In this document: piece after piece, positions 1-64,000 of the stretch | Layout: each line of letters begins with the position of its first letter | Position numbering within the stretch: the first letter of the stretch is position 1 | Origin: a phage | Length of the DNA stretch: 64,000 nucleotides | Sequence record: PZ445550.1 | Direction: 5' to 3' (one strand) | Program-made: the position numbers and the translations under genes | The notes under the pieces: model-generated | Told to the model about the DNA's origin: nothing | Database searches by the model: none | What the model saw: only the letters and a program-made list of their open reading frames with translations

Positions 1-1317
1 ATGGAAGTTTCAAGACCCTATGTTAATACTGTAGATGTTATTGACTTTGGTATAGATAAACGTTTCTTTCGTCTGCCAGTTTCCGGGATACTAGCTCAAG
101 AGGGTATTACACCTAATGGTCCTCAAATAGCAATAATTAATGCTTTAGAAGATCCTAGACATCGTTTCGTAACGGCGTGTGTATCACGCCGTGTGGGTAA
201 GTCCTTTATAGCGTATACACTTGGGTTCTTAAAGCTACTGGAACCTAATGTAAAAGTACTGGTAGTTGCACCTAACTACTCGCTAGCAAATATCGGCTGG
301 TCTCAGATTCGTGGGCTTATTAAAAAATATGGACTACAAACCGAACGTGAGAATGCTAAAGATAAGGAGATTGAGCTGGCAAACGGCTCGCTCTTCAAAC
401 TAGCTTCTGCAGCTCAGGCTGACTCCGCTGTTGGTCGTTCATACGACTTCATCATTTTTGACGAAGCAGCAATTTCCGATGTTGGGGGTGATGCCTTCCG
501 AGTTCAGTTACGCCCTACTCTAGATAAACCTAATTCTAAAGCTCTATTTATTTCTACTCCTCGTGGTGGTAACTGGTTTAAAGAGTTCTACGCGTATGGG
601 TTTGATGATACTTTACCTAACTGGGTATCTATACATGGTACATATCGTGACAACCCACGTGCTGACCTTAACGATATCGAAGAAGCTCGTCGTACTGTTA
701 GTAAAAACTACTTCCGCCAAGAATATGAGGCTGACTTCTCCGTATTCGAAGGACAGATCTTTGACACCTTCAATGCTATCGAGCATGTTAAAGATCTTAA
801 AGGTATGCGTCACTTCTTTAAAGACGATGAAGCATTTGAAACCCTACTTGGTATTGACGTTGGTTATCGAGATCCTACAGCAGTTCTCACTATTAAGTAC
901 CATTACGATACCGATACATACTTTGTTCTAGAAGAGTACCAGCAAGCTGAGAAGACTACAGCCCAACATGCAGCGTATATTCAACATTGTATAGATCGTT
1001 ATAATGTTGATCGTATCTTTGTTGACTCTGCAGCAGCTCAGTTCCGACAGGATTTAGCGTATGAGCATGAAATTGCATCTGCTCCAGCTAAAAAGTCTGT
1101 CCTAGATGGTTTGGCATGTTTGCAAGCTTTATTCCAGCAAGGAAAAATCATTGTAGATGCGTCTTGCTCCTCATTAATTCATGCACTGCAGAACTACAAG
1201 TGGGACTTCCAAGAAGGCGAAGAGAAATTATCACGTGAAAAACCACGTCATGATGCTAACTCTCACCTTTGTGATGCTCTGCGCTATGGAATTTACTCAA
1301 TTTCCCGTGGTAAATAA
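1..1317 (+). CDS. terL: Terminase large subunit (ATPase/nuclease)
   Basis: 438-aa ORF, same length as T5 large terminase; Walker B-like FIIFDEAA; sits directly upstream of the portal gene. Confidence 0.85.
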   Translation: MEVSRPYVNTVDVIDFGIDKRFFRLPVSGILAQEGITPNGPQIAIINALEDPRHRFVTACVSRRVGKSFIAYTLGFLKLLEPNVKVLVVAPNYSLANIGWSQIRGLIKKYGLQTERENAKDKEIELANGSLFKLASAAQADSAVGRSYDFIIFDEAAISDVGGDAFRVQLRPTLDKPNSKALFISTPRGGNWFKEFYAYGFDDTLPNWVSIHGTYRDNPRADLNDIEEARRTVSKNYFRQEYEADFSVFEGQIFDTFNAIEHVKDLKGMRHFFKDDEAFETLLGIDVGYRDPTAVLTIKYHYDTDTYFVLEEYQQAEKTTAQHAAYIQHCIDRYNVDRIFVDSAAAQFRQDLAYEHEIASAPAKKSVLDGLACLQALFQQGKIIVDASCSSLIHALQNYKWDFQEGEEKLSREKPRHDANSHLCDALRYGIYSISRGK

Positions 1318-1431
1318 GTAAGTATAGGATGGGATACTACTCAGTTGGTATCCCATTCCTGTATTTTAAAATCCCCTTTACAAATTCGATACGATTATGT
1401 ATACTATATTCATACAGTTGAGGAGAACACT

Positions 1432-1866
1432 ATGGCAAGCAATATAAAATATAAACGCGATGCTATATCTCTTATGAGAGACGGAATAAAAAGTCAATAT
1501 AAAAAAGACTCTCACTGCGCTATCTGCGGTTGTGAAGAAGAATTAGAGCTTCATCACTACCATACGGTGTCTCTACTAGTTAAAAAATTTGCTAAAGAAC
1601 TCCAATTGGATTTCACTGATGAAGAAACAGTCCTCTCAAATAGGACGGCATTCTATGATCGATATAGGCATGAGCTAGTAGAAGACACTGTTACCCTTTG
1701 TGTACACCATCACCAACTATTACATAAGGTTTACACAAAAGAACCTCCATTATTTTCTGCTGAAAAGCAAAAAATGTGGGTTCAAAAGCAGAAAGAAAAG
1801 CTAGAGAATCCTCAAGAAAAGACACAAGTCAAGACTGAAAAATCAGGATTCGCAAGGTTCTTATAA
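1432..1866 (+). CDS. HNH endonuclease (zinc-finger type)
   Basis: Cys/His motifs CAICGC...HHYH...CVHHHQLLH; start placed at ATG 1432 behind GAGGAG; stop overlaps portal ATG (TAATG). Confidence 0.7.
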   Translation: MASNIKYKRDAISLMRDGIKSQYKKDSHCAICGCEEELELHHYHTVSLLVKKFAKELQLDFTDEETVLSNRTAFYDRYRHELVEDTVTLCVHHHQLLHKVYTKEPPLFSAEKQKMWVQKQKEKLENPQEKTQVKTEKSGFARFL

Positions 1867-3083
1867 TGGGTTTTAAAAGCTGGATTACTGAAAAGCTAAA
1901 TCCGGGTCAACGTATTATAAGAGACATGGAACCAGTTAGTCATCGCACTAACCGTAAGCCTTTTACCACTGGACAAGCCTACAGTAAAATTGAGATTCTC
2001 AATCGAACTGCTAATATGGTTATAGATAGTGCGGCGGAGTGTTCTTATACTGTCGGAGATAAATATAATATTGTTACGTACGCTAATGGCGTCAAAACAA
2101 AGACTCTAGACACTCTCTTAAATGTACGACCTAATCCATTCATGGATATAAGCACATTCCGTAGACTTGTAGTCACTGACCTACTATTTGAAGGTTGTGC
2201 ATATATCTATTGGGATGGCACAGCACTTTATCATGTCCCCGCGGCATTAATGCAAGTGGAGGCAGATGCCAATAAGTTTATCAAAAAATTCATATTTAAT
2301 AACCAGATAGACTATCGCGTAGATGAGATTATCTTCATTAAAGATAACAGTTACGTGTGTGGCACAAATTCTCAAATTTCTGGACAATCTCGTGTTGCTA
2401 CAGTTATAGACTCTCTTGAGAAGCGTTCTAAAATGCTTAACTTTAAAGAGAAATTCTTAGACAATGGCACTGTGATTGGTCTTATTCTTGAGACGGATGA
2501 AATCCTGAACAAGAAATTGCGTGAGCGTAAACAAGAAGAATTACAATTAGATTATAATCCTAGTACTGGACAATCAACAGTCCTGATTCTAGATGGTGGT
2601 ATGAAAGCAAAACCGTACTCCCAAATATCCTCATTCAAAGACCTAGACTTTAAAGATGATATTGAACGTTTTGATAAAAGCGTTTGTCTAGCCTTTGGTG
2701 TTCCTCAGGTACTTATTGATGGTGGTAATAATGCGAATATTCGACCTAATATCGAATTATTCTATTATATGACTATTATACCTATGTTGAACAAATTGAC
2801 TAGTGCTCTTACTTTCTTCTTTGGTTATAAAATTACTCCAGACACTAAGGAAGTAGTCGCATTAACACCTGACAAAGAATCTGAGGCTAAGCATTTAACC
2901 TCATTGGTTAATAATGGTATTATAACGGGTAATGAAGCTCGTGCAGAGTTAAACCTTGAACCTTTAGATGATGAGCAGATGAATAAGATTCGTATTCCTG
3001 CTAACGTTGCTGGTTCTGCTACAGGTGTATCTGGTCAAGAAGGTGGTAGACCGCAAGGCTCCACCGAAGGAGATAAAGAATGA
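1866..3083 (+). CDS. Portal protein
   Basis: 405-aa ORF between terminase/HNH and prohead protease; size and position match T5-type portal. Confidence 0.8.
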   Translation: MGFKSWITEKLNPGQRIIRDMEPVSHRTNRKPFTTGQAYSKIEILNRTANMVIDSAAECSYTVGDKYNIVTYANGVKTKTLDTLLNVRPNPFMDISTFRRLVVTDLLFEGCAYIYWDGTALYHVPAALMQVEADANKFIKKFIFNNQIDYRVDEIIFIKDNSYVCGTNSQISGQSRVATVIDSLEKRSKMLNFKEKFLDNGTVIGLILETDEILNKKLRERKQEELQLDYNPSTGQSTVLILDGGMKAKPYSQISSFKDLDFKDDIERFDKSVCLAFGVPQVLIDGGNNANIRPNIELFYYMTIIPMLNKLTSALTFFFGYKITPDTKEVVALTPDKESEAKHLTSLVNNGIITGNEARAELNLEPLDDEQMNKIRIPANVAGSATGVSGQEGGRPQGSTEGDKE

Positions 3084-3568
3084 TTGATTATAATGGTCTA
3101 AAGACCATTTTTGGTGAGAAGTTACCAGAATCTCATATCTTCTTTGCTACGGTTGCTGCTCATAAATATGTTCCTAGTTATGCTTTTTTGCGTAAAGAAC
3201 TAGGACTTTCATCTGCGCATACTAATCGTAAAGTATGGAAGAAATTTAAAGAAGCTTATGCTTCTGCTGGTCCTGTTGATGTAGTTCCTGGTGCCCCTAC
3301 TTTGCAGGTAACTCCGGGTGAAAATTCAGTAACTTATACAATTACTGATGGTACTAATACTGGTTCACCAATCACTCAGTATAAAGTATACTATACTGAT
3401 GGAACTACTGCGAAAACCCATAACTCAGGTTCTTCAAAAACTGGTACTATCTCAAGTCTAGAAGCAAAAGAATATACCTTCCAGGCAGTAGCTGTTAATG
3501 GGGCTGGAGAATCTCCTAAATCTACAGCAGTAAAAGCTACCCCGACTGCACCTGGTGTTGGAGGCTAA
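3080..3568 (+). CDS. Capsid decoration protein with C-terminal Ig/FN3-like domain (pb10-like)
   Basis: 162 aa; Thr/Gly-rich beta-sandwich-like C-terminus (VTPGENSVTYTITDGTNTGSPITQYKVYYTDG...); sits between portal and protease. Confidence 0.55.
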   Translation: MIDYNGLKTIFGEKLPESHIFFATVAAHKYVPSYAFLRKELGLSSAHTNRKVWKKFKEAYASAGPVDVVPGAPTLQVTPGENSVTYTITDGTNTGSPITQYKVYYTDGTTAKTHNSGSSKTGTISSLEAKEYTFQAVAVNGAGESPKSTAVKATPTAPGVGG

Positions 3569-3571
3569 TAA

Positions 3572-4204
3572 ATGACAAATGCTGCTATTGACTATAATAA
3601 GTTAAAATCAGCACCCGTTCATTTAGACGCTTATGTTAAGTCTATTGATAGTGAATCCAAAGAAGGGGTTATAAAAATCCGTGGATTCGCTAATACAATT
3701 AGCAAAGATCGCGCTGGTGATGTAATCCCTGCTTCTGCTTGGAAAACATCTAACGCACTTTCCAATTATATGAAGAATCCTATTATTCTTTTCGGACACG
3801 ACCATCGTCGTCCTATTGGTAAGTGCATTGATCTCAACCCTACAGAAATGGGTCTTGAGATTGAGTGTGAGATTTATGAAGGCTCAGATCCTGCGATCTT
3901 TTCTCTAATTAAAAACGGTGTACTGAAAACTTTTAGTATTGGATTCCGCTGTCTAGATGCAGAATGGGATGAAGCTACTGATATATTTATTATTAAAGAT
4001 TTAGAACTATACGAAGTTTCGGTAGTTTCTGTACCTTGTAATCAGGATTCAACTTTTAGTGTAGCTAAAGGTATGAATGGAGCTGAATTTACTGAATGGA
4101 AAAAATCTTTTACTGCAACAAGTTCTAAAGCTGTCCCAGCTCAAGAACGTAATCTTTCTGAACTAGAAAAACTTGCGATAGCTTTAGGCTACGTTAAAGA
4201 ATAA
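3572..4204 (+). CDS. Prohead maturation protease
   Basis: 210 aa, same length as T5 pb11; motif GHDHRRPIGK; immediately upstream of major capsid gene. Confidence 0.8.
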   Translation: MTNAAIDYNKLKSAPVHLDAYVKSIDSESKEGVIKIRGFANTISKDRAGDVIPASAWKTSNALSNYMKNPIILFGHDHRRPIGKCIDLNPTEMGLEIECEIYEGSDPAIFSLIKNGVLKTFSIGFRCLDAEWDEATDIFIIKDLELYEVSVVSVPCNQDSTFSVAKGMNGAEFTEWKKSFTATSSKAVPAQERNLSELEKLAIALGYVKE

Positions 4205-4221
4205 CGGAGAATTATTTAAAA

Positions 4222-5598
4222 ATGACTATTGATATTAATAAGCTGAAAGAAGAACTTGGTCTGGGTGATCTGGCTAAATCTCTGGAAGGTCTTACCGCTG
4301 CTCAGAAAGCTGCAGAAGCTAAGCGCCTACGTGAAGAGCAGGAAGAAAAAGAACTGGCTCGTATGAATGACCTGGTTTCCAAAGCTGTTGGTGAAGATCG
4401 TAAAAAACTGGAAGAAGCTCTGGACTTGGTTAAGTCTCTGGATGAAAAATCTAAGAAGAGCGCAGAACTGTTTGCACAGACGGTAGAAAAACAACAGGAA
4501 ACCATCGTTGGTCTTCAGGATGAAATTAAATCTCTGTTGGCAGCTCGTGAAGGTCGTTCCTTCGTTGGTGACAGTGTAGCTAAAGCACTGTATGGTACTC
4601 AGGAAGCTTTTGAAGATGAAGTTGAAAAACTTGTACTGTTAGCTTATGTAACAGAGAAGGGCGTATTTGAAACTGAACACGGTAAAAACCACCTTAAAGC
4701 AGTAAATAACTCTTCTTCAGTAGAAGTTTCTAGCGAATCTTACGAAACTATTTTCTCCCAGCGTATCATTCGTGACCTTCAGAAGGAACTGGTAGTTGGT
4801 GCACTGTTTGAAGAACTGCCAATGTCCAGCAAGCTGCTGACTATGCTAGTAGAGCCAGAAGCTGGTAAAGCTACTTGGGTAGATGCTTCTACTTATGGTA
4901 CTGATGCTACTACTGGTAATGAAGTTAAAGGTGCTCTGACTGAGATTCAGTTTAAGACCTACAAACTAGCTGCTAAATCCTTCATTACTGATGAAACTGA
5001 AGAAGATGCAATCTTCTCCCTGCTGCCACTGTTACGCAAGCGTCTGATTGAAGCACATGCTGTTTCTATCGAAGAAGCCTTCATGACTGGTGATGGTTCT
5101 GGTAAGCCGAAAGGTTTGCTGACTCTTGCTAGTGAAGATAGTGCTAAAGTTACTACTGAAGCTAAAGCTGATGGTTCTGTTCTGGTAACTGCTAAAACTA
5201 TTTCTAAGCTACGTCGTAAACTGGGTCGTCATGGTCTGAAACTGAGCAAACTGGTACTGATCGTATCTATGGATGCTTACTACGATCTGCTGGAAGATGA
5301 AGAATGGCAGGATGTTGCCCAGGTTGGTAATGATGCTGTTAAACTGCAGGGTCAGGTTGGTCGTATTTACGGTCTGCCGGTTGTAGTTTCTGAATACTTC
5401 CCAGCTAAAGCTAATTCTGCAGAGTTCGCAGTTATTGTCTATAAAGATAATTTCGTAATGCCGCGTCAGCGTGCTGTTACTGTTGAACGTGAGCGCCAAG
5501 CTGGTAAACAGCGTGATGCATACTATGTTACTCAGCGTGTTAACCTGCAACGTTACTTTGCAAATGGCGTTGTATCTGGTGCCTACGCTGCATCTTAA
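4222..5598 (+). CDS. Major capsid protein precursor
   Basis: 458 aa, same length as T5 pb8; coiled-coil scaffold-like N-terminus; E. coli-optimal codon usage; followed by a strong terminator. Confidence 0.85.
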   Translation: MTIDINKLKEELGLGDLAKSLEGLTAAQKAAEAKRLREEQEEKELARMNDLVSKAVGEDRKKLEEALDLVKSLDEKSKKSAELFAQTVEKQQETIVGLQDEIKSLLAAREGRSFVGDSVAKALYGTQEAFEDEVEKLVLLAYVTEKGVFETEHGKNHLKAVNNSSSVEVSSESYETIFSQRIIRDLQKELVVGALFEELPMSSKLLTMLVEPEAGKATWVDASTYGTDATTGNEVKGALTEIQFKTYKLAAKSFITDETEEDAIFSLLPLLRKRLIEAHAVSIEEAFMTGDGSGKPKGLLTLASEDSAKVTTEAKADGSVLVTAKTISKLRRKLGRHGLKLSKLVLIVSMDAYYDLLEDEEWQDVAQVGNDAVKLQGQVGRIYGLPVVVSEYFPAKANSAEFAVIVYKDNFVMPRQRAVTVERERQAGKQRDAYYVTQRVNLQRYFANGVVSGAYAAS

Positions 5599-5617
5599 TA
5601 CAGGCTTTTCAGCCGAT

Positions 5618-5647
5618 AAGGAGAGCTTCGGCTCTCCTTTTTTATTG
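5618..5647 (+). terminator. Rho-independent terminator after capsid gene
   Basis: Hairpin AAGGAGAGC-TTCG-GCTCTCCTT followed by a T-run. Confidence 0.7.
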
Positions 5648-5657
5648 GGAAAAATAA

Positions 5658-6170
5658 ATGCAAATCATCACAGCTGAAGATTATAGATTATATGGTGGTT
5701 TAAAACGACCTGAGTTAGAATCTGGTGTAGAAATGATGATTACTGCTGCCAATGCATTAATTACTAGCCTTCTAGGCATGGATGATGCTGATGCTGTAGA
5801 CCAATTAATCAATACAAAACCTACACGTAGAAAATATTTTTTAAGTTCACCCTCCGCTACTTCTATTACAAAGATTACTATTAATGATAAGGAAATAGAG
5901 TCAGAGCAGTATAAATTATACTCTGATGGTGTTATACTTCTTAAATTTAATCCTCCAGAAGGTTATATGGACGTAGCGTATACACAAGGTGGATTTAATC
6001 CAATGCCTGAAGACCTTAAATTAGCAGCATGTATGCTAGTAGACCATTGGCATAAGCAGGATTATCGTCAAGCTAAAACAATTGGCGGTGAAACAATAAC
6101 TTTCAATAACACTAAGTCTGGTATACCAGAACATATTCGTACCATTATTGAAGTGTATAGGAGAGTATAA
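5658..6170 (+). CDS. Head completion / head-tail connector protein (putative)
   Basis: 170-aa ORF directly after capsid gene in conserved late order. Confidence 0.45.
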   Translation: MQIITAEDYRLYGGLKRPELESGVEMMITAANALITSLLGMDDADAVDQLINTKPTRRKYFLSSPSATSITKITINDKEIESEQYKLYSDGVILLKFNPPEGYMDVAYTQGGFNPMPEDLKLAACMLVDHWHKQDYRQAKTIGGETITFNNTKSGIPEHIRTIIEVYRRV

Positions 6171-6938
6171 ATGTCTCTTTCAGATTTAGCCAGGCAAATT
6201 ATTAAGGAACAGTTAGATTCTGCCGGACGTTCTGAAAATAATAAGAATACAGTGGTATACTCCGTGGAAACAGGATTGAAAGATCCTACTAGAGATGGTA
6301 CTATTGCTCAAGTATCATTTAAATTCTCTAAACCAGTATCCCAAGATTTACTTAATATTAGAACAGCTTCTATACTAAAAGCAGTATCTTCTAATTTAGA
6401 TCTTTCTGGAGACTTAGGTGCTTTAGAGAGCCTAATACAGGCAACCGCTGGTAAAAAATCCTCTGTAGGTAAAAAACGTTCTACAGGTAGAGTACAGGTA
6501 AACTTTGGTGATCCTAGCGATGTTGAAGATGGTTATTCAGGCGCAGTAACAGGAGCTTCTGGACGCTTTGTCTCTAATAGTAACATGAAAGTTATTCTTG
6601 AACTAGTTGCTAAGGAATATCTAATTAAGGATATGAAGAAAGCAGGGGCTCCACTAAAATTTAGAACGGGTAGATTTGCTAACTCTTTAAAAATTAAAGA
6701 TGTCATGCTTAGGGATGCCGAAACTAGTAAAGGTTCCCCAGAATTAAGTGTAACATATAACTATATGACTCGTCCTTATTCAGTATTTAATCCTGCAGTA
6801 TCTACATACAGAAGGTTATCTCTAAGACCATACCCCGGTGCTAGAAATCCTCAAAAATTAATTGGGGAGGCAATAGCAAAAGCAGCACGAGACCTGATTC
6901 ATTCCAGATATAAAATTAAGGTCAATCAAGGAACCTAG
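6171..6938 (+). CDS. Head-tail joining / tail completion protein (putative)
   Basis: 255-aa ORF, abuts the upstream gene, between capsid and tail tube genes. Confidence 0.4.
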   Translation: MSLSDLARQIIKEQLDSAGRSENNKNTVVYSVETGLKDPTRDGTIAQVSFKFSKPVSQDLLNIRTASILKAVSSNLDLSGDLGALESLIQATAGKKSSVGKKRSTGRVQVNFGDPSDVEDGYSGAVTGASGRFVSNSNMKVILELVAKEYLIKDMKKAGAPLKFRTGRFANSLKIKDVMLRDAETSKGSPELSVTYNYMTRPYSVFNPAVSTYRRLSLRPYPGARNPQKLIGEAIAKAARDLIHSRYKIKVNQGT

Positions 6939-6941
6939 TAA

Positions 6942-7427
6942 ATGGATCATAGAACAAGTATTGCACAAGCCCTGGTGGACCGAATCTCTAAACAAATGGA
7001 TGGTTCTCAACCAGATGAATATTTTAATAACCTCTATGGAAATGTTTCTCGTCAAACTTATAAATTTGAAGAGATACGAGAGTTTCCTTATGTAGCAGTT
7101 CATATAGGAACTGAAACTGGTCAATATCTTCCATCAGGTCAACAGTGGATGTTTTTAGAACTTCCAATACTGGTGTACGATAAAGAAAAAACAGATATCC
7201 AAGAGCAACTTGAAAAACTCGTAGCGGATATAAAAACCGTTATTGACACAGGTGGAAATTTAGAATATACTGTTAGTAAACCTAATGGATCGACCTTCCC
7301 ATGTGAAGCAACTGATATGGTAATTACATCAGTTAGTACAGATGAGGGTCTACTGGCCCCATACGGTTTAGCGGAAATAAATGTAACAGTGCGCTATATG
7401 CCCCCTAAACGTGCATTACGCAGATAA
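6942..7427 (+). CDS. Tail terminator protein (putative)
   Basis: 161-aa ORF immediately upstream of the tail tube gene. Confidence 0.4.
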   Translation: MDHRTSIAQALVDRISKQMDGSQPDEYFNNLYGNVSRQTYKFEEIREFPYVAVHIGTETGQYLPSGQQWMFLELPILVYDKEKTDIQEQLEKLVADIKTVIDTGGNLEYTVSKPNGSTFPCEATDMVITSVSTDEGLLAPYGLAEINVTVRYMPPKRALRR

Positions 7428-7453
7428 GTTACAGATTAGGAGAATATAAATAA

Positions 7454-8863
7454 ATGTCTTTACAACTATTACGTAATACTCGAATCTTCGTGTCTACTGT
7501 TAAGACTGGTCATACCAAAGAAAACACGCAAGAGATTCTAGTTCAGGATGATATTTCTTGGGGTCAGGACAGTAATTCCACAGATATTACTGTTAACGAA
7601 GCAGGTCCACGACCAACTCGTGGTTCAAAACGTTTCAATGACTCCTTAAATGCTGCTGAATGGAGTTTCTCAACATATATCCTCCCATATAAGGATAAAA
7701 CCACTAATAAGCAAATAGTTCCTGACTATATGTTATGGCATGCTCTTTCTAGTGGTAAAGCTCTAAACTTAGATGGTGACACTGGGGCACATAATAACGA
7801 AACTAACTTCATGGTTAACTTTAAAGATAATTCTTATCATGAGTTAGCTATGTTGCATATTTACATCCTTACTGATAAAGCATGGAGTTATATTGACTCT
7901 TGCCAGATTAATCAGGCAGAAGTAAACGTTGATATCGAGGATATTGGTCGTGTAACTTGGTCTGGTAATGGTAATCAGCTAATTCCACTGGATACTCAGC
8001 CCTTTGATCCAGATGTGGTAGGTATTGATGATGAAACTTATATGACTATTCAGAGTTCTTATATTAAGAATAAGTTAACTATCCTAAAAATTAAGGATAT
8101 GGATTCTGATAAGGCATATGACATTCCTATTACTGGCGGTACTTTTACCATTAATAACAATATCACGTACCTAACTCCAAATATTATGTCTCGTGTAAAT
8201 ATTCCAATTGGTTCATTTACGGGTGCATTTGAATTAACTGGCTCTCTAACGGCGTATCTTAATGATAAAGCTCTCGGATCTATGGATTTATATAAAGATC
8301 TGATTAAAACCCTTAAGGTAGTTAACAAGTTTGAGATTGCACTCATTCTTGGTGGTGAATATGATGATGAGCGTCCAGCAGCTGTACTAGTTGCTAAACA
8401 AGCCCACGTTAACATTCCTACTATTGAGACTGATGATGTACTTGGTACTTCAGTAGAGTTTAAGGCTATCCCTACAGATTTGGATACTGGTGATGAAGGT
8501 TATCTTGGATTTTCTAACAAGTATACAAAAACTACTGTAGCTAATCTGATTGCTACAGGAGATGGTGCTAAAACCCCACCAAAACTGGTGGAGTCAATCA
8601 CAGTTAAATCTGCTAGTGATGCTACTTCTGTAGAAAATAGTAATACTCTACAGATGTCTGTCGAAGTAACTCCATCGGATGCCACTAATAGCGCAGTAAC
8701 TTGGTCTATTTCTAGTGGTAACGCAGCTACAATTGATGCAGAATCTGGACTATTAACTGCTGATGCCTCTAAAACAGGCGCTGTTACTGTAAAAGCTGTA
8801 GCTAAAGACGGTTCTGGTGTAGAAGGTACTAAGAGCATTACAGTTACTACTTCTGGTGGCTAA
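7454..8863 (+). CDS. Major tail tube protein (pb6-like) with C-terminal Ig-like domain
   Basis: 469 aa (T5 pb6 is 464); C-terminal Big2-like segment (TVKSASDATSVENSNTLQMSVEVTPSDATNSAVTWSISSG...). Confidence 0.75.
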   Translation: MSLQLLRNTRIFVSTVKTGHTKENTQEILVQDDISWGQDSNSTDITVNEAGPRPTRGSKRFNDSLNAAEWSFSTYILPYKDKTTNKQIVPDYMLWHALSSGKALNLDGDTGAHNNETNFMVNFKDNSYHELAMLHIYILTDKAWSYIDSCQINQAEVNVDIEDIGRVTWSGNGNQLIPLDTQPFDPDVVGIDDETYMTIQSSYIKNKLTILKIKDMDSDKAYDIPITGGTFTINNNITYLTPNIMSRVNIPIGSFTGAFELTGSLTAYLNDKALGSMDLYKDLIKTLKVVNKFEIALILGGEYDDERPAAVLVAKQAHVNIPTIETDDVLGTSVEFKAIPTDLDTGDEGYLGFSNKYTKTTVANLIATGDGAKTPPKLVESITVKSASDATSVENSNTLQMSVEVTPSDATNSAVTWSISSGNAATIDAESGLLTADASKTGAVTVKAVAKDGSGVEGTKSITVTTSGG

Positions 8864-8867
8864 TTAA

Positions 8868-9770
8868 ATGTACTACTCTCTAATGCGAGAGTCAAAAGTT
8901 ATAGTTGAGTATGATGGTAGGGCATTTCATTTTGATGCCCTATCAAACTATGATATACAGACTTCCTACGAGGAATTCAAGACTCTTCGTAGGACTGTAC
9001 ATCGTAGAACTAACTATGCAGACTCTATTATAAATGCCCAAACTCCTTCCTCTATTTCACTAGCAGTAAATTTTAGTAATACTCTTACTGAAGCTAACTT
9101 TTTTGAGTGGTTAGGATTTGATAGGAAGGGCAATACTTTTTTATTACCATTATATAGTATTAATATTGAGCCTATTATGTTCAATATTTATATAGTGAAT
9201 AAAGATAACAACTGCGTATACTTTGAAAACTGCTATGTATCTACGATAGATTTTTCTTTAGACAAAAATATACCAATTCTTAATATTGGTATTGAATCGG
9301 GGAAATTCTCTGAAGTATCCACATTCACAGAGGCAGCTTCTATTATACAAGGTGAAGTAATGTCTTATAGCCCAGTAATAGCATATACCAATGGCAGTAC
9401 ATTACCTGGTCTTATTTCTGCTTCTCTATCTTTCCAGCAGCAATGTTCCTGGAGAGAAGATAAGAGTGTTTTCGACATAAATAAAATTTATAATAATAAA
9501 AGAGCCTATGTAAACGAAATGAATGCTTCGGCAACCATTTCCCTATACTACTTAAAACGTTTTGCGGGAGATATGGTTTACAATATTGAACCGGAAACAG
9601 ACGTACCTTTAACTATAAGAAATAATAATATTTCTATAGATTTTCCTTCAGCACGTATTACAAAACGCCTAGATTTCTCAGATGTGTATAGAGTTGAGTG
9701 GGATATTATACCTACTGCTTCTTCGGACCCAGTGAGAATAGATTTCTTTGGAGAAACTAAAAATGATTAA
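8868..9770 (+). CDS. Hypothetical tail-associated protein
   Basis: 300-aa ORF between tail tube and chaperone genes. Confidence 0.4.
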   Translation: MYYSLMRESKVIVEYDGRAFHFDALSNYDIQTSYEEFKTLRRTVHRRTNYADSIINAQTPSSISLAVNFSNTLTEANFFEWLGFDRKGNTFLLPLYSINIEPIMFNIYIVNKDNNCVYFENCYVSTIDFSLDKNIPILNIGIESGKFSEVSTFTEAASIIQGEVMSYSPVIAYTNGSTLPGLISASLSFQQQCSWREDKSVFDINKIYNNKRAYVNEMNASATISLYYLKRFAGDMVYNIEPETDVPLTIRNNNISIDFPSARITKRLDFSDVYRVEWDIIPTASSDPVRIDFFGETKND

Positions 9771-10167
9771 TTTAAAAGATATTACTCTTGATACCCGTAC
9801 TATTACTCTTTCTTACCCAGGTATGCCTAACTTTAAATTAGAACTCAATTATATGTCTCGTGCTACCTCTAAACGTGTTATTTCTTCTGCTAAACGCGAT
9901 GAATGGGTTAATGGTACACTGATGCAAGTACAAGATGATGACAAGTTCATTGAAGCATTTGTTGATGCAGCTATTAAAGGCTGGACTGGCCTAACAGTAG
10001 GTGATGTTGAAAAACTAATGTTAATTGAAACTGATGCTGACCCTGCTACTGAAGTTCCTTTTACCCGCGATAATGCTGTAATGCTTATGCAGAACTCTGC
10101 TGCGTTTGATTCTTGGATCAACCAGACAGTGTTCCACTTAGACACTTTTCGTAGCTCAAAAGCGTAA
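9763..10167 (+). CDS. Tail assembly chaperone (putative)
   Basis: ORF just upstream of tape measure; start taken at ATG 9763, overlapping the upstream stop. Confidence 0.45.
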   Translation: MINLKDITLDTRTITLSYPGMPNFKLELNYMSRATSKRVISSAKRDEWVNGTLMQVQDDDKFIEAFVDAAIKGWTGLTVGDVEKLMLIETDADPATEVPFTRDNAVMLMQNSAAFDSWINQTVFHLDTFRSSKA

Positions 10168-10228
10168 AGAACTCCTAGATGCTGTTGCTGATTTTGCAGA
10201 TAAATGTATTAAAAGCTCAGCATCTAAA

Positions 10229-10597
10229 ATGACTAAACAACAATATTTAATACTTTGTGAGTCGATGGGTATTGAGCCTGATCCTAAAGCTATGCCTGTC
10301 GAACTTGAAGATTTTCCTCCTATTGTAGCTATTAGCATGAATATTTATAATAGTCTAGTTGACTGCTTCATACCAGGTGACTTTCCTATTTTTATAGGTA
10401 AAGACAAAGCTGCTTTAGGTGTTTTATTTGATATTTATGGGATCACTGACCCTATAGAAAAAGAATTCGTTCTACACATTATCAATATATTTGATGCTAA
10501 AGCTGTAGATGCTGCACGTAAACGCGCCGAGAAGCATAAACCGCAAAACGGAAGAATACCTAACGTTAAGCCACATGCTAGATCTCGAGCACGGTAA
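10229..10597 (+). CDS. Tail assembly chaperone, second ORF (possible frameshift partner)
   Basis: Reading frame is open from 10142, overlapping the end of the preceding chaperone ORF with no in-frame ATG; position before tape measure. Confidence 0.4.
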   Translation: MTKQQYLILCESMGIEPDPKAMPVELEDFPPIVAISMNIYNSLVDCFIPGDFPIFIGKDKAALGVLFDIYGITDPIEKEFVLHIINIFDAKAVDAARKRAEKHKPQNGRIPNVKPHARSRAR

Positions 10598-10632
10598 AAG
10601 TTTCCTCCAATGGGCGTTCCACGATGAGGCTT

Positions 10633-10665
10633 GGCTCTGGGTGATTTGCCCAGAGCCTTTTTTAT
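10633..10665 (+). terminator. Rho-independent terminator before tape measure gene
   Basis: Hairpin GGCTCTGGG-TGATTTG-CCCAGAGCC followed by TTTTTT. Confidence 0.65.
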
Positions 10666-10680
10666 TGGGAAAAATAAAAT

Positions 10681-13600
10681 ATGACTGATAAGCTAATACG
10701 AGAATTATTAATAGACGTTAAACAGAAGGGGGCAACTCGTACTGCAAAGTCTATTGAAAACGTAGCTGATGCATTAGAGAACGCTGCTGCTGCTTCTGAA
10801 CTAACAAATGAACAGTTAGGTAAAATGCCCAAAACTCTATACTCCATTGAGAGGGCAGCAGATAGAGCAGCAAAAAGTCTTACTAAAATGCAAGCTAGTA
10901 GAGGTATGGCTGGTATCACTAAATCCATTGATGGTATTGGTGATAAGCTAGATTACCTGGCTATCCAACTTATTGAAGTAACAGATAAACTAGAAATTGG
11001 ATTCGACGGAGTTTCTAGATCTGTTAAAGCAATGGGTAATGATGTTGCAGCTGCAACAGAGAAAGTTCAAGATAGATTGTATGATACCAATAGAGTTTTA
11101 GGGGGTACAACTAGAGGTTTTAATGATACTGCGGGTGCTGCTGGTAGAGCCTCTAGAGCTATTGGTAATACTTCTGGTTCAGCACGTGGTGCTACTCGTG
11201 ACTTTGCGGCAATGGCTAAAGTTGGCGGTGGCTTACCATTATTATATGCTGCTATAGCTTCTAACATCTTCGTTCTGCAATCTGCATTTGAACAACTTAA
11301 ACTAGGTGATCAGTTAAATCGTCTAGAAAAATTTGGTGTTATAGTTGGTACTCAGACTGGTACTCCAGTACAAACTCTAGCTAGATCCTTACAAGAAGCT
11401 GCTGGATATGCAATATCCTTTGAAGAAGCAATGAGACAGGCGTCCTCTGCTTCCGCTTATGGGTTTGATGCAGAACAACTTAATAAATTTGGTCTAGTAG
11501 CTCGCCGTGCTGCTGCTGTTCTTGGTGTTGATATGACTGATGCACTTAATCGTGTAATCAAAGGTGTATCTAAACAAGAAATTGAACTTCTGGATGAACT
11601 TGGCGTTACTATCCGTCTTAATGATGCTTATGCCGATTATGTTAAACAATTAAATGCGGCAAATACTGGTATAACATATAATGTTAATAGCCTTACTACT
11701 TTCCAGAAACAGCAAGCGTACGCCAACGCTGTTATAGCGGAGTCTACCAAACGCTTTGGATATCTAGATCAAGTATTGCGTGCTACCCCATGGGAACAGT
11801 TTGCTGCTAATGCTGATGCTGCATTAAGAACTATACAACAAGCTGCTGCTAAATATTTGGGTCCAGTCATTGATGCTATTAATACAGTGTTCTATACTTC
11901 ACAAGCCTCTGTATCAGCAGAAGCTGCTAGGGCACAGGAAAAAACCAATAGGCAGATAGATCCTACTAATGTGGGTGCTGTTGCTTTAAGTTTGGCTGCT
12001 TCTGAGGAAGGGTATAACAAAGCCTTAGATATGTATAAGGAATCGCTTGATAAGCGTAATAAACTTAAATCAGAATTTGACAAACGAATGGAGCAGGCAG
12101 ATTTTTACACAAAACTAGCAATACGACAAGTGGGAGAAGGTATTCCTATTGGTATTGCTGCTGCTGGTGCCTCTGAGGCTAATAAAAAATTCGTAGAAGA
12201 AACTGCCGCTATGGGTCTGCAAGTAACCAGATTAGGCAAAGAAGTAGAAGATTCTACCGAAAACCTTAATGCCTGGAAATCAGCCTATCAAGCTGCTGGA
12301 GCTGCTGCTGCAAAAGCTAATCCAGAGTTCCAAAAACAGATTAATCTACAAAAAGATACTACAGATCCAGATGCTGTATATGACTTTAACTCTACAGTAT
12401 TAAAAGGATTAACTGAACAACAGAAGGCATACAATCAAACTAAGAAAACTGCTAGTGATTTAGCTAATGATATACAGAACGTTGCACAGAATACAGATAC
12501 TGCCGCAAAAACTAGTGCTACTTTAGCAGATGCTATAAAAAATATAGAATCCTTGTCTCAGGGTACTGGAAAGAGTGCCGATGAGTACGTTAAGAATCTT
12601 AACTTAGGTTATAACACACTGTCTGAAATGAAAACTGCTTCTCAAGCCCTGTCTGAATATGTTAAATTAACAGGTAATGAGACTAAAAACCAACTAGCGG
12701 TCCAACAAAAGATAGCAGATGTATATAACCAGACTAAGGACAAGGAAAAAGCCCAAGAAGCTGGTAGACGTTTAGAGCTACAACAGTTAGAAGAACAAGA
12801 GGCTGCCCTACGTCGTGTTCTTCAAACAAACCAGGGAAATAAAGCTATTGAAGGTGAAATAGCTAAGTTACAGTTAGAAAAGCTCAAACTTACTAATCAG
12901 GGTATGGAAGCCCAGAAGAAGGTTAAAGACTATACAGATAAGATTCTAGGGGTAGATCGTGAAATAGCACTATTAAACGATCGTACTATGACTACTACAC
13001 AATATAGATTAGCCCAACTAAAACTGGAACTAACTATAGAGAAAGAGAAGTATGAATGGTATTCAAAACAAGCTGATAAGCAGAAGGAAGCTGAACAGTC
13101 TAGACGTGCTCAAGCGCAAATAAGTAGAGAACTATGGGAAGCAGAAAAGCAGGCTACTGCCACTCACGTATCTGCTCTTATGGAAGCTCTAGAGGTTAGC
13201 CAGACATCACGAAATGTTACTGGTCAGGCTCAGATTCTCACTGAAAGATTATCTGTTCTGCAAGAACAATTAGAGTTATCCAAGGGTAATACTGAGGAGG
13301 AAATTAAATATCGTAATGAGATCTATAAAACTTCAGCTGCTTTAGAACAACTTAGAAAACAAAGAGATAGCCAGATGCAGCAACAGGTAGGATCTTCAGT
13401 AGGTGCTGTATACACTCCTACAACTGGACTATCTGGAGAAGATAAAGATTTTGCCGATATGCAAAATAGACTGGCCTCTTATGATCAAGCAATCTCTAAA
13501 CTATCTGAGTTAAACTCTGAAGCAACTGCCGTAGCTCAAAGCATGGGTAATCTCACTAATGCTATGATCCAGTTCTCTCAGGGATCTCTAGATACTACTT

Positions 13601-14361
13601 CTCTAATTGCTTCTGGTATGCAGACTGTATCTTCTATGATTCAGTTCAGTACTAGTCAACAAGTTAGTGCTATTGATGCAGCTATTGCAGCAGAACAAAA
13701 ACGAGATGGTAAATCAGAAGCATCTAAAGCTAAATTGAAGAAGTTAGAAGCGGAAAAGCTGAAAATCCAGCAAGATGCGGCTAAGAAGCAGATTATCATC
13801 CAAACTGCAGTAGCAGTTATGCAGGCAGCCACAGCCGTTCCGTATCCGTTCTCTATTCCGTTAATGGTGGCGGCTGGATTAGCAGGTGCGTTGGCACTAG
13901 CACAAGCATCTTCTGCTTCTGGCATGTCAAGTATTGCTGATTCTGGAGCTGATACAACTAGTTACTTAACCCTGGGAGAGCGACAGAAAAACATAGATGT
14001 ATCTATGTCTGCTAATGCTGGAGAGTTATCCTATATTCGAGGTGATCAGGGTATAGGAGGTGCTAACTCTTTTGTACCTCGTGCCGAGGGCGGTAATATG
14101 TATCCAGGAGTTAGTTATCAGATGGGTGAACATGGTACGGAAGTAATTACCCCTATGGTTCCTATGAAAGCTACACCTAACGATGAGCTTAAAAACTCGT
14201 CTAGCTCAACTTCAGGAAGACCTATCGTCCTGAATATTAGTGCTATGGATGCTGCAAGTTTTAGGGAGTTTGCCTCTAGTAATAGCGGTGCTCTGAGAGA
14301 CGCAGTAGAATTAGCTTTAAATGAAAATGGTGCTAGTCTTAAAACATTAGGAAATTCTTAA
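10681..14361 (+). CDS. Tail tape measure protein (pb2-like)
   Basis: 1226 aa (T5 pb2 is 1219); long coiled-coil-rich ORF with hydrophobic segment near the C-terminus. Confidence 0.9.
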   Translation: MTDKLIRELLIDVKQKGATRTAKSIENVADALENAAAASELTNEQLGKMPKTLYSIERAADRAAKSLTKMQASRGMAGITKSIDGIGDKLDYLAIQLIEVTDKLEIGFDGVSRSVKAMGNDVAAATEKVQDRLYDTNRVLGGTTRGFNDTAGAAGRASRAIGNTSGSARGATRDFAAMAKVGGGLPLLYAAIASNIFVLQSAFEQLKLGDQLNRLEKFGVIVGTQTGTPVQTLARSLQEAAGYAISFEEAMRQASSASAYGFDAEQLNKFGLVARRAAAVLGVDMTDALNRVIKGVSKQEIELLDELGVTIRLNDAYADYVKQLNAANTGITYNVNSLTTFQKQQAYANAVIAESTKRFGYLDQVLRATPWEQFAANADAALRTIQQAAAKYLGPVIDAINTVFYTSQASVSAEAARAQEKTNRQIDPTNVGAVALSLAASEEGYNKALDMYKESLDKRNKLKSEFDKRMEQADFYTKLAIRQVGEGIPIGIAAAGASEANKKFVEETAAMGLQVTRLGKEVEDSTENLNAWKSAYQAAGAAAAKANPEFQKQINLQKDTTDPDAVYDFNSTVLKGLTEQQKAYNQTKKTASDLANDIQNVAQNTDTAAKTSATLADAIKNIESLSQGTGKSADEYVKNLNLGYNTLSEMKTASQALSEYVKLTGNETKNQLAVQQKIADVYNQTKDKEKAQEAGRRLELQQLEEQEAALRRVLQTNQGNKAIEGEIAKLQLEKLKLTNQGMEAQKKVKDYTDKILGVDREIALLNDRTMTTTQYRLAQLKLELTIEKEKYEWYSKQADKQKEAEQSRRAQAQISRELWEAEKQATATHVSALMEALEVSQTSRNVTGQAQILTERLSVLQEQLELSKGNTEEEIKYRNEIYKTSAALEQLRKQRDSQMQQQVGSSVGAVYTPTTGLSGEDKDFADMQNRLASYDQAISKLSELNSEATAVAQSMGNLTNAMIQFSQGSLDTTSLIASGMQTVSSMIQFSTSQQVSAIDAAIAAEQKRDGKSEASKAKLKKLEAEKLKIQQDAAKKQIIIQTAVAVMQAATAVPYPFSIPLMVAAGLAGALALAQASSASGMSSIADSGADTTSYLTLGERQKNIDVSMSANAGELSYIRGDQGIGGANSFVPRAEGGNMYPGVSYQMGEHGTEVITPMVPMKATPNDELKNSSSSTSGRPIVLNISAMDAASFREFASSNSGALRDAVELALNENGASLKTLGNS

Positions 14362-14364
14362 AAC

Positions 14365-14396
14365 TGGAGGAGGACTTTGAGTCCTCCTTTTCTTTA
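14365..14396 (+). terminator. Rho-independent terminator after tape measure gene
   Basis: Hairpin AGGAGGACT-TTG-AGTCCTCCT followed by a T-run. Confidence 0.65.
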
Positions 14397-14414
14397 TGGA
14401 AAAATAAAAATTTC

Positions 14415-14443
14415 TTGATAAAATTTTCTAATACTATTATAAT
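14415..14443 (+). promoter_or_regulatory. Sigma70-like promoter upstream of distal tail protein gene
   Basis: TTGATA, 17-bp spacer, TATAAT; then AGGAG ribosome-binding site and ATG at 14471. Confidence 0.45.
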
Positions 14444-14470
14444 AATCATATCTAAGAGGAGAAATTAACT

Positions 14471-15085
14471 ATGAGATTACCAGACCCATACACGAATCCA
14501 GAACTTTCAGGCTTAGGATTCGAAAGTGTTAACCTGATTGATAATGACCCCGTAATTCGTGATGAGTTACCAAATGGTAAAGTTAACGAAGTTAAGGTAT
14601 CCGCTCAATACTGGGGTATAAATATTTCTTATCCAGAATTATTTCCAGATGAATATAGTGTTCTAGATGCTTTTATTCTAGAATACAAAAGGACTGGTAG
14701 TTATATAGATGTTATACTACCACAATATGAGGCCTTTAGAGTTAGAGGTAATACTAGTCTAGTAAATATACCTGCTGGGCAGAAGGGTTCTAATATAACT
14801 ATGGATACTAAAGGGATCCTCACAGGTACTCCAAAACCTGGAGACCTATTTAAGCTGTCCAACCACCCAAAAGTGTATAAAATAACATCATTTAACAAAT
14901 CAGGTAACACATGGTCTATAAATTTATACCCTGATTTATTTGTAACTACTACTGGAGCTGAGAAGCCAGTATTTAATGGAATACTCTTTAGAACAAAACT
15001 CATGAATGGTGATGCTTTCGGATCTACATTAAATAATAACGGGACATATTCCGGCATCTCATTAAACTTACGGGAAAGTCTATGA
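14471..15085 (+). CDS. Distal tail protein (pb9-like)
   Basis: 204 aa, same length as T5 pb9; directly follows tape measure. Confidence 0.75.
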   Translation: MRLPDPYTNPELSGLGFESVNLIDNDPVIRDELPNGKVNEVKVSAQYWGINISYPELFPDEYSVLDAFILEYKRTGSYIDVILPQYEAFRVRGNTSLVNIPAGQKGSNITMDTKGILTGTPKPGDLFKLSNHPKVYKITSFNKSGNTWSINLYPDLFVTTTGAEKPVFNGILFRTKLMNGDAFGSTLNNNGTYSGISLNLRESL

Positions 15086-17931
15086 AAAAAATACTAGATA
15101 GTGCTAGAAACTACTTAAAAAATAATAGTAGAATAAAAACTGCTAGTCTAATTTCTCTAGAGTTGCCTGGCTCTACTGGTACTAGTACTGCTTTTATTTA
15201 TTTAACTGATTATTTTAGAGATGTATTATATAACGGTATTCTATATCAGGCTGGTAAGGTTAAGTCTATTAGCTCTCATAAACAAAATAGAGATTTATCT
15301 ATTGGTAGTCTATCTTTTACTATTACTGGTACAGCACAGGATGAGGTACTAAAACTAGTACAGAATGGCGTATCCTTCTTAGATAGAACAGTATCAATTC
15401 ACCAAGCAATTATTACCGAGGATGGTTCTATTTTACCAGTAGATCCAGATACAAATGGCCCTTTACTATATTTTAGAGGGAAAATTACTGGTGGAGGTAT
15501 TAAGGACAACGTTAGTACCTCTGGAGTCGGAACCTCTACAATTACTTGGAATTGTTCTAACCAGTTCTATGACTTCGATAGAGTTAATGGTAGATATACT
15601 GATGATGCTTCCCATAGAGGACTTGAAGTTGTAGCAGGACAATTAGTTCCGTCTAACGGTGCTAAAAGACCTGAGTACCAAGAAGACTATGGGTTCTTTC
15701 ATGCCAATAAAAGTATATCTATACTAGCAAAGTATCAGGTACAGGAAGAAAGATATAAGCTAAAGTCTAAGAAAAAACTATTTGGTTTATCTAGAAGCTA
15801 TAGTCTTAAAAAATACTATGAGACTGTTACTAAAGAAGTAGATATAGATTTTAACCTTGCTGCTAAATATATACCAGTAGTTTATGGTGTACAGAAAATA
15901 CCTGGAATACCTGTTTTTGCTGATACAGAACTACACAATCCTAATATAGTTTACGTAGTGTATGCCTTTGCTGAGGGGGAAATAGACGGTTTTCTTGACT
16001 TTTCCTTTGGCGATAATCCTATGATTTGTATGGATGCTAATGATAGCTCTGCCAGAACCTGCTTTGGAGTTAAAAAAGTAGCCGGAGATACCATGCAAAG
16101 AATAGCATCCGGAACATCTTCTAGTAGTCCTTCCGTACATGGACAAGAGTATAAATACAACGATGGTAATGGTGATATAAGAATTTGGACTTATCATGGA
16201 AAATCTAATCAAACGGCTTCTGAAGTATTAGTAAACATAGCGAAAGAACGTGGGTTCTACCTTCAAAACATGAATGGCAATGGACCTGAATACTGGGATG
16301 CTAGGTATAAGCTACTAGATACTGCATACGCGGTAGTGCGCTTTACTATTAATGAAAATAGAACTGAGATTCCAGAAGTTAGTGCTGAGATTCAGGGTAA
16401 GAAGATAAAAATCTATCATTCTGATGGTAGAGTAACTGCTAATAGTACTAGTTTAAATGGTATCTGGCAAACACTTGATTACTTAACTTCAGATAGATAC
16501 GGCGCTAACATTACTATTGATCAGTTCCCACTTCAGCAATTGATACAAGAAGCAGCTATCTTAGATATTATAGATGAATCCTACCAAGTATCTTGGCAGC
16601 CATACTGGAGATACGTTGGGTGGACTGATCCATTAGCAGAAAATAGACAAATAGTACAAATGAATACTATTCTAGATACATCTGAATCAGTATTTAAAAA
16701 TGTGCAAGGTTTGTTAGAGTCCTATGGTGGGGCTATTAACAACTTATCTGGCCAGTATAGGGTTACTGTAGAAAAATACTCTAATACTCCATTAGAGATT
16801 AATTTTCTGGATACTTACGGTGATTTGGAGCTATCAGATACTACTGGTAGAAATAAATTCAACTCAGTTCAAGCATCTATCGTAGATCCTGCCCTTAGCT
16901 GGAAAACTAATGCTATTACTTTTTACAACTCTAAATATAAAGAGCAAGATAAAAATCTAGACAAAAAATTACAGTTATCTTTTGCAAATATAACTAACTA
17001 CTACACCGCTAGAAGTTTTGCAGATAGAGAGCTTAAAAAATCTAGATATTCTAGAACCCTCTCATTTTCTTTACCATATCAATTCATTGGTATTGAGCCT
17101 AACGATGCTATTGCATTTACGTATGACCGTTACGGATGGAATAAGAAGTACTTTCTAGTAGATGAAGTTGAAAATTCTAGAGAAGGAAAGATAAACGTTA
17201 CCCTACAGGAGTATGGAGAAGATGTATTTATCAACTCCGATCAAGTAGATAACAGTGGTAATGATATACCAGATATTAGTAATAACGTTCTTCCTCCTAG
17301 AGACTTTAAATATACTCCTACTCCTGGCGGCTTAGTTGGGTCTATAGGGAAAAATGGTGAACTATCTTGGCTTCCAAGTTTAACCAATAATGTAGTTTAC
17401 TATTCCATAGTACATTCTGGCCATGCTGAGCCTTATATAGTACAACAACTAGAAACCAACCCTAATGAGAGGATGATTCAAGAGATAATTGGTGAACCTG
17501 CTGGCTTAGCAATATTTGAGATAAGAGCTGTAGATATTAATGGTAGAAGAAGCTCTCCTGTAACATTATCTATAGAACTTAACTCTGCTAAAAACCTAAG
17601 TGTGGTATCTAATTTTAGGGTAACTAATACGGCTTCTGGGGACGTGACTGAATTTGTTGGTCCAGATGTAAAACTAGCTTGGGATAGGATACCAGAAGAA
17701 GATATAATAGAAAGTATATTCTATACTCTGGAAATCTATGATTCTCAAAATAGAATGTTAAGAAGTGTACGTATTGAAAACCAGTATACTTATGACTATT
17801 TATTAATATATAATAAGGCAGATTTCGCTCTCCATAATAGTGGTGCTCTAGGAATTAACAGGAAACTATACTTCCGTATTAGAGCAGAAGGAGATGATGG
17901 AGAACAGTCTGTTAGTTGGGCTACTATTTAA
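15082..17931 (+). CDS. Baseplate hub protein (pb3-like)
   Basis: 949 aa, same length as T5 pb3; conserved position. Confidence 0.8.
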   Translation: MKKILDSARNYLKNNSRIKTASLISLELPGSTGTSTAFIYLTDYFRDVLYNGILYQAGKVKSISSHKQNRDLSIGSLSFTITGTAQDEVLKLVQNGVSFLDRTVSIHQAIITEDGSILPVDPDTNGPLLYFRGKITGGGIKDNVSTSGVGTSTITWNCSNQFYDFDRVNGRYTDDASHRGLEVVAGQLVPSNGAKRPEYQEDYGFFHANKSISILAKYQVQEERYKLKSKKKLFGLSRSYSLKKYYETVTKEVDIDFNLAAKYIPVVYGVQKIPGIPVFADTELHNPNIVYVVYAFAEGEIDGFLDFSFGDNPMICMDANDSSARTCFGVKKVAGDTMQRIASGTSSSSPSVHGQEYKYNDGNGDIRIWTYHGKSNQTASEVLVNIAKERGFYLQNMNGNGPEYWDARYKLLDTAYAVVRFTINENRTEIPEVSAEIQGKKIKIYHSDGRVTANSTSLNGIWQTLDYLTSDRYGANITIDQFPLQQLIQEAAILDIIDESYQVSWQPYWRYVGWTDPLAENRQIVQMNTILDTSESVFKNVQGLLESYGGAINNLSGQYRVTVEKYSNTPLEINFLDTYGDLELSDTTGRNKFNSVQASIVDPALSWKTNAITFYNSKYKEQDKNLDKKLQLSFANITNYYTARSFADRELKKSRYSRTLSFSLPYQFIGIEPNDAIAFTYDRYGWNKKYFLVDEVENSREGKINVTLQEYGEDVFINSDQVDNSGNDIPDISNNVLPPRDFKYTPTPGGLVGSIGKNGELSWLPSLTNNVVYYSIVHSGHAEPYIVQQLETNPNERMIQEIIGEPAGLAIFEIRAVDINGRRSSPVTLSIELNSAKNLSVVSNFRVTNTASGDVTEFVGPDVKLAWDRIPEEDIIESIFYTLEIYDSQNRMLRSVRIENQYTYDYLLIYNKADFALHNSGALGINRKLYFRIRAEGDDGEQSVSWATI

Positions 17932-19989
17932 ATGATTTCAAATAATGCACCAGCTAAAATGGTTCTAAATAGCGTCTTAACTGGATATACGATGGCGTAT
18001 ATCCAGCATTCTATTTACTCAGATTATGACGTTATAGGTAGATCTTTTTGGCTAAAAGAAGGCAGTAATATTACTCGTAGAGACTTCGCGGGAATTGATA
18101 CCTTTTCTGTAACTATTAATAATCTAAAACCTACAACAACCTATGAAGTTCAGGGTGCATTTTATGACTCGATAATAGACTCTGAACTACTTAATGCCCA
18201 GATAGGTATTAATCTATCTGATAAGCAAACCTTTAAAATGAAATCTGCACCTAGAATTACCAGTGCTAGGTGTGAATCTGAACCTGTAGATGTAGGTGTT
18301 GGTGCCCCAATAGTTTATATTGATACTACAGGTGAAGCTGATTACTGCACTGTAGAATTAAAAGATAACTCTAGTGCTAATAATCCTTGGGTTAAATATT
18401 ACGTTGGTGCATTAATGCCAACTATCATGTTTGGTGGTGTGCCAATTGGATTCTATAAAGTCAGAATTTCGGGGCAGGTAAGTCTACCAGATGGTGTTAC
18501 TATAGATTCCTCTGGCTATTATGAATATCCTACTGTTTTTGAGGTTAAATATAATTTTGTACCACCTACTGCTCCCACCAATATTGTTTTTAAGGCTGCA
18601 AGAATTGCGGATGGTAAAGAAAGGTATGATTTACGAGTTCAATGGGATTGGAATAGAGGTGCTGGAGCTAATGTTCGTGAGTTTGTTCTTTCCTATATAA
18701 ATTCTGCTGAATATGCAAAAAGCGGATGGACTAAGGCTCAAAAAATAAACGTTGGGGCTGCCCAGGCTGCAACTATTATTTCCTTTCCGTGGAAAGTAGA
18801 ACATAAGTTTAAGGTATCTTCTATAGCTTGGGGGCCAGATGCCCAAGACGTTACTGATTCAGCTGTACAAACTTTTGTACTAAATGAAGATACTCCTTTA
18901 GATAATAGTTTTGTAAATGAAACCGGAATAGAAGTAAACTACGCATATATTAAGGGTAAGATCAAAGATGGTTCAACTTGGAAACAAACGTTCTTAATCG
19001 ATGCTGCTACCGGTGCAATTAATATTGGGCTCTTAGATTCTGAGGGAAAATCACCCATCTCTTTTGACCCCATTAAAAAGATAGTTAACGTTGATGGTAG
19101 TGTAATAACTAAAACTATTAATGCTGCTAATTTCGTTATGACCAATTTAACTGGTCAAGATAATCCGGCTATTTACACTCAAGGTAAAACTTGGGGAGAT
19201 ACAAAATCTGGTATCTGGATGGGGATGGATAATGTAACTGCTAAACCTAAGTTAGATATTGGTAATGCTACGCAGTATATTCGCTATGATGGTACTACCC
19301 TACGTATTTCCAGTGGAGTAGTTATAGGTACTCCTAATGGTGATGTTGATCTTGGTACTGGTATGCAAGGTAAGCAAACAGTATTTATCTATAAACTTGG
19401 TAAAAGCCTACCTGCTAAACCATTAGAGCAGGATTATCCTCCTCCTGGCTGGTCTAAAACACCACCTAATCGTTCTGATATGACTCAGAATATCTATGCT
19501 ACTACTGGTACTCTAGATCCTGTTACAAATAAGTTATTGGAAGGTACTAGTTGGGCGGATGTTGTTCAGTGGAGTGGTACTGAAGGTACTATTGGTGCAG
19601 ATGGACAGCGAGGTCCTGGCATGTATTCTCTTGGAGTAGCAGGACTAGGTGGTTGGGACGACAGCCGTGCTAACTCCTTTTTCCAAAGTAACTTTGGCTC
19701 TCCGCCAGTTAAATATGATGTATTAACTCAATTTAATAGCAATTCTCCTCAAACGGCATTTACTAGACAATGGAATGGTTCATCGTGGGTTAGTCCTGCT
19801 ATGGTTTTACACGGTGATATGATAGTTAACGGTACAGTAACTGCAAGTAAAATTGTTGCCAGTAACGCTTTCTTATCACAAATTGGTGTAAATATTATAT
19901 ATGATCGTGCAGCAGCACTATCCTCTAACCCGGAGGGATCTTACAAAATGAAGATAGACCTGCAAAACGGGTATATCCATATAAGGTAA
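17932..19989 (+). CDS. Central straight-fibre / tail tip protein (pb4-like)
   Basis: 685 aa (T5 pb4 is 688); follows the hub gene. Confidence 0.7.
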   Translation: MISNNAPAKMVLNSVLTGYTMAYIQHSIYSDYDVIGRSFWLKEGSNITRRDFAGIDTFSVTINNLKPTTTYEVQGAFYDSIIDSELLNAQIGINLSDKQTFKMKSAPRITSARCESEPVDVGVGAPIVYIDTTGEADYCTVELKDNSSANNPWVKYYVGALMPTIMFGGVPIGFYKVRISGQVSLPDGVTIDSSGYYEYPTVFEVKYNFVPPTAPTNIVFKAARIADGKERYDLRVQWDWNRGAGANVREFVLSYINSAEYAKSGWTKAQKINVGAAQAATIISFPWKVEHKFKVSSIAWGPDAQDVTDSAVQTFVLNEDTPLDNSFVNETGIEVNYAYIKGKIKDGSTWKQTFLIDAATGAINIGLLDSEGKSPISFDPIKKIVNVDGSVITKTINAANFVMTNLTGQDNPAIYTQGKTWGDTKSGIWMGMDNVTAKPKLDIGNATQYIRYDGTTLRISSGVVIGTPNGDVDLGTGMQGKQTVFIYKLGKSLPAKPLEQDYPPPGWSKTPPNRSDMTQNIYATTGTLDPVTNKLLEGTSWADVVQWSGTEGTIGADGQRGPGMYSLGVAGLGGWDDSRANSFFQSNFGSPPVKYDVLTQFNSNSPQTAFTRQWNGSSWVSPAMVLHGDMIVNGTVTASKIVASNAFLSQIGVNIIYDRAAALSSNPEGSYKMKIDLQNGYIHIR

Positions 19990-19996
19990 TTAAATA

Positions 19997-20419
19997 ATGA
20001 GTACTGAAAATAGAGTTATAGATCTAGTAATAGATGAAAAAGTACCTTATGGTTTAATGATGCAATTCCTAGACGTTGATGATAGTACTTATCCACCAAC
20101 TAATACTCCAGTTAATCTAACTGGATACTCTCTAAGGGGGACTATAAAAAGTAGCTTAGATGAGAATGCGGAAACCTTAGCATCATTCACTACTAAAATT
20201 ATTGATGCTGCTCAAGGGGCTGTGGCTATAAGTTTACCTGTAGAATCCGTGGAAAATATAGGAGCTAAAGCATCTAAAGATAGGGATAAATATAACCCTC
20301 GTCAGCGATTCGCAGGATACTATGATATAATTATGACTAGAGATGTTATAGGATCTGCAATTAGCTCCTTTCGTATAATGGAGGGTAAAGTATTTATCAG
20401 TGATGGGGTAACTAAATAA
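19997..20419 (+). CDS. Collar protein (p132-like)
   Basis: 140 aa, same length as T5 p132; immediately upstream of tail fibre gene. Confidence 0.55.
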
Positions 20420-22773
20420 TGGCAGTAACTACTAAGATTATTGTACAACAGATATTAAATATTGATGATACTAAAGCTACTGCTAGTAAATTTCCTAGAT
20501 ACACTGTAACTCTAGGTAACTCTATTAGCTCTATTACTGCAAGTGAATTAGTATCCTCTATTGAGGCTGCGGCTAAATCAGCAGCAGCTGCAAAAGACTC
20601 TGAGATAGCTGCTAAGACTTCAGAGCTTAACGCTAAAGAGTCTGAGCAGGAAGCTGCTATTTCTGCTGGAGCTTCCGAAGCTTCTGCTACTCAGTCCGCT
20701 ACGTCTGCTACTCAGTCCGCTACGTCTGCTACTCAGTCCGCTACGTCTGCTACTAAATCTGCAGAATCAGCAGCCGCAGCAAAAACATCTGAGACTAATG
20801 CTAAGGCTAGTGAAACTAAGGCTAAAACTTCGGATACTAATGCTAAGACTAGTGAGACTAATACTAAGGCTAGTGAAACTAAGGCTAAAACTTCGGAGAC
20901 TAATGCTAAGACTAGTGAGACTAATGCTGCTGCCTCAGCTGCTGCTGCAAAAATTAGTGAAACTAAGGCCGCTGAATCTGCTGCCTCTGCTGCAGACTCT
21001 AAGGAGTTTAGAGATGAAGCAGAGACATTTGCTAGACAAGCTGCAGCATCTGCATCAGCTGCTAAGACTAGTGAGACTAATGCAAAAACGTCGGAAACTA
21101 GCGCAAAGTCTAGTGAGACAAAGGCTAAAGCTAGTGAAACTAATGCAGCTAGTTCTGCAACCTCAGCTAGCCAATCAGTAACCACTATTCAAGGTTTAAA
21201 ATCAGATGTTGAGAAACTAAAATCTGATACCCAAACCATCAAGAATAGTGCTGTGTCCGAAACAACCGCGTTAAAAGATCAAGCAGCTACTTCTGCAACT
21301 AATGCTGCAAACTCTGCTACTGAAGCTGGAAAACAAGCTACTAATGCTGCTATTAGTGCTAAAACTGCTAAGACCGAGGCTGATCGTTCGAAAACTGAAG
21401 CTGATAGATCAGAAGCTGCTGCCAATGCTACTCCTGATATTCAGCCTCTTCCAGATGTTTGGGCACCCCTTAATGACTCTCTAGATATGATTACTGGTTT
21501 TTCTCCTTCATATAAAAAGATAGTAATTGGAGATGATGAAATAACCATCCCTAGTGATAAAGCTATAAAATTTAAACGTGCTTCTGCTGCTACATACGTA
21601 GATAAATCTGGCATGTATAGTGTAGCAGAAACTGATGAACCTAGATTTGAGAAATTAGGTATGCTAATAGAGGGGCAACGAACTAACCTTCTAATTAATA
21701 GTACTAACCCAAGTAAATGGAATAAATCCTCAAACCTTGAACTATCAGCATCTGGTAACGATACTTATGGCTTTCCTTTCGGTAAGTTTACAGTAAAACC
21801 TGCTTTAATAGGACAAACATCAGCTATTAATATAGTAACAGTATCTGGAAGTAAGGGTTTTGATGTTACTGGAAGTGAAAAGTATGTAACTATATCCTGT
21901 AGGGTACAAAGTGGTACTGCAAATTTAAGATGCAGACTTAGATTTGAAAACTATGACGGGTCTGTTTATACTTTTTTAGGTGATGCATACCTGAACCTAT
22001 CTACTCTCGAGATTGAATACACTGGGACTAGGGCTAGCGATATAACAGCTAGTGCAGTAAAGGATTATGGTAGTAAGTGGATATACTACCAGGCTACAAT
22101 TAAATCCCAAGATACTGATAGTATGATTGGTGCTATGGTTCAGTATGCACCTGCTAAGGGTCTTGGTACATTAGAAGGTGATTATATTTACGTATCTACT
22201 CCCCAAGTAGAAGGAGGTCTACGTGCGTCGTCTTTTATTATAACAGAAACTGTACCTGTTACAAGAGCTAGTGATATAGTTACTTTTCCTATTAAAAATA
22301 ATTGGTGTTCACCAGCATTAAGTGCTTTAGTAGAGGTTAATACTAATTGGGATGGTGGAGATATGCCAAATAGAACTGGTGCAGCAAGAATATTAAATGT
22401 ATCAACCGTCGGAGACGCTACAAATATAACAGATGAAAGTTATATGTACTTGGGCTTTGTTTCCTACGGTAATAAAGCAATTATTACAAATGGTAAAGGT
22501 ACAGCTCCAGAGATCAAAAGTGACTTAGCAAGATCTGGTAGGCATAATATCATTGGGTTTATATTTAAAGATAATAGAGAATTACAGGTTGTAGTTGATG
22601 GTGCTCTAGGCCCGGTGGCTACATCTCCCTATTATAGACAAAAATATAGTGATGGATTAATAAATATAGGCGGACAAACCACAGCAGGTACACGTCATAT
22701 GTTTGGACATATAAGAAACCTTCGTATTTGGCACAGGGCTCTTACTGCTAAACAGGTAAAGGAGTATATATGA
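20419..22773 (+). CDS. ltfA: L-shaped tail fibre protein A (no C-terminal chaperone domain)
   Basis: N-terminus resembles T5 pb1 (ITASKFPRYTV...SSITASE...); long Ala/Thr/Ser repeat block (SATQSAT..., AKTSETNAK...); 784 aa versus about 1396 for T5 pb1. Confidence 0.75.
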   Translation: MAVTTKIIVQQILNIDDTKATASKFPRYTVTLGNSISSITASELVSSIEAAAKSAAAAKDSEIAAKTSELNAKESEQEAAISAGASEASATQSATSATQSATSATQSATSATKSAESAAAAKTSETNAKASETKAKTSDTNAKTSETNTKASETKAKTSETNAKTSETNAAASAAAAKISETKAAESAASAADSKEFRDEAETFARQAAASASAAKTSETNAKTSETSAKSSETKAKASETNAASSATSASQSVTTIQGLKSDVEKLKSDTQTIKNSAVSETTALKDQAATSATNAANSATEAGKQATNAAISAKTAKTEADRSKTEADRSEAAANATPDIQPLPDVWAPLNDSLDMITGFSPSYKKIVIGDDEITIPSDKAIKFKRASAATYVDKSGMYSVAETDEPRFEKLGMLIEGQRTNLLINSTNPSKWNKSSNLELSASGNDTYGFPFGKFTVKPALIGQTSAINIVTVSGSKGFDVTGSEKYVTISCRVQSGTANLRCRLRFENYDGSVYTFLGDAYLNLSTLEIEYTGTRASDITASAVKDYGSKWIYYQATIKSQDTDSMIGAMVQYAPAKGLGTLEGDYIYVSTPQVEGGLRASSFIITETVPVTRASDIVTFPIKNNWCSPALSALVEVNTNWDGGDMPNRTGAARILNVSTVGDATNITDESYMYLGFVSYGNKAIITNGKGTAPEIKSDLARSGRHNIIGFIFKDNRELQVVVDGALGPVATSPYYRQKYSDGLINIGGQTTAGTRHMFGHIRNLRIWHRALTAKQVKEYI
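20693..20765 (+). repeat. 21-bp direct tandem repeat (3 copies plus partial) inside ltfA
   Basis: TCTGCTACTCAGTCCGCTACG repeated head-to-tail; encodes SATQSAT heptads. Confidence 0.85.
20806..20931 (+). repeat. 63-bp direct tandem repeat (2 copies) inside ltfA
   Basis: GCTAGTGAAACTAAGGCTAAAACTTCGGA(T/G)ACTAATGCTAAGACTAGTGAGACTAAT... duplicated with a few mismatches. Confidence 0.8.
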
Positions 22774-23048
22774 AAGATATTACTTTAAGATTTAAGGATA
22801 AGGCAACGTACAAAAATTTCCTTATCCAAATAGAGTGGGATACTAATGAAAATCTTCAAAACTATATAATGCTAGATGAGATTGGCTACACGTATACTGA
22901 AACTTCCCAGCCAGGTGACGAGGAGCCGACATATATTCGTAATGAAGGATATTATGTTAATGTAAGGATTCTTGATGAATCCTTTACTTACTCATACTTT
23001 GAGCCTTTTATAGTTCAATTAGATCAGCCACTTCGTGAGTGGGCATAA
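22770..23048 (+). CDS. Hypothetical small protein between the two tail fibre genes
   Basis: 92-aa ORF overlapping the ltfA stop. Confidence 0.4.
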   Translation: MKDITLRFKDKATYKNFLIQIEWDTNENLQNYIMLDEIGYTYTETSQPGDEEPTYIRNEGYYVNVRILDESFTYSYFEPFIVQLDQPLREWA

Positions 23049-23057
23049 GGAGGTATT

Positions 23058-24806
23058 ATGGCCACAATAACTAATATACCAGCTGATATAACCAATCTTA
23101 AGGCTAATCAGTTAAATAAAAATAATAACTTAAGCGACTTAGCAGATAGGGCTGCTGCATGGTTAAACGTCCGGCCCATCGGATCTACTCCACTTGCCGG
23201 AGACCCTGTTGCCGATTATGATGCTGCGACTAAGCGTTGGGTCGAGAACTTAGTAAATATAGGTACTGTTGGCCCAACTATGAATGGTGTTATGAACTAT
23301 GGAGTTGGTGATTTCCACTTACGAGATAGTCGAGCATATAAGCAGCCGTATGAAGTTTTTTCGGACGGTCAATTACTCAACCGTGCAGACTGGCCTGAGC
23401 TTTGGGCTTACGCGCAGATGCTATCGCCTATTGCCGATGCCGACTGGCTTGCGGACCCTTTAAAACGTGGGAAGTATTCGCTTGGTAATGGAACCACAAC
23501 ATTTCGTGTACCAGACCGTAACGGTGTTCAGACAGGAAGTGTTCGTGCACTATTTGCGCGTGGTGATGGCGGGAATTCTTCAATCAACGGCACTATAATG
23601 GAGTCATTCGCGCCTAACATCATTGGCGCAATTGGATTTCACGGAAGTCAATCAGATGGAAGTGGTGCGACTGTTCTGGCATCAGCATCAGGCAGTGCAT
23701 ATGTGGATAGCACGCAAAACAAGTATGTTAACGCTGCAACGCTGTATAACCCTGCGGCAAAATCTTATGGTTCAGTAAGAATTGATGCATCAAGATCAAG
23801 TCCTGCATATGGTCGCAACAATCTTAATACTGACGAGATATTGCCGCGCAACTTCACTGGTGTGTGGGTAATTCGCGCATCCGGTGGATTTGTGGCCGCA
23901 AATACATCTTGGTCTGTTATTGATTCAGATAGCGTAAGACCAAGCTCGTCTACTAGAGTCAGTTCTGGTAAAGTTTTAGCACAGTACAAAATAGGGCAAA
24001 GTCTTGAAGCACAAGCAGAGTTCCGTTCAGATGCTTATATAGATGGCATGTATTACGCCATTATATCTACATATAATAAAACAAAAGGTGTAACAAAAGA
24101 ACTAGCATTTGATGATTCGGGGTTATTAAATTCTGACAGATATAGGGCTCGCTACGGGACTATGATGGCTTGGAGTGAAACAGGTCGTGTTAAAGGTACA
24201 TTTAGTATTGAAGACCAGGCTATTGGCGCGAACTACGCTTTTAACAGCCTTCTTAGTGGTGCTCAATCCAGTCAAGGAGGCTATAAAACTTCGTGTCATT
24301 GGGGGATGATTCACCATAATGCGACATCTTTTGCGCAATCTGTATGGCATATTAGTGGAGATGCTGATAATGCTTATGGTGTTCGTGTTGGTATCCAACC
24401 ATTGAATTCTGATATTTATTTTCACAAATGGCAGCCCGGATCTGAAGAAACATATACTTTACAAAAGAATGCAACTTCAGATAAACGCCTTAAACATTCT
24501 ATAGAAAATACAACTGTTGAAAAAGCTTTAGAAAACATCAAAAATCTAAACTTTGTAACATTTATATATAATAACGACAGTCTACAACGTGTAAGAAGAG
24601 GTGTTATTGCTCAGGAAACAGAAGTCATAGAACCTCTTTATGTTAAAACCAGAAAATTTTATGATAACAGTGGGATAGAACAGGAACAAAAAGAACTTGA
24701 TACAACTCCAATGTTGCTTGATACCATACATGTCGTACAAGCACTTATAGAAAGGATTGAAGATTTAGAGGAAGAACTCAAACAATTAAAAGTACAACTA
24801 GTATAG
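23058..24806 (+). CDS. ltfB: Tail fibre protein B with C-terminal intramolecular chaperone (S74-like) domain
   Basis: N-terminus ATITNIPADITNLKANQLNKNNNLSDLADRAAAWLNVRP; C-terminus has SDKRLKH motif and coiled coil typical of self-cleaving chaperone domains. Confidence 0.7.
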   Translation: MATITNIPADITNLKANQLNKNNNLSDLADRAAAWLNVRPIGSTPLAGDPVADYDAATKRWVENLVNIGTVGPTMNGVMNYGVGDFHLRDSRAYKQPYEVFSDGQLLNRADWPELWAYAQMLSPIADADWLADPLKRGKYSLGNGTTTFRVPDRNGVQTGSVRALFARGDGGNSSINGTIMESFAPNIIGAIGFHGSQSDGSGATVLASASGSAYVDSTQNKYVNAATLYNPAAKSYGSVRIDASRSSPAYGRNNLNTDEILPRNFTGVWVIRASGGFVAANTSWSVIDSDSVRPSSSTRVSSGKVLAQYKIGQSLEAQAEFRSDAYIDGMYYAIISTYNKTKGVTKELAFDDSGLLNSDRYRARYGTMMAWSETGRVKGTFSIEDQAIGANYAFNSLLSGAQSSQGGYKTSCHWGMIHHNATSFAQSVWHISGDADNAYGVRVGIQPLNSDIYFHKWQPGSEETYTLQKNATSDKRLKHSIENTTVEKALENIKNLNFVTFIYNNDSLQRVRRGVIAQETEVIEPLYVKTRKFYDNSGIEQEQKELDTTPMLLDTIHVVQALIERIEDLEEELKQLKVQLV

Positions 24807-24815
24807 TAATAAAAG

Positions 24816-24848
24816 AAAACCCCAGTGAATAATTCACTGGGGTTTATT
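24816..24848. terminator. Bidirectional rho-independent terminator between convergent late and early modules
   Basis: Perfect palindrome AACCCCAGTGAAT/AATTCACTGGGGTT with A-run upstream and T-run downstream. Confidence 0.75.
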
Positions 24849-24850
24849 GT

Positions 24851-25114
24851 TTATCCCTTACAACTTTCTATAATACCAAGATTATAAATGGCTAATAGTA
24901 GTTTTAAATGCTCATTGTTGCTATTAGTACAAAGCTCTATAAAACCTTCGGCATCCCAAAAAATAACATTACCTTCTTTATCTGTTTTTAACACAATCTT
25001 TTCAGGTTCAATAGTTTTAATCGTATAATAGCTTGGCTTAATAGTATCAATGCCTACCATACTAGGATCAGTAAGATTATTTGCTTCCTGAACTTCCAAA
25101 CCCGCCTTCCCCAC
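24851..25114 (-). CDS. Hypothetical protein
   Basis: 87-aa ORF; alternative start at 25060 with AGGAAG ribosome-binding site avoids overlap with dut. Confidence 0.35.
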   Translation of the reverse strand: MGKAGLEVQEANNLTDPSMVGIDTIKPSYYTIKTIEPEKIVLKTDKEGNVIFWDAEGFIELCTNSNNEHLKLLLAIYNLGIIESCKG

Positions 25115-25523
25115 GATAGGTCTCCTCTAGCTTATCAACTATTTCAAAATTATGAGTTGAGTAGTGTGGTACTACTACTAATTGACAAAGTCTTTCGAAA
25201 TTCTCTAAAGTTTGAATTTCAGAACCGTAATTGAACAGATTCATCTTAATAGTTCCACGGTAGTCTGAGTCGATCACTCCTGCGGTATTTGCAATCATCA
25301 AATGACGTTTACCTAAAGAACTACGAGGAACTACTAAACCGAACCAGCCTCGCGGAATTTCTACCGCGACACCGGTGTCAATCATTAGGGATTTGCCTGG
25401 AGCAATAGCACGTAAATCTGCTGCTGGATTAGTACCAAAAAATGCTCGTAAATCCATACCTGCTGCATCATCAGAACCAATTTTAGGCATACAATCTGGA
25501 TGGGTTAGTTTAATTTTAATCAT
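25077..25523 (-). CDS. dut: dUTP pyrophosphatase
   Basis: 148 aa; dUTPase motifs AGMDLRA, IANTAGVIDSDYRG, RGEGGFGSSG. Confidence 0.9.
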   Translation of the reverse strand: MIKIKLTHPDCMPKIGSDDAAGMDLRAFFGTNPAADLRAIAPGKSLMIDTGVAVEIPRGWFGLVVPRSSLGKRHLMIANTAGVIDSDYRGTIKMNLFNYGSEIQTLENFERLCQLVVVPHYSTHNFEIVDKLEETYRGEGGFGSSGSK

Positions 25524-26395
25524 TGTCCTGCAATCTCCAAAATATCTTTTGTAAATTTATCTAATACATCTTGTCCTACAGCAGCAATAGCATCTACACA
25601 GTAGGTTGGTAAATCAACTAAAATCAAGTTTCGGAATAGTAGTTCTTCCGATGCATTTAGATTTTGAATATATTTCTGTTTCCCAGGGAGTGGAAGTTGG
25701 TCTATAATATCTAATACATTACCAAACTCACGTATAATATTATATCCACGTTTTGCACCTATACCTTCTACTCCGCGAATATTATCTCCAAGATCTCCCA
25801 TAATTGCTTTTAAGGAAATGAACTGCTCAACATCATCAACATTATGATGTTCATACATATCACGTAAGTGATACTCACGACGAGTGGTAAAGGAGAAACG
25901 AGAAACTTTATCTGTTAATAATGTATCCCAGTCACCATCAGTAGAGATTAACCAAACATGATCATATAGATGACCTATGAGCTTAACAATATAAGCAGCC
26001 ATATCATCTGCTTCTACACCACGAATAGTAAAAGTTGGGAATGTAGTTTCACACAGCTCAAAAGCATCTCGTAGATACTCGAAGAATTGTTCATCTAGTG
26101 CTTTCTCTTCTTCGGTGCGCTGTGCATATTTTTCATCACGATTTCCTTTATACTCTGGCAGATGTTCTAGGCGAAATACAGATTTACCCTTATCACCAAG
26201 AACAATAGTAGTTCTAGCAGAATAAGACTTCGCTAGAGATTGGATAGTTGAAACGTAACTAGAAGCAAACGGTTTCTTACTATTATTATGCTTAAAACGG
26301 AAACCTAAGTTAGTTCCATCAACAATCATGAGATTACGACGAGAGGCCATTTCAGCCTCCTCTTCTTCAATAAATTTTCCCCAGGATTTGCTCAT
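25520..26395 (-). CDS. Flap endonuclease / 5'-3' exonuclease (T5 D15-like)
   Basis: 291 aa, same length as T5 D15; motifs MIVDGTNLGFR, GDKGKSVFR, helix-hairpin-helix GIGAKRG. Confidence 0.9.
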   Translation of the reverse strand: MSKSWGKFIEEEEAEMASRRNLMIVDGTNLGFRFKHNNSKKPFASSYVSTIQSLAKSYSARTTIVLGDKGKSVFRLEHLPEYKGNRDEKYAQRTEEEKALDEQFFEYLRDAFELCETTFPTFTIRGVEADDMAAYIVKLIGHLYDHVWLISTDGDWDTLLTDKVSRFSFTTRREYHLRDMYEHHNVDDVEQFISLKAIMGDLGDNIRGVEGIGAKRGYNIIREFGNVLDIIDQLPLPGKQKYIQNLNASEELLFRNLILVDLPTYCVDAIAAVGQDVLDKFTKDILEIAGQ

Positions 26396-26877
26396 TATTT
26401 AATTAAGTCCTCAACAGATGCATGATGTAGCCACGGCTCAAATAAACCAATTACGATTTCCATGTCCTTCTTATTTAACACCATATGGGTACGACTCATT
26501 AAGTTGTCTACCATCGGGTCAGAACTATCTAAAGCAATTAACCACTGCCCTCTGTCTTTTTTAAATATTAATGCAGGTTTGGAGTTCATCTGCTCACCTT
26601 CACGCGAGCATTGCTGCCACCACTTCTCAAGAGTGGATTCCCCAACATTAAATAAATTACTTGATATATTATCATCTTTATACCACTTAACTTCGAAGCA
26701 GTATTTACTAATGTGTCCGCTTTGTGGTGGAAGGTAGATATCACCCTTCAGTCCATGGCTCTGGCCAAAAGCACCAGAGCCAGGAACACGTTCCCACTCA
26801 AGACCTGTACGTTCGCGTAAAATATCTCTTACTTGATATTCTCCACGTTTACCTTTCTCTCTACTGTCTACAGCCAT
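26395..26877 (-). CDS. D14-like protein, putative PD-(D/E)xK nuclease
   Basis: 160 aa; D...EVK arrangement (GDIY...CFEVKWYKD) compatible with a restriction-endonuclease-like fold. Confidence 0.45.
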   Translation of the reverse strand: MAVDSREKGKRGEYQVRDILRERTGLEWERVPGSGAFGQSHGLKGDIYLPPQSGHISKYCFEVKWYKDDNISSNLFNVGESTLEKWWQQCSREGEQMNSKPALIFKKDRGQWLIALDSSDPMVDNLMSRTHMVLNKKDMEIVIGLFEPWLHHASVEDLIK

Positions 26878-26880
26878 ATT

Positions 26881-28719
26881 TTATTCTAAGTAGGAAAATC
26901 CTTCTGCATCTTTTTTGACAGTAATCTTATGAGCTAATGGATGCGTATGCCCATGAGAAACAATGATAGAGTTTAGACTTTCTTCTTCGTTTAGCAACTC
27001 AACAAGGGTATCGAGTCCTTTTGTATCAATAAAGCTAATTACTTCGTCAAGGAACAGAAGATTAATATTAACTTTACTAATAGATGTTAACAACATTCTA
27101 ATAGCTAACAGAGTTGCTAGATTGATTCTACTTTGCTGACCAGTAGAGCAGTTCTCCATGCTGGTACGGTTTCCATCATTGAAGATTACTACTTGTAATT
27201 TCGTTTCATCAAGTTCAAATCCAAGTGCGAACTTACCACCAGTCATAATAGAAAGATATTTATTAATTAATTCCTCAAATACTTTCACACTATGCTCTAG
27301 TTTATATCCTACCAAATTTTTCAGTGCAGCAATTAAAACATCAAGATCAGCAACAGCTTCTGATACTTCATTCAATTTGGAAGTAATCTCAGACATTTCT
27401 GCTTCAGCTTTCTCAATTTGTTCTAATCTTGCTTTATACTTTGCATTGGCTAACTCGACATTTGCATTATGCTCTTTAGCAATTGCAACCCTAGAACGTC
27501 CATCTGCTATTTCTTTTTCTAATTGTCGGATTTGCACCAGTAGGTTCTGCACATTGAGTTCTTCAAAAGAAACATCACTCATTGAATTTTTAAACTCATC
27601 TCTAGCCGCTACTGCTCTATCTAAGGAATCCTTAGCCCTATTATATGCAGTATACTCAAGTTGCTCTTTCTTCAACTGCTCGAGTTTAGCTTCAAGAGAT
27701 TGTTTCTCTTTGAACAGAGGATCATATTCTGTTCTAGCCATATCCATTGCTTTTTGAGCAGCAGTTGTATCTAGATGAGTACCACAAGTAGGACATTCAG
27801 TATTTGAAGCCTCTTGTTTAAATTTCTGATAACGTTTCTTGACTTCTCCCGCACGTGAGGTCACAATCGTTAGGTCACGCGTAACACTCGAGATTTCTTC
27901 GTTTTGGTCGGTGGGCGCAAGTAAATTTTTGAAGGGTTCGAAAGATTGTTCGGCAACTTGTACAGCTTTGTCCAAATTACGCAATTTAGTAATATTAGCC
28001 TCTTGTGCTTTGGCTAATGCCGCCTTAATTTTCGATTCAGTAAGCTCTTGTGCTAACGGTTCTTCATCAAACTCTGGAACTTCAACAGGCTCCTGTAAAC
28101 TTCCTAGACTATTTTTATTACTAAGGATTTTCGTAATTACAGCCATTTGGCCTTGCAAGTTATTTAAAGTATTTGCTACTTCTTTACGATCGGCCTTAAT
28201 AGTTTCCGACATTTCTTTGTACTGTTCTTGATTGAACAGATTAACAAGAAAAGCCTTACGCGTTGCATCTGTTGCTTTTAAGAAGTCTAGGTTTGAACCC
28301 ACGGATTGATAAATTAGTTTGGTGAATGTTTGGAAATCACCGCCCATAATCTCTTCAATCATCTTGTATGTTTGGGTTGCCGTGTGCCCACTAATATCTT
28401 CCCCGTTCTTAATAAGAGTGACTTTAGCGGTTGATTTAACTACTTTATGCAGTTCATACTCATCTTCATCCTTAGAAAAGTAAGCATGCATATCGTACTC
28501 TTTCTTAGGAGAAGACCAAGAAAATAAAGCGTCCTTCTTAATACCACGAGAGTTTTTATTATAAAATAACTCTTCAATAACAGTGGCAATAGTAGACTTT
28601 CCTAGTCCATTTCCGCCAATTAATTGAGTAACTGGATTTTTATCGAAATGAATTACGATGTCCTTACCGTAAGACATAACATTACTAAATTTTAGTGTCT
28701 TAATTGTAATCTTTGACAT
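26881..28719 (-). CDS. sbcC: SbcC/Rad50-like ATPase (T5 D13-like)
   Basis: Walker A GGNGLGKST, long central coiled coil with CxxC hook (CPTCG), D-loop LLFLDEVISFID; start at internal ATG 28719. Confidence 0.8.
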   Translation of the reverse strand: MSKITIKTLKFSNVMSYGKDIVIHFDKNPVTQLIGGNGLGKSTIATVIEELFYNKNSRGIKKDALFSWSSPKKEYDMHAYFSKDEDEYELHKVVKSTAKVTLIKNGEDISGHTATQTYKMIEEIMGGDFQTFTKLIYQSVGSNLDFLKATDATRKAFLVNLFNQEQYKEMSETIKADRKEVANTLNNLQGQMAVITKILSNKNSLGSLQEPVEVPEFDEEPLAQELTESKIKAALAKAQEANITKLRNLDKAVQVAEQSFEPFKNLLAPTDQNEEISSVTRDLTIVTSRAGEVKKRYQKFKQEASNTECPTCGTHLDTTAAQKAMDMARTEYDPLFKEKQSLEAKLEQLKKEQLEYTAYNRAKDSLDRAVAARDEFKNSMSDVSFEELNVQNLLVQIRQLEKEIADGRSRVAIAKEHNANVELANAKYKARLEQIEKAEAEMSEITSKLNEVSEAVADLDVLIAALKNLVGYKLEHSVKVFEELINKYLSIMTGGKFALGFELDETKLQVVIFNDGNRTSMENCSTGQQSRINLATLLAIRMLLTSISKVNINLLFLDEVISFIDTKGLDTLVELLNEEESLNSIIVSHGHTHPLAHKITVKKDAEGFSYLE

Positions 28720-29677
28720 ATTTCGCAGCTCTAGCCAAGATTCGATCAATGTCGTCCTGAGATAGCTTCTCGACCTCACGGAAGTAAAGTTCAAGTTCGC
28801 CCAACATATCAAGATCAACAAGATTTAACTTAGCGTCTTTAGTAACTCGATGATTAATCTTCTTATCTAATAAATCAGAGTCTTTGATAGACTTTAATTG
28901 AACAACATCACCAGTAACTTCATAGATTACGCGATCATAATCACTAGGTTCCATTTCTTCACCAACCCCGATTGTTTTACGAATCAGTTGTGGCAAATCA
29001 CCAAGTTCAATCCATTCTACTTTTAACGTATCAGTATCAATGATAAAGCAACCATTTGTACCTTTTGTGCGTTCTCTGTGGAACGATGTAGTTAATGGGG
29101 AGCCTGGGTAAAGAAGTCTAGTAGATCCTATAGTCTGGCTATTAGTATAAGAATGTAAATCGCCAGCAATTACAGTATCATAACAGTTGTACTTAGTTAG
29201 ATCGATTTCTGGTTTTACATGTGGAGGGATTTCACCACGAACATGCGTGAAACATAGTTTTGATTTAGATGGTTTCCATTTAGATTTATGGACTTCATCA
29301 TAGGGAACAATATCAAATTCAGGAGAGCGATAGGGTTTGGTAATTACTTCCCATTTTCCACTAGTTACTTTATTAATAACTCCCGCATAATGATATAGAC
29401 ATGAAATAGTTTTAGTTAACATTTCATGGTTTCCCGTGAAGATTTTACCTGGATGATCAAGTCTTGACATGAACTGTTCTAACAGTTCTATTTCTTCCGA
29501 CGATGGGTCGGCAACATCAAGTATATCACCACCAGCAATATGAAGATCACAGTTATGATTATGGAATATATCATTTAACCGTTCTCCTAGCATCAAGAAG
29601 CGACGCTTCTGCCATTCTTTAGGTATCTTATCTTGGCCCAGCTTAATATGATGATCAGCACTAAATAGTATTTTCAC
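28700..29677 (-). CDS. sbcD: SbcD/Mre11-like nuclease (T5 D12-like)
   Basis: Calcineurin-like phosphoesterase motifs SADHH, GGDILD, GNHE; immediately upstream of the SbcC-like gene. Confidence 0.85.
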   Translation of the reverse strand: MKILFSADHHIKLGQDKIPKEWQKRRFLMLGERLNDIFHNHNCDLHIAGGDILDVADPSSEEIELLEQFMSRLDHPGKIFTGNHEMLTKTISCLYHYAGVINKVTSGKWEVITKPYRSPEFDIVPYDEVHKSKWKPSKSKLCFTHVRGEIPPHVKPEIDLTKYNCYDTVIAGDLHSYTNSQTIGSTRLLYPGSPLTTSFHRERTKGTNGCFIIDTDTLKVEWIELGDLPQLIRKTIGVGEEMEPSDYDRVIYEVTGDVVQLKSIKDSDLLDKKINHRVTKDAKLNLVDLDMLGELELYFREVEKLSQDDIDRILARAAKYVKDYN

Positions 29678-30137
29678 TTAATAGACTATCATATACTGCA
29701 TTTGCTACAGTCTCTGCTTCATGTATGGAATCTGTGTACCCATAATGCTTACCTTTAATTTGAACAAAATATCTACCAGTTGAATGTTTTAAGAAAACAC
29801 CTTTTGGTAATTCTTTATTACTATTCTTGTTTCTATTCAACTGATTGCGTGACTTAGAAGAGTCTAGTAAATTATCTATGGCATTATTTAATGGATTCCT
29901 ATCCTTGTGGTCAATTTCTTCTGGAATATATCCATACACATATAAGAAAGCTAGCTGATGTGCTTTGTACCTTTTACCATCAATTCGGATTTCCAATCTG
30001 ATATAGTTATCAGATACCCATACTTCCGTCCCTGCTATGGAGCCTTTTGATACTCTTCCCCTTGAGACTTTCCATCTAAATATACCAGTTGGAGGGTCAT
30101 AGTCCAATAACTCTTTAAGTCTATCTTGTGTAATCAT
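29661..30137 (-). CDS. HNH homing endonuclease (NUMOD4-like N-terminus plus HNH_3)
   Basis: LDYDPPTGIFRWK and IDHKDRNPLNNAIDNL motifs; inserted between D11-like and sbcD; preceded by a terminator. Confidence 0.75.
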   Translation of the reverse strand: MITQDRLKELLDYDPPTGIFRWKVSRGRVSKGSIAGTEVWVSDNYIRLEIRIDGKRYKAHQLAFLYVYGYIPEEIDHKDRNPLNNAIDNLLDSSKSRNQLNRNKNSNKELPKGVFLKHSTGRYFVQIKGKHYGYTDSIHEAETVANAVYDSLLSENTI

Positions 30138-30140
30138 AAA

Positions 30141-30168
30141 GATATAAGAAAAGGGGCCGAAGCCCCTC
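30141..30168 (-). terminator. Rho-independent terminator after D11-like gene
   Basis: Minus-strand hairpin AGGGGC-TTCG-GCCCCT followed by a T-run. Confidence 0.6.
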
Positions 30169-30174
30169 TATTTA

Positions 30175-30948
30175 TTAATCATCCAGATCGCTTGCAGCTT
30201 CTGGGTCAATACCTTTCTGGGCTCCAGCATTGCTATTACCAGACTTAGCATCATCATCTTTATTCTCACGACCTTCCATGAATGCTTGAATTGCTTCTTT
30301 CTGCTCTTCATAGGTAGGAACCGGATAAGTATTTTCCAGAGAAGGAACTTTTTCGAACTTGATGATGTCACCATCTTCATCACACATAGCTTCACCAATC
30401 AGGTCAGTATCTACAACATACTGCTTAGCTTCAGCACTGTTAGGATCTTGAAGTTTCATCTGGAACTGCATAGCGGCAATCTGCTGTACATCATATTCAG
30501 TATCAAAGCCTTTACCTTTTTTCTCGATAGAAATATCAATATCGAACGGAGTTGCCAGACTCAACTGCTTCATAATAGACTGGATGCCTTTCAGAATAGT
30601 AGCCTTAACTTCCATTACTTTCAGTTTGTTATCAGAACGGTCAATAACAAAAGCGATATAGTTTTTCTTCGGTTTCAGCGGAACACGATTACCGTCTTTA
30701 TCCAGTTCTTTTTCAAAGAAACCCATGTCATGGACCGGATCAGCTTTACCACGAACAAAACTCTCTTTGTCACGGTTAAAACGTAGACACTCGAACGGAG
30801 CTACTCCACCATCTTTATTAGTCAGCCAATAGACATAACGCGGAAGAACACCAGAAACGATACGAACACGAGTGATGCCGTTGTTGAACTTCAGGAATTC
30901 GATTTTATCGTTAGAACCGCCAGTAGTTTCGCCCCAAGACTTAGCCAT
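30175..30948 (-). CDS. D11-like early protein
   Basis: 257-aa ORF in conserved position between sbcD and the D10-like helicase; E. coli-optimal codons. Confidence 0.5.
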   Translation of the reverse strand: MAKSWGETTGGSNDKIEFLKFNNGITRVRIVSGVLPRYVYWLTNKDGGVAPFECLRFNRDKESFVRGKADPVHDMGFFEKELDKDGNRVPLKPKKNYIAFVIDRSDNKLKVMEVKATILKGIQSIMKQLSLATPFDIDISIEKKGKGFDTEYDVQQIAAMQFQMKLQDPNSAEAKQYVVDTDLIGEAMCDEDGDIIKFEKVPSLENTYPVPTYEEQKEAIQAFMEGRENKDDDAKSGNSNAGAQKGIDPEAASDLDD

Positions 30949-31225
30949 ATTTTATTTCCTCTTTAAAGATTAATTTCGATTTATTAATTGCGATTAGTGG
31001 GTTAGTGTCGATTACTAAACGTGGTATCCATACTGGAACATACTGTATGTCCAAACTAGGATCGTTTGTAAACTTGTATTCGGCATAATTTCGTAGACTT
31101 AAAATCCCTAGATATTCTGCCAGTTGTCTATTAGACAATTTATTTGGATTATCAACAATCGTTGATTTATTCAAAATGAATGAGGGGCCGACTAATAATT
31201 GGTGAGCATCAGGCTCTGTAAGCAT
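30941..31225 (-). CDS. Hypothetical protein
   Basis: 94-aa ORF; no obvious Shine-Dalgarno sequence. Confidence 0.3.
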   Translation of the reverse strand: MLTEPDAHQLLVGPSFILNKSTIVDNPNKLSNRQLAEYLGILSLRNYAEYKFTNDPSLDIQYVPVWIPRLVIDTNPLIAINKSKLIFKEEIKYG

Positions 31226-31332
31226 TCTTTTAAAGAGCTTAATAATTAAGTCGGAATTTCCCCTAGCTAGTAAGTATAGCCTTTCATAATCGAAGAATTT
31301 AATTTTTGTTTTCTCCTCGAATTTATGTATAT

Positions 31333-31362
31333 ATTATACTAGATTTCGAGAGAATTTAGCAA
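31333..31362 (-). promoter_or_regulatory. Early promoter (proximal copy of a tandem pair)
   Basis: Minus strand reads TTGCTA, 18-bp spacer, TATAAT, followed by a P_N25-like leader. Confidence 0.5.
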
Positions 31363-31433
31363 CTAAAATTTTTATTTTTCTGCTTCGGACTTTCTTATCA
31401 ATCCGAAACTTTCTCTCTCAAATTTATGTATAT

Positions 31434-31462
31434 ATTATACATCATTTATGGGCTGTTGCCAA
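31434..31462 (-). promoter_or_regulatory. Early promoter (distal copy of a tandem pair)
   Basis: Minus strand reads TTGGCA, 17-bp spacer, TATAAT; the -35 lies in the 3' end of the helicase gene. Confidence 0.5.
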
Positions 31463-32798
31463 ATGCAACTTTAGCTAATTGAACTGCTTTCTCAGGTGTC
31501 ATAGCAATAGTTTTCCACCCATTGTTACGATATACTGCCATACGCCCAGAAGCCTGTCTTAATCCAGTGCCTCCTTTCATAATTAGATCTACAACAATAG
31601 GATCTAGTTTACCATCAACAATACGTTGAACGCGACCTGCAAGCTGCTCAATAAGAGATTCATTATTAATGAGGCTTCCCATTATTAAGCAAGATAGTTC
31701 ATTAAGGGAGATACCTTCAGAGAAAATACTCTGAGCAGCCGCGAGTACACAGGGGTCTCCTTTTGCTATATCTTCCTGGATTTTTAATCGTTCATCTAAT
31801 GGAGTTGCTCCTATAATTTCATATGTTGTAACCCCTCGTTGCGCTAGTGCTTCCAGTACTATTTGGATTAACTCTGTCCTGTCACTCACAATGAGTACTT
31901 TGTGTCCCATACTTACATACAAATGTGCTAGATTTATAATAGTCTCTCGGTATTCAGGATGGTTATACACATCATTAGCACGCAACGCCCACGGTACATT
32001 CTGGTTTCCTGATAATTCAACAGGAACTGAATACCTATGGATTGTAGGTGCAACAGTATTATTAACTGGAGGACTAAAGATCTTATATCCAAAGAAATCT
32101 TTGAACATAACTTGTAGACCATCTTTACGTTTTAGCGTACCAGATAGGCCAATCTTGTATCGAGCACACGATATTTCTAGGAAATTAGTGAAAGTTGTAG
32201 CCACACAATGGTGGACTTCATCAACTATAACAGTACCGAATACTTTAGAAAGATTATTCGCATGTTTATTCACTGTTTGAATATTACTAACCACAATTGG
32301 TGGGTCAATATTATATTTCCCGGAGCCTATAATACCTGGCTCAAACCCAAACCATTTACGAACTTCTGCCGCCCACATTTCACGGATGGATGTATTCGTA
32401 CAGATTACCAAAGTTTTCTGGCCAAATTTATACGCAAGTGCAAGAGCTAGGATAGTTTTACCAAATCCAGGCTTACCATTAATAATACAGGTATCATCAC
32501 ATTCCTCGTATATTGGAAGCTGATCTTCTTTACGTAGCTTGAACTTAGGTTTTGGTATATCTACTGGAGCTAACGTGCGTTTGTCAACTAACTCATACTT
32601 TACTCCCTTAGCATCTAATAAGTCTAGACGCGTAATAGGAATCCACTTGATCTCTTTAGCAACAACACCACTATTCTTATACATAATAGGGTATTTACTG
32701 GTCATTGTCTCTATGTGATAAGTGGTTTGTTTACTACAGTAGTCCCAGAGTTCTTCATCGGGCTTGAAATAGGCTTTGTTAGATATAACAACCTTCAT
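31446..32798 (-). CDS. SF2 DNA helicase (T5 D10-like)
   Basis: Walker A GKPGFGKT, DExH box VIVDEVHH, helicase C-terminal motifs. Confidence 0.8.
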   Translation of the reverse strand: MKVVISNKAYFKPDEELWDYCSKQTTYHIETMTSKYPIMYKNSGVVAKEIKWIPITRLDLLDAKGVKYELVDKRTLAPVDIPKPKFKLRKEDQLPIYEECDDTCIINGKPGFGKTILALALAYKFGQKTLVICTNTSIREMWAAEVRKWFGFEPGIIGSGKYNIDPPIVVSNIQTVNKHANNLSKVFGTVIVDEVHHCVATTFTNFLEISCARYKIGLSGTLKRKDGLQVMFKDFFGYKIFSPPVNNTVAPTIHRYSVPVELSGNQNVPWALRANDVYNHPEYRETIINLAHLYVSMGHKVLIVSDRTELIQIVLEALAQRGVTTYEIIGATPLDERLKIQEDIAKGDPCVLAAAQSIFSEGISLNELSCLIMGSLINNESLIEQLAGRVQRIVDGKLDPIVVDLIMKGGTGLRQASGRMAVYRNNGWKTIAMTPEKAVQLAKVAFGNSP

Positions 32799-33292
32799 AA
32801 TTTTATTCTAAGTCTAGGAATTTCAGGCTCCTCTTGATGGACTTGGTAAATAACAGGGCTATTATTTACCAGAATATAACTTATATAGGCGGGAACATAT
32901 GGTAATACAAATGGGTACGGTACTTTAGCCACGTAACATTGATATTTTCCATTATAAATTCTAGCTGAATGTAGAACTTTAGAGGTGACAATATCATAGA
33001 ACGTAGTTTTCTTCCAATTAATAAGATTTCCATCAGAATCTATAAACTGGCTACGTTTTGACCCAACTAATTGAGACAACATTGATATTCTGCCACGAAT
33101 GGGATAGAGCTTGTAGGGTAATTCTTTCCGCTTCTCAAATAGAATAAGTCTACGTTGAGAAAATGTGCCAGGCAACTTCCTGTTATCTAGCACATATTTA
33201 TTATATCTTGTTGTAATTATGGAATAATCCCCTTCTTGCTCAATTGATACAAACGCCCGTAAAGCATATACGGGCAGTTTGAAATCAAGCAC
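32795..33292 (-). CDS. Hypothetical protein
   Basis: 165-aa ORF between DNA polymerase and helicase, with overlapping start/stop codons. Confidence 0.4.
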   Translation of the reverse strand: MLDFKLPVYALRAFVSIEQEGDYSIITTRYNKYVLDNRKLPGTFSQRRLILFEKRKELPYKLYPIRGRISMLSQLVGSKRSQFIDSDGNLINWKKTTFYDIVTSKVLHSARIYNGKYQCYVAKVPYPFVLPYVPAYISYILVNNSPVIYQVHQEEPEIPRLRIKL

Positions 33293-35852
33293 CTAAAATC
33301 CTCTTCACATTATCCAGATCTTTACATACAGCAATAAATTTATCATCCTTGTATTTATTGTGCTCTGGATGCTCTTTATCCATTGCAGCTAATTTCTTAT
33401 ACTCAAAATCTGCATCAAGTAGTACACCCTTGACATAACGAGTATATTCATCATCGTCAATACAAGCGATTGACGGGTGTTGTTTCTTCATCTTACCACA
33501 AGAGTAATCACGAGAACCACCTTTTTCAGAGTCAGAATCAATACCAATCGGGCAGCCAGGGATGCTAATACCACGATCTTTCTGAATATTACGAATCAGA
33601 ATTTCGTTGTACTGGTCAATTAAATCTTCACGAACAATAGCAACCACGGAGTCATGGACTAGCATAACAATCTTCATCTCTTGCTCTAACCCAAGAGAAA
33701 TGATCTCATTATCCGCGTCCACAGCACCTAAAAGGAGGCTATCAGAAGAGGCAGACTGAATGATTGCGTTAAATCCAGAACGGATTTCTTCACCCTGAAC
33801 TCCACGGTCTTCAGAATGGATGTTGTGCAAACGACGTTTACGACCAAAATGACTATAGATAAATCCAAAGTTCTTGATTTGGTCATGGCACTTATCAATC
33901 CAGCGCTTAAGCTGAGGGAACTGACCGAAGTAAGTTTCGATGTAGTCCTTCGCATCTGCAACGGTACATTCAACAAACGGTTCACCAGTTTTAGCAGCCT
34001 GTTCTAGAAGAGCTTCGTTAACAGAATGAGCTACCTTAGCTGGACCAGAACCGTACAAAATACCAAAGGTAATTGCTTTAGCTGCTTGACGTAGAGCTGG
34101 GAATAGCTTTTTAACATCACGCGGTTCACATTGCAGTTTAAATACCATATGTGCGATGTTAGAGTGGAAGTCAGGGTATTTATCAGGTTCATTTCTCATA
34201 TTGATAAATACTTGCTGCATATTTCTATCTCCAGATAGAACAGCAGCATAATAAACTTCCGCAGTTGTTAAGTCCCATGCAATTACACGGTATCCTTTGG
34301 GAGCTACTACACAACCTTTGATAATTGATTCATCACGAGGTAGCTGTTGCAGGTTTAGTTTACCGGAAGAACTCAGACGACCTGAAGTAGTCATATGTTC
34401 ATGGAAACCTGTACGAATGCAACCATCTGCATCAATACTCAGTAGAATCTTCTCTACATAAGTTGAGATTAGCTTAGTCAATTTACGAATCTCTAGCAGA
34501 GTCTTAGCTATTGGATGTTGCGTAGCTAATTCATTCAGAGCTTCTGCATCAGTGGAATCCGCTCCAGTATCCGTAAGTTTACCTGTTGGGGTTAAACCAA
34601 CATAATCAAACAGAAGAACACGTAGTTGTTTAACAGAGTTAGGATTAAATGCTTCATTCTGGTCTTTCTCTAGCTGAACTACTTCTGGATAAGTATACAG
34701 TTTCTCACGAGCTTTATTCAGATTATGGGTTAACTGATACTGAGCTTCTTTTAGACGATCAACAGAAATTGGTACTCCACGGTCTTCAACACGTTGTAGG
34801 AATACACAACCAGGCATTAGAACGTCGTAATACAGACTGCAAAGTTTTTCATTCTTCTCAATTTTCGGTAAGAAGAAGTTATGCAAACGTATAGTAGCAT
34901 CCGTATCTTTTGCAGCATACGGCCACATAATATCAAATGGAATTAAATCATAGGTGAAATCTTCTTTCTTGATTTTATGCGCTTTGCAGTAATCATCTTT
35001 AAACTTATCTAGTTCAAAATCATAATCACCCATATCGGTGTACTTCATTGCTAGTGATTTCAAGCCATGAGTACCACGACGTTCATCTAGAACATAGTGC
35101 TGTAACATGGTATCGTGAAGTCTACGTTCTTTATGCGCTTTATCAAAAGTAAGTCCCAGATGATACTTATAAAAGTGCATATCAAACTTCAAGTTATGAA
35201 AAACAATAGTGTGTTTTTCACTGTCCAGAATTTTCTGGAGATAGTACACTGCAACTTCCGTAAGGCAATCAGAATCGATATAAACACCTTGATACTCTTG
35301 GTGAGACATAGAAACACCAAGCAGATAACCATCACGACAGTATAATGCTGAGGTTTCGGAGTCGAATGCTACAGGTCCGATAACCATGTTGTATACCATT
35401 TTGATATATTCTTCAGCTTCGTCTGGATCTGTAATAGGACGATAATCACCAGCTTTTGCAATCTTCTCACGACCATTGATAATATCGTGGATGTTTTCTA
35501 CTGTTGCATCGAAAACTGGTTTCATTTCAGGTTTAAAGTGTAACTGGGCTGGACTAATACTTGCAATCCAGTTAGCATATCCGTTATATTCTACACGTTT
35601 ACCAGTATAATCACCAATGCCTTTTTTGCCTGCAAAGTACAGAAAAGGTTCAGCACCTACTAGTATAACAAAATCATAATCGTTCGGATTAAATGGGTTT
35701 TCTGGTGTTCCGATAGTAATGTGCTTTTTCAGCAAACGTCCAGATAACTTCTCGTTACACATATGAAATACATCAACTTCTTCACCATAAAGCTGGAAGT
35801 GCTTGTCATAACGAGTATTATTTAGTGCTTTGTCAACTACTGCGATTTTCAA
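33285..35852 (-). CDS. DNA polymerase (family A, T5 D9-like)
   Basis: 855 aa, same length as T5 polymerase; 3'-5' exonuclease motif VAFDSET, polymerase motifs DLTTAEVYY and MLVHDS. Confidence 0.9.
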   Translation of the reverse strand: MKIAVVDKALNNTRYDKHFQLYGEEVDVFHMCNEKLSGRLLKKHITIGTPENPFNPNDYDFVILVGAEPFLYFAGKKGIGDYTGKRVEYNGYANWIASISPAQLHFKPEMKPVFDATVENIHDIINGREKIAKAGDYRPITDPDEAEEYIKMVYNMVIGPVAFDSETSALYCRDGYLLGVSMSHQEYQGVYIDSDCLTEVAVYYLQKILDSEKHTIVFHNLKFDMHFYKYHLGLTFDKAHKERRLHDTMLQHYVLDERRGTHGLKSLAMKYTDMGDYDFELDKFKDDYCKAHKIKKEDFTYDLIPFDIMWPYAAKDTDATIRLHNFFLPKIEKNEKLCSLYYDVLMPGCVFLQRVEDRGVPISVDRLKEAQYQLTHNLNKAREKLYTYPEVVQLEKDQNEAFNPNSVKQLRVLLFDYVGLTPTGKLTDTGADSTDAEALNELATQHPIAKTLLEIRKLTKLISTYVEKILLSIDADGCIRTGFHEHMTTSGRLSSSGKLNLQQLPRDESIIKGCVVAPKGYRVIAWDLTTAEVYYAAVLSGDRNMQQVFINMRNEPDKYPDFHSNIAHMVFKLQCEPRDVKKLFPALRQAAKAITFGILYGSGPAKVAHSVNEALLEQAAKTGEPFVECTVADAKDYIETYFGQFPQLKRWIDKCHDQIKNFGFIYSHFGRKRRLHNIHSEDRGVQGEEIRSGFNAIIQSASSDSLLLGAVDADNEIISLGLEQEMKIVMLVHDSVVAIVREDLIDQYNEILIRNIQKDRGISIPGCPIGIDSDSEKGGSRDYSCGKMKKQHPSIACIDDDEYTRYVKGVLLDADFEYKKLAAMDKEHPEHNKYKDDKFIAVCKDLDNVKRILGA

Positions 35853-35913
35853 ATTTAATCTCCTCTTGGTAAGTAAGTATAACTTCAGTGTTTCTTCTCT
35901 AACTTACCAATAT

Positions 35914-35943
35914 ATTATACCAAATCTTTAAGCGATTCAGCAA
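35914..35943 (-). promoter_or_regulatory. Early promoter upstream of DNA polymerase
   Basis: Minus strand reads TTGCTG, 18-bp spacer, TATAAT; overlaps the primase stop codon. Confidence 0.5.
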
Positions 35944-36805
35944 CTAAAATTTCAATACGTTTTGCTAACATATCAATTTCTTCTTTGTTTAAATCACCGG
36001 GGTCTTTACCTTCAGGCAGAAGAAAGTTAGCAACTACAGGCGTTAAACGTGTTTTTGTACGAATTAGCTTAGCCAATGCTTGTGCAGCTTTATTACCAGA
36101 AGTATCATTATCTAGTAAGATAACAACAACTTTAACGCCAGAAATAATATAAGGACTGAACTTATCTGCAATGTTATCAGAAGTAAACTGATGTGTACCA
36201 AAGCAACAAGAAGCATAGTCTATACCATTATCTTCTAGATTCAGCATATCAAAGATACCTTCAACTAGAACAAGAACTGGTGTATTATATCGTATAGGAA
36301 AAATCGGTGGTGAAACTTGTTTTGGTTTTACTAAGTATTTAGGAGGGGCAGAACTGTTTATAGAACGTCCCAGGAATAGGATATTGCGTCCAACAGCATC
36401 TGTTATTGGGAATACAATTCTGCCCTCCCAATCTGCTTGATGTTGGAAAGCAAAATATTTCTTCAAGGTCTTAGAGCTTATACCTCGGAAATCACCTTCG
36501 AAAAGGTAAGCAGATTCAGGAATTGCAAGATTCATAGAACCATTCCTAATCTCAGAAATCTTTTTACGTACTTGAGACAATCTTGGAGATTGTCTATATT
36601 GAGTTTCATTAAAATAGTGATAAATGCTCGGTATACCTTTACCAAAGCCACAACTCAAGCAGTGCATAATACCTGTTTCAGGGTCAATACGCAAACTTGG
36701 ATGTTTATCATCATGATCTGGATTGAGACAACAGATGAGGATGTCCCCACCTGTGTCCTTATATTCAATGCCTTTCAGATCAAGTAGTTCTGTTATTCTA
36801 CTCAT
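35915..36805 (-). CDS. DNA primase (zinc-binding plus TOPRIM-like)
   Basis: Cys/His cluster CCLNPDHDDKHPS...CLSCGFGKG near the N-terminus; acidic TOPRIM-like VLVEGIFD and LLDND. Confidence 0.75.
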   Translation of the reverse strand: MSRITELLDLKGIEYKDTGGDILICCLNPDHDDKHPSLRIDPETGIMHCLSCGFGKGIPSIYHYFNETQYRQSPRLSQVRKKISEIRNGSMNLAIPESAYLFEGDFRGISSKTLKKYFAFQHQADWEGRIVFPITDAVGRNILFLGRSINSSAPPKYLVKPKQVSPPIFPIRYNTPVLVLVEGIFDMLNLEDNGIDYASCCFGTHQFTSDNIADKFSPYIISGVKVVVILLDNDTSGNKAAQALAKLIRTKTRLTPVVANFLLPEGKDPGDLNKEEIDMLAKRIEILVAESLKDLV

Positions 36806-38325
36806 ATATCACTGGCCTGTTCACCTGTTGAATTTTCTGGTTTCTCTTTCTTAGCACGTTTTGGTTGAGCTGGCTTATCCTTTTCTATCGGGATAACGAA
36901 TTCTGCTTCCATTTGAGATATATCTTCCATTGCTAAGTTGGTAGTATTATCCATTCGCAGAGTCTCCCAATTCATTTTAGGCATAAACTTCACGCCATCA
37001 GAAGAACGAGTCTTAACAAAGTCAAACATAATTGCTCCTTGACCATTGTCAGCTTTAGCAGCATTAAGATTAGCAGCCATATCTGCGGAATCAAGAATCC
37101 CTTTTGACATACGTGTTCTACCGTCTTGGTCAATCTGATAAGGAGCTACACCAGCCACATTATGCTTCTGGCAGATAGATTTGAAAGATGAGCTAACAAC
37201 CATCTGTTCTTTCCAATCATACATATCGATGGTTTTGGAATCTGGAAGTCGAGTTTGGTTGATATAGTCTAGTAAAGCTACGGTAACTTTATCTCCATAT
37301 CTAGCAACTAATTTATTTAGCTCTACATCAACTGTTGTGATGGATAATTCTGGATCGTACACTATAATCATAGGAGTATGAAGTTCATACCCTTCAATGA
37401 GCTTACTTTCCATATCATAGAAATCGCTCATTTTTGCCATAGTATACTGTTTGACAAAATTATCAAAAAGTTCCTCACCACCGTTAAACATTCTGGCTCT
37501 GGTTCTAGCTAATCTTAGAAGAGCTGCCCCTTCTAATGTATTATTACGCATTGCTAGAGCAGATACCCCAGCTAACATAGCTAAATTACGTCTAAATACT
37601 TCGTGCTCTTTCATCTCAATTGAGAAATATGGAGCAATATCTCCATTTAAATACTGCTGAACCTGTATGTTTGAACAGATAATGGATTTACCAGTACCAC
37701 GCCAACCACCAAGTAGTAACGTTTCTGTACGAGCTAAGCCTATTTGAGCATCAAACTCATTACAAATACCAAGAGCGATTAAATTTAGTTTGGTATCTTC
37801 TTCTCTCTGGAAAATACGCATATTGTCTGCGTTGAATACCTTTCCAGTATTCGTTACTTTCTCTTCTAATTTTAAGTGAAGGGAGGCAACTCGATTGAGA
37901 ATTTCTCCCTGATCCAGCATTGTTAAATCTTGAAGCACATCTGTTTCCAGAAGCTTCAGGAATAAATCCTGTGTATATTCGGCTTCTAGGACTTCAAGTG
38001 CCTGTTCCATGCTCACTTCTGGGATTTGAGTGTTAGCTAAGACGACTAGAGCTTGAGAAAGGCGGGCGTTCCTATTGGCCTCAAGCATAAGTGCGTCAAT
38101 GGACGGCATTGCGTTATATTTTTTATAATAATTCTGGACGGCTTGGTAAATTGAGGAGAAAGCGTCATTAAAATGATCTTTATGCAGTTTTGAGAATGTT
38201 TCCAATGCTATTTGTTTCTGTTCAGAAGCCAGAAGCATCTTCAACACTACAGCTTGCACGTTAAACAAGGTCATTCTCCTTTGCACGCTTTCGTGCCTTC
38301 TAAATGCAAAAAGGGGAAGGAGCAT
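36802..38325 (-). CDS. DnaB-like replicative helicase
   Basis: Walker A LGGWRGTGKS; RecA-like core; longest ORF starts inside the upstream terminator hairpin, so the true start may be near 38274. Confidence 0.75.
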   Translation of the reverse strand: MLLPLFAFRRHESVQRRMTLFNVQAVVLKMLLASEQKQIALETFSKLHKDHFNDAFSSIYQAVQNYYKKYNAMPSIDALMLEANRNARLSQALVVLANTQIPEVSMEQALEVLEAEYTQDLFLKLLETDVLQDLTMLDQGEILNRVASLHLKLEEKVTNTGKVFNADNMRIFQREEDTKLNLIALGICNEFDAQIGLARTETLLLGGWRGTGKSIICSNIQVQQYLNGDIAPYFSIEMKEHEVFRRNLAMLAGVSALAMRNNTLEGAALLRLARTRARMFNGGEELFDNFVKQYTMAKMSDFYDMESKLIEGYELHTPMIIVYDPELSITTVDVELNKLVARYGDKVTVALLDYINQTRLPDSKTIDMYDWKEQMVVSSSFKSICQKHNVAGVAPYQIDQDGRTRMSKGILDSADMAANLNAAKADNGQGAIMFDFVKTRSSDGVKFMPKMNWETLRMDNTTNLAMEDISQMEAEFVIPIEKDKPAQPKRAKKEKPENSTGEQASDI

Positions 38326-38342
38326 AGCCCCCTCCCCTTAGG
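38305..38342 (-). terminator. Rho-independent terminator after D5-like gene
   Basis: Minus-strand hairpin AAGGGGAGGG-loop-CCTTCCCCTT followed by TTTTTGC. Confidence 0.55.
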
Positions 38343-38356
38343 TTTAATTTACCAGA

Positions 38357-39124
38357 TTATTCAGTAGCCGCAGCTTTTGCATCCAGTTTAGCACGCTTAG
38401 CGGCACCATCATAGTCTTTAGCAACCAGACCACGACGAGACAGCATAGATTTAGCACCGCGCTCAGATTTACCAGTTTTCTCAGCGATTTCAGCAACAGT
38501 CATGTTAGCTAGATCCAAACCTTCTAGCAGATCTTCACGAGTTTTAGCACTTGAAGTTTCCTGTACCGGCATAGCAGCGATACGGCCTTCACGCAGCAGG
38601 CTAAGAGCTTTACCACGAATCTGCTTAATATTACGACCGAAATGTTCGGCAATAGCTTCAATAGTAGCACCAGCAACAACCTGATTTACAAAGTCGGTTT
38701 CTTCATCAGGAGTGAAGGAGCGAACAGCGGCAGCTTTTTCAGTCGGCTTAACAGATGCAGTCATTTCCAGACTCAGAATTTTACCCTGTACCTGCTTAGC
38801 ACCAAATTGACCACCAGCTACAGCAGCAGCAATTTCAGCGTAAGTATACTGACCAGCATGAGCGTTCAGGAAATCAACCAGTTCAGCTTCCTGCTCAGGA
38901 GTCCACGGGGATTTCTGTACTTCGTTAGCTTTCTGTACTTCAAAACCTTCTTTACGCAGTTTGGAGCCAACAGAGCGTGCAGTAACATCTTTACCCGTTT
39001 CAGCAGCCAGTTCAGCAGCGATAGCAGCTACTTGTTCTTGAGAGATTACAGTAACACCCAGAGCAGTGGCTTTTGCTTTCAGAGACTCGGTTACACCTTC
39101 TACGTTCCAGTTCAGTTTAGACAT
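38357..39124 (-). CDS. Putative DNA-binding protein with three internal repeats (T5 D5-like)
   Basis: 255 aa, Ala/Lys-rich; three repeats of a ...AEIA...G...K...GK.LSL... module; strongly biased codon usage. Confidence 0.45.
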   Translation of the reverse strand: MSKLNWNVEGVTESLKAKATALGVTVISQEQVAAIAAELAAETGKDVTARSVGSKLRKEGFEVQKANEVQKSPWTPEQEAELVDFLNAHAGQYTYAEIAAAVAGGQFGAKQVQGKILSLEMTASVKPTEKAAAVRSFTPDEETDFVNQVVAGATIEAIAEHFGRNIKQIRGKALSLLREGRIAAMPVQETSSAKTREDLLEGLDLANMTVAEIAEKTGKSERGAKSMLSRRGLVAKDYDGAAKRAKLDAKAAATE

Positions 39125-39899
39125 TATTATTTTTCTCCAATAGTTCTTTAATCGACAGGATTTCTATCCCATTCGTTTCGGCTTTCTTATAAGATGAGGA
39201 GGAACGCTTCGATTCATCCTCACAGATTAGGTATTTGACGTCTTTGGTAACAGATTTCTTAACCGTATACCCTAGACTTTCTAAATAGTTTGTTGCATCC
39301 GTTCTGTTTGCAAAATCTTGCAAAGATCCGGTAATACATACTGTGATTCCATTTGGTTGGGCTACTAGACCATCAGTAATAATGGTCTCAGCTTTAGTGC
39401 CTCTAATACCAGTTGAGAATTTCCACGGTAATTCGATTACATCCTTGCCTTGTGGGGAATTTAGCCAGGCTTTGTAGTTTTCTCCAGCTTTGCCATCAGC
39501 TCTCACATCTTGAAAGCTAGTGCAATTTTGGGATAATTTCTTTGCTGCAACCTCTCCAATTAGAGGAATTCCTAAAGAACCGAGAACTGAACCAAAGTCA
39601 ATGTCTCCGCGAACTTTAGTATTTAATTCGCTAATTAACTTAGCGGCAACCTTGCTACCCACTGCTCTAACCAAATCTTCTTCGGTTAGGTAAAATAGTT
39701 CTGAAATCTTCGTCAGCTCCAGCTTCTCAATAGTTTTTGGGCCAAAGCCCTTTAACTTCATTTTTGTACAGAAGTTCTCAATTAACTTACTTGATTGCGC
39801 TGGACAGTTGGACTTATTCCTACAGAATAATTGTCCATTGACAAGATCTAGTTTAGAACCACAAGAGGGACATTGTGTTGGAATTTCGATTTTCATCAA
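39117..39899 (-). CDS. ligB: NAD-dependent DNA ligase, C-terminal subunit (Zn finger, HhH, BRCT)
   Basis: CPSCGSKL...CRNKSNCPAQ zinc finger, helix-hairpin-helix region, BRCT-like ITVCITGSL...YLICED. Confidence 0.85.
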   Translation of the reverse strand: MMKIEIPTQCPSCGSKLDLVNGQLFCRNKSNCPAQSSKLIENFCTKMKLKGFGPKTIEKLELTKISELFYLTEEDLVRAVGSKVAAKLISELNTKVRGDIDFGSVLGSLGIPLIGEVAAKKLSQNCTSFQDVRADGKAGENYKAWLNSPQGKDVIELPWKFSTGIRGTKAETIITDGLVAQPNGITVCITGSLQDFANRTDATNYLESLGYTVKKSVTKDVKYLICEDESKRSSSSYKKAETNGIEILSIKELLEKNNNV

Positions 39900-39926
39900 A
39901 TTTCTTCCTTATCAATTTATATAAAT

Positions 39927-39955
39927 ATTATAGCAAGTATTTAAGCATTTAGCAA
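39927..39955 (-). promoter_or_regulatory. Early promoter in the ligA-ligB spacer
   Basis: Minus strand reads TTGCTA, 17-bp spacer, TATAAT. Confidence 0.55.
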
Positions 39956-40098
39956 CTACAATTTTAACTAACTTTGCTTACCCTCGCCATAACTTTCTAT
40001 CCCTCAACTGAATGATAATAGTATATACCTAAGCGGCGAAAATGTCAATAACCACTTTATAATTCCGATATGGTAGATGGGTAGCAAAGGGTTGTGAA

Positions 40099-41070
40099 TT
40101 AATCGTATACTCGCTCTACTATACATGGGATTACACCACCAGCACGAATCACTCTAATCTGGCAACCAATCTCTAAATCAAGAGAGTTAATATAATCAAC
40201 GTTATTAAGAGTTGCTTTAATAATTGTAGCATCATCAATAATTACTGGTTCGAAATAACCAACTGGAGTTACTTTACCAGAAGCCCCTACTTGCCATTCA
40301 ACTTTAGTAAGAGTTGTAATCTCACCTTCTTCGTCCTCTTTAATAGCAAATGCTCCGCGTGGGAATTTATTAGTCCATCCCTCACGGAAGAATTTATTAT
40401 TATCATTAATACGAACAACTTTACCGTCTGTTGGAATCCATTTAAAAAAGGACCGCACATTAACAACTGTTAAAAAGTTTTCATTTTCTAGCCAAAGCAT
40501 ATCTTTTAAATATGCTTCTGTAATACCTACAGATTCGGAAGAGCACTGAATACCGTAAGCAACAAAAATTAAACCACCTTCCCCTATACGTTGTACGAAA
40601 TCATCACTATCTTTAAGATTAATAGCACCAGAGGCAAAGTTACGTTTATTTTCTACTTCTTTTGTAATTAGAACTTCACCAGTGATTTGGGTTGGTACTT
40701 TTTGAGAAATCTTTTTAGGTATGTTCAGCAATCTTACGTTGCTTGTGACATCATTTCCTAAAATACCGTTACCACGGGTTAGTGCTTGAACAAACTCACC
40801 ATCAATATATAGTAGAGAAATTGCACACCCATCCAGTTTATCTGTTTCTACTTGTCCTAGTGGATTGAATGGTGGTTTGTCTCCACGATTATAGTAAACT
40901 TTCTGCAAAGAATACATACGATATAGATGTGGAATATCACCCTTAGGACCAATCTCTTCTTCCAATGGGAAGCGTTTTACTAGGCAATCATACTCTTCAT
41001 CCGAGATGAGAGACATACCCTGATAATATGCTTCTTGACAACGTTTGATAAATTCTCTTATATTAGTCAT
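40099..41070 (-). CDS. ligA: NAD-dependent DNA ligase, N-terminal subunit (adenylation plus OB fold)
   Basis: KxDG adenylation motif (ETDKLDGCAISLLY); ORF ends where full-length LigA would continue into the zinc finger. Confidence 0.85.
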   Translation of the reverse strand: MTNIREFIKRCQEAYYQGMSLISDEEYDCLVKRFPLEEEIGPKGDIPHLYRMYSLQKVYYNRGDKPPFNPLGQVETDKLDGCAISLLYIDGEFVQALTRGNGILGNDVTSNVRLLNIPKKISQKVPTQITGEVLITKEVENKRNFASGAINLKDSDDFVQRIGEGGLIFVAYGIQCSSESVGITEAYLKDMLWLENENFLTVVNVRSFFKWIPTDGKVVRINDNNKFFREGWTNKFPRGAFAIKEDEEGEITTLTKVEWQVGASGKVTPVGYFEPVIIDDATIIKATLNNVDYINSLDLEIGCQIRVIRAGGVIPCIVERVYD

Positions 41071-41343
41071 TTATTTCACCTCGTAATACATAGGTTGTCT
41101 AGTGGACCCGTGCCATGTATAATTCTTGCACAGATGTAGGTATGTAGTTTTTACTAGCCTATCTGATAGAGGAGAGTATATCTCGGCTATTAGAGTACCT
41201 TTTTCATAGAAGATAGAAACAAACCTATATCCACACCTGGTTTTGGTATATTTCTCTCCGTTAACCTTTTCCTCCCACATAAGAATAAGAGGTTGCCCTA
41301 TGTATGGAAAAGGTTTAAGTGTGCTTATTTTTATCTTTTTCAC
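41071..41343 (-). CDS. Hypothetical early protein
   Basis: 90-aa ORF with GTG start behind GAGAGGG; own promoter upstream. Confidence 0.4.
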   Translation of the reverse strand: MKKIKISTLKPFPYIGQPLILMWEEKVNGEKYTKTRCGYRFVSIFYEKGTLIAEIYSPLSDRLVKTTYLHLCKNYTWHGSTRQPMYYEVK

Positions 41344-41373
41344 TTTACAACCCTCTCATTAATTTATATAAAT

Positions 41374-41402
41374 ATTATATAATAAAATTGGGATGAAAGC
41401 AA
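41374..41402 (-). promoter_or_regulatory. Early promoter
   Basis: Minus strand reads TTGCTT, 17-bp spacer, TATAAT. Confidence 0.55.
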
Positions 41403-41410
41403 GAACATTT

Positions 41411-41446
41411 ATAAAGAAAAAGCCAAGAACTAGGCATTCTTGGCTT
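41411..41446 (-). terminator. Rho-independent terminator
   Basis: Minus-strand hairpin GCCAAGAA-loop-TTCTTGGC followed by TTTTTCTTT. Confidence 0.55.
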
Positions 41447-41738
41447 TGAGTTCTTCAGCTCGTTTCTGTACTTCTTGTAGAACCTCAGATTCACTAAGGA
41501 TCTGTGTAAATGCATAGAAAAGCTGTGATGTTGTTTCTAGGGTGTAAGGGAAAGAGAAACCAGATTTCGTTGGAAACCATTCATCATTAATATCAAGAAG
41601 CCAGTAACGAATACCCATGTATAGATTCCCACGAAATTCAGATACTGTTAATCTTACTTGTTCTCCCTCCTTTTCCCAAAGTATGATAGACTGGTCATCA
41701 ACATGTCCATCGTAGTTTTGATTTACCTGTTCGCTCAT
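41430..41738 (-). CDS. Hypothetical early protein
   Basis: 102-aa ORF. Confidence 0.4.
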   Translation of the reverse strand: MSEQVNQNYDGHVDDQSIILWEKEGEQVRLTVSEFRGNLYMGIRYWLLDINDEWFPTKSGFSFPYTLETTSQLFYAFTQILSESEVLQEVQKRAEELKAKNA

Positions 41739-41788
41739 TTACATATCCCAAATACACAAAAAGCCCCATATAGGGGCTAATTGGTTTC

Positions 41789-42085
41789 TTATCGGCCTAC
41801 TGGAGAAGCACGATCTAACTCTGACTGGAGACTAGTCACACGGCGGACTTTCTCAACAGGAATAAAACGGAAGCTATCATTAGTACGAGAGAAGACAAGA
41901 ATTTCATTATCTTTCGCCTTACGAATACGTTCACGTTTAATACGCTCAGCCAAATATTTATCTTGGGCTGGATCAAATTCCATCGTACCCTGAAGGTACG
42001 TGGTTCCTTTCTGACGAAGTTTTTCGTAATGAAGATAAAACTCACCAAATTTTTCGCACTGTGCAATAATTTCAGCTTTGGTCAT
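41789..42085 (-). CDS. Hypothetical early protein
   Basis: 98-aa ORF, basic and coiled-coil-like. Confidence 0.4.
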   Translation of the reverse strand: MTKAEIIAQCEKFGEFYLHYEKLRQKGTTYLQGTMEFDPAQDKYLAERIKRERIRKAKDNEILVFSRTNDSFRFIPVEKVRRVTSLQSELDRASPVGR

Positions 42086-42122
42086 AACTGTAGTTCCTTT
42101 TGTTGGTGGATTTATCTAGAAA

Positions 42123-42533
42123 TTACTTAGTGATAGCTCGGATTGCTTCTGCTAGGTGAGCAGCCGCTTTACCAGTCAATTTATCAATAATTGCATCATC
42201 CAAGAAGTCAGATGCTAGACCTGCATCAGAGAATGCAGCACGAAGATCTGAGTGGGCCTGGGCTTTAGAAGTACGGGAACCGCCAGAAGATTTTTCTCCA
42301 GTAGATGCACTTGATTTAGCCGTAGAACCAGCAGCTTTCTTAATATACAGACCTGCTTTGGTTAACTTCATACGGAATCCGTTCGGAGTTACACCATTTT
42401 CCTGGGCAATTTCGCTAACAATTTCCATGCTAACACCAGGACGTTCATCCTCTGGGAATTGTTCCATACGAGCAACATATTCGGAAGACATTTTTTCAAA
42501 CAGTTCATCAGTCCACTGAGTTGGGGTAGTCAT
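42123..42533 (-). CDS. Hypothetical early protein (Ala/Ser-rich)
   Basis: 136-aa ORF with E. coli-optimal codons; ATG sits about 55 nt downstream of a promoter. Confidence 0.45.
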   Translation of the reverse strand: MTTPTQWTDELFEKMSSEYVARMEQFPEDERPGVSMEIVSEIAQENGVTPNGFRMKLTKAGLYIKKAAGSTAKSSASTGEKSSGGSRTSKAQAHSDLRAAFSDAGLASDFLDDAIIDKLTGKAAAHLAEAIRAITK

Positions 42534-42590
42534 ATTTTATATTTCCTTAATTAAGAATTAAACAGAATAGTTCTTTCAAACTATGAGAAT

Positions 42591-42619
42591 ATTATATCAA
42601 GAATTATAGGATTAAGCAA
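42591..42619 (-). promoter_or_regulatory. Early promoter
   Basis: Minus strand reads TTGCTT, 17-bp spacer, TATAAT. Confidence 0.55.
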
Positions 42620-42636
42620 CTGAAATTTTTCAGTAA

Positions 42637-42888
42637 TTACTCCACTAGGCCTACAGCGAGCATATCATCAATGCTGGCAATCTCCCAATCATCAGCAATA
42701 GCTTCACATACTGTTATATTAACAACCTCACTGTACGGATAATTACCCGCTACCCAAATATGTTGAGTAGCTACATCTAAATCAGCATCTAAAGTTAGCA
42801 GCACTAAGCCATAGTTATCATTATTCCAGCTTTTTCTGTATAGTGTTTTTGTTTCACCATCCTTTAACAGCTCTGTTAATTTACTCAC
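42637..42888 (-). CDS. Hypothetical early protein
   Basis: ORF with probable GTG start at 42888 overlapping the upstream stop codon. Confidence 0.35.
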   Translation of the reverse strand: MSKLTELLKDGETKTLYRKSWNNDNYGLVLLTLDADLDVATQHIWVAGNYPYSEVVNITVCEAIADDWEIASIDDMLAVGLVE

Positions 42889-43585
42889 GGCGTTTTCCTT
42901 TCTCTTTATCAAGTTTCAGAGCAGCTTTGACAGCTTCATTAATCAACGTGATTACTTCTTCTCGAGTCCATTTATATCCTAAGGATTTTACATCAACCCC
43001 TAGCTTTTCCAGATGCTTTACAGAAGCTAATTCATAATTCATATAATGAACGTTCTGCTGTTTACCTTCCGATAGTAGCCAAACTCGATAACAACCAACA
43101 GGATTATCCATTGCTTTTTTGATTTCACCGATACATTGATAGCCAGGAACCCAAACTAGTTCTCCGACTTCAAATTCTTCAGCTACTGCATCATCAGGGA
43201 TGATTGGCGGATTTAATGGGTCTACAATATCGTTAAGACGAAGCAGAGCACCATAGCGTTCCAAAACTGATTTAACCATTGCTACCGAACGATAATTACG
43301 ATCTGCAATCTCTTCAAAAGAATCACCAGATAGATACTGTTCAATAACGTTGGCTAACTCGATGCCTTCAATGAGTGTACCACGTTTCTTTTTCTTCATC
43401 TCGGCAACTTGAATCTGACGGTCTTGCCATTCTTCAATCATCCTTTCCATAGTCGGATTAGAAGAAACACCGAGCATTTCACACGCTGCTTTCTTAGTAC
43501 CACCGTTCTCCAGATGCTCTATAACCTTTTTAAAGACTTCATCCGGGATTTCATGGATATGTTTCTTTCTGCGAGAACCAGCCAT
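42881..43585 (-). CDS. Putative HTH DNA-binding early protein
   Basis: 234 aa; predicted helix-turn-helix (GGTKKAACEMLGVSSNPTMERMI); first gene behind a P_N25-like promoter. Confidence 0.45.
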   Translation of the reverse strand: MAGSRRKKHIHEIPDEVFKKVIEHLENGGTKKAACEMLGVSSNPTMERMIEEWQDRQIQVAEMKKKKRGTLIEGIELANVIEQYLSGDSFEEIADRNYRSVAMVKSVLERYGALLRLNDIVDPLNPPIIPDDAVAEEFEVGELVWVPGYQCIGEIKKAMDNPVGCYRVWLLSEGKQQNVHYMNYELASVKHLEKLGVDVKSLGYKWTREEVITLINEAVKAALKLDKEKGKRRE

Positions 43586-43626
43586 ATTTAAACTCCTCTC
43601 TCAAATTTATGAATCTATTATACAGA

Positions 43627-43655
43627 AATTTTTTGCATTATGCAAATAAATTTTT
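43627..43655 (-). promoter_or_regulatory. Strong early promoter, T5 P_N25-like
   Basis: Minus strand: TTGCAT, 17-bp spacer, TATAAT, then AGATTCATAAATTTGAGAGAGGAG leader, which matches the T5 P_N25 promoter as recalled. Confidence 0.65.
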
Positions 43656-43896
43656 ACGATTCCTTGAGCAAAGAAGCAAGTTCAGCATAGACTTTATCTA
43701 ACTCAAAGCCGATGCGAAGAGACACGTTAGTTTTCCGTTGTTTAAGTAACCACTCGGATATGTTAGGGATACCAGCTAATCTATGTGGTACCACCCTACA
43801 TAGCTTTTCCGAAGTATCGTAAACAGGAACTTTACGCTCTTTTACTGGAAACTTCCTTGTTTCCCATTTTTTATTCTTCGCTGTCATTCCTAGCAC
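43654..43896 (-). CDS. Hypothetical early protein
   Basis: 80-aa ORF overlapping the 3' end of the large helicase gene. Confidence 0.35.
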   Translation of the reverse strand: MLGMTAKNKKWETRKFPVKERKVPVYDTSEKLCRVVPHRLAGIPNISEWLLKQRKTNVSLRIGFELDKVYAELASLLKES

Positions 43897-46738
43897 CTAA
43901 CTCTGCCATTGCTTCATCATGCATATGTTTCTCCTCATCGGTCATAAACTTATAAGGAATTGGCATACACTCGATTTTACAATAGGTTCTGTACCAGTCT
44001 ATAATATTCTCCGTGTTCATATCCTTACCAATACCCATCATACCAAGATACATTCTCGCATATTTTGGGTTAGCACTCTGACCTGTTTTAAGAAAGAAAT
44101 CTTTTTTCTTACCTTTCAGAGCTTCTATGAAGGGTTTGATAGTGACATTTGAACACTTCTTAATATCTTCCCAAAACATCTCGTGCATTTTATGAAAGAA
44201 TGCAGCTCGATCATTTGGTTTATCTTTGATATACTGCTCAACATGCTCTACTGTTACGTCTTTAATAGACTCAAGATGGTAGTAGCGAACAAGGAGTAGT
44301 TTAGCTTCATATGCATCCGCATGGCGTGGAGCACAGTAATCAGGGGTTGAGTGCAGGATAGCTTTAATTCGCTCTTCTGTATATTCTTTACCCGCACCTT
44401 CAATAGTTCCCCAGCTTTCACTGAAAATATCAATAGTTGCTCCCTGATCTAGCAGATAATAACGTAAAGTACTGGTATAATTCCTAGATTCAAGCTCCCT
44501 ACGACGTGCGTATAATTGTTGGGCTAATTCTAACCAACCTTCATCAATATTATACTGTTCAGAACCTGCTGAGAATCCACTAGTGGATTTATCTATAAAA
44601 TAATAGATATTCTGAGCACCACGGTCGCGCCTAATTGCTTGAAAACGCATGTTTGGTGCTTGGTTACTAGTTCTAGTAATAACGAATACGTTATCAAAAT
44701 AATTAAAGTCAACCCCACTCGTTACTGATGGACTACATAATAAACAATCAATCTGTTGATCAATTAGCTCATTAGTTGTGTAATCCAGAATACGTCTAAT
44801 ATCCACATCAGACGTAGAGTTTGAGTGGATTTCCTTAACTAACGCACCAGTATTACGACGCAGTGCCATACCTTTTTCGTTAAGTTCATCAGGCCCACAA
44901 TCAGATACTAGAATTGATTTCTCACCCATCTCTAAAGATGTTTGAAGTGCAACCCAAATACTGGATTCATCGGGAAACTCATACGCATGAGCCTTTGATA
45001 GCATTTTACGGTGATGGTTATAAAATGCTACTGGTTTATCAAAATCAATAAGAGAACCATAAGCTTCAATCGTCTCAGCACTAATATCGCCATCCGATAA
45101 TATTACAGTTTTAGCTGTCATGAGAATATCACGAAGAACCTGAATACACTCACGGCGTTGTTTAACAACTGGAGCGAACAGCAGATCATTCATTACAGCG
45201 TCGCATTCATCAATAAAAATGGTGTCTATTTGACCAATGAAACTCTTAAATTTGTGCAAAGAATGGATAGTTGTAGACATACGATCAATAGCGCCGCGCT
45301 TAAAATTAAGCATATCAACTGATTTATCATACTGTCCCGCACTAAACTTTTTGGCATTTGAGGATACAAGTGCTCTAGTATTTGTAACTGCCAAAAAATT
45401 TCCTGGAAGAACGCCAGCATCAAGCCATTTAGTTACTGCCGTAGTTTTACCCGTACCAAGACTTGCCTTAACAAATGTTATATGATTTTTTGGAGGCACA
45501 ATGTTAATCTTCAGATATGGGACTTCTGGGGGAGAATCAGTATCTAGACGTTTTAATGGTACACCTTTTAGATTTGGTGGAATCTCACGTTTGGAATTGT
45601 TCACAAACGCTTTAAGAGCTTGCTTACGACCATTATTAAAATAATCTTGAATATTACGACTGTTATCTTTTGTTGCAATATATTCGGATAAAGCAGGTTT
45701 AATCTCACGTTCTAACCATGCAAAATCAACACCATCCTCTAGTGCTCTGTGATAAAGCTTTGGTATAATACGTAGATACACCCCATCCTCAGCTTCTTCT
45801 AATTCGCTGATGGTTTCTTCTACTTTATCAGATGCGATCTTTTTACCTTTAATTTGGTCAAGTAAAGAATAGAACTCTTCCTTAAACTCCCCTCTAGTTG
45901 TTTCATAGTCAACTAGATTATTAGGCAGATTTATTTTCGAACCTTTAACATACACTAGACGTGGTTTATTCTCCGCTTTAAACGGATCAACTATACCATC
46001 ATTAAATAAAGGATCAGCAAAATAGTGAAGCTGTACAGAAGAGTAATAAGCTAAGTCGGCAATATCAAAGCCATACTTTTGTTTACTACTGTCATTGATA
46101 GATGTAAATAAGAACTTTAATTGCCCTTGTGTTACCTTAACATTAGATTCTAGTATTAAGTGCATTCGGATACCTGGTTTTAGTCCAGCCGAAGACGATG
46201 CATGAGCAATAAACCCTGCATCAAGAGGAAACATATCCTCACTAATACTATTCAACATCTTAATAATATGCCGCGCCATACCAACAAGATTAAACTTGTC
46301 ATAGCCACCAGTATCTATAATACCATCCACATCCATAGCGACTATATGGCTAGGGTTGGAAACATTAAAGTTACCTCGGATACGACGAACATTATCTTTT
46401 GGAGCTAAACATTTACCACGAATAGCTACAATATGCGGATCCCTTGTGAGACGACGCATAATAGGCAACATTTCAGCAAGATTCTGTGGGTCAAGTTCTT
46501 CAAGTACATCAAATTTGAAGGGCATGGAAGCTGGTTTACCTTCTGGATGCTCTTTAGAGAATCTCTTTGCAAAGGTATAATCTTCCGCTTTGATCTCTTT
46601 CCAGATACCTGTGGCTTTATCTCTGGAAAATCCTGCATGACCTTGTAGGATTGAGAACACAACAGTACTCCTATGTTGGTTATTCGGATATTTTTCTCTA
46701 GGACTATTCAGAAAGAATAGAACAACTATTACTACCAT
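43871..46738 (-). CDS. Large SF2-type ATPase/helicase, putative replication origin-binding protein
   Basis: Walker A SLGTGKTT, Walker B IFIDECD, helicase C motifs; N-terminal start uncertain. Confidence 0.6.
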   Translation of the reverse strand: MVVIVVLFFLNSPREKYPNNQHRSTVVFSILQGHAGFSRDKATGIWKEIKAEDYTFAKRFSKEHPEGKPASMPFKFDVLEELDPQNLAEMLPIMRRLTRDPHIVAIRGKCLAPKDNVRRIRGNFNVSNPSHIVAMDVDGIIDTGGYDKFNLVGMARHIIKMLNSISEDMFPLDAGFIAHASSSAGLKPGIRMHLILESNVKVTQGQLKFLFTSINDSSKQKYGFDIADLAYYSSVQLHYFADPLFNDGIVDPFKAENKPRLVYVKGSKINLPNNLVDYETTRGEFKEEFYSLLDQIKGKKIASDKVEETISELEEAEDGVYLRIIPKLYHRALEDGVDFAWLEREIKPALSEYIATKDNSRNIQDYFNNGRKQALKAFVNNSKREIPPNLKGVPLKRLDTDSPPEVPYLKINIVPPKNHITFVKASLGTGKTTAVTKWLDAGVLPGNFLAVTNTRALVSSNAKKFSAGQYDKSVDMLNFKRGAIDRMSTTIHSLHKFKSFIGQIDTIFIDECDAVMNDLLFAPVVKQRRECIQVLRDILMTAKTVILSDGDISAETIEAYGSLIDFDKPVAFYNHHRKMLSKAHAYEFPDESSIWVALQTSLEMGEKSILVSDCGPDELNEKGMALRRNTGALVKEIHSNSTSDVDIRRILDYTTNELIDQQIDCLLCSPSVTSGVDFNYFDNVFVITRTSNQAPNMRFQAIRRDRGAQNIYYFIDKSTSGFSAGSEQYNIDEGWLELAQQLYARRRELESRNYTSTLRYYLLDQGATIDIFSESWGTIEGAGKEYTEERIKAILHSTPDYCAPRHADAYEAKLLLVRYYHLESIKDVTVEHVEQYIKDKPNDRAAFFHKMHEMFWEDIKKCSNVTIKPFIEALKGKKKDFFLKTGQSANPKYARMYLGMMGIGKDMNTENIIDWYRTYCKIECMPIPYKFMTDEEKHMHDEAMAELGARNDSEE

Positions 46739-47158
46739 CTATACAAAACATTAATTATCATCAAGCAGTATGAATAAGTTATCATACCTCAGTGCTACAC
46801 TCTCTTAACTCTTATCCAGACCAGAACCTAGGTCATTGGCCGCTAAGCCGATTCTGATTGCCCTCACTATCCTATTGGTAGGTGGCTACTGGACGTGTCA
46901 CCATTCGCTGCTCTTTTCGTTCGCACCCCCATATAAAGCTCTGCCTATATAACGAGCTAAATATGCACGGTTTGGATTTACCTTTCCGAATTCAGGGTAT
47001 GCAGATCACTTAATTGATAATTAACTAATGTAGTATAAACACTAGTAATAGTTAAAACAACCCTTAATGGGGCAGCCTAACTGTTCCGTATCGCGGATTG
47101 TAAACAAGAAAAATTAGCAAAATCAATTTTTACTAATGTCTCTCACTTCAATATAAAT

Positions 47159-47187
47159 ATTATATCAAGATTTTGAGCATCGTGCAA
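47159..47187 (-). promoter_or_regulatory. Early promoter with about 400-nt leader
   Basis: Minus strand reads TTGCAC, 17-bp spacer, TATAAT. Confidence 0.5.
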
Positions 47188-47227
47188 CAAAAATTTTAAA
47201 GATGGTGCTATCAGTGTCTTTGAGCAC

Positions 47228-47256
47228 AGTGAAAACCGAGTCATTTTGACTCGGTA
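47228..47256 (-). terminator. Rho-independent terminator ending the Sir2 operon
   Basis: Minus-strand hairpin ACCGAGTCA-AAA-TGACTCGGT followed by TTTTCAC. Confidence 0.6.
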
Positions 47257-47278
47257 ATCAGTATTGGGCTAAGGAAAA

Positions 47279-47677
47279 TCAATTATCATTCAGACCTGGG
47301 ATGTAAATCCCAATGCGATTTAATTGATCTTTAGCTTCTTCAAGAATATCTTCGGTGTATTCCCAAATATCATCTTCTACTTGCAAAAGATAATGGGATT
47401 CTCCAGTTTCTGGGTCACGCGTAATAGCTAAACCACGTGGATGGAATACAGAGAAATTAAGGGCAACAATCAACCCCATACCTGATAATTCATTCCAGTC
47501 GGCTTCCCACCCATCCATCTCATCTTCATCTACAAAGATTCCAGTACTGGAATCTGTTATATCCATAAAGGGAAATACTACACTAACTTTCTCAGCTCCA
47601 AGCCAGCGTGCGAGCAATCCTTCAGCACGCTCCACTAAACTAGGATCGATCTGACGCCAATATACTTGTTCCATCAT
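47279..47677 (-). CDS. Hypothetical protein, paralog A
   Basis: 132 aa; shares GMGL(I/V)(V/F)ALN and C-terminal G(I/Y)(Y/Q)IPGL motifs with the adjacent ORF. Confidence 0.5.
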   Translation of the reverse strand: MMEQVYWRQIDPSLVERAEGLLARWLGAEKVSVVFPFMDITDSSTGIFVDEDEMDGWEADWNELSGMGLIVALNFSVFHPRGLAITRDPETGESHYLLQVEDDIWEYTEDILEEAKDQLNRIGIYIPGLNDN

Positions 47678-47683
47678 GCCTCC

Positions 47684-48112
47684 TTAGGCAGTTAAACCCG
47701 GAATTTGATAACCAAAACGGCGAAGTTTTTGGATACCCTCATTTACTTCTTCTGGTGAATAAGACCAACCATACTGTTCATTAACCTGAAAACCAGGAGA
47801 TTCACTAGTCTTATAGTTAATTACAATTCGATGCTTAACAGGCATAAATAGTTTATAGTTTAATGCAAAGACTAACCCCATTTCATCTAACTCTTTCCAG
47901 CCAATAATCTCCTCCACACCATCCTCTAGTTGTACTACTAGTCCCATGCATGAAGTTTCTTCTATATCATCCTTAAATGCAAAAGAAATATCATTATTTT
48001 CACACCAAACCTTTAAGGAGTTAATAGCTTCATTATACAAGTTATTAGGAAGAGTTCGCCAAAAATTGACCAGTACCGGATTAGTTTCCTTAAAAAATAC
48101 ATTATTAAACAT
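47684..48112 (-). CDS. Hypothetical protein, paralog B
   Basis: 142 aa; tandem paralog of 47279-47677. Confidence 0.5.
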   Translation of the reverse strand: MFNNVFFKETNPVLVNFWRTLPNNLYNEAINSLKVWCENNDISFAFKDDIEETSCMGLVVQLEDGVEEIIGWKELDEMGLVFALNYKLFMPVKHRIVINYKTSESPGFQVNEQYGWSYSPEEVNEGIQKLRRFGYQIPGLTA

Positions 48113-48114
48113 AC

Positions 48115-48621
48115 TTATACCTTAAATTGTTGTAATGATTTACACATCTCAAGCTCTGGACTAAACTCCAGCATATAGCGAGCAGCCATTAGATCTTGAA
48201 GATTTATACCAGTCTTACCATTGACTATAACTGTAGGATACTGATACATCATAGCGCCAGCGTCATCCAATACACACCAGTGCTTAAGTTTGTGTTTTTC
48301 TACAAACCTAAGTACAGAATTACCCCTAGATAATCCACCACCAGTAAAATCCGTTGTACCTAAAAAACGATCGATAAGACCTAATCCGGTCATAATCCGA
48401 ACGTTCTCCATCTCATTTTTAACAGAAAACCATGAAGATACCCCAACAATCATTATTGAAGAGGGACGAATAAAATCCTGAAAAGCCTTGAGAAGCGGTT
48501 TAAAAACCCAATCACCCCCGAAGAAGATCTTTTCATCGTCAGGTGCATGGTGGTGAGAGATGCTAGAATTGAGCACCCCATCAATGTCTAGAAAAATAAT
48601 CGGAGTATTACTTATTTCCAT
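48115..48621 (-). CDS. HAD-like hydrolase/phosphatase (putative)
   Basis: N-terminal IIFLDIDGVLNS matches HAD motif I (DxDG[TV]). Confidence 0.5.
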   Translation of the reverse strand: MEISNTPIIFLDIDGVLNSSISHHHAPDDEKIFFGGDWVFKPLLKAFQDFIRPSSIMIVGVSSWFSVKNEMENVRIMTGLGLIDRFLGTTDFTGGGLSRGNSVLRFVEKHKLKHWCVLDDAGAMMYQYPTVIVNGKTGINLQDLMAARYMLEFSPELEMCKSLQQFKV

Positions 48622-48823
48622 TTTTGTTCCTTTCTAAGAACTTATCATACTCAACCGTATCAGTATATATGACACCATAGTCATCAGATTTATAATCCAT
48701 TTCCCATAGTTCACAGCGATAACACCAACTACCATCCGCCCATACAAATATATCATCAGGGTGTGTATACACAGATTTAACTATGGACATATTTGTTTTC
48801 CCCCCTCTCCGGAGGATAACCAT
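48608..48823 (-). CDS. Hypothetical small protein (WCYR motif)
   Basis: Shares DIF...G.WCYR motif with 48781-48966. Confidence 0.35.
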   Translation of the reverse strand: MVILRRGGKTNMSIVKSVYTHPDDIFVWADGSWCYRCELWEMDYKSDDYGVIYTDTVEYDKFLERNKNGNK

Positions 48824-48966
48824 ATATCCTCCGTAGTATAGATAATTTTATATGTATTGCCCAATCTTTCTTTTACACTAGCAAATCTATAGGCAAACCT
48901 ATAACACCAAATACCAGATTCGGTTATAAAAATATCCCATTCATTATTTATTGCTTCCTGGCACAT
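48781..48966 (-). CDS. Hypothetical small protein (WCYR motif)
   Basis: 61-aa ORF, paralogous motif to 48608-48823. Confidence 0.35.
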   Translation of the reverse strand: MCQEAINNEWDIFITESGIWCYRFAYRFASVKERLGNTYKIIYTTEDIWLSSGEGGKQICP

Positions 48967-49762
48967 AAGGTCTATCCTCTAAATGAGCTTCCACACGAGC
49001 AATAAAATCAGGGTCACTGAAAGCATCCACCGCACCTTTACTCCAGTAAGGGACACCACGTTCTTCCAACTGGTACATCTCACTACGAGTCATACCTTGA
49101 TAGCCTGGCTCTGCCGCTAGGGCACTATCATAGTAGTTAACTACCATTAATTTGGCAGCAGTCAAATTAAGAACAGGAAATAATTCCCAATAGAAGTTAA
49201 TTACTTGGTTAGAGCAACCAACCACAATGATCATATCTTGATTGGTAATACCATCAAAAACATTGTACATTTCTGCATATGCTGGAGCATGCTCCCCAAA
49301 GAAGATTACATTAGGTTTAACCCATTTATAATCATCTGGGTCAATAGAATTGTACCCTACATTAATAATCCGTTTATTGCTACTATTGTAGCTATCAGCT
49401 ACAACAACCTCTTTTAAATATCCATGAATGTGCAGAATGTCACTATGTGGAACGCCAGCACGCTCAATAAGGTCATCAACGTTGGTAGTAAGGTTTACTA
49501 CTTGATTTGGATACCGTTTATACCACTCACCAATACGAAGGTGGGCAAGATTAGGTTCAACAGTTTCTAGTTCTTCACGGCGTTTATTATAGAACTCATG
49601 AGTTTTGTGGTAGCAATCTCCTAAAAAGGTATGAATATTGCATACTTCTTCAATATTAAACTCGTCCCACATCGCTTTACCAGTACTGGAGTCAGTACGA
49701 AATGCGCGTACGCCGCTTTCAACACTTAAACCTGCACCACTAATAATAATTAGCCTACGCAT
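48944..49762 (-). CDS. Sir2-family protein (NAD-dependent deacylase / ADP-ribosyltransferase-like)
   Basis: GAGLSVESGVRAFR (Sir2 GAGIS...SGIP.FR), TTNVDDL (TQNID-like), HIHG catalytic His; no CxxC zinc ribbon. Confidence 0.6.
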   Translation of the reverse strand: MRRLIIISGAGLSVESGVRAFRTDSSTGKAMWDEFNIEEVCNIHTFLGDCYHKTHEFYNKRREELETVEPNLAHLRIGEWYKRYPNQVVNLTTNVDDLIERAGVPHSDILHIHGYLKEVVVADSYNSSNKRIINVGYNSIDPDDYKWVKPNVIFFGEHAPAYAEMYNVFDGITNQDMIIVVGCSNQVINFYWELFPVLNLTAAKLMVVNYYDSALAAEPGYQGMTRSEMYQLEERGVPYWSKGAVDAFSDPDFIARVEAHLEDRPYVPGSNK

Positions 49763-49956
49763 TATACTACCCCCCGCTTAAATCCCTCGATAATATCTCG
49801 GAGTAAAATTGCTTCTTCAGGACGTACCCTTTCTTGTTTAATAAGCATGTCTAATCCAGCAATACAAGCAGATACTCCAGCATTATATCCAGAGTTCCAT
49901 TGCTCTATAAGCATATTTTCTAGATTACTTTTTAGATTCTGATTCAAGAAGTCCAT
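49762..49956 (-). CDS. Hypothetical small protein
   Basis: 64-aa ORF translationally coupled to neighbours. Confidence 0.35.
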   Translation of the reverse strand: MDFLNQNLKSNLENMLIEQWNSGYNAGVSACIAGLDMLIKQERVRPEEAILLRDIIEGFKRGVV

Positions 49957-50149
49957 ACAGCTTATCCTCTAATTCCATAATACGATTTTCATAAGAAGCA
50001 CGCAACTTTTCAATTGCTAACGCGCGAATAGTAACTTCATTAGCATTAATAGCTAGCTGGGCCAGGTCTTCCGTTTCCATACGTCCATTGTAAATTAAGC
50101 GATATTTAAGATGTTTTACATTTTTAGCCATTATTAAACTCCACTGCAA
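49925..50149 (-). CDS. Hypothetical small protein
   Basis: 74-aa ORF. Confidence 0.35.
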   Translation of the reverse strand: MQWSLIMAKNVKHLKYRLIYNGRMETEDLAQLAINANEVTIRALAIEKLRASYENRIMELEDKLYGLLESESKK

Positions 50150-50504
50150 CTGTTTCTAGATCTTCGTCAAACAAATTAGAATATATATCTTTAAGATATT
50201 GTTTAATATCTTTAGTAATATCTTCGTATCCCTCGGGACTACGTTGGTATACTTTTAGTACTCTATTATAGACAAATTCAAGAGTATATTCTACCTCATC
50301 TTCATCCTCGTCAAACAAGCAATTTGAGCTATATGGTGATACATCTAGATTTGTTTCTACCCAATCACCAATAATGGTGGAGTATGCAACACCCTCTATT
50401 TGAGAGTAATCCCCTGTAGCCGCAAAAATAGCTTCCTGAATGTTTTCAACGCCAAGATGAAAACCGCCACATGTAGACTCAATTATATATGGTTTTAATT
50501 TCAT
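50124..50504 (-). CDS. Hypothetical acidic protein
   Basis: 126 aa, strongly acidic (FDEDEDEVEY, SNLFDEDLE). Confidence 0.4.
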   Translation of the reverse strand: MKLKPYIIESTCGGFHLGVENIQEAIFAATGDYSQIEGVAYSTIIGDWVETNLDVSPYSSNCLFDEDEDEVEYTLEFVYNRVLKVYQRSPEGYEDITKDIKQYLKDIYSNLFDEDLETVAVEFNNG

Positions 50505-50740
50505 TCCTTAACCCTATAGATTGTTTCTGTAGAAATACTACCAGCTTTCTCGATATAGTTAATTATTACACAGCCAAACTTCTTACGAGTATAACGAATT
50601 CTAAAATGTTTAGCCTTACCTTTCATGACCGAACGTAGTACTCTACGTTCATCAAAGTATCCGAGCCAGTCGAGAGCCTTACGTTCTTCACTAGGCTCTC
50701 CAAGATGAGAAACATCTACCTTCGGAAGTAATTCGCTCAT
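50501..50740 (-). CDS. Hypothetical small protein (first gene of operon)
   Basis: 79-aa ORF just downstream of a P_N25-like promoter and leader. Confidence 0.4.
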   Translation of the reverse strand: MSELLPKVDVSHLGEPSEERKALDWLGYFDERRVLRSVMKGKAKHFRIRYTRKKFGCVIINYIEKAGSISTETIYRVKE

Positions 50741-50768
50741 ATCTTTCTCCTCTCAAATTTATAGATCT

Positions 50769-50797
50769 ATTATACATAAATTTTTGGCTGAAAGCAA
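50769..50797 (-). promoter_or_regulatory. Strong early promoter, T5 P_N25-like, driving the Sir2 operon
   Basis: Minus strand: TTTATTTGCTTTCAG...TATAATAGATCTATAAATTTGAGAGGAG; TTGCTT, 17-bp spacer, TATAAT. Confidence 0.65.
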
Positions 50798-50833
50798 ATA
50801 AAATAAAAGCCGGGTTGCTAGTCGACCCGGCTG
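50797..50833 (-). terminator. Rho-independent terminator after nrdD
   Basis: Minus-strand hairpin AGCCGGGT-loop-ACCCGGCT followed by TTTTATTTTATTT. Confidence 0.6.
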
Positions 50834-50839
50834 ATTAAC

Positions 50840-52714
50840 TTATTTAGCTCGAATATCCTGATGTTTCACCCTACCCATAACCTCATGCTGTTTACCTGGG
50901 TTAAATGGACGAGCACCTGGATTTCCAAGGTATCCACAAACTCGGCGAGTTACTTCAAGAGTTTCAGGATCATGATTGCCACAAATCGGACACTTAAATC
51001 CATCTTCAGAAGCTATTGTCTCGCCTAAGAATCCACATTTACCGCAAGAATCCACAGGGGTATTAATACCAAAATAGTGAACTTTACTTGCAGCATAATT
51101 AATAACCCATTCTAAGGCATCAGGAAATCGTTTCATGTCTGGTAATTCCACGTAGGAAATACACCCACCAGATGCAATTGGAGTAAAATTAGACTCATAG
51201 TCAAACTTCACATTAGGAGCAACTTTACGCTCTACATCAAGATGATGAGAGTTAGTATAATATCCTTTGGCTAAAATATCTTCATGCTCCGGGAAATATT
51301 GACGATCTAGACGACAGAAACGGTCACACAAAGATTCAGATGGTGTAGCATACAGACTATAACCTAACTGGGTTTCTTCTTTCCTCTGATCAACCCTATC
51401 CCGCATATACTGCAATACACGTTGGACAAACTTGATACATGTTTCAGACATCGTATCAACATCTTTACCAAACATGAACTGTAACATTTCATGACAGCCA
51501 ATATACCCTAGAGATACAGAAGCACGATTGTAGAAATGATCGAATACATATTCATCAGGCTCTAAACGTAATCCGAAGGCTCCTGACATATAGAGAATAG
51601 GCGCGGCTTTGGCTTGAATGTATTTTAAGCGATCAACTCTCCACTCCAATGCTTTTAATGCAGTATCCACACGCAGCTCAAGTAGATCAAAGAATAGGTC
51701 GATATTTCCTTCAGCTTCGATAGCAATTCTAGGTAAGTTTACAGAAACAACACCTAAGTTATTACGACCGGCAGTTTCACCATCTTCTGTAGCAGCTAGG
51801 AATGAGCGACATCCCATAGAAACTTTGTAGTCTCCAGTAACCTCTACAACTTTATCATAGCTAATATAATCAGGGTACATACGTTCAGCAGTACACTTCA
51901 TAGCTAACTTCTTGATGTCATAATTAACATCTCCAGGTTTCATATTAACACCGTCTCTAAGTACAAATACTAGCTTAGGAAATATTGCAGTACGTTTATT
52001 AATACCCAAGCCATCCATACGTACTTTCAGTATTGCTTTCTGTACTAAACGTGCTTCCCAAGAAGTTCCCAGACCAAAACCAAAAGTAATAAATGGACTC
52101 TGACCATTAGAGTTAAACATCGTATTGATTTCATACTCTAGACCCTGACAAGCATCATAGACTTCTTTTTCAGTCATTTCAGTAGCCATTACAGATGCTT
52201 TGGCTTCATCCTTAGTCCAACGCTTTGCAAACGCATGGTTTTTGTCATAGGATTTACGTACATAAGGAGCAAGAACTTCATCAAGACGATCTACAGAAGT
52301 ACCACCGTACTGATAGGAACTAACCTGAGTAATAATCTGGGCTGTAATAGCTGCTGCAGTAGTAATAGAGTTTGGTGTACTAATTTCAGCATTACCAACT
52401 TTCATACCATTCTTTAGCATATCTTCCAGAGCTACTAGACAACAGTTAGTCATACCTAAAGCAGCGTAATCAGCATCATGAAAGTGAATATCACCAATCA
52501 TATGAGCATTTCGAATCTGAATTGGCATTTCTTCTAAAATCAGATATTTACTCAATTCCCCTGCAAGCATATCCCTTTGTGTAGGGAAACGCTCAGAGGG
52601 TTTATTCGCATTATTAAAGAGAAGCTCTTCGTCAGCAGAACCCTCAATAATTTCTTTGCAGTTTCTAATCAAGGACTGCATTTCCTTGTATTTTAGTTCA
52701 TCATTGCGATTCAT
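50840..52714 (-). CDS. nrdD: Anaerobic ribonucleoside-triphosphate reductase (class III)
   Basis: Glycyl-radical motif TRRVCGYLG near the C-terminus; Cys cluster CGKCG...CPICG. Confidence 0.9.
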   Translation of the reverse strand: MNRNDELKYKEMQSLIRNCKEIIEGSADEELLFNNANKPSERFPTQRDMLAGELSKYLILEEMPIQIRNAHMIGDIHFHDADYAALGMTNCCLVALEDMLKNGMKVGNAEISTPNSITTAAAITAQIITQVSSYQYGGTSVDRLDEVLAPYVRKSYDKNHAFAKRWTKDEAKASVMATEMTEKEVYDACQGLEYEINTMFNSNGQSPFITFGFGLGTSWEARLVQKAILKVRMDGLGINKRTAIFPKLVFVLRDGVNMKPGDVNYDIKKLAMKCTAERMYPDYISYDKVVEVTGDYKVSMGCRSFLAATEDGETAGRNNLGVVSVNLPRIAIEAEGNIDLFFDLLELRVDTALKALEWRVDRLKYIQAKAAPILYMSGAFGLRLEPDEYVFDHFYNRASVSLGYIGCHEMLQFMFGKDVDTMSETCIKFVQRVLQYMRDRVDQRKEETQLGYSLYATPSESLCDRFCRLDRQYFPEHEDILAKGYYTNSHHLDVERKVAPNVKFDYESNFTPIASGGCISYVELPDMKRFPDALEWVINYAASKVHYFGINTPVDSCGKCGFLGETIASEDGFKCPICGNHDPETLEVTRRVCGYLGNPGARPFNPGKQHEVMGRVKHQDIRAK

Positions 52715-52743
52715 TATACCCTCCTTTTCTAACTAAGACTACT

Positions 52744-52772
52744 ATTATAACGTATTCAAGGGCAAATGTCAA
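52744..52772 (-). promoter_or_regulatory. Promoter for nrdD
   Basis: Minus strand reads TTGACA, 17-bp spacer, TATAAT, then GGAGG and ATG. Confidence 0.6.
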
Positions 52773-52841
52773 TATAATTTTTCTCTTAGATATTGTATTT
52801 TGACCTGTGCTAAAAGGTTAGCAAATTGTTAAAAAATTTAT

Positions 52842-52870
52842 TTGCTACTTTGTACTTAAAATAGTATAAT
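52842..52870 (+). promoter_or_regulatory. Early promoter (divergent region)
   Basis: TTGCTA, 17-bp spacer, TATAAT. Confidence 0.5.
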
Positions 52871-52981
52871 CACGCGCCTATGTACGCGGTATAAAATGAT
52901 TATCTAATACCACACATTTCCCATTAAAAGCAAGCAAATTTTTTATTTAAATGCAATATCATAGGCTTATTTAAAATTGTA

Positions 52982-53010
52982 GTTGCTTTTTACTGTATAT
53001 ATTGGTATAA
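52982..53010 (+). promoter_or_regulatory. Early promoter upstream of phoH
   Basis: TTGCTT, 17-bp spacer, TATAAT. Confidence 0.55.
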
Positions 53011-53084
53011 TATATTTGTAAGTTGATAAACAAGATCTTTTTGTTGATCCTCTGTTAGCGAAGTACACTATAGGAGTGTTATTT

Positions 53085-53837
53085 ATGGGAAAAGCACGTC
53101 AAAAAAGAGAGAACCGCAATGGTTCAAGAAAGCGTGGCAACAAATATGAGAATAACGTAATTCAGGCTGATTTTTCTAATGATTACGCTAATCCAGTTGC
53201 TAAATCCCTAGTAGGTAAAAATCGAGAGCAAAAATCATATATCAATATGATCAAGAACAATACAGTGACAGTGGGTATTGGAGAGCCCGGTACTGGTAAA
53301 ACTTTCATCCCCTCTGTTCTTGCAGCTCAGGAACTAGTTGACTTACACTCAGATATTGAGCAAGTTATTCTAGTACGTCCTAATGAACCTCTAGGTAAGT
53401 CTCTTGGTATGCTTCCTGGTGATCTAGCAGAAAAGCTAGAGCCTTGGTTGGAACCAATAGCTGATGGTATGAAATGGGCCATTGGTGATCATGCCTATAA
53501 GGGATATGTTGAGCGTCAGAAAATTAAATTCCTGGCTATCGAACATGCTCGTGGCAGAACTTTCAACAACTCCTATGTAATTGTCGATGAAGCTCAGAAT
53601 ATCTCCGTTGAAGCAATGATTTGTCTCCTAACCCGTGTAGGACAAGACTGCCGTTTAATTATCTGTGGAGATATAGCTCAGAAAGACATTAAGGGTGACT
53701 CAGGTCTAGCACTTCTTATGGAAGTCTATGAGAAATACGAAAACGCTCCATTCTCAATGATCGAATTGATTGATAACGTTCGTTCTGTTGAATCCAAAGC
53801 ATTTTACGATATTTTTAAAGACATGGGGAAGGTGTAA
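53085..53837 (+). CDS. phoH: PhoH-like ATPase
   Basis: Walker A GEPGTGKTF, Walker B VIVDEAQN; start at ATG 53085 behind AGGAG. Confidence 0.8.
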   Translation: MGKARQKRENRNGSRKRGNKYENNVIQADFSNDYANPVAKSLVGKNREQKSYINMIKNNTVTVGIGEPGTGKTFIPSVLAAQELVDLHSDIEQVILVRPNEPLGKSLGMLPGDLAEKLEPWLEPIADGMKWAIGDHAYKGYVERQKIKFLAIEHARGRTFNNSYVIVDEAQNISVEAMICLLTRVGQDCRLIICGDIAQKDIKGDSGLALLMEVYEKYENAPFSMIELIDNVRSVESKAFYDIFKDMGKV

Positions 53838-53838
53838 T

Positions 53839-54081
53839 ATGGGAAACGTCGTTCATTTACACCGCAAAACTAAAATACATCGTACTTCACTGAGTGCTGC
53901 TAATATGATTACACGTAAGGAAGGGGAAGAGAGTCCTAAGACTACCCTAGCGTGGAAAATTGTAACCTCAAATCCAAATAAACCATTTAATTATAGTGAG
54001 TTAAGCACTTCCATAGATATTCTATTAAAAGAAGTAGCTAAAGCTAAAGTAATTGAACAAGCTAAAAAGCTAGACTGGTAA
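53839..54081 (+). CDS. Hypothetical small protein
   Basis: ATG 53839 behind GGGGAAGG; followed by a terminator. Confidence 0.4.
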   Translation: MGNVVHLHRKTKIHRTSLSAANMITRKEGEESPKTTLAWKIVTSNPNKPFNYSELSTSIDILLKEVAKAKVIEQAKKLDW

Positions 54082-54086
54082 TAAAT

Positions 54087-54121
54087 AAGGCCTGGGTATG
54101 AAAATACTCGGGCCTTTTCTA
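54087..54121 (+). terminator. Rho-independent terminator
   Basis: Hairpin AGGCCTGGGTA-loop-TACTCGGGCCT followed by TTTTCT. Confidence 0.55.
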
Positions 54122-54202
54122 TCAGAAAATTTTATTTGCCTAATGACTAATAATAAAGTAGAATATTCCTTAAATCCTGATAACTATAAAAAGGAAAGCC
54201 AA

Positions 54203-56533
54203 ATGAGCCATCGCATAGAAAAAGTAATTAAACGTGACGGTACAGTAGAAGACTTTGCTCCTGAAAAACTCAATGGTTGGGCAGAGTATGGTTGCAAAAC
54301 AGTCGATGTAAGCTGGTCAGCCATTACTATGGCTGCTCAAAAAACTCTGCCTAAAGGGGTTGTAGATTCCGATACCCTGATGGATGCGTTAATTAAAGCT
54401 GCTGAAAGTCTTATCAAAGATAATCCAGCTTATGATGTACCAGCGAAGGAATTACGTCTTGCGCAGATGCGTAAACGACTTTATGATTCTTTCGAACCAC
54501 CTTCTCTACGCTTTTTCCATGACCATATGGTTAGTGTAGGAGCATGGGAAGATATGAGTGCATGGATTACCGATGAACAATTTGAAGCTCTGAACCAAGT
54601 TATCGACCATGATCGTGATCGTCTTTTCACTAGTGGTGGATTGAAGCAGTTCTTCGATAAGTATTCTCGTCGTAACATTGCAACTGGCGAAATTTACGAA
54701 ACTCCGCAATTTACCTACATGGGCATGGCAATGGCGATGTTATCACAACCTAACTGGACAATTCTAGATGCAATCGACCTCTATAACGCAATGTCACTCC
54801 ATAAAATCAACGTTCCTACGCCGCCACTGGTTGGTTTGCGCTCTAGTGATCGTGGATTTGCTAGTTGCTGCCTCGTGGATTCCACTGACACATTGGATTC
54901 TATCGACACAGCCGAACACATTGTCTTCAAAATGGTCGCAGCAAGAGCGGGAATCGGGTATCATCTTGAAAGTAGATCAATTGCTGATCCGGTGCGAAAT
55001 GGGGCATTCCCGCATTCCGGAAAACTGCCATATTATCGACACATTGACAGGTCAGTAAAAGCTAATACTCAGCAAACCCGTGGTGGTTCTGCTACAGTTT
55101 CATATCCATACTTCGACCCTGAAATCATTCAATTGATGCAGGTTAAACAGCAACGTGCTACAGACGAGAATAAAATCGATAAGATGGATTATTCTCTGAG
55201 CTTCAACAATCTTTTATTAAAACGTTATCTGAAAAACGAAGATATTACGCTAATGTCATACTTCTATGCTCCAGAAGTTCATGAAGCGTTTTATAGTGAT
55301 GACGAGGCCAAATTTGAAGAAATCTATGTGGCAGCGGAGAAACGTGTGGCGTCTCTTACAAAGATCGACCACGAAGGAAAAACAGTTCCAGCAGCTCCTA
55401 AAGTCTCTGCAAAAGAAATCCTAGATACCTGGCTACGTATCCGCATGGAAACAGGACGTATGTATGCACACCACATTGCAGAATCTAATCGTCATGGTAA
55501 CTTCCTTGACCCGATTCGTATGACTAACCTTTGTGTTGAAATTACTCAACCTACGCGCCCATTCCATCACATCACAGAACTGTATAAGACAAAAGAGCAG
55601 CTTGACCAAATGAAGCCAGAGGACATTGGAGAAGTATCTCTATGTAACTTAGGCGGAGTTGTACTTGGACGTATGGAATCTCTAGCTGAATGGGAGAAAA
55701 CTTGTTATATCCTTCTGAAATTCGTTGATACAATCATTGAGATTCAGGACTATCCATTCCCGACTATGGAGTACACAGCGAAGAAACGTCGCAACGTGGG
55801 TATTGGTCTGATGAACGCAGCTGGTGCAATGGCAGCAGAAGGTTTGGCTTATGAAGGTGTTGAAGCCCGTAATTGGATTCACCGTGAGGCTGAAAAACTG
55901 TCTTACTTCCTGCATAAAGCCTCCGTACGTCTGGCCAAAGAGCAAGGTGCATGCGAGTGGTTTGATCGTACTAAACCTTCACAAGGAACTCTAGTAATTG
56001 ACACATATAAGAAAACTGTTGACGAGCTAGTAACTGTAGGCCTAGAAATGGATTGGGAATCTTTGCGTGCAGATATTCTAAAATATGGTATGCGTAATTC
56101 CGTTTTGACAGCGCAGATGCCGGGAGAAAGTTCCTCTGTTCTGTTAGGTGTTACCAACTCTATCGAACCACCTCGTAAGATTGTGTCTATCAAGGGCAGT
56201 GCAGTGAATAAAGTAATTGCAATTGCTCCAGGTGCAACTGATTGGGAAACATTAATGAGTTATAAGCTGGCTTATGATGTAGATCGTATCGAGTGGATTA
56301 AATGGGTAGCAACCATGCAGAAGTTCTTCAGCCAGTCTATTAGTACGAATATGTATTATGACTACACCAAGTTTGAGAATGAAATCATTCCTGGCCCAAT
56401 AGTAGTTCGTGATTTCATGACTGCTGTTAAGTATGGGTGGAAAACCTTCTACTATGCTAACTTCAATACCGCAAATGGTGGCGGAGCTGGAGAAGAAGCA
56501 GCGGGTTGCGCTTCTGGTGGCTGTACTATCTAA
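54203..56533 (+). CDS. nrdA: Ribonucleoside-diphosphate reductase large subunit (class I)
   Basis: ATP-cone N-terminus (IKRDGTVEDF), catalytic NLCVEI and SLCNLG motifs; start at ATG 54203 behind AAGGAAAG. Confidence 0.9.
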   Translation: MSHRIEKVIKRDGTVEDFAPEKLNGWAEYGCKTVDVSWSAITMAAQKTLPKGVVDSDTLMDALIKAAESLIKDNPAYDVPAKELRLAQMRKRLYDSFEPPSLRFFHDHMVSVGAWEDMSAWITDEQFEALNQVIDHDRDRLFTSGGLKQFFDKYSRRNIATGEIYETPQFTYMGMAMAMLSQPNWTILDAIDLYNAMSLHKINVPTPPLVGLRSSDRGFASCCLVDSTDTLDSIDTAEHIVFKMVAARAGIGYHLESRSIADPVRNGAFPHSGKLPYYRHIDRSVKANTQQTRGGSATVSYPYFDPEIIQLMQVKQQRATDENKIDKMDYSLSFNNLLLKRYLKNEDITLMSYFYAPEVHEAFYSDDEAKFEEIYVAAEKRVASLTKIDHEGKTVPAAPKVSAKEILDTWLRIRMETGRMYAHHIAESNRHGNFLDPIRMTNLCVEITQPTRPFHHITELYKTKEQLDQMKPEDIGEVSLCNLGGVVLGRMESLAEWEKTCYILLKFVDTIIEIQDYPFPTMEYTAKKRRNVGIGLMNAAGAMAAEGLAYEGVEARNWIHREAEKLSYFLHKASVRLAKEQGACEWFDRTKPSQGTLVIDTYKKTVDELVTVGLEMDWESLRADILKYGMRNSVLTAQMPGESSSVLLGVTNSIEPPRKIVSIKGSAVNKVIAIAPGATDWETLMSYKLAYDVDRIEWIKWVATMQKFFSQSISTNMYYDYTKFENEIIPGPIVVRDFMTAVKYGWKTFYYANFNTANGGGAGEEAAGCASGGCTI

Positions 56534-56540
56534 TGAAAAT

Positions 56541-56568
56541 AAGGAGATCTTTAGGTCTCCTTTTTCTT
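56541..56568 (+). terminator. Rho-independent terminator after nrdA
   Basis: Hairpin AAGGAGA-loop-TCTCCTT followed by TTTTCTTT. Confidence 0.6.
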
Positions 56569-56579
56569 TGAAATTTTAC

Positions 56580-56608
56580 TTGCTAATCGCCACCTGATTT
56601 GCTATAAT
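56580..56608 (+). promoter_or_regulatory. Promoter upstream of nrdB
   Basis: TTGCTA, 17-bp spacer, TATAAT. Confidence 0.55.
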
Positions 56609-56640
56609 ATTCCTGAAATAGTGAGAAAGAGGAAAAATTA

Positions 56641-57786
56641 ATGACTACTTTACTAAATCTGAATTGGGATCATACTAATGCCGACCTTTTCCTGGGAGAC
56701 TCTCTTGGTATCGCAGATTACGTGCGTGTAGCCCATCCAGAATTGGAACGTTTAGCGCTATTACAGCGTTCGCAATTTTGGACGGAGACAGAAATCAGTC
56801 TAGAAGCTGATAAGAAACAATGGCCTAATCTCCCACGTGAGATTCAGGAAATTACACTTCTGAACTTAGCATGGCAGACCCAAACAGATTCTTTTATCAG
56901 TCGTGCTCCTGAAGCAGCTATTATGCCTCTTGTAAGTCGTCCAGAACTAGAAGGTATGCTCAAGCAGTGGAGCTATTTTGAAGACCTGCATAGTCGTGCT
57001 TATAGCAACATAATTCGTAATGTGCTGACTGACCCAGCAGAATTTATTGATTCTGTAACTAAAAACCAAGAAGCATTCGCACGTATCGCAGATTCCATTG
57101 AACTATTTGATGAATTGTACCAGTTAGGTCAGTATTTCATCGCGGTTCGCGATAACAGAGGTAATAATGTTTATCCAGAAACCGAGTTCCCAGAAGTTAA
57201 ACGTGAGACTCAGGCTAAACTGTTAGATGCTTACTTTGCAATCTATGGTTTGGAAGCAATGCAGTTCTACGCATCTTTTGCGTGTACCTTTGCTCTAGCA
57301 GAAAATGATATTCTGCAAGGTATTGCTAAAAACCTGCAATTGATTGCTAAAGATGAAGCCCTACATACTCAGATGTCTAAAGCAATCATCCAGATTATGT
57401 TCCAGCAGTTTGACAAAGACCTGGTAGATGAGGCCTTAGCTAAAGCACCAGCACAACTCCTGAAAACTCTAAAAACTGAGATTGAATGGGGACATTTTAT
57501 TTTCAAAGGTCGCAGTCTGATTGGTCTGAATGCAGAACTTCTAGAAGAATACCTATATTTTGTAGGACGCAACGCATTTATGCACATTGGTGTAGAATGG
57601 CCAAGTAATCTGCCTGTAATTACTAAGAACCCGATTCCGTGGATTATGAACTGGCTAGACACAACATCCCTGCAACCAGCCCCACAAGAAATCCAAATTG
57701 GTGCAGCCTATCGTGTAGGTCAAGTTACTGAAACTTCTACTGATACCCTGAAAGATTTAGGTGATGAATTTGGAGACTTTTTATGA
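56641..57786 (+). CDS. nrdB: Ribonucleoside-diphosphate reductase small subunit (class I)
   Basis: 381 aa; di-iron ligand region (EDLHSRAYS, EALHT); immediately follows nrdA. Confidence 0.85.
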   Translation: MTTLLNLNWDHTNADLFLGDSLGIADYVRVAHPELERLALLQRSQFWTETEISLEADKKQWPNLPREIQEITLLNLAWQTQTDSFISRAPEAAIMPLVSRPELEGMLKQWSYFEDLHSRAYSNIIRNVLTDPAEFIDSVTKNQEAFARIADSIELFDELYQLGQYFIAVRDNRGNNVYPETEFPEVKRETQAKLLDAYFAIYGLEAMQFYASFACTFALAENDILQGIAKNLQLIAKDEALHTQMSKAIIQIMFQQFDKDLVDEALAKAPAQLLKTLKTEIEWGHFIFKGRSLIGLNAELLEEYLYFVGRNAFMHIGVEWPSNLPVITKNPIPWIMNWLDTTSLQPAPQEIQIGAAYRVGQVTETSTDTLKDLGDEFGDFL

Positions 57787-58316
57787 TCACAGCTATGTAT
57801 GCAGTTGGGCCGAATGGGGAGTTCGGCCTCCATGGTAAACTTCCCTGGGGTTCTTTTAAGGAAGAACTAGATGCCTTTTATTCACAATTAGACGTACTAA
57901 ATCCAGATAATATTATTATTGGTGCAGGTACTTATTTAGCATTACCACAAGCAGTACGTGTACGAATGCTTGGAGATGCAGAAGTGTTTATCCATGCTAA
58001 CCGACCTCTGCCAGATGGTGAAGAACATGAAGTATATACTCCTATCTCAAATATAGGGTATGCTTTACCATCTTTCTTAAAAGATGATCAGACCGTAGTA
58101 CTAGGTGGTGCTAATCTATTACAGGAAATGTACCAATACGGACATATTGAGAATGCTTTTGTCTCTAAAATATTTAGCACTCAAACCCTAGAGGCAGATG
58201 TATTTTTAGCTCCAGATATTCTAGACTATAACAGTCAATCCACCCGTTTAGTATACGCAACTGGAAATAACTCAGATAGTAGCCTGCGATTTGTGCAGGA
58301 ATTCATTATTTACTAA
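57783..58316 (+). CDS. Dihydrofolate reductase
   Basis: N-terminal MITAMYAVGPNGEFGLHGKLPW; adjacent to thyA. Confidence 0.8.
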   Translation: MITAMYAVGPNGEFGLHGKLPWGSFKEELDAFYSQLDVLNPDNIIIGAGTYLALPQAVRVRMLGDAEVFIHANRPLPDGEEHEVYTPISNIGYALPSFLKDDQTVVLGGANLLQEMYQYGHIENAFVSKIFSTQTLEADVFLAPDILDYNSQSTRLVYATGNNSDSSLRFVQEFIIY

Positions 58317-59155
58317 TGCAACAATATTTAAAAATTCTAACAGATGTAATTTTACTAGGTGAACCACGTAACGATCGTACAGGAACAGGCACAGTTTCAA
58401 TTTTTGATTCCTATGCTAAGTTCGATCTACGTGAGGGATTTCCTGCCGTAACCACTAAACGTCTAGCTTGGAAATCGGTAGTTGGAGAACTCTTATGGTT
58501 CTTGTCCGGATCTACAAATCTCCATGATCTGCGTGTATTCACATTTGGGCGTGACGAAGGACAGTGGACTATTTGGACTCCAAACTATGAAGACCAAGCT
58601 TTAAGTATGGGATACGATAATGGTAATCTAGGGCCAGTATATGGTAAACAATGGCGTAATTTTGGCGGACGAGATCAGATTCTAGAACTCATTGAGGGGC
58701 TTAAGAACGACCCACATGGTCGTAGACATCTAGTATCCGCATGGAACGTTGCTGAACTGGATAAGATGGCGTTACCGCCTTGTCATTATGGTTTCCAGTG
58801 TTATGTAAGTAATGATGGATACTTAGACCTTAAATGGACACAACGTTCTGTAGATTGTTTCCTAGGCCTACCGTTCAATATTGCTAGTTATGCTTTGTTA
58901 ACTCATATATTAGCAAAACTAACTGGATTAAAGCCACGCTATCTCATCTTTAGTGGTGGTGATACTCATATCTATAATGACCATATGGAACAGGTAGAAG
59001 AACAGGTAAAACGTATACCTCGCTGTTTACCAACTCTAGTAATGCCAGAGTTTGTAGACCTTTATGACTTATTAGAAAACAATACAGCAGCTTGGTCATT
59101 CCATTTAGAAGGATATGACCCTCACCCAGCTCTTAAAGCTAAAATGTCTTCTTAA
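58316..59155 (+). CDS. thyA: Thymidylate synthase
   Basis: Active-site motif LPPCHYGFQCYV, plus DLRVFTFG and GDTHIY. Confidence 0.9.
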   Translation: MQQYLKILTDVILLGEPRNDRTGTGTVSIFDSYAKFDLREGFPAVTTKRLAWKSVVGELLWFLSGSTNLHDLRVFTFGRDEGQWTIWTPNYEDQALSMGYDNGNLGPVYGKQWRNFGGRDQILELIEGLKNDPHGRRHLVSAWNVAELDKMALPPCHYGFQCYVSNDGYLDLKWTQRSVDCFLGLPFNIASYALLTHILAKLTGLKPRYLIFSGGDTHIYNDHMEQVEEQVKRIPRCLPTLVMPEFVDLYDLLENNTAAWSFHLEGYDPHPALKAKMSS

Positions 59156-59160
59156 TTCAG

Positions 59161-59185
59161 ATAGCCCTTCGGGGCTATTATATTT
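59161..59185 (+). terminator. Hairpin terminator after thyA
   Basis: ATAGCCC-TTCG-GGGCTAT followed by an AT-rich tract. Confidence 0.45.
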
Positions 59186-59194
59186 AAATTTTAT

Positions 59195-59223
59195 TTGCTT
59201 ATTTAATAAAATTTAAATATAAT
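59195..59223 (+). promoter_or_regulatory. Early promoter
   Basis: TTGCTT, 17-bp spacer, TATAAT, then GGAGG and ATG 59249. Confidence 0.55.
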
Positions 59224-59248
59224 ATATCTTATAAATTGGAGGTATATA

Positions 59249-59530
59249 ATGATTTCAGCCAAAGAAGCCCAAGAACTTGCAGGATTAACAGAAGTACCTG
59301 CATTTCTAAAATTTATAGAAGAAAAGATTGTAGCAGCCGCGAAATCTGGAAATACAGAAGTAATTATCCGTGATAATCCTTATGCTATGTGGTTATATAA
59401 TCCTCGGGAGATGTCAGGAGCAGCTAAATCGGTAATAAAAACTCTAGCCGATAAGGGTTATAACCTATCTCAATATTACCGAGAAGCTGCCTTTGTAGAT
59501 ATGGGTCTTAAAATTAATTGGGAGGTATAA
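59249..59530 (+). CDS. Hypothetical protein
   Basis: 93-aa ORF with good ribosome-binding site. Confidence 0.45.
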   Translation: MISAKEAQELAGLTEVPAFLKFIEEKIVAAAKSGNTEVIIRDNPYAMWLYNPREMSGAAKSVIKTLADKGYNLSQYYREAAFVDMGLKINWEV

Positions 59531-59799
59531 TGTCTATTCTTTTATCTGCAAATGAAGCAAGAAATGCTACTATTGATACTTTAACTCAAGAACTGGCTAT
59601 GCTAGAAGCAAAAGTAGCTGTAGAAATTGATAAGTGTATTAAGAGAAGAGATTTTAAATGTACAATATCTAACATTGGTAGTTTTTCAGAAGCAGCTCGT
59701 ACTAATCTAATTGATAAACTACGAAAACTAGGATATTCAGCCGAAGTTGACTATAATCAGCGCGAAGGTTATTGGGTAACTATTGATTGGAGCAAATAA
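59518..59799 (+). CDS. Hypothetical protein
   Basis: 93-aa ORF; stop overlaps the RNase H start (TAATG). Confidence 0.4.
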   Translation: MGGIMSILLSANEARNATIDTLTQELAMLEAKVAVEIDKCIKRRDFKCTISNIGSFSEAARTNLIDKLRKLGYSAEVDYNQREGYWVTIDWSK

Positions 59800-60275
59800 T
59801 GTCGGTTTTCCACGTATATACAGATGGCGCTTGTAAATCTAATCCTGGCCCAGGAGCTTGGGGATTTATCGTCTATGACGATAATGATGATCGTCTAGGA
59901 TCTAAATCTGGCTATAATCCTAAAACCACTAATAACGAGATGGAACTAACTGCTATAGTAGAGGCTCTTCGCTGGTCAGTTAAAAAGAATAATCGCCCTC
60001 TGTCTATTTATACAGACTCTGCTTATTGTAAAAACGGCATGGAAAGCTGGATGTTTGCCTGGCAGAAGAAAGGTTGGAAGAAAGCAGATGGTGAAGTTCC
60101 TCTTAATCTGGAGCTTTGGCAAGAAGCATTTAAATTAACTCAACAATATATTAACTTTCATAATACTAACCCTACCTTTATAAAAGTTAAGGGGCATTCA
60201 GGAATTAGTGGTAATGAAGCTGTAGATGCTCTATGTAATACAGTTATTACTGAAGCTGAGATGGCTGAGATGTAA
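59799..60275 (+). CDS. rnhA: Ribonuclease H
   Basis: RNase H fold motifs VYTDGAC, ELTAIVEAL, IYTDSAY, KGHSGISGNEAVDAL. Confidence 0.8.
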   Translation: MSVFHVYTDGACKSNPGPGAWGFIVYDDNDDRLGSKSGYNPKTTNNEMELTAIVEALRWSVKKNNRPLSIYTDSAYCKNGMESWMFAWQKKGWKKADGEVPLNLELWQEAFKLTQQYINFHNTNPTFIKVKGHSGISGNEAVDALCNTVITEAEMAEM

Positions 60276-60295
60276 TAAATAAATTAAAAATTCTC

Positions 60296-60324
60296 TTGCT
60301 TAAAGCCCTCTAATTTAGTATAAT
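60296..60324 (+). promoter_or_regulatory. Early promoter
   Basis: TTGCTT, 17-bp spacer, TATAAT; flanked by a 9-bp inverted repeat AAAGCCCTC / GAGGGCTTT. Confidence 0.5.
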
Positions 60325-60351
60325 ATTCATATTGAAAGTGAGGAGGGCTTT

Positions 60352-60630
60352 ATGCGAACTTATAACTCAAATTCATTAGGATTTAAACCATTGAGAAAAC
60401 GTGCACAATCACCTCGCCAAATAAGAAAGGCTAATATTGGTGAACCAGAAACACGTCTTCCACCTCCTCCAGAACAACGTTTAGTTTATCTGGATGAAGA
60501 ATTAGCTGAACGAGAAAGAAAAGCCCAGGAAGAGATTGAGCGTAAGAAAATGTGTACTGCTCCAGCGTACAATAAAGGAGCATACCAATACGTTTCCAAC
60601 ACCGAACAAGCTAAGATGGTTGGTAGATAA
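60352..60630 (+). CDS. Hypothetical protein
   Basis: 92-aa ORF behind GAGGAGGG. Confidence 0.4.
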   Translation: MRTYNSNSLGFKPLRKRAQSPRQIRKANIGEPETRLPPPPEQRLVYLDEELAERERKAQEEIERKKMCTAPAYNKGAYQYVSNTEQAKMVGR

Positions 60631-60646
60631 TTTTTAAAAAATTCAT

Positions 60647-60675
60647 TTGCTAAACGCTTCAAATTCTAGTAAAAT
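60647..60675 (+). promoter_or_regulatory. Early promoter
   Basis: TTGCTA, 17-bp spacer, TAAAAT. Confidence 0.45.
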
Positions 60676-60713
60676 ATATTTTATAAATTGATAAACAAAA
60701 AGGAAAACAAATA

Positions 60714-61229
60714 ATGGCTAAGCAGAAAAACGCAAAAACTCAAGCAGCTACTACAGTTAAAACTTTCCCTCAGACTGAAGCTAATCGTAAAGCTCGTTTG
60801 GAACGTCACCTGCGTAAGCATCCTACTGATACGCAGGCTGCACAAGCACTGAATAATCCGGCTCCAATTCGACAGAAGCCGAAGACTAAAAATGCTACCC
60901 GCCAATTCTACAAAATGGTTATGTTTGTAGAAAACTATGGCCACAAAGCTGTCCCAGTAACACTTAGTTTCAACGCTGGTGCTGAGTTGTTTGCTCGCAA
61001 TGGAATGTCCATGAAAGACTACGAGAAAGCAGTTAACCAGAAGCGTAAACCAACGGCAGATGTACTACGTGATACTCGTGGGCAGTTTGGTTCTGTTAAG
61101 CCAAATATCTTCGGTGTAGAGTATAGCAAGGATAATGTTCGTGCTTTATGTTATGGCGTAGGTATTAAATTCACGGGTGATTCCGCTCGAAAATCTACCA
61201 AACCAGCTCGTAAGCGTAAAGGGAAGTAA
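60714..61229 (+). CDS. Hypothetical basic protein
   Basis: 171 aa, Lys/Arg-rich termini, E. coli-optimal codons. Confidence 0.45.
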   Translation: MAKQKNAKTQAATTVKTFPQTEANRKARLERHLRKHPTDTQAAQALNNPAPIRQKPKTKNATRQFYKMVMFVENYGHKAVPVTLSFNAGAELFARNGMSMKDYEKAVNQKRKPTADVLRDTRGQFGSVKPNIFGVEYSKDNVRALCYGVGIKFTGDSARKSTKPARKRKGK

Positions 61230-61232
61230 TAG

Positions 61233-61252
61233 ATAGGGGCGAAAGCCCCTAC
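61233..61252 (+). other. GNRA-tetraloop hairpin (GGGGC-GAAA-GCCCC)
   Basis: Perfect 6-bp GC stem with GAAA loop, no T-run; same element recurs at 61513-61530. Confidence 0.5.
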
Positions 61253-61288
61253 AATCAACTAATTCTCTAACTAATCAAGGATATTTTT

Positions 61289-61504
61289 ATGTTCTCTAAG
61301 AAACCACGTTCCGTTACTGAAATCGTTGCTTCCTTTACTACTATCACTGATGAACTTCAGGCCCGTATTGAGGCTGATCAGAAAATCGCCGCTGATATTC
61401 AGAAACAGCAGGAAGAACTTGCTCTGAAGTTGGCCGAAACTAATAAGAGTGAAAAATCTGCTCAAACCATTAAGGAAAATATCCTTAAACTGTTGGGCAA
61501 GTAA
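61289..61504 (+). CDS. Hypothetical small coiled-coil protein
   Basis: 71-aa ORF. Confidence 0.4.
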   Translation: MFSKKPRSVTEIVASFTTITDELQARIEADQKIAADIQKQQEELALKLAETNKSEKSAQTIKENILKLLGK

Positions 61505-61512
61505 TTTAAATT

Positions 61513-61537
61513 AGGGGGCGAAAGCCCCTCTTATTTG
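61513..61537 (+). terminator. Hairpin terminator (GGGGC-GAAA-GCCCC plus T-rich tail)
   Basis: GC stem with GAAA loop followed by TCTTATTT. Confidence 0.45.
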
Positions 61538-61545
61538 GAGAAACT

Positions 61546-61782
61546 ATGCGTAATTTTGTTGCAAAAAATGATTTTAACCGTGCTAGCACTCATAAGTCAG
61601 CTAGAGACTACACACGGCTTTCTAGCCATGAGGTAATGGATACTTGTTATGAAGAGCTAGAGGATAGCTGGGATGAATGGCCAGATTTCTTTATGGAAGA
61701 AAACTGGGATGTTAGTGAGGATATGCTTCCTGGTTTTAAAGACCCCAAGAAGTGGGAGTCTATTAAAGAGACAGCTTTTTAA
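61546..61782 (+). CDS. Hypothetical acidic protein
   Basis: 78-aa ORF. Confidence 0.4.
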   Translation: MRNFVAKNDFNRASTHKSARDYTRLSSHEVMDTCYEELEDSWDEWPDFFMEENWDVSEDMLPGFKDPKKWESIKETAF

Positions 61783-61810
61783 TAGATTTCTATACAATAA
61801 AGGATAAGTT

Positions 61811-62512
61811 ATGAAAGTAAAACCATTTGGTATGTTAGATATTGAATCCCTAGGAACTCCAGGAGATTGTGGTACTACTCATATCGCAATGCCTTCTTTC
61901 GCTTTTGTGGCTATGCACGGAATTGATAAAGATCCAGGGCTGGTATTTGTTACTTTAGATGTGCAAGATCAGCTTAATTCTGGAGCTAAAGTTACAGCAT
62001 CTACTCTAGCATTCTGGATGGATCAGGCTAAGAATAGCCCATCTGCTCTCCACATTATGGAAGCTATGAAGGGATGTAACCCAACTCTAACCGCTTTCCA
62101 AGATGGTAAACATCATTGCACTAATAAACTTGGCTCTAACTATGCTGCCTACTCTATGGTTCAAAACATCATGGAGTTAGCATTAGGAGAGAATGCTCTA
62201 TATTATGGTAATGGCCCAGAGTTTGATATGACTATCTACTCTGCAAATACATTCCATGCTGGAACCAATGAAGAAATAGTTCCGTGGAAATTCTGGAACT
62301 TAGGTAATGTTCGATCACTTCGTAATCTTTGGATGCAAGCTGGCTATAGTTATAAAGATTTAGAGTCTGAAGGTATTAGCTGGGCAAAAGCTAAAATGGA
62401 GAAGATGGACACTATTCGTTATGGAATCTATCCGGTTAAGCACGACCCGGCATTCGATGCCTTAGTTGAAAGTTATTGTGTTGCAGCTATGATCGAAAAA
62501 ATCAAAATTTGA
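61811..62512 (+). CDS. Putative DEDDh-type 3'-5' exonuclease (DnaQ-like fold)
   Basis: Motif I GMLDIESLG (D-x-E), motif II region YGNGPEFD, motif III HDPAFDAL (H-x-A-x-x-D). Confidence 0.45.
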   Translation: MKVKPFGMLDIESLGTPGDCGTTHIAMPSFAFVAMHGIDKDPGLVFVTLDVQDQLNSGAKVTASTLAFWMDQAKNSPSALHIMEAMKGCNPTLTAFQDGKHHCTNKLGSNYAAYSMVQNIMELALGENALYYGNGPEFDMTIYSANTFHAGTNEEIVPWKFWNLGNVRSLRNLWMQAGYSYKDLESEGISWAKAKMEKMDTIRYGIYPVKHDPAFDALVESYCVAAMIEKIKI

Positions 62513-62513
62513 T

Positions 62514-62542
62514 TTGCTATTAGCCCCAAAATTCTGTATAAT
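62514..62542 (+). promoter_or_regulatory. Early promoter
   Basis: TTGCTA, 17-bp spacer, TATAAT, followed by P_N25-like leader ATATTCATAAATTTGAGA. Confidence 0.55.
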
Positions 62543-62581
62543 ATATTCATAAATTTGAGAAAACAACAAAAGGAAAACAAT

Positions 62582-62764
62582 ATGCCAGTATCTAAAAATG
62601 TTCGTAAAAATGGTAAGAAAGCTACTCGTAATCTGGGTATTCGTCGTATGGTTGAACGTCAATCAGGTGTCCAGAAAATCTTTGATCTGCTAAATCGTGC
62701 TAATCCTAAAATTGATAACAGTAAAGATACTGTTCTGCGTACCTTACTGGCAATTGGTCTGTAA
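62582..62764 (+). CDS. Hypothetical small basic protein
   Basis: ATG 62582 behind AAAAGGAAAACAAT, the same leader as at 60700. Confidence 0.4.
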   Translation: MPVSKNVRKNGKKATRNLGIRRMVERQSGVQKIFDLLNRANPKIDNSKDTVLRTLLAIGL

Positions 62765-62816
62765 TAGACCAACTTTAAATAAATTCAAATCTTAAACTTC
62801 ATATAAGGAAGAAACA

Positions 62817-63455
62817 ATGACTACTCGTATTTCTAAAACTCGTGCTCTGGCAACCATCAAATCCCTGGAAGCTAAAATCCGCAAAGCTACCGAACAGCAT
62901 CTACTGATTGCTGTTGGTGAGGGTAAGGATAAAAATAAGGTTGTAGTTGGCGCTGCAATCGAAGTAGATGCTCTGTCTACTCGTATTAAGACAGATTTCC
63001 AGTCTCTGCTGGATATGATGTCCCAGCGTGATCGTATCAAAGCTGCCCTGATTAAGAGCAACGCGGAAACAATCGTTGAGATTGGTTCTCGTAAAATGAC
63101 TGTTGCGGAAGCAATTGAAGCTAAACGTTCTATGGAGCTTAAAGCTCAGTTGCTGGCTAATATGCGTAAGCAGTTCCATGCTGCTACTGTTAAATTTAAC
63201 ACGCAAAAAGCACAGTTTGATGCTAAATACGAGCGTTTGCAGGATAGCATGGCTACCCGTGATAAGAAAACTTCCGAAGATGAAGTTAAAATGCAGCTCA
63301 ACCTGTTGGAACTTAAGAATACCCCATTCTTGATTGACCCGCTGGAGCTGGAAAAGCTGATCAAGCAGCATGACGAGGAATACCAGGACTTTGCAACAAA
63401 TGTTGATTTTGTTCTGTCTGAGTCTAATGCTTCTACTTTTATCGAAGTAGAGTAA
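62817..63455 (+). CDS. Hypothetical protein
   Basis: 212-aa ORF, E. coli-optimal codons, AGGAAG ribosome-binding site. Confidence 0.5.
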   Translation: MTTRISKTRALATIKSLEAKIRKATEQHLLIAVGEGKDKNKVVVGAAIEVDALSTRIKTDFQSLLDMMSQRDRIKAALIKSNAETIVEIGSRKMTVAEAIEAKRSMELKAQLLANMRKQFHAATVKFNTQKAQFDAKYERLQDSMATRDKKTSEDEVKMQLNLLELKNTPFLIDPLELEKLIKQHDEEYQDFATNVDFVLSESNASTFIEVE

Positions 63456-63838
63456 TAATTTAAAAGCTAGTAAATCGGTAGACGAAAGCCCAAGCATCTT
63501 ACCTCGCAGCAGCGGTTGAAATACGAGGTTAAATAAGACCGCTGACCATACTATAAAGTATAATCTATTGGAGATTATGTTTATTACATCAGACATTTAA
63601 TCTGACACGTAAAAACAAAGCGTGGTTGGTAGTACCAACACAACTTCAAAGATCAACATTTAAGTATGAAAGCTGAAAAGTTTAAAGAACTCAAACTTCT
63701 AAACTTCTAAAGCTAAAAGATGCAAAGTATTCGTTGATGATTCAAACCCTAGATCAAAGGTACATGGCTCATAAGATATGGCCTGTGGCGCCTCTAGGCT
63801 GTTTATCGGTTTACTAGTTTCATAATTTAAAAATGTAT

Positions 63839-63867
63839 TTGCTAATTTACTAAGTTATCTGTATAAT
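63839..63867 (+). promoter_or_regulatory. Early promoter
   Basis: TTGCTA, 17-bp spacer, TATAAT, then GAGG and ATG 63898. Confidence 0.55.
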
Positions 63868-63897
63868 ATATTTTTAAATTGATGAAACGAGGCTATT

Positions 63898-64000
63898 ATG
63901 ACTTTTCATATTTTGATTGATGATGTACGTAACCTTCACGGAATGGACATTATCATTCGAACCCCCGAAGCCGCTGTCGAGTTTCTGAATAAAACTGATA
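63898..64000 (+). CDS. Hypothetical protein, 5' fragment (runs off window)
   Basis: ATG with promoter and ribosome-binding site upstream; truncated by window end. Confidence 0.35.
   Translation, partial: MTFHILIDDVRNLHGMDIIIRTPEAAVEFLNKTD

Follow-up and report, generated by a model that had tools for sequence, protein, structure and literature searches.

A predicted orthologue of the T5 nicking endonuclease SciA between the large terminase and portal genes of a T5-like phage

In the 64,000-nucleotide stretch of phage DNA analysed here (hereafter, the window), a short gene stands between those for the large terminase subunit and the portal protein, and its product carries the cysteines and histidines of a zinc-finger HNH protein. 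The location raises the question of whether the gene belongs to the packaging machinery, as a nuclease that cleaves DNA during head filling, or is a mobile endonuclease that happens to have landed among the head genes, and a reading of the sequence without database searches (the sequence-only reading) had entertained both. Taken together, the searches, alignments, structural model and genome comparisons reported below make it very probable that window positions 1432-1866 (+) encode an orthologue of T5 SciA (T5.153 / T5p149), a zinc-finger HNH nicking endonuclease. Orthology, fold, conserved residues, synteny, universality, and the existence of three consensus targets outside the window are each established here, and the assignment to SciA draws on homology and on the names given in PDB titles, Pfam, and GenBank.

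Gene order, start codon, and upstream spacer

Over its first 3.1 kb, the window matches the reverse strand of the Escherichia phage KookSpook record (PP925842) at 100% identity and more than 400 T5-like phages at 80-95%. The order of genes, namely large terminase, sciA orthologue, portal, decoration protein, prohead protease, and major capsid protein, is that of the T5 head module, which together with the KookSpook match and the T5-like relatives bears out the earlier attribution of this DNA to a T5-like phage (coordinates are collected in Table 1). The overlap onto the portal gene that had been read from the sequence was likewise confirmed, the TAA stop codon of sciA (1864-1866) and the ATG of the portal gene (1866-1868) having one base in common, and the identical one-base overlap of the two genes occurs in T5 at 105346.

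The 5′ boundary of the gene required correction. Position 1345, formerly given as its start, is only the first TTG of a mechanically delimited open reading frame after the upstream stop codon, and it is not a start codon because it lies inside a terminator-like hairpin. The real start of sciA is the ATG at 1432, which yields a protein of 144 aa, because a GAGGAG ribosome-binding site lies 5 nt upstream of it, the homologues all start at the equivalent methionine with the sequence MA(S/T/A)N, the alignment of the crystallised T5 protein starts at that methionine, and the KookSpook source record annotates the gene at 1432-1866, under the label “hypothetical protein.” Residues encoded by 1345-1431 were not found in any homologue in the alignments, including that of 46 homologues.

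Nor does the gene follow the terminase “immediately,” as had been stated, given that a conserved 114-bp spacer (1318-1431) intervenes. A consensus scan of this spacer returned a hairpin with a 13-pair stem and a 6-nt loop, followed by the tail CTGTATTTTA, which T5 and Epseptimavirus relatives carry in nearly the same form. Downstream of the hairpin lies a sigma-70-like promoter-like element that is kept in Sepoy, atrejo, and T5 and that, from its sequence, is a candidate promoter for sciA and probably for the portal gene. Two annotated peptides in this region are probably spurious: a 30-aa CDS named “hypothetical protein” in the source record at window 1329-1421 (+), which amounts to a translation of the spacer with its hairpin and promoter-like element, and the N-terminal 28 residues of the annotated T5.154, which starts at the equivalent ATG and so also includes translated spacer.

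Table 1. Positions of genes, signals, and conserved motifs in the window
Feature	Position	Strand	Basis or remark
Large terminase subunit	1..1317	+	Pfam Terminase_6N and Terminase_6C matches
Terminator-like hairpin and T-rich tail, just past the terminase stop	1327..1368 (hairpin 1327-1358)	+	Consensus scan
Non-coding 5′ extension of the mechanical ORF (TTG 1345)	1345..1431	+	Outside the protein; overlaps the hairpin and promoter-like element
Sigma-70-like promoter candidate, TTTACA-17-TATACT	1377..1405	+	10 of 12 consensus positions match
Ribosome-binding site GAGGAG, 5 nt upstream of ATG 1432	1421..1426	+	Read from the sequence; kept in relatives
sciA orthologue, 144-aa nicking endonuclease CDS including TAA stop	1432..1866	+	Predicted function
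Codons C29-A-I-C32, first zinc-knuckle pair	1516..1527	+	Both Cys invariant in 46 homologues
Codons H41-H42	1552..1557	+	Both invariant; H42 is the putative catalytic His, at the end of beta-strand 1
Codons C90-V-H-H93-H94-Q-L-L-H98, second zinc pair (C-x2-H) and metal-binding helix	1699..1725	+	C90, H94, and H98 invariant
C-terminal peptide SGFARFL, residues 138-144, disordered tail	1843..1863	+	Phi-x-x-Phi-[LIKMRV] pattern
TAATG stop/start overlap of sciA and portal	1864..1868	+	Read from the sequence
Portal protein	1866..3083	+	Pfam Phage_portal, E=1e-49
Orthologue of the T5 64.8% major nick site	27910..27921	+	Located by a BLAST search with the T5 site region

Identity and fold of the protein

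A phmmer search of PDB sequences matched the window protein over its full length (residues 1-144) to 9qgv_A (E=2.6e-75) and 9qgx_A (E=4e-75), each named “Nicking endonuclease.” The titles of entries 9QGV and 9QGX, which were released on 2026-03-25, describe the [quoted passage not shown] and the chain sequence is that of T5.153 with the second His of ELHHYH altered. The window protein is 81% identical to T5.153, has nearly the same length (144 aa here, 145 in T5), has the zinc and catalytic residues in common with it, and is encoded at the same position upstream of the portal gene. The Pfam family PF26848 (Phage_T5_Nicking_endo) is assigned in precomputed annotations to 115 of 115 homologue clusters, one of which is 94% identical to the window protein, the exact window protein itself not being among the clusters so annotated.

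Direct searches with the window protein returned no Pfam matches, including to HNH models, even at E≤1; this result was not taken as a sign of novelty because PF26848 is newer than the copy of Pfam that was searched. No NCBIfam model matched. Among the PHROGs, the unnamed phrog_3497 was matched at E=1e-66 and the HNH family phrog_8048 more weakly, at E=5.5e-6. Many GenBank and UniRef records already label the homologue “nicking endonuclease,” “nicking site-specific endonuclease,” or “SciA,” and the T5 reference records, like KookSpook, still carry the label “hypothetical protein.” The sciA gene is therefore an already known one, with its own Pfam family, solved structures, and names in GenBank.

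An AlphaFold2 model was built from the 46 homologues, using an alignment that left out the T5 sequence taken from the GenBank locus, and reached a mean pLDDT of 87.9. It places a strand at residues 38-42 that ends at H42, three helices between residues 46 and 84, a second strand at 86-90, and a helix at 91-101; the modelled fold is thus a beta-beta-alpha-metal core with a helical insert of ~43 residues between the two strands, and it is the same as that of the solved T5 SciA structure. Invariant among the 46 homologues, which extend to 40% identity, are C29, C32, H41, H42, Y43, R71, C90, H94, and H98, with H93 conserved in at least 90%. The T5 equivalent of H42 is the residue that was mutated (H42Q, H42A) in the DNA-bound crystal structures.

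Comparison with canonical HNH / His-Me finger nucleases (the PF01844 clan) returned likeness in topology and divergence in detail. The two groups have in common the beta-beta-alpha core, the His that closes strand 1 (H42, as placed by the AlphaFold2 model), the His residues of the metal-binding helix (H94 and H98, both invariant), and a flanking zinc knuckle, of which the first pair (C29-x2-C32) is invariant. SciA differs in that the ~43-residue helical insertion splits its strands, in that the second CxxC of the knuckle is C-x2-H in the T5-like clade (C90-x2-H93), and in that the position of the canonical Asn, residue D85 by motif register, is variable, being D, H, Q, Y, or E in the homologue alignment and absent from both the invariant and the ≥90% conserved columns of the 46-sequence alignment.

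The family is a narrow one, with a profile search of 1.84 billion representative proteins returning only 172 relatives at E≤0.001. The most distant of these have CxxC as the second zinc pair, in the canonical arrangement CxxC...TLCxxCHxxxH (C-x2-C-H-x3-H at the second zinc site), and score 16-18 bits against the Pfam HNH model PF01844, under its cut-off of 21.4 bits; an hhalign comparison of one such relative with the family profile gave a probability of 97%. Since both the Pfam HNH score and the canonical Asn fall short of the formal definition, the SciA family is best described as a divergent branch of the HNH superfamily. The sequence-only reading of a zinc-finger HNH protein accordingly holds at the level of motif and topology, where C29, C32, H41, H42, C90, H94, and H98 are invariant, and does not extend to a match with Pfam HNH.

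From these features we propose a mechanism for which we infer the roles of individual residues, the timing of expression, and the occurrence of nicking activity in this particular phage. SciA would be a small zinc-finger HNH (His-Me finger) endonuclease, expressed late, that nicks the phage’s own duplex DNA at a handful of sites containing GCGC; in T5, these sites read 5′-R/GCGCRGG on a single strand, and nicking there would produce the single-chain interruptions that characterise the virion DNA of T5-like phages. The CxxC...CxxH zinc knuckle (C29, C32, C90, H93) would stabilise the beta-beta-alpha-metal core, H42 at the end of strand 1 would serve as the general base, H94 and H98 on the helix would bind the catalytic metal, and GCGC would probably be recognised by the three-helix insert (residues 46-84, ~43 residues), to which the invariant R71 belongs. 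Transcription of sciA would be shared with the head genes, and its translation would be coupled to that of portal.

Distribution and the mobile-element question

A tblastn survey located SciA in 901 phage records, 899 of them near full length, and the large terminase of the same family in 908. Counts of nickase and terminase records agree by genus: Vibrio, 356 and 356; Escherichia, 130 and 130; Salmonella, 267 and 271; Klebsiella, 82 and 81; Proteus, 10 and 10; and Aeromonas, 7 and 7. In the T5-like phages of Vibrio, whose SciA is ~48% identical, the gene lies at 1406-1834, directly after a terminase gene that starts at base 1, and in the most divergent metagenomic relatives the terminase-sciA-portal synteny is kept, with sciA just 5′ of portal. 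SciA nevertheless diverges faster than the terminase, copies at least 95% identical to those of this phage being found in 31 records for SciA vs 439 for the terminase.

The sequence-only reading had suggested conservation across T5-like genomes as a check and had named, as a refutation, sporadic occurrence among near-identical relatives together with no packaging defect upon deletion. The gene is universal (901 vs 908 terminase records) and not sporadic, and by that reading’s own criterion the proposal of a second mobile endonuclease is refuted, as it is by the matching genus counts and the fixed place upstream of portal. What could have spoken for a free-standing homing endonuclease, that is, a selfish mobile element lodged between the terminase and portal genes, is the company that sciA keeps: T5-like genomes hold many HNH homing endonucleases (hegA-G in T5), and the locus is an insertion hot spot in which a T5orf172-type gene stands between terminase and sciA in T5, in 3sent1, and in an environmental relative. 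That sporadic gene, however, is of the T5.154 type, a gene other than sciA and one absent from the window, whereas sciA is present in ~99% of the records with the family terminase, holds its place beside portal down to 40% identity, and displays no presence/absence polymorphism in these records, all of which leaves the homing interpretation with a negligible probability. We conclude that sciA is a vertically inherited core gene of Demerecviridae and not a mobile element. The practical gain is a corrected label, from “hypothetical protein” to SciA nicking endonuclease with its start at 1432, with the mobile-element interpretation dropped.

The HNH enzymes of the T5 tRNA region (F-TflI, II, and IV; hegA-G) are like SciA in being HNH enzymes of the same type of genome, and differ in that they are annotated as free-standing HNH endonucleases with standard InterPro HNH domains, whereas sciA is universal, a core gene whose product forms a family of its own. 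Some of these tRNA-region enzymes reportedly nick duplex DNA site-specifically, as Akulenko et al. are said to have described in 2004.

The inserted gene of T5, T5.154, is a T5orf172/GIY-YIG-like “putative homing endonuclease” between terminase and sciA (33774-34607 (-) in the T5 locus, L001). With tblastn, genes of this type were matched in only 158 records, identity reaching ≥80% in ~80. In an alignment with T5, the insertion point falls just past window position 1413 (1413-1421), between the promoter-like element and the ribosome-binding site of sciA; DNA identity to T5 is 97.6% before this point, toward the terminase, and 83.8% after it, toward sciA. The spacer that T5.154 interrupts in T5 is an uninterrupted 114 bp in the window, which thus represents the empty site. 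In the sampled records, it is the ~81%-identical T5-type SciA allele that adjoins the T5.154-type insertion. An environmental T5-like contig (L018) carries a different gene, with DUF723 and T5orf172, at the same spot.

An apparent insertion of ~530 bp in the sciA and portal genes of SUT_E420 (OQ990039; L008 1350-3622) and SUT_E520 consists of runs of N with duplicated flanks and was set aside as a scaffolding or assembly artefact. T5-like coliphage sequence is also carried by the records of Campylobacter phages C13 (MG065692) and A148 (MG065642) and of Listeria phage LM 4-14-1 (OR848434), the C13 record being 99.5% identical to the window over 3.1 kb; these records were probably mislabelled or contaminated.

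Nick sites, packaging, and the C-terminal tail

The T5 record lists major single-chain interruptions, which lie on one strand, at 9748, 22336, 39746, 78573, and 121279; 9748 and 121279 are the two terminal-repeat copies of a single site. The four distinct sites, when extracted, all read R/GCGCRGG, and the nicked strand corresponds to the + strand of the window. The same consensus is given in a published account, according to which nicking depends on two genes of the late region, sciA and sciB, and the function of the nicks is not known (PMC3517423). The strand-specific nicks of T5-like DNA were discovered ~60 years ago. In T5 (AY543070), the terminal-repeat site at 9748/9749 falls within the annotated “injection stop signal” (9140-10149) of the first-step-transfer DNA, and the palindrome GGGCAATTGCCC comes next.

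Three of the T5 sites are kept exactly in KookSpook, as A/GCGCAGGG, outside the window at record positions 10085, 24705, and 40651, and therefore targets of the enzyme exist in this genome. No other RGCGCRGG match occurs in the first 44 kb. Each of the three is on the strand that is nicked in T5, and the DNA around them matches that of T5 at 89-92% local identity. The fourth, the 64.8% site, falls inside the window, antisense in the D13/SbcC-like gene, where the sequence at the cut point (27914/27915) reads GGTGG/GCGCAAGT (GGTGG/GCGCAAG) and departs from R/GCGCRGG. This site is intact in T5 and degenerate in this phage, and in an alignment of eight phages the other seven T5-like phages retain GCGCRGG there. 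Given the degenerate D13-gene site, KookSpook may naturally lack the 64.8% interruption. As a natural variant with three consensus sites kept and the fourth lost, the phage offers an easy experimental entry, as does the C-terminal motif described below.

On neither strand of the 64-kb window does RGCGCRGG occur, and GCGC itself is found 51 times, at a GC content of 38%. Shorter GCGC-based patterns displayed no strand bias in the window, with RGCGCRG occurring five times per strand, so nick sites are not predictable from the core alone. The rarity of such sites in the phage (51 GCGC and no full consensus in the window, the full consensus being limited to three sites within the first 44 kb of the genome) and their commonness in E. 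coli could be read as the mark of a nuclease directed against foreign DNA, whether of the host or of a competing phage, with self-nicks as a by-product. We consider this very improbable: sciA is a late gene among head genes, annotation assigns the degradation of host DNA in T5 to the pre-early A1, and the existing sites are positionally conserved between T5 and KookSpook within DNA of 89-92% local identity, a conservation that favours selection to keep the sites rather than to avoid them.

The bearing of SciA on packaging is a separate matter. The sequence-only reading had proposed that an HNH protein at this position might be required for packaging-associated cleavage, and of this proposal the location within the packaging block stands, whereas the requirement does not, the closest characterised homologue being the T5 nickase and T5 mutants without nicks having been isolated and found viable (PMC3517423), so that the nicking function is dispensable. 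Our analysis makes sciA a predicted non-essential nickase, not an essential packaging nuclease. A looser link of SciA to packaging is plausible, given that sciA belongs to the terminase-portal block as a late gene and that sciB has been used as a second label for the small-terminase gene.

The gene with the double label lies upstream of window base 1 (KookSpook 107949-108431; T5.156). It is a “terminase small subunit” in RefSeq, with the Pfam family PF26823 (T5_Terminase_small), and in two T5 GenBank records T5.156 is instead the [quoted passage not shown] It is possible that this double labelling reflects a genetic link between nicking and packaging.

A stronger form of the packaging proposal would make SciA an accessory of the HK97 gp74 / GVE2 type, one that associates with the terminase and without which the end-generating cut of packaging would fail, instead of or besides making internal nicks. 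The gene does adjoin both the terminase and the portal genes and is translationally coupled to the latter, the neighbouring small-terminase gene carries the second label sciB, and a conserved docking-like peptide at the C-terminus could tether the enzyme to the motor. Set against this are the viability of the nick-less T5 mutants cited above, the RNaseH-like nuclease domain that the large terminase possesses of its own (Terminase_6C), the ends of T5 DNA, which are direct terminal repeats of 10,219 bp (T5 record) and not cohesive or cos ends, and the PDB complex, in which the DNA is that of an internal GCGC site. HK97 gp74 and the HNH protein of Geobacillus virus E2 (PDB 5h0o) are described as parts of the packaging or end-cutting machine, whereas SciA makes site-specific internal nicks, and no significant sequence similarity was found between SciA and either protein. 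As the primary function, an end-cutting accessory role is improbable in our judgement, and we retain the reading of SciA as an internal nickase.

The residual novelty of this locus resides in the natural loss of one nick site and in the C-terminal motif of the nickase. A Phi-x-x-Phi-[LIKMRV] pattern occurs within the last 9 aa in 103 of 111 full-length members of the family, is duplicated in 36, and is found in only 7 of the 80 ORFs of the window. The tail that bears it is variable in length, has a pLDDT of ~51 in the AlphaFold2 model, and is missing from the modelled PDB chains (119-121 of 148 aa). From its sequence pattern, the peptide is probably a docking motif. We advance as a tentative suggestion, itself rather unlikely, that SciA does not diffuse freely and that its tail docks on the packaging motor, via the small terminase (sciB) or the portal, so that DNA would be nicked during translocation. 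If true, docking on the motor would explain why one strand only is cut at a GCGC core that is palindromic, and would account for the reported absence of nicks at consensus heptamers on the opposite strand of T5.

Follow-up and report, generated by a model that had tools for sequence, protein, structure and literature searches.

We consider it likely that the short repeated box found at two places in the late region of this phage (sites 1 and 2) is a junction of about 20 nt between two ordinary signals, namely, the distal U-tract of a terminator (UUUUUUAUU) and the initiation region of the next gene, and that this arrangement probably keeps low-copy proteins scarce. The whole 64-kb stretch of DNA that was analyzed (here called the window) matches Escherichia phage KookSpook (T5-like, Demerecviridae). 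We observed the anatomy and conservation of sites 1 and 2, a pattern of Shine-Dalgarno (SD) substitutions among related phages, and the absence of promoters at both sites. The view of the box as a discrete conserved or new regulatory element was not supported. The features of the two sites and of a third terminator are as follows.

4222–5598, + strand: major capsid protein gene, 458 amino acids (aa), upstream of site 1 (open reading frame [ORF] list; "major head protein" in PP925842.1)
5603–5614, + strand: candidate small upstream hairpin GGCT-TTTC-AGCC, then a conserved GCCGA (fold; weak support)
5618–5639, + strand: hairpin of predicted terminator T1, AAGGAGAGC-UUCG-GCUCUCCUU, 9 bp, UUCG tetraloop (terminator scan, fold)
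5638–5646, + strand: T1 U-tract TTTTTTATT, the last 6 nt of which are box nucleotides 1 to 6 (read from the sequence)
5647–5650, + strand: weak SD GGGA of the adaptor gene (anti-SD duplex energy)
5651–5657, + strand: A-rich spacer AAAATAA ahead of the adaptor start codon (sequence)
5658–6170, + strand: head-tail adaptor gene, 170 aa, equivalent to T5 p144 (ORF list, annotation)
10229–10597, + strand: tail assembly chaperone gene, upstream of site 2 (ORF list, annotation)
10633–10657, + strand: hairpin of predicted terminator T2, GGCTCTGGG-TGATTTG-CCCAGAGCC (terminator scan, fold, covariation)
10658–10666, + strand: T2 U-tract TTTTTTATT, overlapping the start of the second box copy (sequence)
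10667–10670, + strand: weak SD GGGA of the tape-measure gene, with its spacer at 10671–10680 (anti-SD duplex energy)
10681–14361, + strand: tape measure protein gene, 1226 aa (ORF list, annotation)
14366–14390, + strand: hairpin of predicted terminator T3, GGAGGAGGAC-TTT-GAGTCCTCCTTT, after the tape-measure gene (terminator scan, fold)

The box had been recognized in a sequence-only reading as an identical 18-mer (TTTATTGGGAAAAATAAA) at 5641–5658 and 10661–10678, each copy following a GC hairpin and T-run and ending at or 2 nt before an ATG. The terminator scan and the folds bore this out, and the stretch shared identically by the two sites proved to be longer than the 18-mer, at 24 nt (CCTTTTTTATTGGGAAAAATAAA). 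Both exact copies are on the + strand, directly 3' of a strong GC hairpin (the predicted terminators at 5618–5639 and 10633–10657). At site 1, between the major capsid and head-tail adaptor genes, the box shares its final A with the ATG at 5658; at site 2, between the tail chaperone and tape-measure genes, the box ends 2 nt ahead of the ATG at 10681. No further copy was present elsewhere in the 64-kb window with up to 3 mismatches allowed, a tolerance at which shuffled sequences gave a mean of 0.34 matches. The repeat is not due to chance (see its conservation in close relatives, below), and comparison of eight genera showed the box to be a composite of the distal U-tract of the terminator (T6ATT), a weak SD (GGGA), and an A-rich spacer.

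All three terminator predictions consist of a GC-rich stem-loop and a U-rich tract of about 7 to 9 nt (terminator scan), and the hairpins had z scores of about -3.2 to -3.3 (RNA folding; T1 region, -21.2 kcal/mol, z = -3.2). The T1, T2, and T3 hairpins begin 20, 36, and 5 nt, respectively, past the stops at 5598, 10597, and 14361, in genes of the same orientation. Phages of Klebsiella, Proteus, and Providencia had the identical T1 stem, the Serratia phage had one longer by 1 bp, and Vibrio phages kept the hairpin structure with entirely different stem sequences; the changes seen in the T1 stem included a G-C to A-U swap (L128) and an extra G-C pair (Slocum). For T2, compensatory (double) changes were found in 5 of 9 hairpin pairs among the nine phages compared. 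In all genera examined, T5-6 followed by a few A/T bases was kept at the position of the site 1 U-tract, and a hairpin with a T-run was kept at the T3 position after the tape-measure gene. The GGC...GCC pairing of the small hairpin ahead of T1 was also kept in relatives, with one U-A to A-U swap in PSTCR5. As a candidate phage-specific sequence, the T1 hairpin was rejected: about 50 viral contigs other than T5 contained the exact 22-mer, with an SD and an ATG often coming next, and a permuted-stem control hairpin gave 85 matches, so that the T1 sequence is that of a generic UUCG-loop terminator. Rfam covariance models searched against 5000–15000 returned sub-threshold noise only, and the literature searched yielded no T5 transcript-mapping papers or transcript-end data for T5-like phages.

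The second half of each box has the placement of an SD, with the GGGA core 8 nt (site 1) or 11 nt (site 2) before the ATG. Its duplex with the anti-SD is weak (-4.2 kcal/mol; median, -5.6), ranking 53rd (adaptor) and 52nd (tape measure) among 77 genes, and SDs stronger than GGGA precede the genes of the capsid, tube, and distal tail proteins. An A-rich context ahead of the start codon is common among the late genes of this phage. In close relatives, the box varied from GGG to GG or AGG and from A5 to A4 or A6, with 8 to 12 nt between GGG and ATG, which is variation of the sort that a ribosome-binding site would tolerate. In other Demerecviridae, the position of the box GGG was occupied by a canonical or near-canonical SD, namely, GGAGG and AGGAG (JSF10), AGGTGA (RP7), GGGG and GGAG (Thalassa, pVp-1), AAGGAG and AGGAGG (D51), or GAGG (L274); AGG and GG were also seen at the SD position of homologous sites in relatives, and the substitutes in other genera were GGAGG, GGGG, GGAG, AAGGAG, or GAGG at site 1 and AGGAG, AGGTGA, GGAG, or GGA at site 2. 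The SD always started 9 to 12 nt after the hairpin in the Demerecviridae compared. As in SD initiation regions generally, a purine core that can pair with the 3' end of 16S rRNA lies 8 to 12 nt before the AUG at sites 1 and 2, in an unstructured A/U-rich context; unlike the usual regions, these sites have a short core (GGGA) fused to a terminator tail, so that the U-tract forms the 5' side of the initiation region. The arrangement has been annotated before: the curated GenBank records of the related phages Sealy and Slocum carry "terminator" and "ribosome_binding_site" annotations at exactly these positions.

A second suggestion of the sequence-only reading was that the box may be a late-promoter element, and the reading placed a close variant after the third terminator. 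As a promoter, or as part of a cassette for transcription re-initiation, the box would start new transcripts of the downstream gene. The location of the box directly upstream of late genes would suit a promoter, as would the similar A-rich tract that lies just upstream of a real-looking promoter at site 3. At sites 1 and 2, however, the ATG comes 0 to 2 nt after the box, leaving no space for -35 and -10 hexamers and a 5' leader. The scan listed no sigma-70 promoter in or after IG1 or IG2, where the best -35/-10 match (8/12) was inside the downstream coding sequence. T5 late genes use ordinary sigma-70 promoters (PMC7472727), described with -35, -10, and UP elements (PMC7472727, supplement). 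The box is also unlike the T4 late-promoter motif TATAAATA and has just two copies in 64 kb holding about 20 late genes. We regard a promoter function of the box as highly improbable. The promoters that the scan did find, and the elements around site 3, are as follows.

7243–7271, + strand: putative intragenic sigma-70-type promoter TTGACA-17-TATACT (scan, 11/12), about 200 nt upstream of the tail-tube gene (7454)
14391–14414, + strand: T3 tail running into an AT-rich, UP-element-like tract (the "variant box"; sequence, TCTTTATGGAAAAATAAAAA = 14391–14410)
14415–14443, + strand: putative sigma-70-type promoter TTGATA-17-TATAAT of the distal tail protein operon (scan, 11/12)
14456–14461, + strand: strong SD GAGGAG of the distal tail protein gene, ATG at 14471 (-9.1 kcal/mol)

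The third site exists, but the string given for it had been slightly miscopied; the actual sequence (TCTTTATGGAAAAATAAAAA) matches the box only with two 1-nt gaps, and its ATG (14471) lies 60 nt past the variant, with a near-consensus promoter in between, two points absent from the sequence-only reading. The 22 nt ahead of the -35 hexamer are 86% A+T, and other genera have a similar AT-rich tract of other sequence; the promoter itself scored 11/12 at the same place in six of the eight genera. The "variant" is a different thing, namely, a terminator tail and, after it, an AT-rich tract that lies upstream of a conserved sigma-70 promoter. What it has in common with the box is that a T-rich tail gives way to A-rich upstream sequence. 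Site 3 alone resembles the T5 early and late sigma-70 promoters with a UP element (PMC7472727), in that TTGATA-17-TATAAT follows the AT-rich tract and is conserved across genera, whereas sites 1 and 2 have no -35/-10 hexamers and their A-rich part is a translational spacer. The promoter at 7243–7271 lies inside the tail-terminator gene; an equivalent with at least 11/12 matches was present at the same relative position in seven of eight phages (9/12 in JSF10), with a different spacer sequence.

To what extent the box is conserved as a unit was assessed by a motif search in close relatives (sampled via the adaptor protein) and by a cross-genus comparison covering eight genera. The motif search, proposed earlier as a check, found the exact 18-mer in most close relatives (24 of 28 at site 1 and 24 of 27 at site 2). 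Other genera had canonical or near-canonical SDs at the GGG position, and T5 site 2 lacked the 3' half of the box. Across enterobacterial-phage genera, the last 45 nt of IG1 had 82 to 98% identity versus 57 to 71% in the flanks, and IG2 had 66 to 75% versus 51 to 64%. Both cassettes exceed the adjacent coding DNA in conservation, to a degree beyond the strict need of a generic terminator and ribosome-binding site. The tails of sites 1 and 2 also resemble each other within other genomes.

These properties count against a simple junction and bear on another explanation, in which the box is a shared operator (RNA or DNA) that puts the adaptor and tape-measure genes under the common control of one trans-acting factor, such as a phage translational repressor resembling RegA of T4, an antiterminator, or an endoribonuclease. 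The identity of the two tails over 24 nt could point to such a factor, and the conservation of both cassettes beyond their coding flanks, the likeness of the two sites within each genome, and an additional conserved block upstream of T2 (see below) agree with it. As in the T4 RegA operators, an AU-rich sequence common to more than one mRNA abuts the AUG; unlike them, the box shows no more cross-genus conservation than the U-tract and SD require. To our knowledge, there is no known RegA-like factor in T5-like phages. Against a shared operator, cross-genus conservation of the box ended with T6ATTGG, homopolymer indels were tolerated, and the window held just two copies. A hairpin or palindromic operator was rejected: the box alone folded without significant structure (-1.9 and -2.4 kcal/mol; z = -0.09 and -0.86), and the inverted repeat TTTATT-N6-AATAAA was not conserved, its 3' arm being lost in Sealy, Slocum, and RP7. 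At site 2 of T5, a 250-aa ORF is inserted directly after TTTTTTATT, the box is otherwise missing, and the start of the tape-measure gene overlaps the stop codon of the inserted ORF; the halves of the box are thus separable, and the box is dispensable there. We consider a shared operator quite unlikely.

Three further ideas were tried and discarded. The inserted T5 ORF was rejected as a homolog of the additional gene present at this position in Vibrio phages, as the two had no similarity. Coding, either by KookSpook CDS0186 (window 10575–10688, a small annotated ORF across T2 and the box) or by a mini-ORF (MGVPR), was excluded as the reason for conservation because close relatives differ by 1-nt indels (GGG versus GGGG) and other genera have lost the ATG. 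The site 1 cassette did not behave as a linker for module exchange, as protein identity fell on both sides with no junction-specific discontinuity.

The region between the chaperone and tape-measure genes contains one more conserved element.

10603–10624, + strand: conserved noncoding block TCCTCCAATGGGCGTTCCACGA, unique in the window

In the alignment, this block was conserved from E. coli phages to Vibrio phages, and 1-nt indels in close relatives exclude that it is coding. RNAalifold supported no structure in the block. The block was rejected as a widespread motif, since its matches outside Demerecviridae were chance matches in GC-rich coding DNA. The whole region of about 85 nt might be a family-wide cis-regulatory RNA, in which the block (TCCTC(C)A..GGGCRTTCCACGAG), the T2 hairpin, and the U-tract/SD tail are read by a phage or host factor that sets tape-measure expression; we think this unlikely. 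If it were true, the presence of the same 24-nt tail at the adaptor gene would imply joint control of the two genes, and the region would amount to more than a passive terminator and ribosome-binding site.

With the terminator and initiation-region junction as the preferred explanation, late transcripts begun upstream would mostly terminate at T1 (past the capsid gene) and T2 (past the tail-tube and chaperone genes), and a minority would read through. The adaptor and tape-measure genes would be expressed only from this read-through RNA, because the gap from hairpin to ATG is only about 18 to 23 nt and has no promoter. On the read-through RNA, the weak SD, which lies in unstructured U/A-rich sequence immediately 3' of the hairpin, would allow ribosomes to initiate independently, and attenuation and the weak SD would jointly keep the low-copy proteins scarce in comparison with the capsid and tube proteins. 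Downstream transcription would be restored by the conserved sigma-70 promoters at 7243–7271, ahead of the tube gene, and at 14415–14443, past T3. Termination efficiency, read-through, and the effect on translation are what we infer from the arrangement of the sites.

The T5 virion contains 775 copies of the capsid protein, 12 of the adaptor, and 120 of the tube protein (PMC11313276), numbers that agree with this explanation. The genes ahead of sites 1 and 2 encode high-copy proteins or share a transcription unit with genes that do. The tape measure protein is commonly described as a trimer. A role in stoichiometry, as first suggested for a composite terminator/re-initiation cassette, is plausible, given that the products of the downstream genes are low-copy proteins and that these genes lack promoters of their own; the predicted terminators fit that suggestion, and the cassette plausibly lowers the expression of the downstream structural genes. 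What did not stand is the box as a discrete element, given its separable parts and the SD substitutions.

A precedent is the intrinsic terminator T-phi of T7, which lies between genes 10 and 11, past the major capsid gene, and attenuates the downstream late genes. As with T-phi, a GC-rich hairpin and U-tract directly follow the gene of the most abundant structural protein, and promoterless downstream genes for low-copy proteins would rely on read-through; unlike T-phi, the terminators here are predicted, would act on host RNA polymerase rather than a phage polymerase, and have the next ribosome-binding site starting immediately after the U-tract.

The same anatomy might serve mainly as a module for RNA processing or stability, with RNase E cutting the AU-rich single strand on read-through RNA so that the downstream mRNA is detached and the upstream mRNA retains a hairpin that protects its 3' end. 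A single-stranded U/A-rich stretch beside a stable hairpin is the usual context of RNase E, the UUCG-tetraloop hairpin of T1 is very stable, and the cassettes are strongly conserved. Here, such a module is indistinguishable from simple termination; a cut inside the box, however, would remove or damage the downstream ribosome-binding site, and we regard the module as very unlikely.

Reading the box as a junction of ordinary signals removes a false lead, as motif hunts based on the box would merely rediscover terminator tails. A by-product is a map of the late region, with T1 past the capsid gene, an intragenic promoter before the tube gene, T2 before the tape-measure gene, and T3 and a promoter before the tail-tip genes. 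The weak ribosome-binding sites of the low-copy proteins on this map would offer a simple sequence-level account of virion stoichiometry.

Box-like sequences also occurred outside T5-like phages. In an unrelated 42.6-kb phage contig (L013), the same 23 nt follow another hairpin and immediately precede the tape-measure gene of that contig, which counts against the preferred explanation; the tape-measure protein of the contig was not detectably related to that of the window, and the box was rejected as a signal specific to tape-measure genes. The match is most likely a coincidence among very many terminators. In unrelated bacterial genomes, the 21-mer had 35 occurrences, about half of which came right after other hairpins. 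Compaction of a terminator and a ribosome-binding site was also found in many unrelated phages that carry the T1 hairpin and, within the window, at 61513–61548 (+ strand) and 30183–30135 (- strand).

At window positions 5000 to 15000, the sequence was 100% identical to that of the T5-like Escherichia phage KookSpook (PP925842.1, reverse strand) and 85 to 89% identical to those of hundreds of Tequintavirus and Epseptimavirus genomes. According to the annotation and the list of open reading frames (ORFs), each site had the following neighboring genes.

Site 1: upstream, major capsid gene (4222-5598); downstream, head-tail adaptor gene (170 aa; 5658-6170).
Site 2: upstream, second tail-chaperone gene (10229-10597); downstream, tape-measure gene (10681-14361).
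Site 3: upstream, tape-measure gene; downstream, distal tail protein gene (14471).

Outside this region, the window carried 62 nt more than PP925842.1 (approximately 20940-21062) in the L-shaped tail-fibre gene, at a repetitive stretch rich in Ala and Ser. This gene was a single intact 784-aa ORF (20419-22773) in the window versus two overlapping coding sequences in PP925842.1. Thus, either the window is not byte-identical to PP925842.1 or the latter contains a frameshifting deletion.

The 18-mer (here, the box) that the sequence-only reading had reported was present in exact form at 5641-5658 and 10661-10678, with no further copy elsewhere in the window when up to three mismatches were allowed; the identical stretch shared by the two sites extended to 24 nt (CCTTTTTTATTGGGAAAAATAAA). 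As described in that reading, strong hairpins preceded both copies (T1, 5618-5639; T2, 10633-10657), and the box ended at an ATG or 2 nt short of it. Both sites had the same layout in every phage compared (Klebsiella Sealy, Serratia Slocum, Proteus RP7, Providencia PSTCR5, Vibrio JSF10, Thalassa, pVp-1, and D51), i.e., a hairpin, five or six T residues plus a few A/T bases, a purine core, a short A-rich spacer, and an ATG. The core was GGG or GGGA in T5-like phages and a canonical Shine-Dalgarno (SD) sequence in JSF10 (GGAGG and AGGAG), RP7 (AGGTGA), Thalassa and pVp-1 (GGGG and GGAG), D51 (AAGGAG and AGGAGG), and another contig, L274 (GAGG). It always started 9 to 12 nt past the hairpin, slightly farther than a terminator U-tract reaches, and the curated records of Sealy and Slocum already carry "terminator" and "ribosome_binding_site" annotations at these positions. 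At sites 1 and 2, the box is therefore a composite of a terminator tail (TTTATT), a weak SD (GGGA), and a spacer (AAAATAA). The feature is an ordinary one, already annotated in related genomes.

The view of the box as a discrete conserved element did not hold. Sealy (GGGTAAAATatg), Slocum (GGGAAAAATTCatg), and RP7 had not retained the inverted repeat TTTATT/AATAAA, and the fold of the box alone was no more stable than those of shuffled controls (z, -0.09 and -0.86). Close relatives were sampled via the adaptor protein and not via the motif (n = 28); site 1 carried the exact box in 24 of 28, and site 2 did so in 24 of 27. Deviations were of kinds that a ribosome-binding site tolerates (GGG to GG or AGG; A5 to A4 or A6; T6 to T5 or T13), and GGG-to-ATG distances were 8 to 12 nt. 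The most telling point came from site 2 of phage T5 (contig L150), where an ORF is inserted right after TTTTTTATT, the box lacks its 3' half, and the tape-measure ATG overlaps the stop codon of the inserted ORF (ATGA).

L150 (IMGVR_UViG_638276020_000001) 11020-11772: inserted ORF, 250 aa, with a Pfam CapR homology domain and a treble-clef zinc finger.

This insert was absent from KookSpook and most relatives and was unrelated to the extra gene of approximately 250 aa at the same position in Vibrio phages.

The T1 hairpin (GGAGAGC-UUCG-GCUCUCC) occurred as an exact 22-mer in approximately 50 non-T5 viral contigs, frequently with an SD and ATG within the next 20 to 30 nt, and a permuted-stem control hairpin gave 85 matches. 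T1 is thus not an unusual sequence but a UUCG-loop terminator of a generic kind, and placement of a terminator directly before a ribosome-binding site is common. Similar packing was seen in the early region at 61513-61548 (+) and 30183-30135 (-), where a GC hairpin (loop, GAAA or UUCG) ran through a U-rich tail straight into the start of the next gene; one had GGAG as its SD, and the other, preceding an HNH endonuclease gene, had no SD. In unrelated bacterial genomes, the 21-mer T6ATTGGGAAAAATAAA occurred 35 times, in roughly half of the cases right after other hairpins. The same 23 nt also lay directly upstream of the tape-measure gene of an unrelated phage contig, L013.

L013 (IMGVR_UViG_3300032255_000005, 42.6 kb) 9511-9560: a different hairpin, GCCGCTTTTAAGCGGC, then the identical TTTTTTATTGGGAAAAATAAATG, where a 639-aa tape-measure gene starts.

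The product of this gene was not detectably similar to the T5-type tape measure. Given the recurrence of the 21-mer in bacteria, the match, though striking, is probably coincidental.

T5 late genes use the sigma-70 holoenzyme and promoters with recognizable -35, -10, and UP elements (PMC7472727). Inside or just after the capsid-adaptor (IG1) and chaperone-tape measure (IG2) intergenic regions, the best -35/-10 pair matched 8 of 12 positions and fell within the downstream gene, and a general promoter scan listed nothing at sites 1 and 2; the suggested late-promoter role did not hold there. Site 3 (TCTTTATGGAAAAATAAAAA, slightly different from the string first given as a close variant) aligned with the box only via two gaps. 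It was followed by TTGATA-17-TATAAT (14415-14443) and then by a strong GAGGAG ribosome-binding site, with no directly following ATG. This promoter matched 11 of 12 positions at the same place in six of eight genera, and ahead of it lay an AT-rich tract (86% A+T in the window) whose sequence was not conserved among genera, an arrangement fitting the T5 late-promoter description. The supposed third copy is therefore another feature, the tail of the T3 terminator (hairpin, 14366-14390) running into an UP-like tract. A further candidate was intragenic.

7243-7271: near-consensus sigma-70 promoter, TTGACA-17-TATACT, inside the tail-terminator protein gene, with the tail-tube gene approximately 200 nt downstream.

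Eight phages were examined; it matched at least 11 of 12 positions in all except JSF10 (9 of 12), with varying spacer sequence, and is likely a late promoter boosting tube expression.

The GGGA SD was weak (-4.2 kcal/mol; rank 52-53 among 77 annotated genes; median, -5.6), with stronger values for capsid (-6.6), tube (-7.3), and distal tail protein (-9.1). Low-copy proteins, the adaptor and the tape measure (commonly described as a trimer), are encoded after T1 and T2, and the genes before these terminators encode, or are cotranscribed with those for, capsid and tube. Virions contain 12 adaptor, 775 capsid, and 120 tube copies (PMC11313276). Because the hairpin-ATG gap holds no promoter, the adaptor and tape-measure genes would be expressible only from read-through RNA. 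The scheme is probably one in which T1 and T2 attenuate transcription, the two genes receive read-through RNA only, and translation starts weakly and independently on it; the 7243-7271 promoter and that after T3 would bring transcription back up for genes whose products are required in abundance. Of the sequence-only reading, the observation is confirmed, and the interpretation is in part correct, as regards terminators and stoichiometry; the discrete box and late promoter are rejected.

The terminator cassettes were better conserved than the surrounding coding DNA. In comparisons of KookSpook with Sealy, Slocum, RP7, and PSTCR5, identity over the final 45 nt of IG1 was 82 to 98% versus 57 to 71% for the flanks, and the adjoining adaptor proteins were just 30 to 66% identical to that of KookSpook; IG2 was 66 to 75% identical versus 51 to 64% for its flanks. 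IG2 also contained a conserved block.

10603-10624: conserved, noncoding 22-nt block, TCCTCCAATGGGCGTTCCACGA, located after the chaperone stop codon and before T2.

Unique in the window, this block was conserved across Demerecviridae, in phages of E. coli through to those of Vibrio; its consensus was TCCTC(C)A-N-GGGC(G/A)TTCCACGAG, and it included an anti-SD-like CCUCC. It is noncoding, because close relatives had 1-nt indels. It had no supported secondary structure or Rfam match, and matches outside Demerecviridae were attributed to chance. Given the block, the likeness of the two tails within the genome, and the excess conservation, there is a small chance of IG1 and IG2 being read by a trans-acting factor.

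The tail-chaperone ORFs at 9763-10167 and 10229-10597 lay in different frames. In several relatives, tblastn matches to the second started before its annotated ATG, and the pair overlapped in Thalassa; the 9763-10597 arrangement suggests a G/GT-type programmed frameshift product.

Follow-up and report, generated by a model that had tools for sequence, protein, structure and literature searches.

A putative +1 ribosomal frameshift at UUU_CGU joining the two tail assembly chaperone ORFs of a T5-like phage

Introduction

Frameshifting between tail assembly chaperone genes is a textbook feature of long-tailed phages. The slippery site of phage lambda is G_GGA_AAG, where the shift is in the -1 direction and proceeds by a tandem slip of the X_XXY_YYZ type. 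The lambda gpG/gpGT pair is a case of the conserved tail assembly chaperone frameshift of long-tailed phages (Xu, Hendrix & Duda 2004, as cited in later papers). The tail chaperones of phages Mu and 9g use -2 frameshifts.

Forward shifts are represented in bacteria by the release factor 2 gene, prfB, where CUU_UGA_C directs a +1 P-site slip onto a UU-initial codon. In influenza A, +1 frameshifting at UUU_CGN is established: the site that gives rise to PA-X is UCC_UUU_CGU, and the shift has been confirmed by peptide sequencing. In amalgaviruses UUU_CGN is a predicted +1 motif (PMC3498833, PMC6356274). Firth et al. reported that CGN is preferred as the A-site codon and that tRNA scarcity offers no clear explanation for this; a codon table in PMC3498833 lists CGU as common in E. 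coli.

Here, we describe two small ORFs of a T5-like phage that, judging from sequence comparison, very likely form a G/GT-type pair in which a +1 slip at UUU_CGU yields a 277-aa G-T fusion beside a 134-aa G protein.

Results

The window, by which we mean the whole 64,000-nucleotide stretch analysed (PZ445550.1), comes from a T5-like phage and is 100% identical to Escherichia phage KookSpook. The features that bear on the chaperone pair are the following.

7454-8863: tail tube gene, first in the gene order leading to the tape measure gene
8868..9770, + strand: baseplate tube protein of T5 p140 type (Pfam PF23779, E=1.7e-139; phrog_3889; KookSpook and T5 annotation agree)
9763..10167, + strand: ORF1, putative G-like tail assembly chaperone, 134 aa, ATG at 9763, TAA at 10165-10167, standard decoding, frame 1
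10142..10167, + strand: frame overlap, 26 nt, comprising the last eight ORF1 sense codons and the stop
10144..10153, + strand: proposed shift site ACT_TTT_CGT_A, with P-site TTT at 10147-10149 and A-site CGT at 10150-10152
10151..10597, + strand: T-like part in the +1 frame, 148 codons and a stop (phrog_3914, phrog_313)
10176..10226, + strand: lineage-specific hairpin with a 9-bp stem (10176-10184 with 10218-10226)
10229..10231, + strand: ATG, start of the second chaperone CDS in GenBank and probably an internal Met codon of the fusion
10633..10667, + strand: terminator-like hairpin and T-run, separating the chaperone pair from the tape measure gene
10681..14361, + strand: tape measure protein gene of T5 pb2 type, 1226 aa (Pfam TMP_N E=2.4e-37, TMP_C E=6.6e-19)

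The preliminary description of this DNA had placed two tail chaperone ORFs immediately 5' of the tape measure gene, with the second frame open from 10142 without a start codon and overlapping the last eight codons of the first ORF, and these points of layout hold. The pair lies directly upstream of the tape measure gene because the 1226-aa ORF at 10681-14361 carries both TMP_N and TMP_C; the tape measure protein is the presumed client of the pair. T5 and 14 further annotated relatives share the order tail tube, baseplate tube, ORF1, ORF2, tape measure. The terminator-like hairpin at 10633-10667 has an 11-bp stem with 7 G-C pairs followed by TTTTTTATTG, and a terminator is annotated at the same place in T5 and Sugarland.

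The +1 frame is closed by TAG at 10139-10141 and then stays open from 10142 to the stop at 10595-10597, a span of 151 codons; counted from the TTT_CGT site (10147-10152), it remains open for 149 codons. Its earliest ATG, GTG or TTG is the ATG at 10229, 29 codons into the open frame. The ORF coordinates also confirm that passing from the frame of ORF1 to the second frame takes a shift of +1 or -2 rather than -1, as had been pointed out, and there is no X_XXY_YYZ heptamer of the majority -1 form within 10142-10167. Every cultured T5-like relative examined shares with the window this combination of a downstream +1 frame and no -1 heptamer.

ORF1 matches phrog_313, 'tail assembly chaperone', at profile positions 12-141 of 258 (E=8e-34), and ORF2 matches phrog_3914 (E=1.3e-56) as well as positions 170-258 of phrog_313. 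For the conceptual +1 fusion, a single uninterrupted match to phrog_313 extends over residues 1-262 and profile positions 12-258 (E=1.4e-53). The PHROG annotation is the sole family label for the pair. An hhalign comparison of a 10-sequence G alignment with lambda gpG gave a probability of 0.4%, with no detectable sequence similarity, and the sole match at E<=1 in a sequence search of the PDB was an unrelated glycerophosphodiester phosphodiesterase (E=0.32). The single-sequence AlphaFold model of ORF1 was unusable (pLDDT 34).

What places the pair with the G/GT type is its position before the tape measure gene, its out-of-frame overlap lacking an initiation signal and a conserved shift-prone site. 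As in lambda, a pair of small ORFs follows the tail tube genes and precedes the tape measure gene, the downstream ORF is out of frame and lacks its own initiation signal, the overlap contains a shift-prone site, and the expected products would be an abundant short protein and a rarer fusion. Unlike in lambda, the direction in the window would be +1, and the slip would involve a single tRNA in the P site (UUU_C) rather than a tandem X_XXY_YYZ slip.

In the proposed mechanism, most ribosomes would translate ORF1 up to the stop codon, yielding the 134-aa G protein, and a minority would slip while the P site holds UUU (10147-10149) and the A site, with CGU (10150-10152), is still empty. Peptidyl-tRNA-Phe (anticodon GAA) would move one base forward from UUU, where it forms a third-position G:U wobble, to UUC (10148-10150), where it forms a G:C pair, and decoding would resume at GUA (10151) in the +1 frame and run to the stop at 10595-10597. 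The predicted fusion, 9763..10149 joined to 10151..10597, is 277 aa long, with the junction ...HLDTF|VAQKRK..., and a +1 slip at UUU_C would yield the AspN peptide DTFVAQKRKELL. By analogy with lambda, G and G-T may act together on the tape measure protein in tail tube assembly and be absent from the virion. The ORF geometry, the conservation of the motif and its coupling to frame, the coding constraint in the +1 frame and the missing initiation signal at ATG 10229 are observations; the occurrence of the slip, its +1 direction, its efficiency and the chaperone role of the proteins are inferred.

Comparison of the overlap and open frame with those of relatives, suggested at the outset as a check, showed that the out-of-frame layout is kept family-wide. 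When the fusion was used as a tblastn query against 50,697 phage records, 910 records matched, and all 60 of the places sampled consisted of two pieces in two frames, with no natural in-frame G-T fusion found among them. Of 146 relatives of the T part among 1.84 billion representatives, 144 are 67-178 aa long. The layout also recurs at 80 IMG/VR loci, and this recurrence in 910 phage records and 80 IMG/VR loci argues that it is not due to chance. Downstream of the site the T frame aligns without gaps regardless of where the G stop lies, whereas the G tails show no conservation past the site and range from 1 to 20 codons in length. The single variable site in the overlap, T/C at 10156, changes Ser to Pro in ORF1 and is silent in the +1 frame (GCT/GCC).

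For the shift motif itself, we compared 91 loci. At 46 of them the T ORF is in the +1 frame, and at the other 45, all of them environmental relatives, it is in the -1 frame. TTT_CGN occurs in frame within the overlap in 46/46 loci of the +1 layout, down to 27% protein identity, and also in both Aeromonas relatives; the form TCC_TTT_CGT is found in Pectobacterium phage My1 and at locus L042. Across a 36-nt window in 16 deep +1 lineages, six bases are invariant, namely TTTCG and one T in an upstream Leu/Ile codon. In these 16 lineages and in the 46 loci alike, the Phe codon is TTT and never TTC, and the Arg codon is CGN and never AGR, although codon usage in the sequence analysed is 62% TTT and 68% CGN; the motif is thus conserved at the nucleotide level beyond amino-acid need. 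The encoded residues, F129 and R130 of ORF1, are invariant in 10 diverse homologues.

The loci of the -1 layout provide a counterpart. All 45 carry an X_XXY_YYZ heptamer, which is G_GGA_AAC, A_AAT_TTT or A_AAT_TTC, within one codon of the same Phe. The first of these, in the environmental sister clade, is one base off the G_GGA_AAG of lambda. Both TTT and TTC encode the Phe in this clade, and the codon that follows is TCN, CAG, ACG or a stop, never CGN, which ties the invariant Arg codon of the +1 lineages to the shift rather than to the function of G. Motif type therefore tracks the frame of the T ORF exactly over the 91 loci, TTT_CGN with +1 and X_XXY_YYZ with -1, and the conceptual fusion aligns end to end with the fusions of the -1-shift relatives.

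A fusion could also arise by a different event in the same overlap, either a -2 slip at the same place or a +1 slip of tRNA-Lys at A_AAG, in which AAA (10159-10161) would be exchanged for AAG (10160-10162) to give ...DTFRSSKRKELL...; we regard this as very improbable. A -2 shift reaches the same frame, as in the chaperones of Mu and 9g, whose downstream ORF lies in the same relative frame (+1/-2), and the four consecutive T's of the window (ACT_TTT) could let tRNA-Phe pair at two of three bases with CUU; the product would read ...DTFFVAQK..., with the AspN peptide DTFFVAQKRKELL. In most lineages, however, the codon preceding TTT is AAC, ACC, TCC, AAT or GGG, and a -2 move would place tRNA-Phe on ACU, CCU, AUU or GGU, with one of three bases paired. 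The T5-type site thus does not permit -2 re-pairing in most lineages, whereas the sites of Mu and 9g do (in 9g, CCCUUUUUUU). The slip from UUU to UUC is possible in all 16 deep lineages compared, and we favour +1 over -2 because tRNA-Phe can re-pair on UUC while -2 re-pairing is poor in most lineages. As for A_AAG, TCA_AAA_G occurs in Tequintavirus, Epseptimavirus and Klebsiella phages, but the AAA_G site is missing in My1, 70E37.1, VPT02, Cilsick, X1 and KEY, where the ORF1 stop comes 1-2 codons after CGN.

Transcriptional slippage is a known route to a change of frame in some bacterial and phage genes, and RNA polymerase slippage on the short T run at the shift site could in principle leave some mRNAs, a minority, one base shorter or two bases longer, and standard translation of these would make the fusion. 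This strikes us as extremely improbable: the run has four T's in the window but only three in most lineages, known homopolymers prone to slippage are far longer, and the invariant CG after the run would have no role. We reject all three routes, the -2 slip, the +1 slip at A_AAG (10159-10162) and transcriptional slippage, because TTT_CGN alone is common to all +1 lineages.

The remaining alternative is that there is no fusion and that the ORFs are two independent genes, with ORF2 translated from ATG 10229 or another internal start, possibly by reinitiation once ORF1 has terminated. T5 and roughly 900 sequenced relatives are annotated in this way, every inspected GenBank or RefSeq record has two separate genes, and none annotates a join of the two ORFs. 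Many relatives have a Met codon at the position of 10229, and gene callers predict stand-alone T proteins of 90-155 aa throughout a set of 1.84 billion representatives. We nevertheless consider two independent genes very improbable. There is no Shine-Dalgarno sequence at ATG 10229, where the anti-SD duplex energy of -0.1 kcal/mol is at background level, compared with -6.4 kcal/mol at the ORF1 ATG (9763) and a mean of -5.9 kcal/mol over 16 neighbouring gene starts. In several lineages Ile, Val, Phe or Leu replaces the Met, and the first potential start differs among them both in type and in its distance from the site (1 to 35 codons).

The stretch preceding ATG 10229 also argues against a start there, since its 26 codons align without gaps family-wide and show +1-frame purifying selection. 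From the G stop to this ATG, 26 unique close relatives vary at 21 sites; read in the +1 frame, 16 of these are silent and 5 replacing, but in either other frame all 21 are replacing and 0 silent. Such selection is therefore seen upstream of any start codon, and ATG 10229 is probably an internal Met codon of the fusion. Two independent genes would, moreover, leave both the invariant TTT_CGN and the coupling of motif to frame unexplained. Every comparative test that could have told against a fusion came out in its favour, which, at the level of sequence, supports the original suggestion that the chaperone ORFs are joined by a programmed frameshift.

The proposed +1 shift has no evident shared stimulator. 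There is no SD-like sequence upstream of the site, no downstream RNA structure is conserved across all lineages, and there was no Rfam match within 9700-10750. The hairpin at 10176-10226 is real, with a folding z-score of -2.55, and its stem (10176-10184/10218-10226) is kept in 26/26 unique Tequintavirus/Epseptimavirus sequences, in which one U-A pair has undergone a compensatory change to C-G and two others have become U-G. It is, however, lineage-specific, being missing from more distant relatives, and ends 2 nt before ATG 10229; it is probably not a stimulator because it starts 27 nt past the P-site codon, too far from the shift site.

A slow or 'hungry' A-site codon likewise fails as a rationale, given the codon usage and the phage tRNA set: CGT accounts for 410 of the 873 Arg codons in the window, more than any other, and does not qualify as rare or slowly decoded, and tRNA-Arg(ACG) and tRNA-Phe(GAA) are encoded by the same phage genome. 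In-frame TTT_CGN is under-represented in the genes of the window (7 observed, 14.7 expected), and at the other six occurrences no long +1 ORF follows. The tolerance of these six sites suggests that the shift efficiency is low, probably a few percent or less.

Discussion

Our results support a model in which the T5-type chaperone pair is of the lambda G/GT type but would use a +1 shift. Among the closest described sites is that of influenza PA-X, which has the identical UUU_CGN core with the +1 ORF read as U_UUC_GNN, conservation of UUU and CGN at the nucleotide level and no obvious RNA structure. The two differ in that the phage site would operate in bacterial translation of a DNA phage, where CGU is the commonest Arg codon and its tRNA is phage-encoded, and in that the E-site codon is variable in this family (ACT in the window). 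The product also differs from those of PA-X and its kin, being a putative structural-assembly chaperone rather than a polymerase or host shut-off factor. The bacterial prfB site shares the +1 P-site slip onto a UU-initial codon, but within 10120-10152 the A site is CGT, and the 25 nt upstream contain no GGAGG-like sequence. A full-text literature search found no statement of a T5-type chaperone frameshift, although an earlier description may exist.

One tentative, and in our estimation rather doubtful, extension is that UUU_CGN is an intrinsically shift-prone +1 signal in both bacteria and eukaryotes, with a CGN effect independent of codon rarity, and that T5-like phages have long kept it to set the ratio of G to GT. 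If so, the CGN effect may come from decoding by the inosine-containing tRNA-Arg(ICG) or simply from P-site slippage on UUU_C. Because tRNA-Phe(GAA) and tRNA-Arg(ACG) are both encoded by T5-like phages, these tRNAs may serve to tune the efficiency of the shift. Were this extension true, T5 and E. coli would offer a genetically tractable model for the unexplained frameshift mechanism of influenza.

The +1 site would, if true, have several further implications. According to the PRFect paper, no general motif for forward shifts has been identified, and UUU_CGN would supply a defined one for automatic frameshift predictors. The motif of influenza A and of plant and fungal RNA viruses would also operate in, or have arisen independently in, a bacterial DNA virus, which would bear on why CGN is preferred in the A site, as CGU is not rare here. 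Annotations would be corrected, with a 277-aa protein added per genome. Finally, frameshifting within one protein family would have switched direction, +1 or -1, at practically a single codon, which would be direct evidence that selection acts on the making of the fusion rather than on how it is made.

Results

A two-frame pair of predicted chaperone ORFs in a T5-type tail module

The 1-kb region around the chaperone pair is 100% identical to Escherichia phage KookSpook and matches more than 440 T5-like phage records at 80–95% identity. Genes here are arranged as in the tail module of phage T5, with the two small chaperone ORFs between the baseplate tube and tape measure genes, and the distal tail and baseplate hub proteins encoded downstream of the tape measure gene.

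Features of the region (window coordinates)
7454-8863: tail tube protein, upstream of the baseplate tube gene
8868-9770: baseplate tube protein (Pfam PF23779, E=1.7e-139)
9763-10167: first chaperone ORF (ORF1, encoding G), ATG 9763 to TAA 10165-10167, 134 aa
10142-10597: second chaperone ORF (T), open in the +1 frame
10176-10226: 9-bp hairpin ending 2 nt before ATG 10229
10633-10667: strong terminator-like hairpin downstream of the T ORF and before the tape measure gene, 11 bp with 7 G-C pairs, then a T-run
10681-14361: tape measure protein, 1226 aa (Pfam TMP_N and TMP_C)

The gap that precedes the tape measure gene carries an inserted HNH endonuclease gene (T5.141) in T5 proper and an additional ORF of ~250 aa in Vibrio relatives. 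A 37-aa "hypothetical protein" in the KookSpook annotation, corresponding to 10575-10688, overlaps the T ORF end and the tape measure start, spans the terminator hairpin between them, and is probably a spurious gene call. Two records named for other hosts, MG065692 (Campylobacter phage C13) and OR846901 (Listeria phage LM 4-11-1), are 97.5–99.5% identical to the T5-like region; mislabelled hosts or contamination with coliphage sequence would probably explain them.

The preliminary description proposed that a programmed frameshift may join the two ORFs, and its coordinates and frame relation for both proved correct when the sequence was rechecked. After a TAG at 10139-10141, the +1 frame has 151 codons before its next stop at 10595-10597 and overlaps ORF1 by 26 nt; its earliest ATG, GTG or TTG is ATG 10229, the start given to the second chaperone CDS in GenBank records.

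ORF1 matches profile positions 12-141 of 258 in phrog_313 ("tail assembly chaperone"), and the second ORF matches phrog_3914 as well as phrog_313 positions 170-258. A conceptual fusion, joined after TTT 10149 and restarted at 10151, gives a single unbroken phrog_313 match (residues 1-262 to profile 12-258, E=1.4e-53), so the two halves line up in order along one family model. The chaperone label rests on the PHROG annotation and gene position, because a Pfam search of the ORFs gave no match, a PDB sequence search returned nothing meaningful (only an unrelated enzyme came in at E<=1, with E=0.32), similarity to lambda gpG was not detectable, and AlphaFold produced an unusable model from the single sequence.

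Conservation and annotation of the two-frame layout

A tblastn search with the fusion matched 910 of 50,697 phage records, from hosts including Escherichia, Salmonella, Klebsiella, Vibrio, Proteus, Aeromonas and Pectobacterium. In 60 records sampled evenly down the ranking, the two pieces lay in two frames in every case (60/60), with no in-frame G–T fusion. Among 1.84 billion representative proteins, the T part found 146 relatives, of which 144 are stand-alone predictions of 67-178 aa with variable start points. A word-indexed search of 5.8 billion proteins with the fusion gave no match, even though hundreds of public phage genomes carry this family. A joined CDS is annotated in none of the 16 records from 15 phages whose tables we inspected (KookSpook, phiLLS, T5, faergetype, Kpn02, My1, VPT02, Cilsick, Akh-2, 70E37.1, KEY, JSF10, AhSzw-1, X1, Sugarland and Sealy). 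Separately, eight stretches of a 1455-aa representative (P0006) match the T part (query residues 89-130), as do four stretches of a 554-aa protein (P0132); some large proteins seem to contain repeated copies of a T-like motif.

The +1 frame is constrained upstream of its first start codon

Across 26 unique Tequintavirus and Epseptimavirus sequences, the interval from the G stop to ATG 10229 holds 21 variable sites, of which 16 are silent and 5 replacing in the +1 frame; in each other frame, all 21 are replacing and none silent. Upstream of the shift site the pattern reverses (frame 0: 6 silent, 1 replacing), and the sole variable site in the overlap, 10156 T/C, alters ORF1 (Ser/Pro) but leaves the +1-frame residue unchanged. 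A Shine-Dalgarno sequence is lacking at ATG 10229 (anti-SD duplex energy −0.1 kcal/mol, compared with −2.6 to −9.3, mean −5.9, at 16 neighbouring gene starts), and several relatives have Ile, Val, Phe or Leu at its position. The first possible T start in relatives lies 1 to 35 codons from the shift site, and the G tails past that site are 1-20 codons long and unconserved. Together, the conserved layout, this +1-frame constraint and the shift motif described below support the frameshift interpretation.

The predicted shift motif is coupled to the frame of the T ORF

We analysed 91 loci: the window, 10 GenBank relatives and 80 IMG/VR loci retrieved with an alignment of G proteins. An in-frame TTT_CGN, encoding the invariant F129-R130 of G, lies inside the overlap in 46/46 loci with T in the +1 frame, so the comparison with relatives, which the preliminary description had suggested as a check, bears out conservation of both layout and motif. 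In 16 deep +1 lineages, with G identity down to 27%, the only invariant bases of a 36-nt stretch are TTTCG and one T of a Leu/Ile codon upstream; CGN is CGT in 11 lineages and CGA in 5. From window codon usage (TTT 62%, CGN 68%), we estimate the chance of ~13 independent lineages all having TTT_CGN at near 1e-5.

The other 45 loci have T in the −1 frame; all are environmental contigs (IMG/VR L047-L055, L058-L084 and L086-L094; L056, L057 and L085 have the +1 layout) with 33-39% identity to the window's G. All 45 carry a canonical X_XXY_YYZ heptamer (G_GGA_AAC in 35, A_AAT_TTT in 8, A_AAT_TTC in 2) that ends at the same Phe codon or one codon before it. Their Phe codon is TTT or TTC, and the next is TCN, CAG, ACG or a stop. 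Because CGN never occurs there in the −1 clade, the invariant Arg codon is, on this comparison, tied to the predicted +1 mechanism rather than to G function.

Within window genes, in-frame TTT_CGN is about two-fold under-represented (7 observed, 14.7 expected), which fits a weakly shift-prone sequence. The six other sites (67, 20369, 23502, 26176(−), 41636(−) and 49702(−)) have +1 frames of only 2-32 codons, and none opens a long +1 ORF. The site at 20369, TCC_TTT_CGT_A, is an exact match to the influenza motif, with no long +1 ORF behind it.

Proposed mechanism and alternatives

The most likely product, which we consider quite probable, is a predicted 277-aa G–T fusion that a +1 slip at UUU_CGU (10147-10152) would yield in addition to the 134-aa G protein. 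While CGN occupies the A site, peptidyl-tRNA-Phe (anticodon GAA) would slip from UUU onto UUC, the only re-pairing possible in every +1 lineage. A −2 slip, the type seen in the exceptions to the majority form that we could document among phage chaperone genes (Mu and 9g), would put tRNA-Phe on ACU, CCU, AUU or GGU in most lineages. Slippage at A_AAG (10159-10162) is also disfavoured, as that site is missing wherever the ORF1 stop is 1-2 codons past CGN, and the three-T run is too short for transcriptional slippage. A rare A-site codon fails as an explanation because the window uses CGT more than any other Arg codon (410/873), E. coli also uses CGU often (table in PMC3498833), and the phage encodes tRNA-Arg(ACG). 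The window contains no tRNA gene; the KookSpook genome outside it (PP925842 22000-43949, L098) holds 24, including tRNA-Arg(ACG) and tRNA-Phe(GAA), the two that act at the proposed site.

No SD-like sequence was found upstream of the +1 site, no Rfam match around it, and no downstream RNA structure common to all lineages. All 26 unique close relatives retain the 10176-10226 hairpin, with a single compensatory change (U-A to C-G). Distant relatives lack it, and it starts 27 nt past the P-site codon, so a stimulatory role in the slip is unlikely.

Apparent use of TAG as a sense codon in Aeromonas relatives

Two Aeromonas T5-like phages (Shenzhenvirus), examined apart from the 91 loci, have TTT_CGA with T in the +1 frame.

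Features of the Aeromonas phages
L009:1495-2400 (MK318083): Akh-2 chaperone region
L013:1320-2150 (MG676225): AhSzw-1 chaperone region
L100:10691-10765 (MG676225): AhSzw-1 tRNA, anticodon CUA

In both phages the G and T genes are interrupted by several in-frame TAGs, the only kind of internal "stop" present, and end at TGA or TAA. With TAG read as sense, open stretches of at least 300 codons in AhSzw-1 50-93 kb increase from 3 to 12, with no such rise for TGA or TAA there and no TAG effect in the window. Both phages appear to read TAG as a sense codon, a putative and apparently unrecognised amber-codon reassignment; GenBank annotates them in fragments, and recoding goes unmentioned in the Akh-2 paper.

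Discussion

The T5-type pair has the same functional arrangement as lambda G/GT, in which a short G protein is made with a rarer G–T fusion, but differs from the majority G/GT form in direction (+1) and in site type (a single P-site slip). UUU_CGN is also the established +1 site of influenza A PA-X (UCC_UUU_CGU), where the direction was confirmed by peptide sequencing and efficiency is ~1%, and shifting at it is predicted for amalgaviruses and several further RNA viruses (PMC3498833, PMC6356274); the T5-type setting is bacterial. According to the PRFect paper, a general forward-shift motif has yet to be identified. A full-text literature search returned no statement on a T5-type chaperone frameshift; such a proposal may have been made in Zivanovic et al. 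2014.

Fusions built at the +1 and −1 sites align end to end across both groups, with ~20 gapless residues past the junction. In a neighbour-joining tree the −1 sequences form one clade with the +1 sequences around it, which suggests a single switch of mechanism between the two. Because this uncultured sister clade has canonical −1 heptamers at the equivalent codon, one protein family is predicted to hold both +1 and −1 chaperone frameshifts.

Follow-up and report, generated by a model that had tools for sequence, protein, structure and literature searches.

How is a lateral tail fibre built when its parts are divided between two large genes, with a third and much smaller gene lying between them? 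The question is raised by the genes that follow the collar gene ltfC in phage record PZ445550.1, of which a 64,000-nucleotide stretch (the window) was analysed. The ltfC gene (19997–20419, plus strand) encodes the 140-residue collar protein that anchors the lateral fibres (Pfam LtfC, PF23926; E 1.7e-14) and its product is 85% identical to LtfC of phage DT57C, seen by cryo-EM as a dodecameric ring that holds the N-termini of LtfA (PMC10713586). Downstream on the same strand lie fibre gene A (784 residues, 20419–22773), a small gene (92 residues, 22770–23048) and fibre gene B (582 residues, 23058–24806), exactly the reading frames on which an earlier note had based its proposal that the lateral fibre is encoded by two fibre proteins, with a 92-residue frame between them, rather than by a single pb1. 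All three are real genes and not chance frames, since each matches a PHROG tail-fibre family (E 2.5e-231 for A, 4.3e-36 for the small protein and 1.4e-179 for B), and the fibre region is 99.9% identical to that of Escherichia phage KookSpook. The stop codon of A overlaps the start of the small gene (ATGA, preceded by AAGGAG) and B starts 9 nt past the stop of the small gene (preceded by AAGGAGG); the three genes are translationally coupled. A bidirectional intrinsic terminator (24817–24845; 13-bp stem with 6 GC pairs, T-rich tail on both strands) separates the tail operon from the replication genes that converge on it, and in T5 a bidirectional terminator is annotated at the corresponding place.

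Judged by sequence, the nearest counterpart of the locus is the fibre of Bas32 IrisVonRoten, a layout that is already known (PMC11990801). A, the 92-residue protein and B are full-length orthologues of Bas32 Gp22, Gp23 and Gp24 (61%, 78% and 62%, respectively), in identical order after ltfC. In the AlphaFold-Multimer model of the Bas32 fibre a T-shaped, dual-domain Gp24, with a Gp12-like RBD1 and a T5-like RBD2, is attached to a proximal Gp22 bearing a galectin-like domain (Humolli et al., 2025; PMC11990801). We consider it likely that the lateral (L-shaped) tail fibre encoded in the window is a composite one of this type, and the level of identity between B and Gp24 suggests that B may be T-shaped as well. 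In both phages the proximal fibre ends in a lectin- or galectin-like domain (here recognised by Laminin_G_3, NF048003 and lectin-fold matches), and the distal fibres agree in their N-terminal motif and in having a conserved stem, variable receptor-binding regions and an S74 chaperone. The two phages have diverged in A's lectin domains and in the variable parts of B, where block identity falls to 14–46% in a T5-like orthologue set that includes Bas32, so that receptor specificity probably differs as well; the numbers of shaft repeats in the window are also its own. The published description of Bas32 (PMC11990801) treats neither the 92-residue gene nor the adaptor motif of B.

In the model that we favour, A would trimerise and its first ~40 residues would insert, at the tail tip, into the collar formed by LtfC, the arrangement of DT57C and T5. 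The anchor (A residues 1–39, 20535 being its last nucleotide and 20419 its first) is ~97% conserved among T5-like orthologues and aligns with the N-termini of DT57C LtfA and T5 pb1; residue T40, at which the DT57C helix starts, is conserved. Over longer spans, A 1–304 aligns with pb1 1–264 at 46%, and A 1–184 matches the DT57C LtfA chain of PDB 8hqz (E 1.2e-33). A repeat-rich shaft would follow the anchor (residues 40–340, 20536–21438): it is rich in Ala, Ser, Thr, Lys and Glu, is presumed to be a trimeric coiled coil, is 60–80% conserved among orthologues and gives a low-complexity alignment with the helical region of DT57C LtfA. Its tandem repeats comprise a 21-nt unit present 3.4 times (20683–20754) and a 63-nt unit present 2.2 times (20790–20925).

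The distal part of A is predicted to be a portable module made of a neck and two lectin-like domains per chain. The neck (residues 341–415, 21439–21663) has many invariant columns across 23 homologues and low pLDDT in a monomer model, as expected for an inter-chain segment. Structure prediction, which the earlier note had suggested for the C-terminal regions, gave for this part of A a monomer model that is mediocre overall (mean pLDDT 63.8) and within which residues 416–617 (21664–22269) form a confident beta-sandwich (pLDDT about 75–96), for which Foldseek gave weak matches (E 1e-4 to 1e-3) to the folds of galectin, CBM40, pentraxin and BoNT-Hc. This first domain resembles the GTA head-spike fibre (NCBIfam NF048003, E 3.4e-19) and is 27–42% conserved among T5-like orthologues. 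The second domain is LamG/ConA-like (residues 674–781, 22438–22761) and exceeds the gathering score of Pfam Laminin_G_3 (E 2.4e-07). It is the counterpart of what has been called a galectin-like domain in Bas32 Gp22; no part of A varies more among T5-like orthologues than residues 661–750, at 14–22% identity. These two hypervariable beta-sandwich domains most likely bind surface glycans. A has no Pfam match to Peptidase_S74 and its sequence holds no [ST]D.R.K motif, which bears out the view that a pb1-like N-terminus and repeats are here combined in one protein that lacks the self-cleaving chaperone.

The chaperone is instead found in B, which would form a separate trimeric distal fibre docked onto the distal module of A by a ~15-residue N-terminal peptide. 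We infer this docking from gene linkage and from the published prediction for the Bas32 orthologue. Motif comparison defines the putative adaptor (residues 1–15, 23058–23102) as M-x-T-x-T-x-IP-x-DI-[TK]-x-LK, with M1, T5, I7, P8, D10, I11, L14 and K15 invariant across otherwise unrelated fibres. It is followed by a conserved stem (residues 16–120, 23103–23417; residues 31–120 are 89–97% conserved among T5-like orthologues) that is near-identical to DT57C LtfA 531–630. The body (residues 121–473, 23418–24476), the counterpart of RBD1 and RBD2 in the T-shaped model of Bas32, would carry the variable receptor-binding regions: identity among T5-like orthologues falls to 12–31% at residues 181–240 and 25–46% at residues 301–510. 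The match of B to Pfam Collar is subthreshold (E 0.071), and a Gp12-like RBD1 was not recovered by sequence.

Residues 474–582 with the stop codon (24477–24806) make up the S74 intramolecular chaperone, as the earlier note had proposed for the 582-residue protein: Peptidase_S74 (PF13884, E 1.2e-11) spans residues 474–524 with 45 bits against a cut-off of 22, and SDKRLKH occupies residues 474–480, S474-DKRLK matching S1264-DARLK of T5 pb1. By analogy with T5 pb1, this domain would act as a chaperone and then cleave itself off beside Ser474, leaving a mature protein of ~51 kDa; the gel band of the B homologue of the related phage SIA3lw lies between 75 and 51 kDa (PMC12752171), an interval that does not discriminate between the cleaved and uncleaved forms. 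The earlier note had held that a B matching a non-fibre protein, or virions with only one fibre protein by mass spectrometry, would speak against two fibre proteins. B aligns with fibre proteins, namely DT57C LtfA 527–875 (E 2.9e-133) and DT57C LtfB, and A-type and B-type proteins were both detected by mass spectrometry in a preparation of SIA3lw (PMC12752171). The A-type protein has also been confirmed by mass spectrometry in mar004NP2.

The earlier note had equated the locus with the branched fibre of DT57C, in which each protein has its own receptor-binding domain and chaperone, and the gp15-like N-terminus of LtfB is proposed to be held by a gp14-like stretch midway along LtfA (residues 223–471). 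Published accounts of DT57C and DT571/2 (Golomidova et al., 2016, PMC4728585; Ayala et al., 2023, PMC10713586) provide the basis for comparison. The locus shares with DT57C its genomic position, two fibre genes after ltfC and a first protein with a T5 pb1-like anchor, and the alignments suggested in the earlier note bear this out: the anchor of A matches both T5 pb1 and DT57C LtfA, and B matches both DT57C fibre proteins. B residues 30–582 are 44% identical to DT57C LtfB 206–788, and the stem and first receptor-binding region of B are homologous to the distal half of LtfA, as well as to LtfB, in DT57C and DT571/2. The joint itself, however, is defined in DT57C by a phiEco32 gp14-like segment in LtfA and a gp15-like 45-residue N-terminus in LtfB (PMC4728585), and neither is present here. 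A has no BLASTP match to phiEco32 gp14 at E 0.01, whereas the DT57C LtfA control gives E 2e-53, and beyond residue ~224 it has no BLASTP match to DT57C LtfA either, the alignment covering only the N-terminus and the low-complexity shaft. B matches gp15 only at residues 49–313 and 466–561 (receptor-binding and chaperone regions), its N-terminus bearing no relation to gp15 or to DT57C LtfB 1–45, whereas residues 1–45 of DT57C LtfB are 71% identical to gp15 1–45 over 45 residues. Furthermore, LtfA and LtfB both carry S74 chaperones, whereas here only B does; A ends in lectin domains (Laminin_G_3) rather than in a receptor-binding domain and chaperone; DT57C has no 92-residue gene between ltfA and ltfB; and the attachment point of B is probably distal rather than mid-shaft. 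With neither a gp14-like nor a gp15-like element, a DT57C-type branched fibre is refuted at the sequence level, and we regard it as highly improbable. With T5 pb1, a single 1396-residue L-shaped tail fibre, the locus shares its position, the anchor of A and a C-terminal self-cleaving chaperone motif, which in this phage belongs to B (SDKRLK versus SDARLK); it differs in that anchor, shaft, tip and chaperone are split over A and B with an accessory protein added, and BLASTP of B against pb1 found no similarity at E 1e-3.

Relatives of the distal module of A are also found outside T5-like phages. Fibre tips 36–70% identical to A from residue 257 or 341 to residue 784 occur in lambdoid prophages, Nonagvirus (JenP1), T1-like phages (Drexlerviridae), Dhillonvirus and rV5-like phages, the homology starting between residues 257 and 344 depending on the phage. 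In these groups the tip is followed by a homologous small gene of 88–110 residues and, in many, by a third gene bearing the N-terminal motif of B. Their side fibres differ from A in having other N-terminal anchors (PF08400, lambda Stf-type; PF03406/PF12571), and their B bodies are unrelated and shorter (189–363 residues) or, in some, missing. The B motif lies 5–15 nt past a gene of the 92-residue family and an A-type lectin tip in all 119 evaluable viral contigs (T5-like and lambdoid), which, many of them being near-identical E. coli prophages, amount to only about five independent lineages. A separate search, outside these 119 contigs, yielded Nonagvirus and T1-like loci of identical layout. 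When loci were seeded on the small gene, the motif was found in 34 of 80, from T5-like, Nonagvirus, T1-like and lambdoid genomes, again with unrelated B bodies.

This linkage bears on whether B is attached to A at all. B could be an independent fibre held elsewhere at the tail tip (on the collar, pb3 or pb4), with A alone forming the complete lateral fibre and its lectin tip the sole distal end; A-type and 92-residue cassettes do occur without B, showing that A can be a complete fibre, and in DT57C weak density has been attributed to LtfB folded back on the tail tip. Against this, the motif adjoins only A-type/92-residue cassettes despite the unrelated tail tips of T5-like, lambdoid, Nonagvirus and T1-like phages, and its partner is therefore more readily sought in the cassette than in a lineage-specific tail protein. 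Fifteen residues are also very short for a baseplate anchor, and the baseplate-binding Wifcevirus homologues have a large N-terminal domain. We thus consider an independently attached B unlikely and retain a distal fibre docked on A. The A and 92-residue sequences of loci with and without B have almost no discriminating columns, and the docking surface is hence not pinpointed.

The 92-residue frame is not incidental, since it is a conserved and obligately linked part of the cassette. Its product is an acidic protein (11.2 kDa, pI 4.25, phrog_1361) in which conservation is highest in the C-terminal tail, a segment predicted to lack structure by itself; structure comparison found no informative structural relative. 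Sequence linkage suggests an accessory factor tied to the lectin tip of A. The protein does not need B, since many lambdoid prophages have the A-type and small genes but lack B (42 of 80 loci). Most likely it serves A as a dedicated assembly partner, contacting it by way of the invariant tail, the weakest step of the model. An alternative is that it stays in the virion as a hinge or adaptor bridging the A tip and the B peptide, like the joint proteins of the T4 half-fibres, rather than acting transiently. The placing of its gene after an A-type gene and 5–15 nt ahead of a B-type gene, in tight translational coupling, would suit such a role, as would the conserved tail, typical of a partner-binding peptide, and the label 'tail fiber protein' given by the BASEL annotators. 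The gene is nevertheless intact in the many lambdoid prophages that lack B and is kept in rV5-like phages, where another gene follows it; the protein resembles no known fibre joint in structure and is not among the reported virion bands of SIA3lw, where only proteins of ~19 kDa and larger were analysed (PMC12752171). A virion-resident hinge is the less likely reading, and an accessory assembly partner of the lectin tip remains the one that we prefer.

The linkage of motif, small gene and A-type tip points to a portable fibre-on-fibre joint that has not previously been described. In its fullest form, which we put forward only tentatively, this joint would combine the 92-residue protein as virion hinge with the 15-residue motif of B and with A's conserved neck and tip, and would be common to T5-like, Nonagvirus, T1-like and lambdoid phages. 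If so, any receptor-binding fibre given the motif could plug onto a lectin-tipped side fibre.

Whichever role the small protein has, variation is concentrated in the candidate receptor-binding surfaces. Among T5-like orthologues, hypervariability is confined to A 421–600 and 661–750 and B 181–240 and 301–510, whereas the anchor, neck, B stem and 92-residue protein are conserved. Of the earlier claim of a branched, DT57C-type fibre with two receptor-binding specificities, the match with DT57C falls away; A and B are both hypervariable towards their C-termini, as receptor binding predicts. The fibre would offer several independently exchangeable glycan-binding surfaces with which the phage could get through specific O-antigen layers before pb5 engages the receptor in the outer membrane. 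Going by the literature on T5-like phages, the locus would therefore be a main host-range determinant on smooth strains and dispensable on rough ones. It probably decides which O-antigen-coated hosts the phage infects; K-12 with its O16 O-antigen restored is among the hosts of Bas32 (PMC8594841).

The window is a segment of a T5-like genome (Demerecviridae, Tequintavirus-type) in which the lateral tail fibre (LTF) locus forms the end of the tail operon, 3′ of the genes for the tape-measure protein, Dit, pb3 and pb4. The collar gene ltfC (19997-20419) encodes a protein with 85% identity to DT57C LtfC and is followed by the three open reading frames (ORFs), exactly as the earlier note described them: the 784-aa proximal fibre protein A (20419-22773), a 92-aa protein (22770-23048) and the 582-aa distal fibre protein B (23058-24806). 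The genes are tightly coupled, with the stop of A overlapping the ATG of the 92-aa ORF (ATGA; AAGGAG upstream) and B starting 9 nt past the stop of the 92-aa ORF behind AAGGAGG. The operon ends at a bidirectional terminator with a 13-bp stem (24817-24845), which separates it from the dUTPase and replication genes running towards it; T5 has such a terminator annotated in the corresponding place. The locus encodes a Bas32-type composite lateral fibre, not one of the DT57C type. Its genes are one-to-one orthologues of those in the BASEL phage IrisVonRoten/Bas32 (A 61%, 92-aa protein 78%, B 62%), and the loci of Bas34, mar004NP2, L6jm, VSe12, SIA3lw and others also resemble the window locus; Escherichia phage KookSpook (PP925842.1) is 99.9% identical across 19997-24900. 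The ltfC gene is one intact 140-aa gene in the window, DT57C and Bas32, whereas the T5 reference record (NC_005859, our L093, 5056-5480) splits it into two small CDS, T5.135 and T5.136, as fits the frameshift error that Ayala et al. (PMC10713586) pointed out in the T5 sequence.

Protein A combines a conserved anchor with a portable tip. Its residues 1-304 match T5 pb1 1-264 (46%), and 21-nt and 63-nt tandem repeats encode an Ala/Ser/Thr/Lys/Glu-rich shaft at about residues 40-340, which bears out the pb1-like N-terminus and repeats noticed earlier. Residues 1-184 also have a match (E 1.2e-33) in cryo-EM entry 8hqz, to its chain for DT57C LtfA. In DT57C the first ~40 residues of LtfA thread into the dodecameric LtfC ring and the trimeric helix starts at T40 (PMC10713586), a residue conserved in A. 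Homology to this solved structure shows A to be anchored in the LtfC collar, and its shaft, judging from composition and DT57C homology, may be a trimeric coiled coil. Starting between residues 257 and 344 according to the phage compared, A shares homology with the side or lateral fibre tips of Nonagvirus, T1-like phages (Drexlerviridae), Dhillonvirus, lambdoid prophages and rV5-like phages, where they sit on quite different N-terminal anchors. This portable module includes an NCBIfam ‘GTA head spike fibre’ domain (416-617, E 3.4e-19) and a Pfam Laminin_G_3 domain (674-781, E 2.4e-07). Domain and motif searches found neither an S74 domain nor a cleavage motif, as expected of a protein said to lack the self-cleaving chaperone. 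In the AlphaFold monomer model (mean pLDDT 63.8 overall) only the first beta-sandwich is predicted with confidence, and Foldseek returned weak hits among ConA-like lectin folds (galectins, CBM40, pentraxin, botulinum Hc) and one to a fibre chain of phage Pa193; a PDB sequence search with the A C-terminus gave no relevant match. Short ORFs within the repeat region were rejected as genes: the 150-aa antisense ORF at 20733-21185 (-) and the 127-aa off-frame ORF at 20798-21181 (+) are low-complexity Leu/Ala/Val or Leu/Arg/Lys strings, and these and the others are by-products of the repeats. The KookSpook record lacks 62 bp (approximately window 20863-20924) inside the 63-bp tandem repeat and differs by one further SNP; the loss shifts the frame and splits A into two annotated CDS (6423-6899 and 6802-8715 in our L001), the window ORF being intact at 784 aa. 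Either the assembly collapsed at the repeat, or the variant is real and fibre-null, having been selected on a rough laboratory host; for the latter, DT530(1) provides a precedent (PMC4728585).

Protein B is the equivalent of the distal half of DT57C LtfA/LtfB, because B 15-364 matches LtfA 527-875 (E 2.9e-133) and B 30-582 matches LtfB 206-788 (44%). The S74 chaperone attributed to its C-terminus is present as a Pfam Peptidase_S74 domain (474-524, E 1.2e-11), and S474-DKRLK aligns with S1264-DARLK of T5 pb1. T5 pb1 and the endosialidase chaperones are the model for a C-terminal chaperone that is cleaved off after folding. Given this motif, the chaperone of B would cleave itself off, the last ~109 residues being lost after folding to leave a mature protein of ~51 kDa. 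The earlier note held that a non-fibre B, or a single fibre protein by mass spectrometry, would speak against a two-protein fibre; neither applies, since B matches DT57C fibres and the A- and B-type proteins of SIA3lw (61% and 62.5% identical to those of the window) were both identified by mass spectrometry from gel bands of a phage preparation (PMC12752171). The A homologue of mar004NP2 is likewise confirmed by mass spectrometry, and the absence of B and the 92-aa protein from that proteome is meaningless because only 8 proteins were detected.

The observation of a two-protein fibre thus stands, and its earlier interpretation is only partly supported. In DT57C the joint consists of a phiEco32 gp14-like segment in LtfA (aa 223-471) and a gp15-like 45-residue LtfB N-terminus (Golomidova et al., PMC4728585), and both proteins carry S74 chaperones (PMC4728585). 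Protein A gave no match to phiEco32 gp14, while the DT57C LtfA control did (228-471, E 2e-53); B, whose matches to gp15 are confined to the receptor-binding and chaperone regions, has no gp15-like N-terminus, the control here being DT57C LtfB 1-45 (71% identity). No gene lies between ltfA and ltfB in DT57C, whereas the window has the 92-aa gene there. With both joint elements absent in comparisons with the DT57C and phiEco32 proteins and the controls positive, we reject DT57C-type docking, and because the joint differs the DT57C model is not to be carried over uncritically. Gostya9 was wrongly considered a carrier of the window fibre type; it has a single 889-aa ltfA. For Bas32, Gp24 has been modelled as ‘T-shaped’, with a Gp12-like RBD1, a T5-like RBD2 and a chaperone, attached to the proximal fibre Gp22, whose extra galectin-like domain may be an additional receptor-binding domain (Humolli et al. 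2025, PMC11990801). The two-protein composite architecture is therefore already in the literature, and the window phage adds one more allele set.

The modest, testable addition to this known architecture is an adaptor motif at the B N-terminus that is obligately linked to the 92-aa gene. Homologues of this gene, which is part of the cassette, occur in 207 phage records, and every locus inspected has it directly 3′ of an A-type fibre gene. We compared 80 loci seeded on an alignment of the 92-aa family (a single-sequence seed gave only 3 close relatives), in which the following gene falls into two classes. In 34 of the 80, from T5-like, Nonagvirus, T1-like and lambdoid phages, it encodes a fibre-like protein of 151-586 aa that starts M-x-T-x-T-x-IP-x-DI-[TK]-x-LK and has an otherwise unrelated body (e.g., JenP1 gp25). 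In another 42, all lambdoid prophages without B, it encodes a membrane protein of 95-146 aa. In the lambdoid E. coli prophages L018-L064 this conserved gene occupies the position of B ~13 nt past the 92-aa gene, mostly with 97 aa (MDISPLLHALCAVAAQ...), and in ev207 it is followed by sitABCD iron/manganese transporter cargo; it may be a moron, or a gene for superinfection exclusion, located where the prophage ends. In the reverse test, the motif was back-translated into a degenerate DNA pattern and scanned on IMG/VR, where fewer than one match was estimated by chance. At least 120 loci were found; all 120 listed matches are ORF starts, and in all 119 listed loci whose sequence extends far enough upstream, a gene of the 92-aa family ends 5-15 nt ahead of the match, preceded by an A-type tip, although these represent about five independent lineages, not 119, because many are near-identical prophages. 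As the association spans unrelated tail types, it argues that the partner of the motif is the cassette itself and not a lineage-specific tail protein. From this linkage and the published prediction for the orthologue, B would dock on the distal module of A via its N-terminal peptide.

The 92-aa protein is acidic (pI 4.25), without a Pfam or NCBIfam family match or a relevant match in a PDB sequence search, and is confidently predicted to fold as a small alpha/beta domain (pLDDT 85.8). Its C-terminal QPLREWA tail is invariant and predicted to be unstructured, which suggests a partner-binding peptide; for this reason we tentatively favour a role as an assembly partner and consider it less likely that the protein is a lasting hinge joining A to B. 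When loci with and without B were compared for positions of A or of the 92-aa protein that tell the two sets apart, only 3 columns differed, the B-less set being a narrow clade, and no docking surface emerged.

Variability, taken as mean identity to the window protein across 6-7 T5-like orthologues, maps to the putative binding parts. It is lowest in the A anchor (1-60, identity above 0.9) and the B stem (31-120, 0.89-0.97), with the A shaft at 0.6-0.8; identity falls to 0.27-0.42 in the first lectin-like domain of A (421-600), 0.14-0.22 in its LamG-like domain (661-750), and 0.12-0.31 and 0.25-0.46 in B 181-240 and 301-510. The A tip is as variable as the binding regions of B, which supports its being a genuine receptor-binding element; fold, family and hypervariability together suggest that this lectin-like tip may bind glycans. 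Instead of the two specificities proposed earlier, the fibre probably has three or four exchangeable regions for glycan binding. Experiments with T5, DT57C and BASEL phages suggest a fibre that would determine host range on smooth strains and be dispensable on rough ones; Bas32 forms plaques on K-12 whose O16 antigen has been restored (PMC8594841). Since LTFs decide whether T5-like phages cross the O-antigen of wild E. coli and Salmonella, the locus is a natural target for host-range prediction and engineering, and the adaptor motif and the 92-aa gene, which would mark a transferable joint, could guide modular distal-fibre swaps between unrelated siphoviruses.

Coliphage fibre loci of T5-like or rV5-like type occur, with 87% nucleotide identity, in several records that bear a ‘Campylobacter phage’ label (C13, C11, A121, A12a and C2; H2, MG065692.1, is one such record); their host labels look doubtful, possibly reflecting coliphage contaminants in those isolations. 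Just past the terminator, an 87-aa ORF (24851-25114, -) overlaps the final part of the dUTPase gene; its positional matches, T5.132 and Bas34 gp24, carry the annotation of hypothetical proteins. Farther on, a 158-aa ORF (29661-30137, -) between an SbcD-like gene and a gene annotated as single-strand DNA-binding protein in KookSpook is annotated there as an HNH endonuclease and is probably a mobile homing endonuclease; the compared annotations of DT57C-type genomes and Gostya9 have no such gene in this place.
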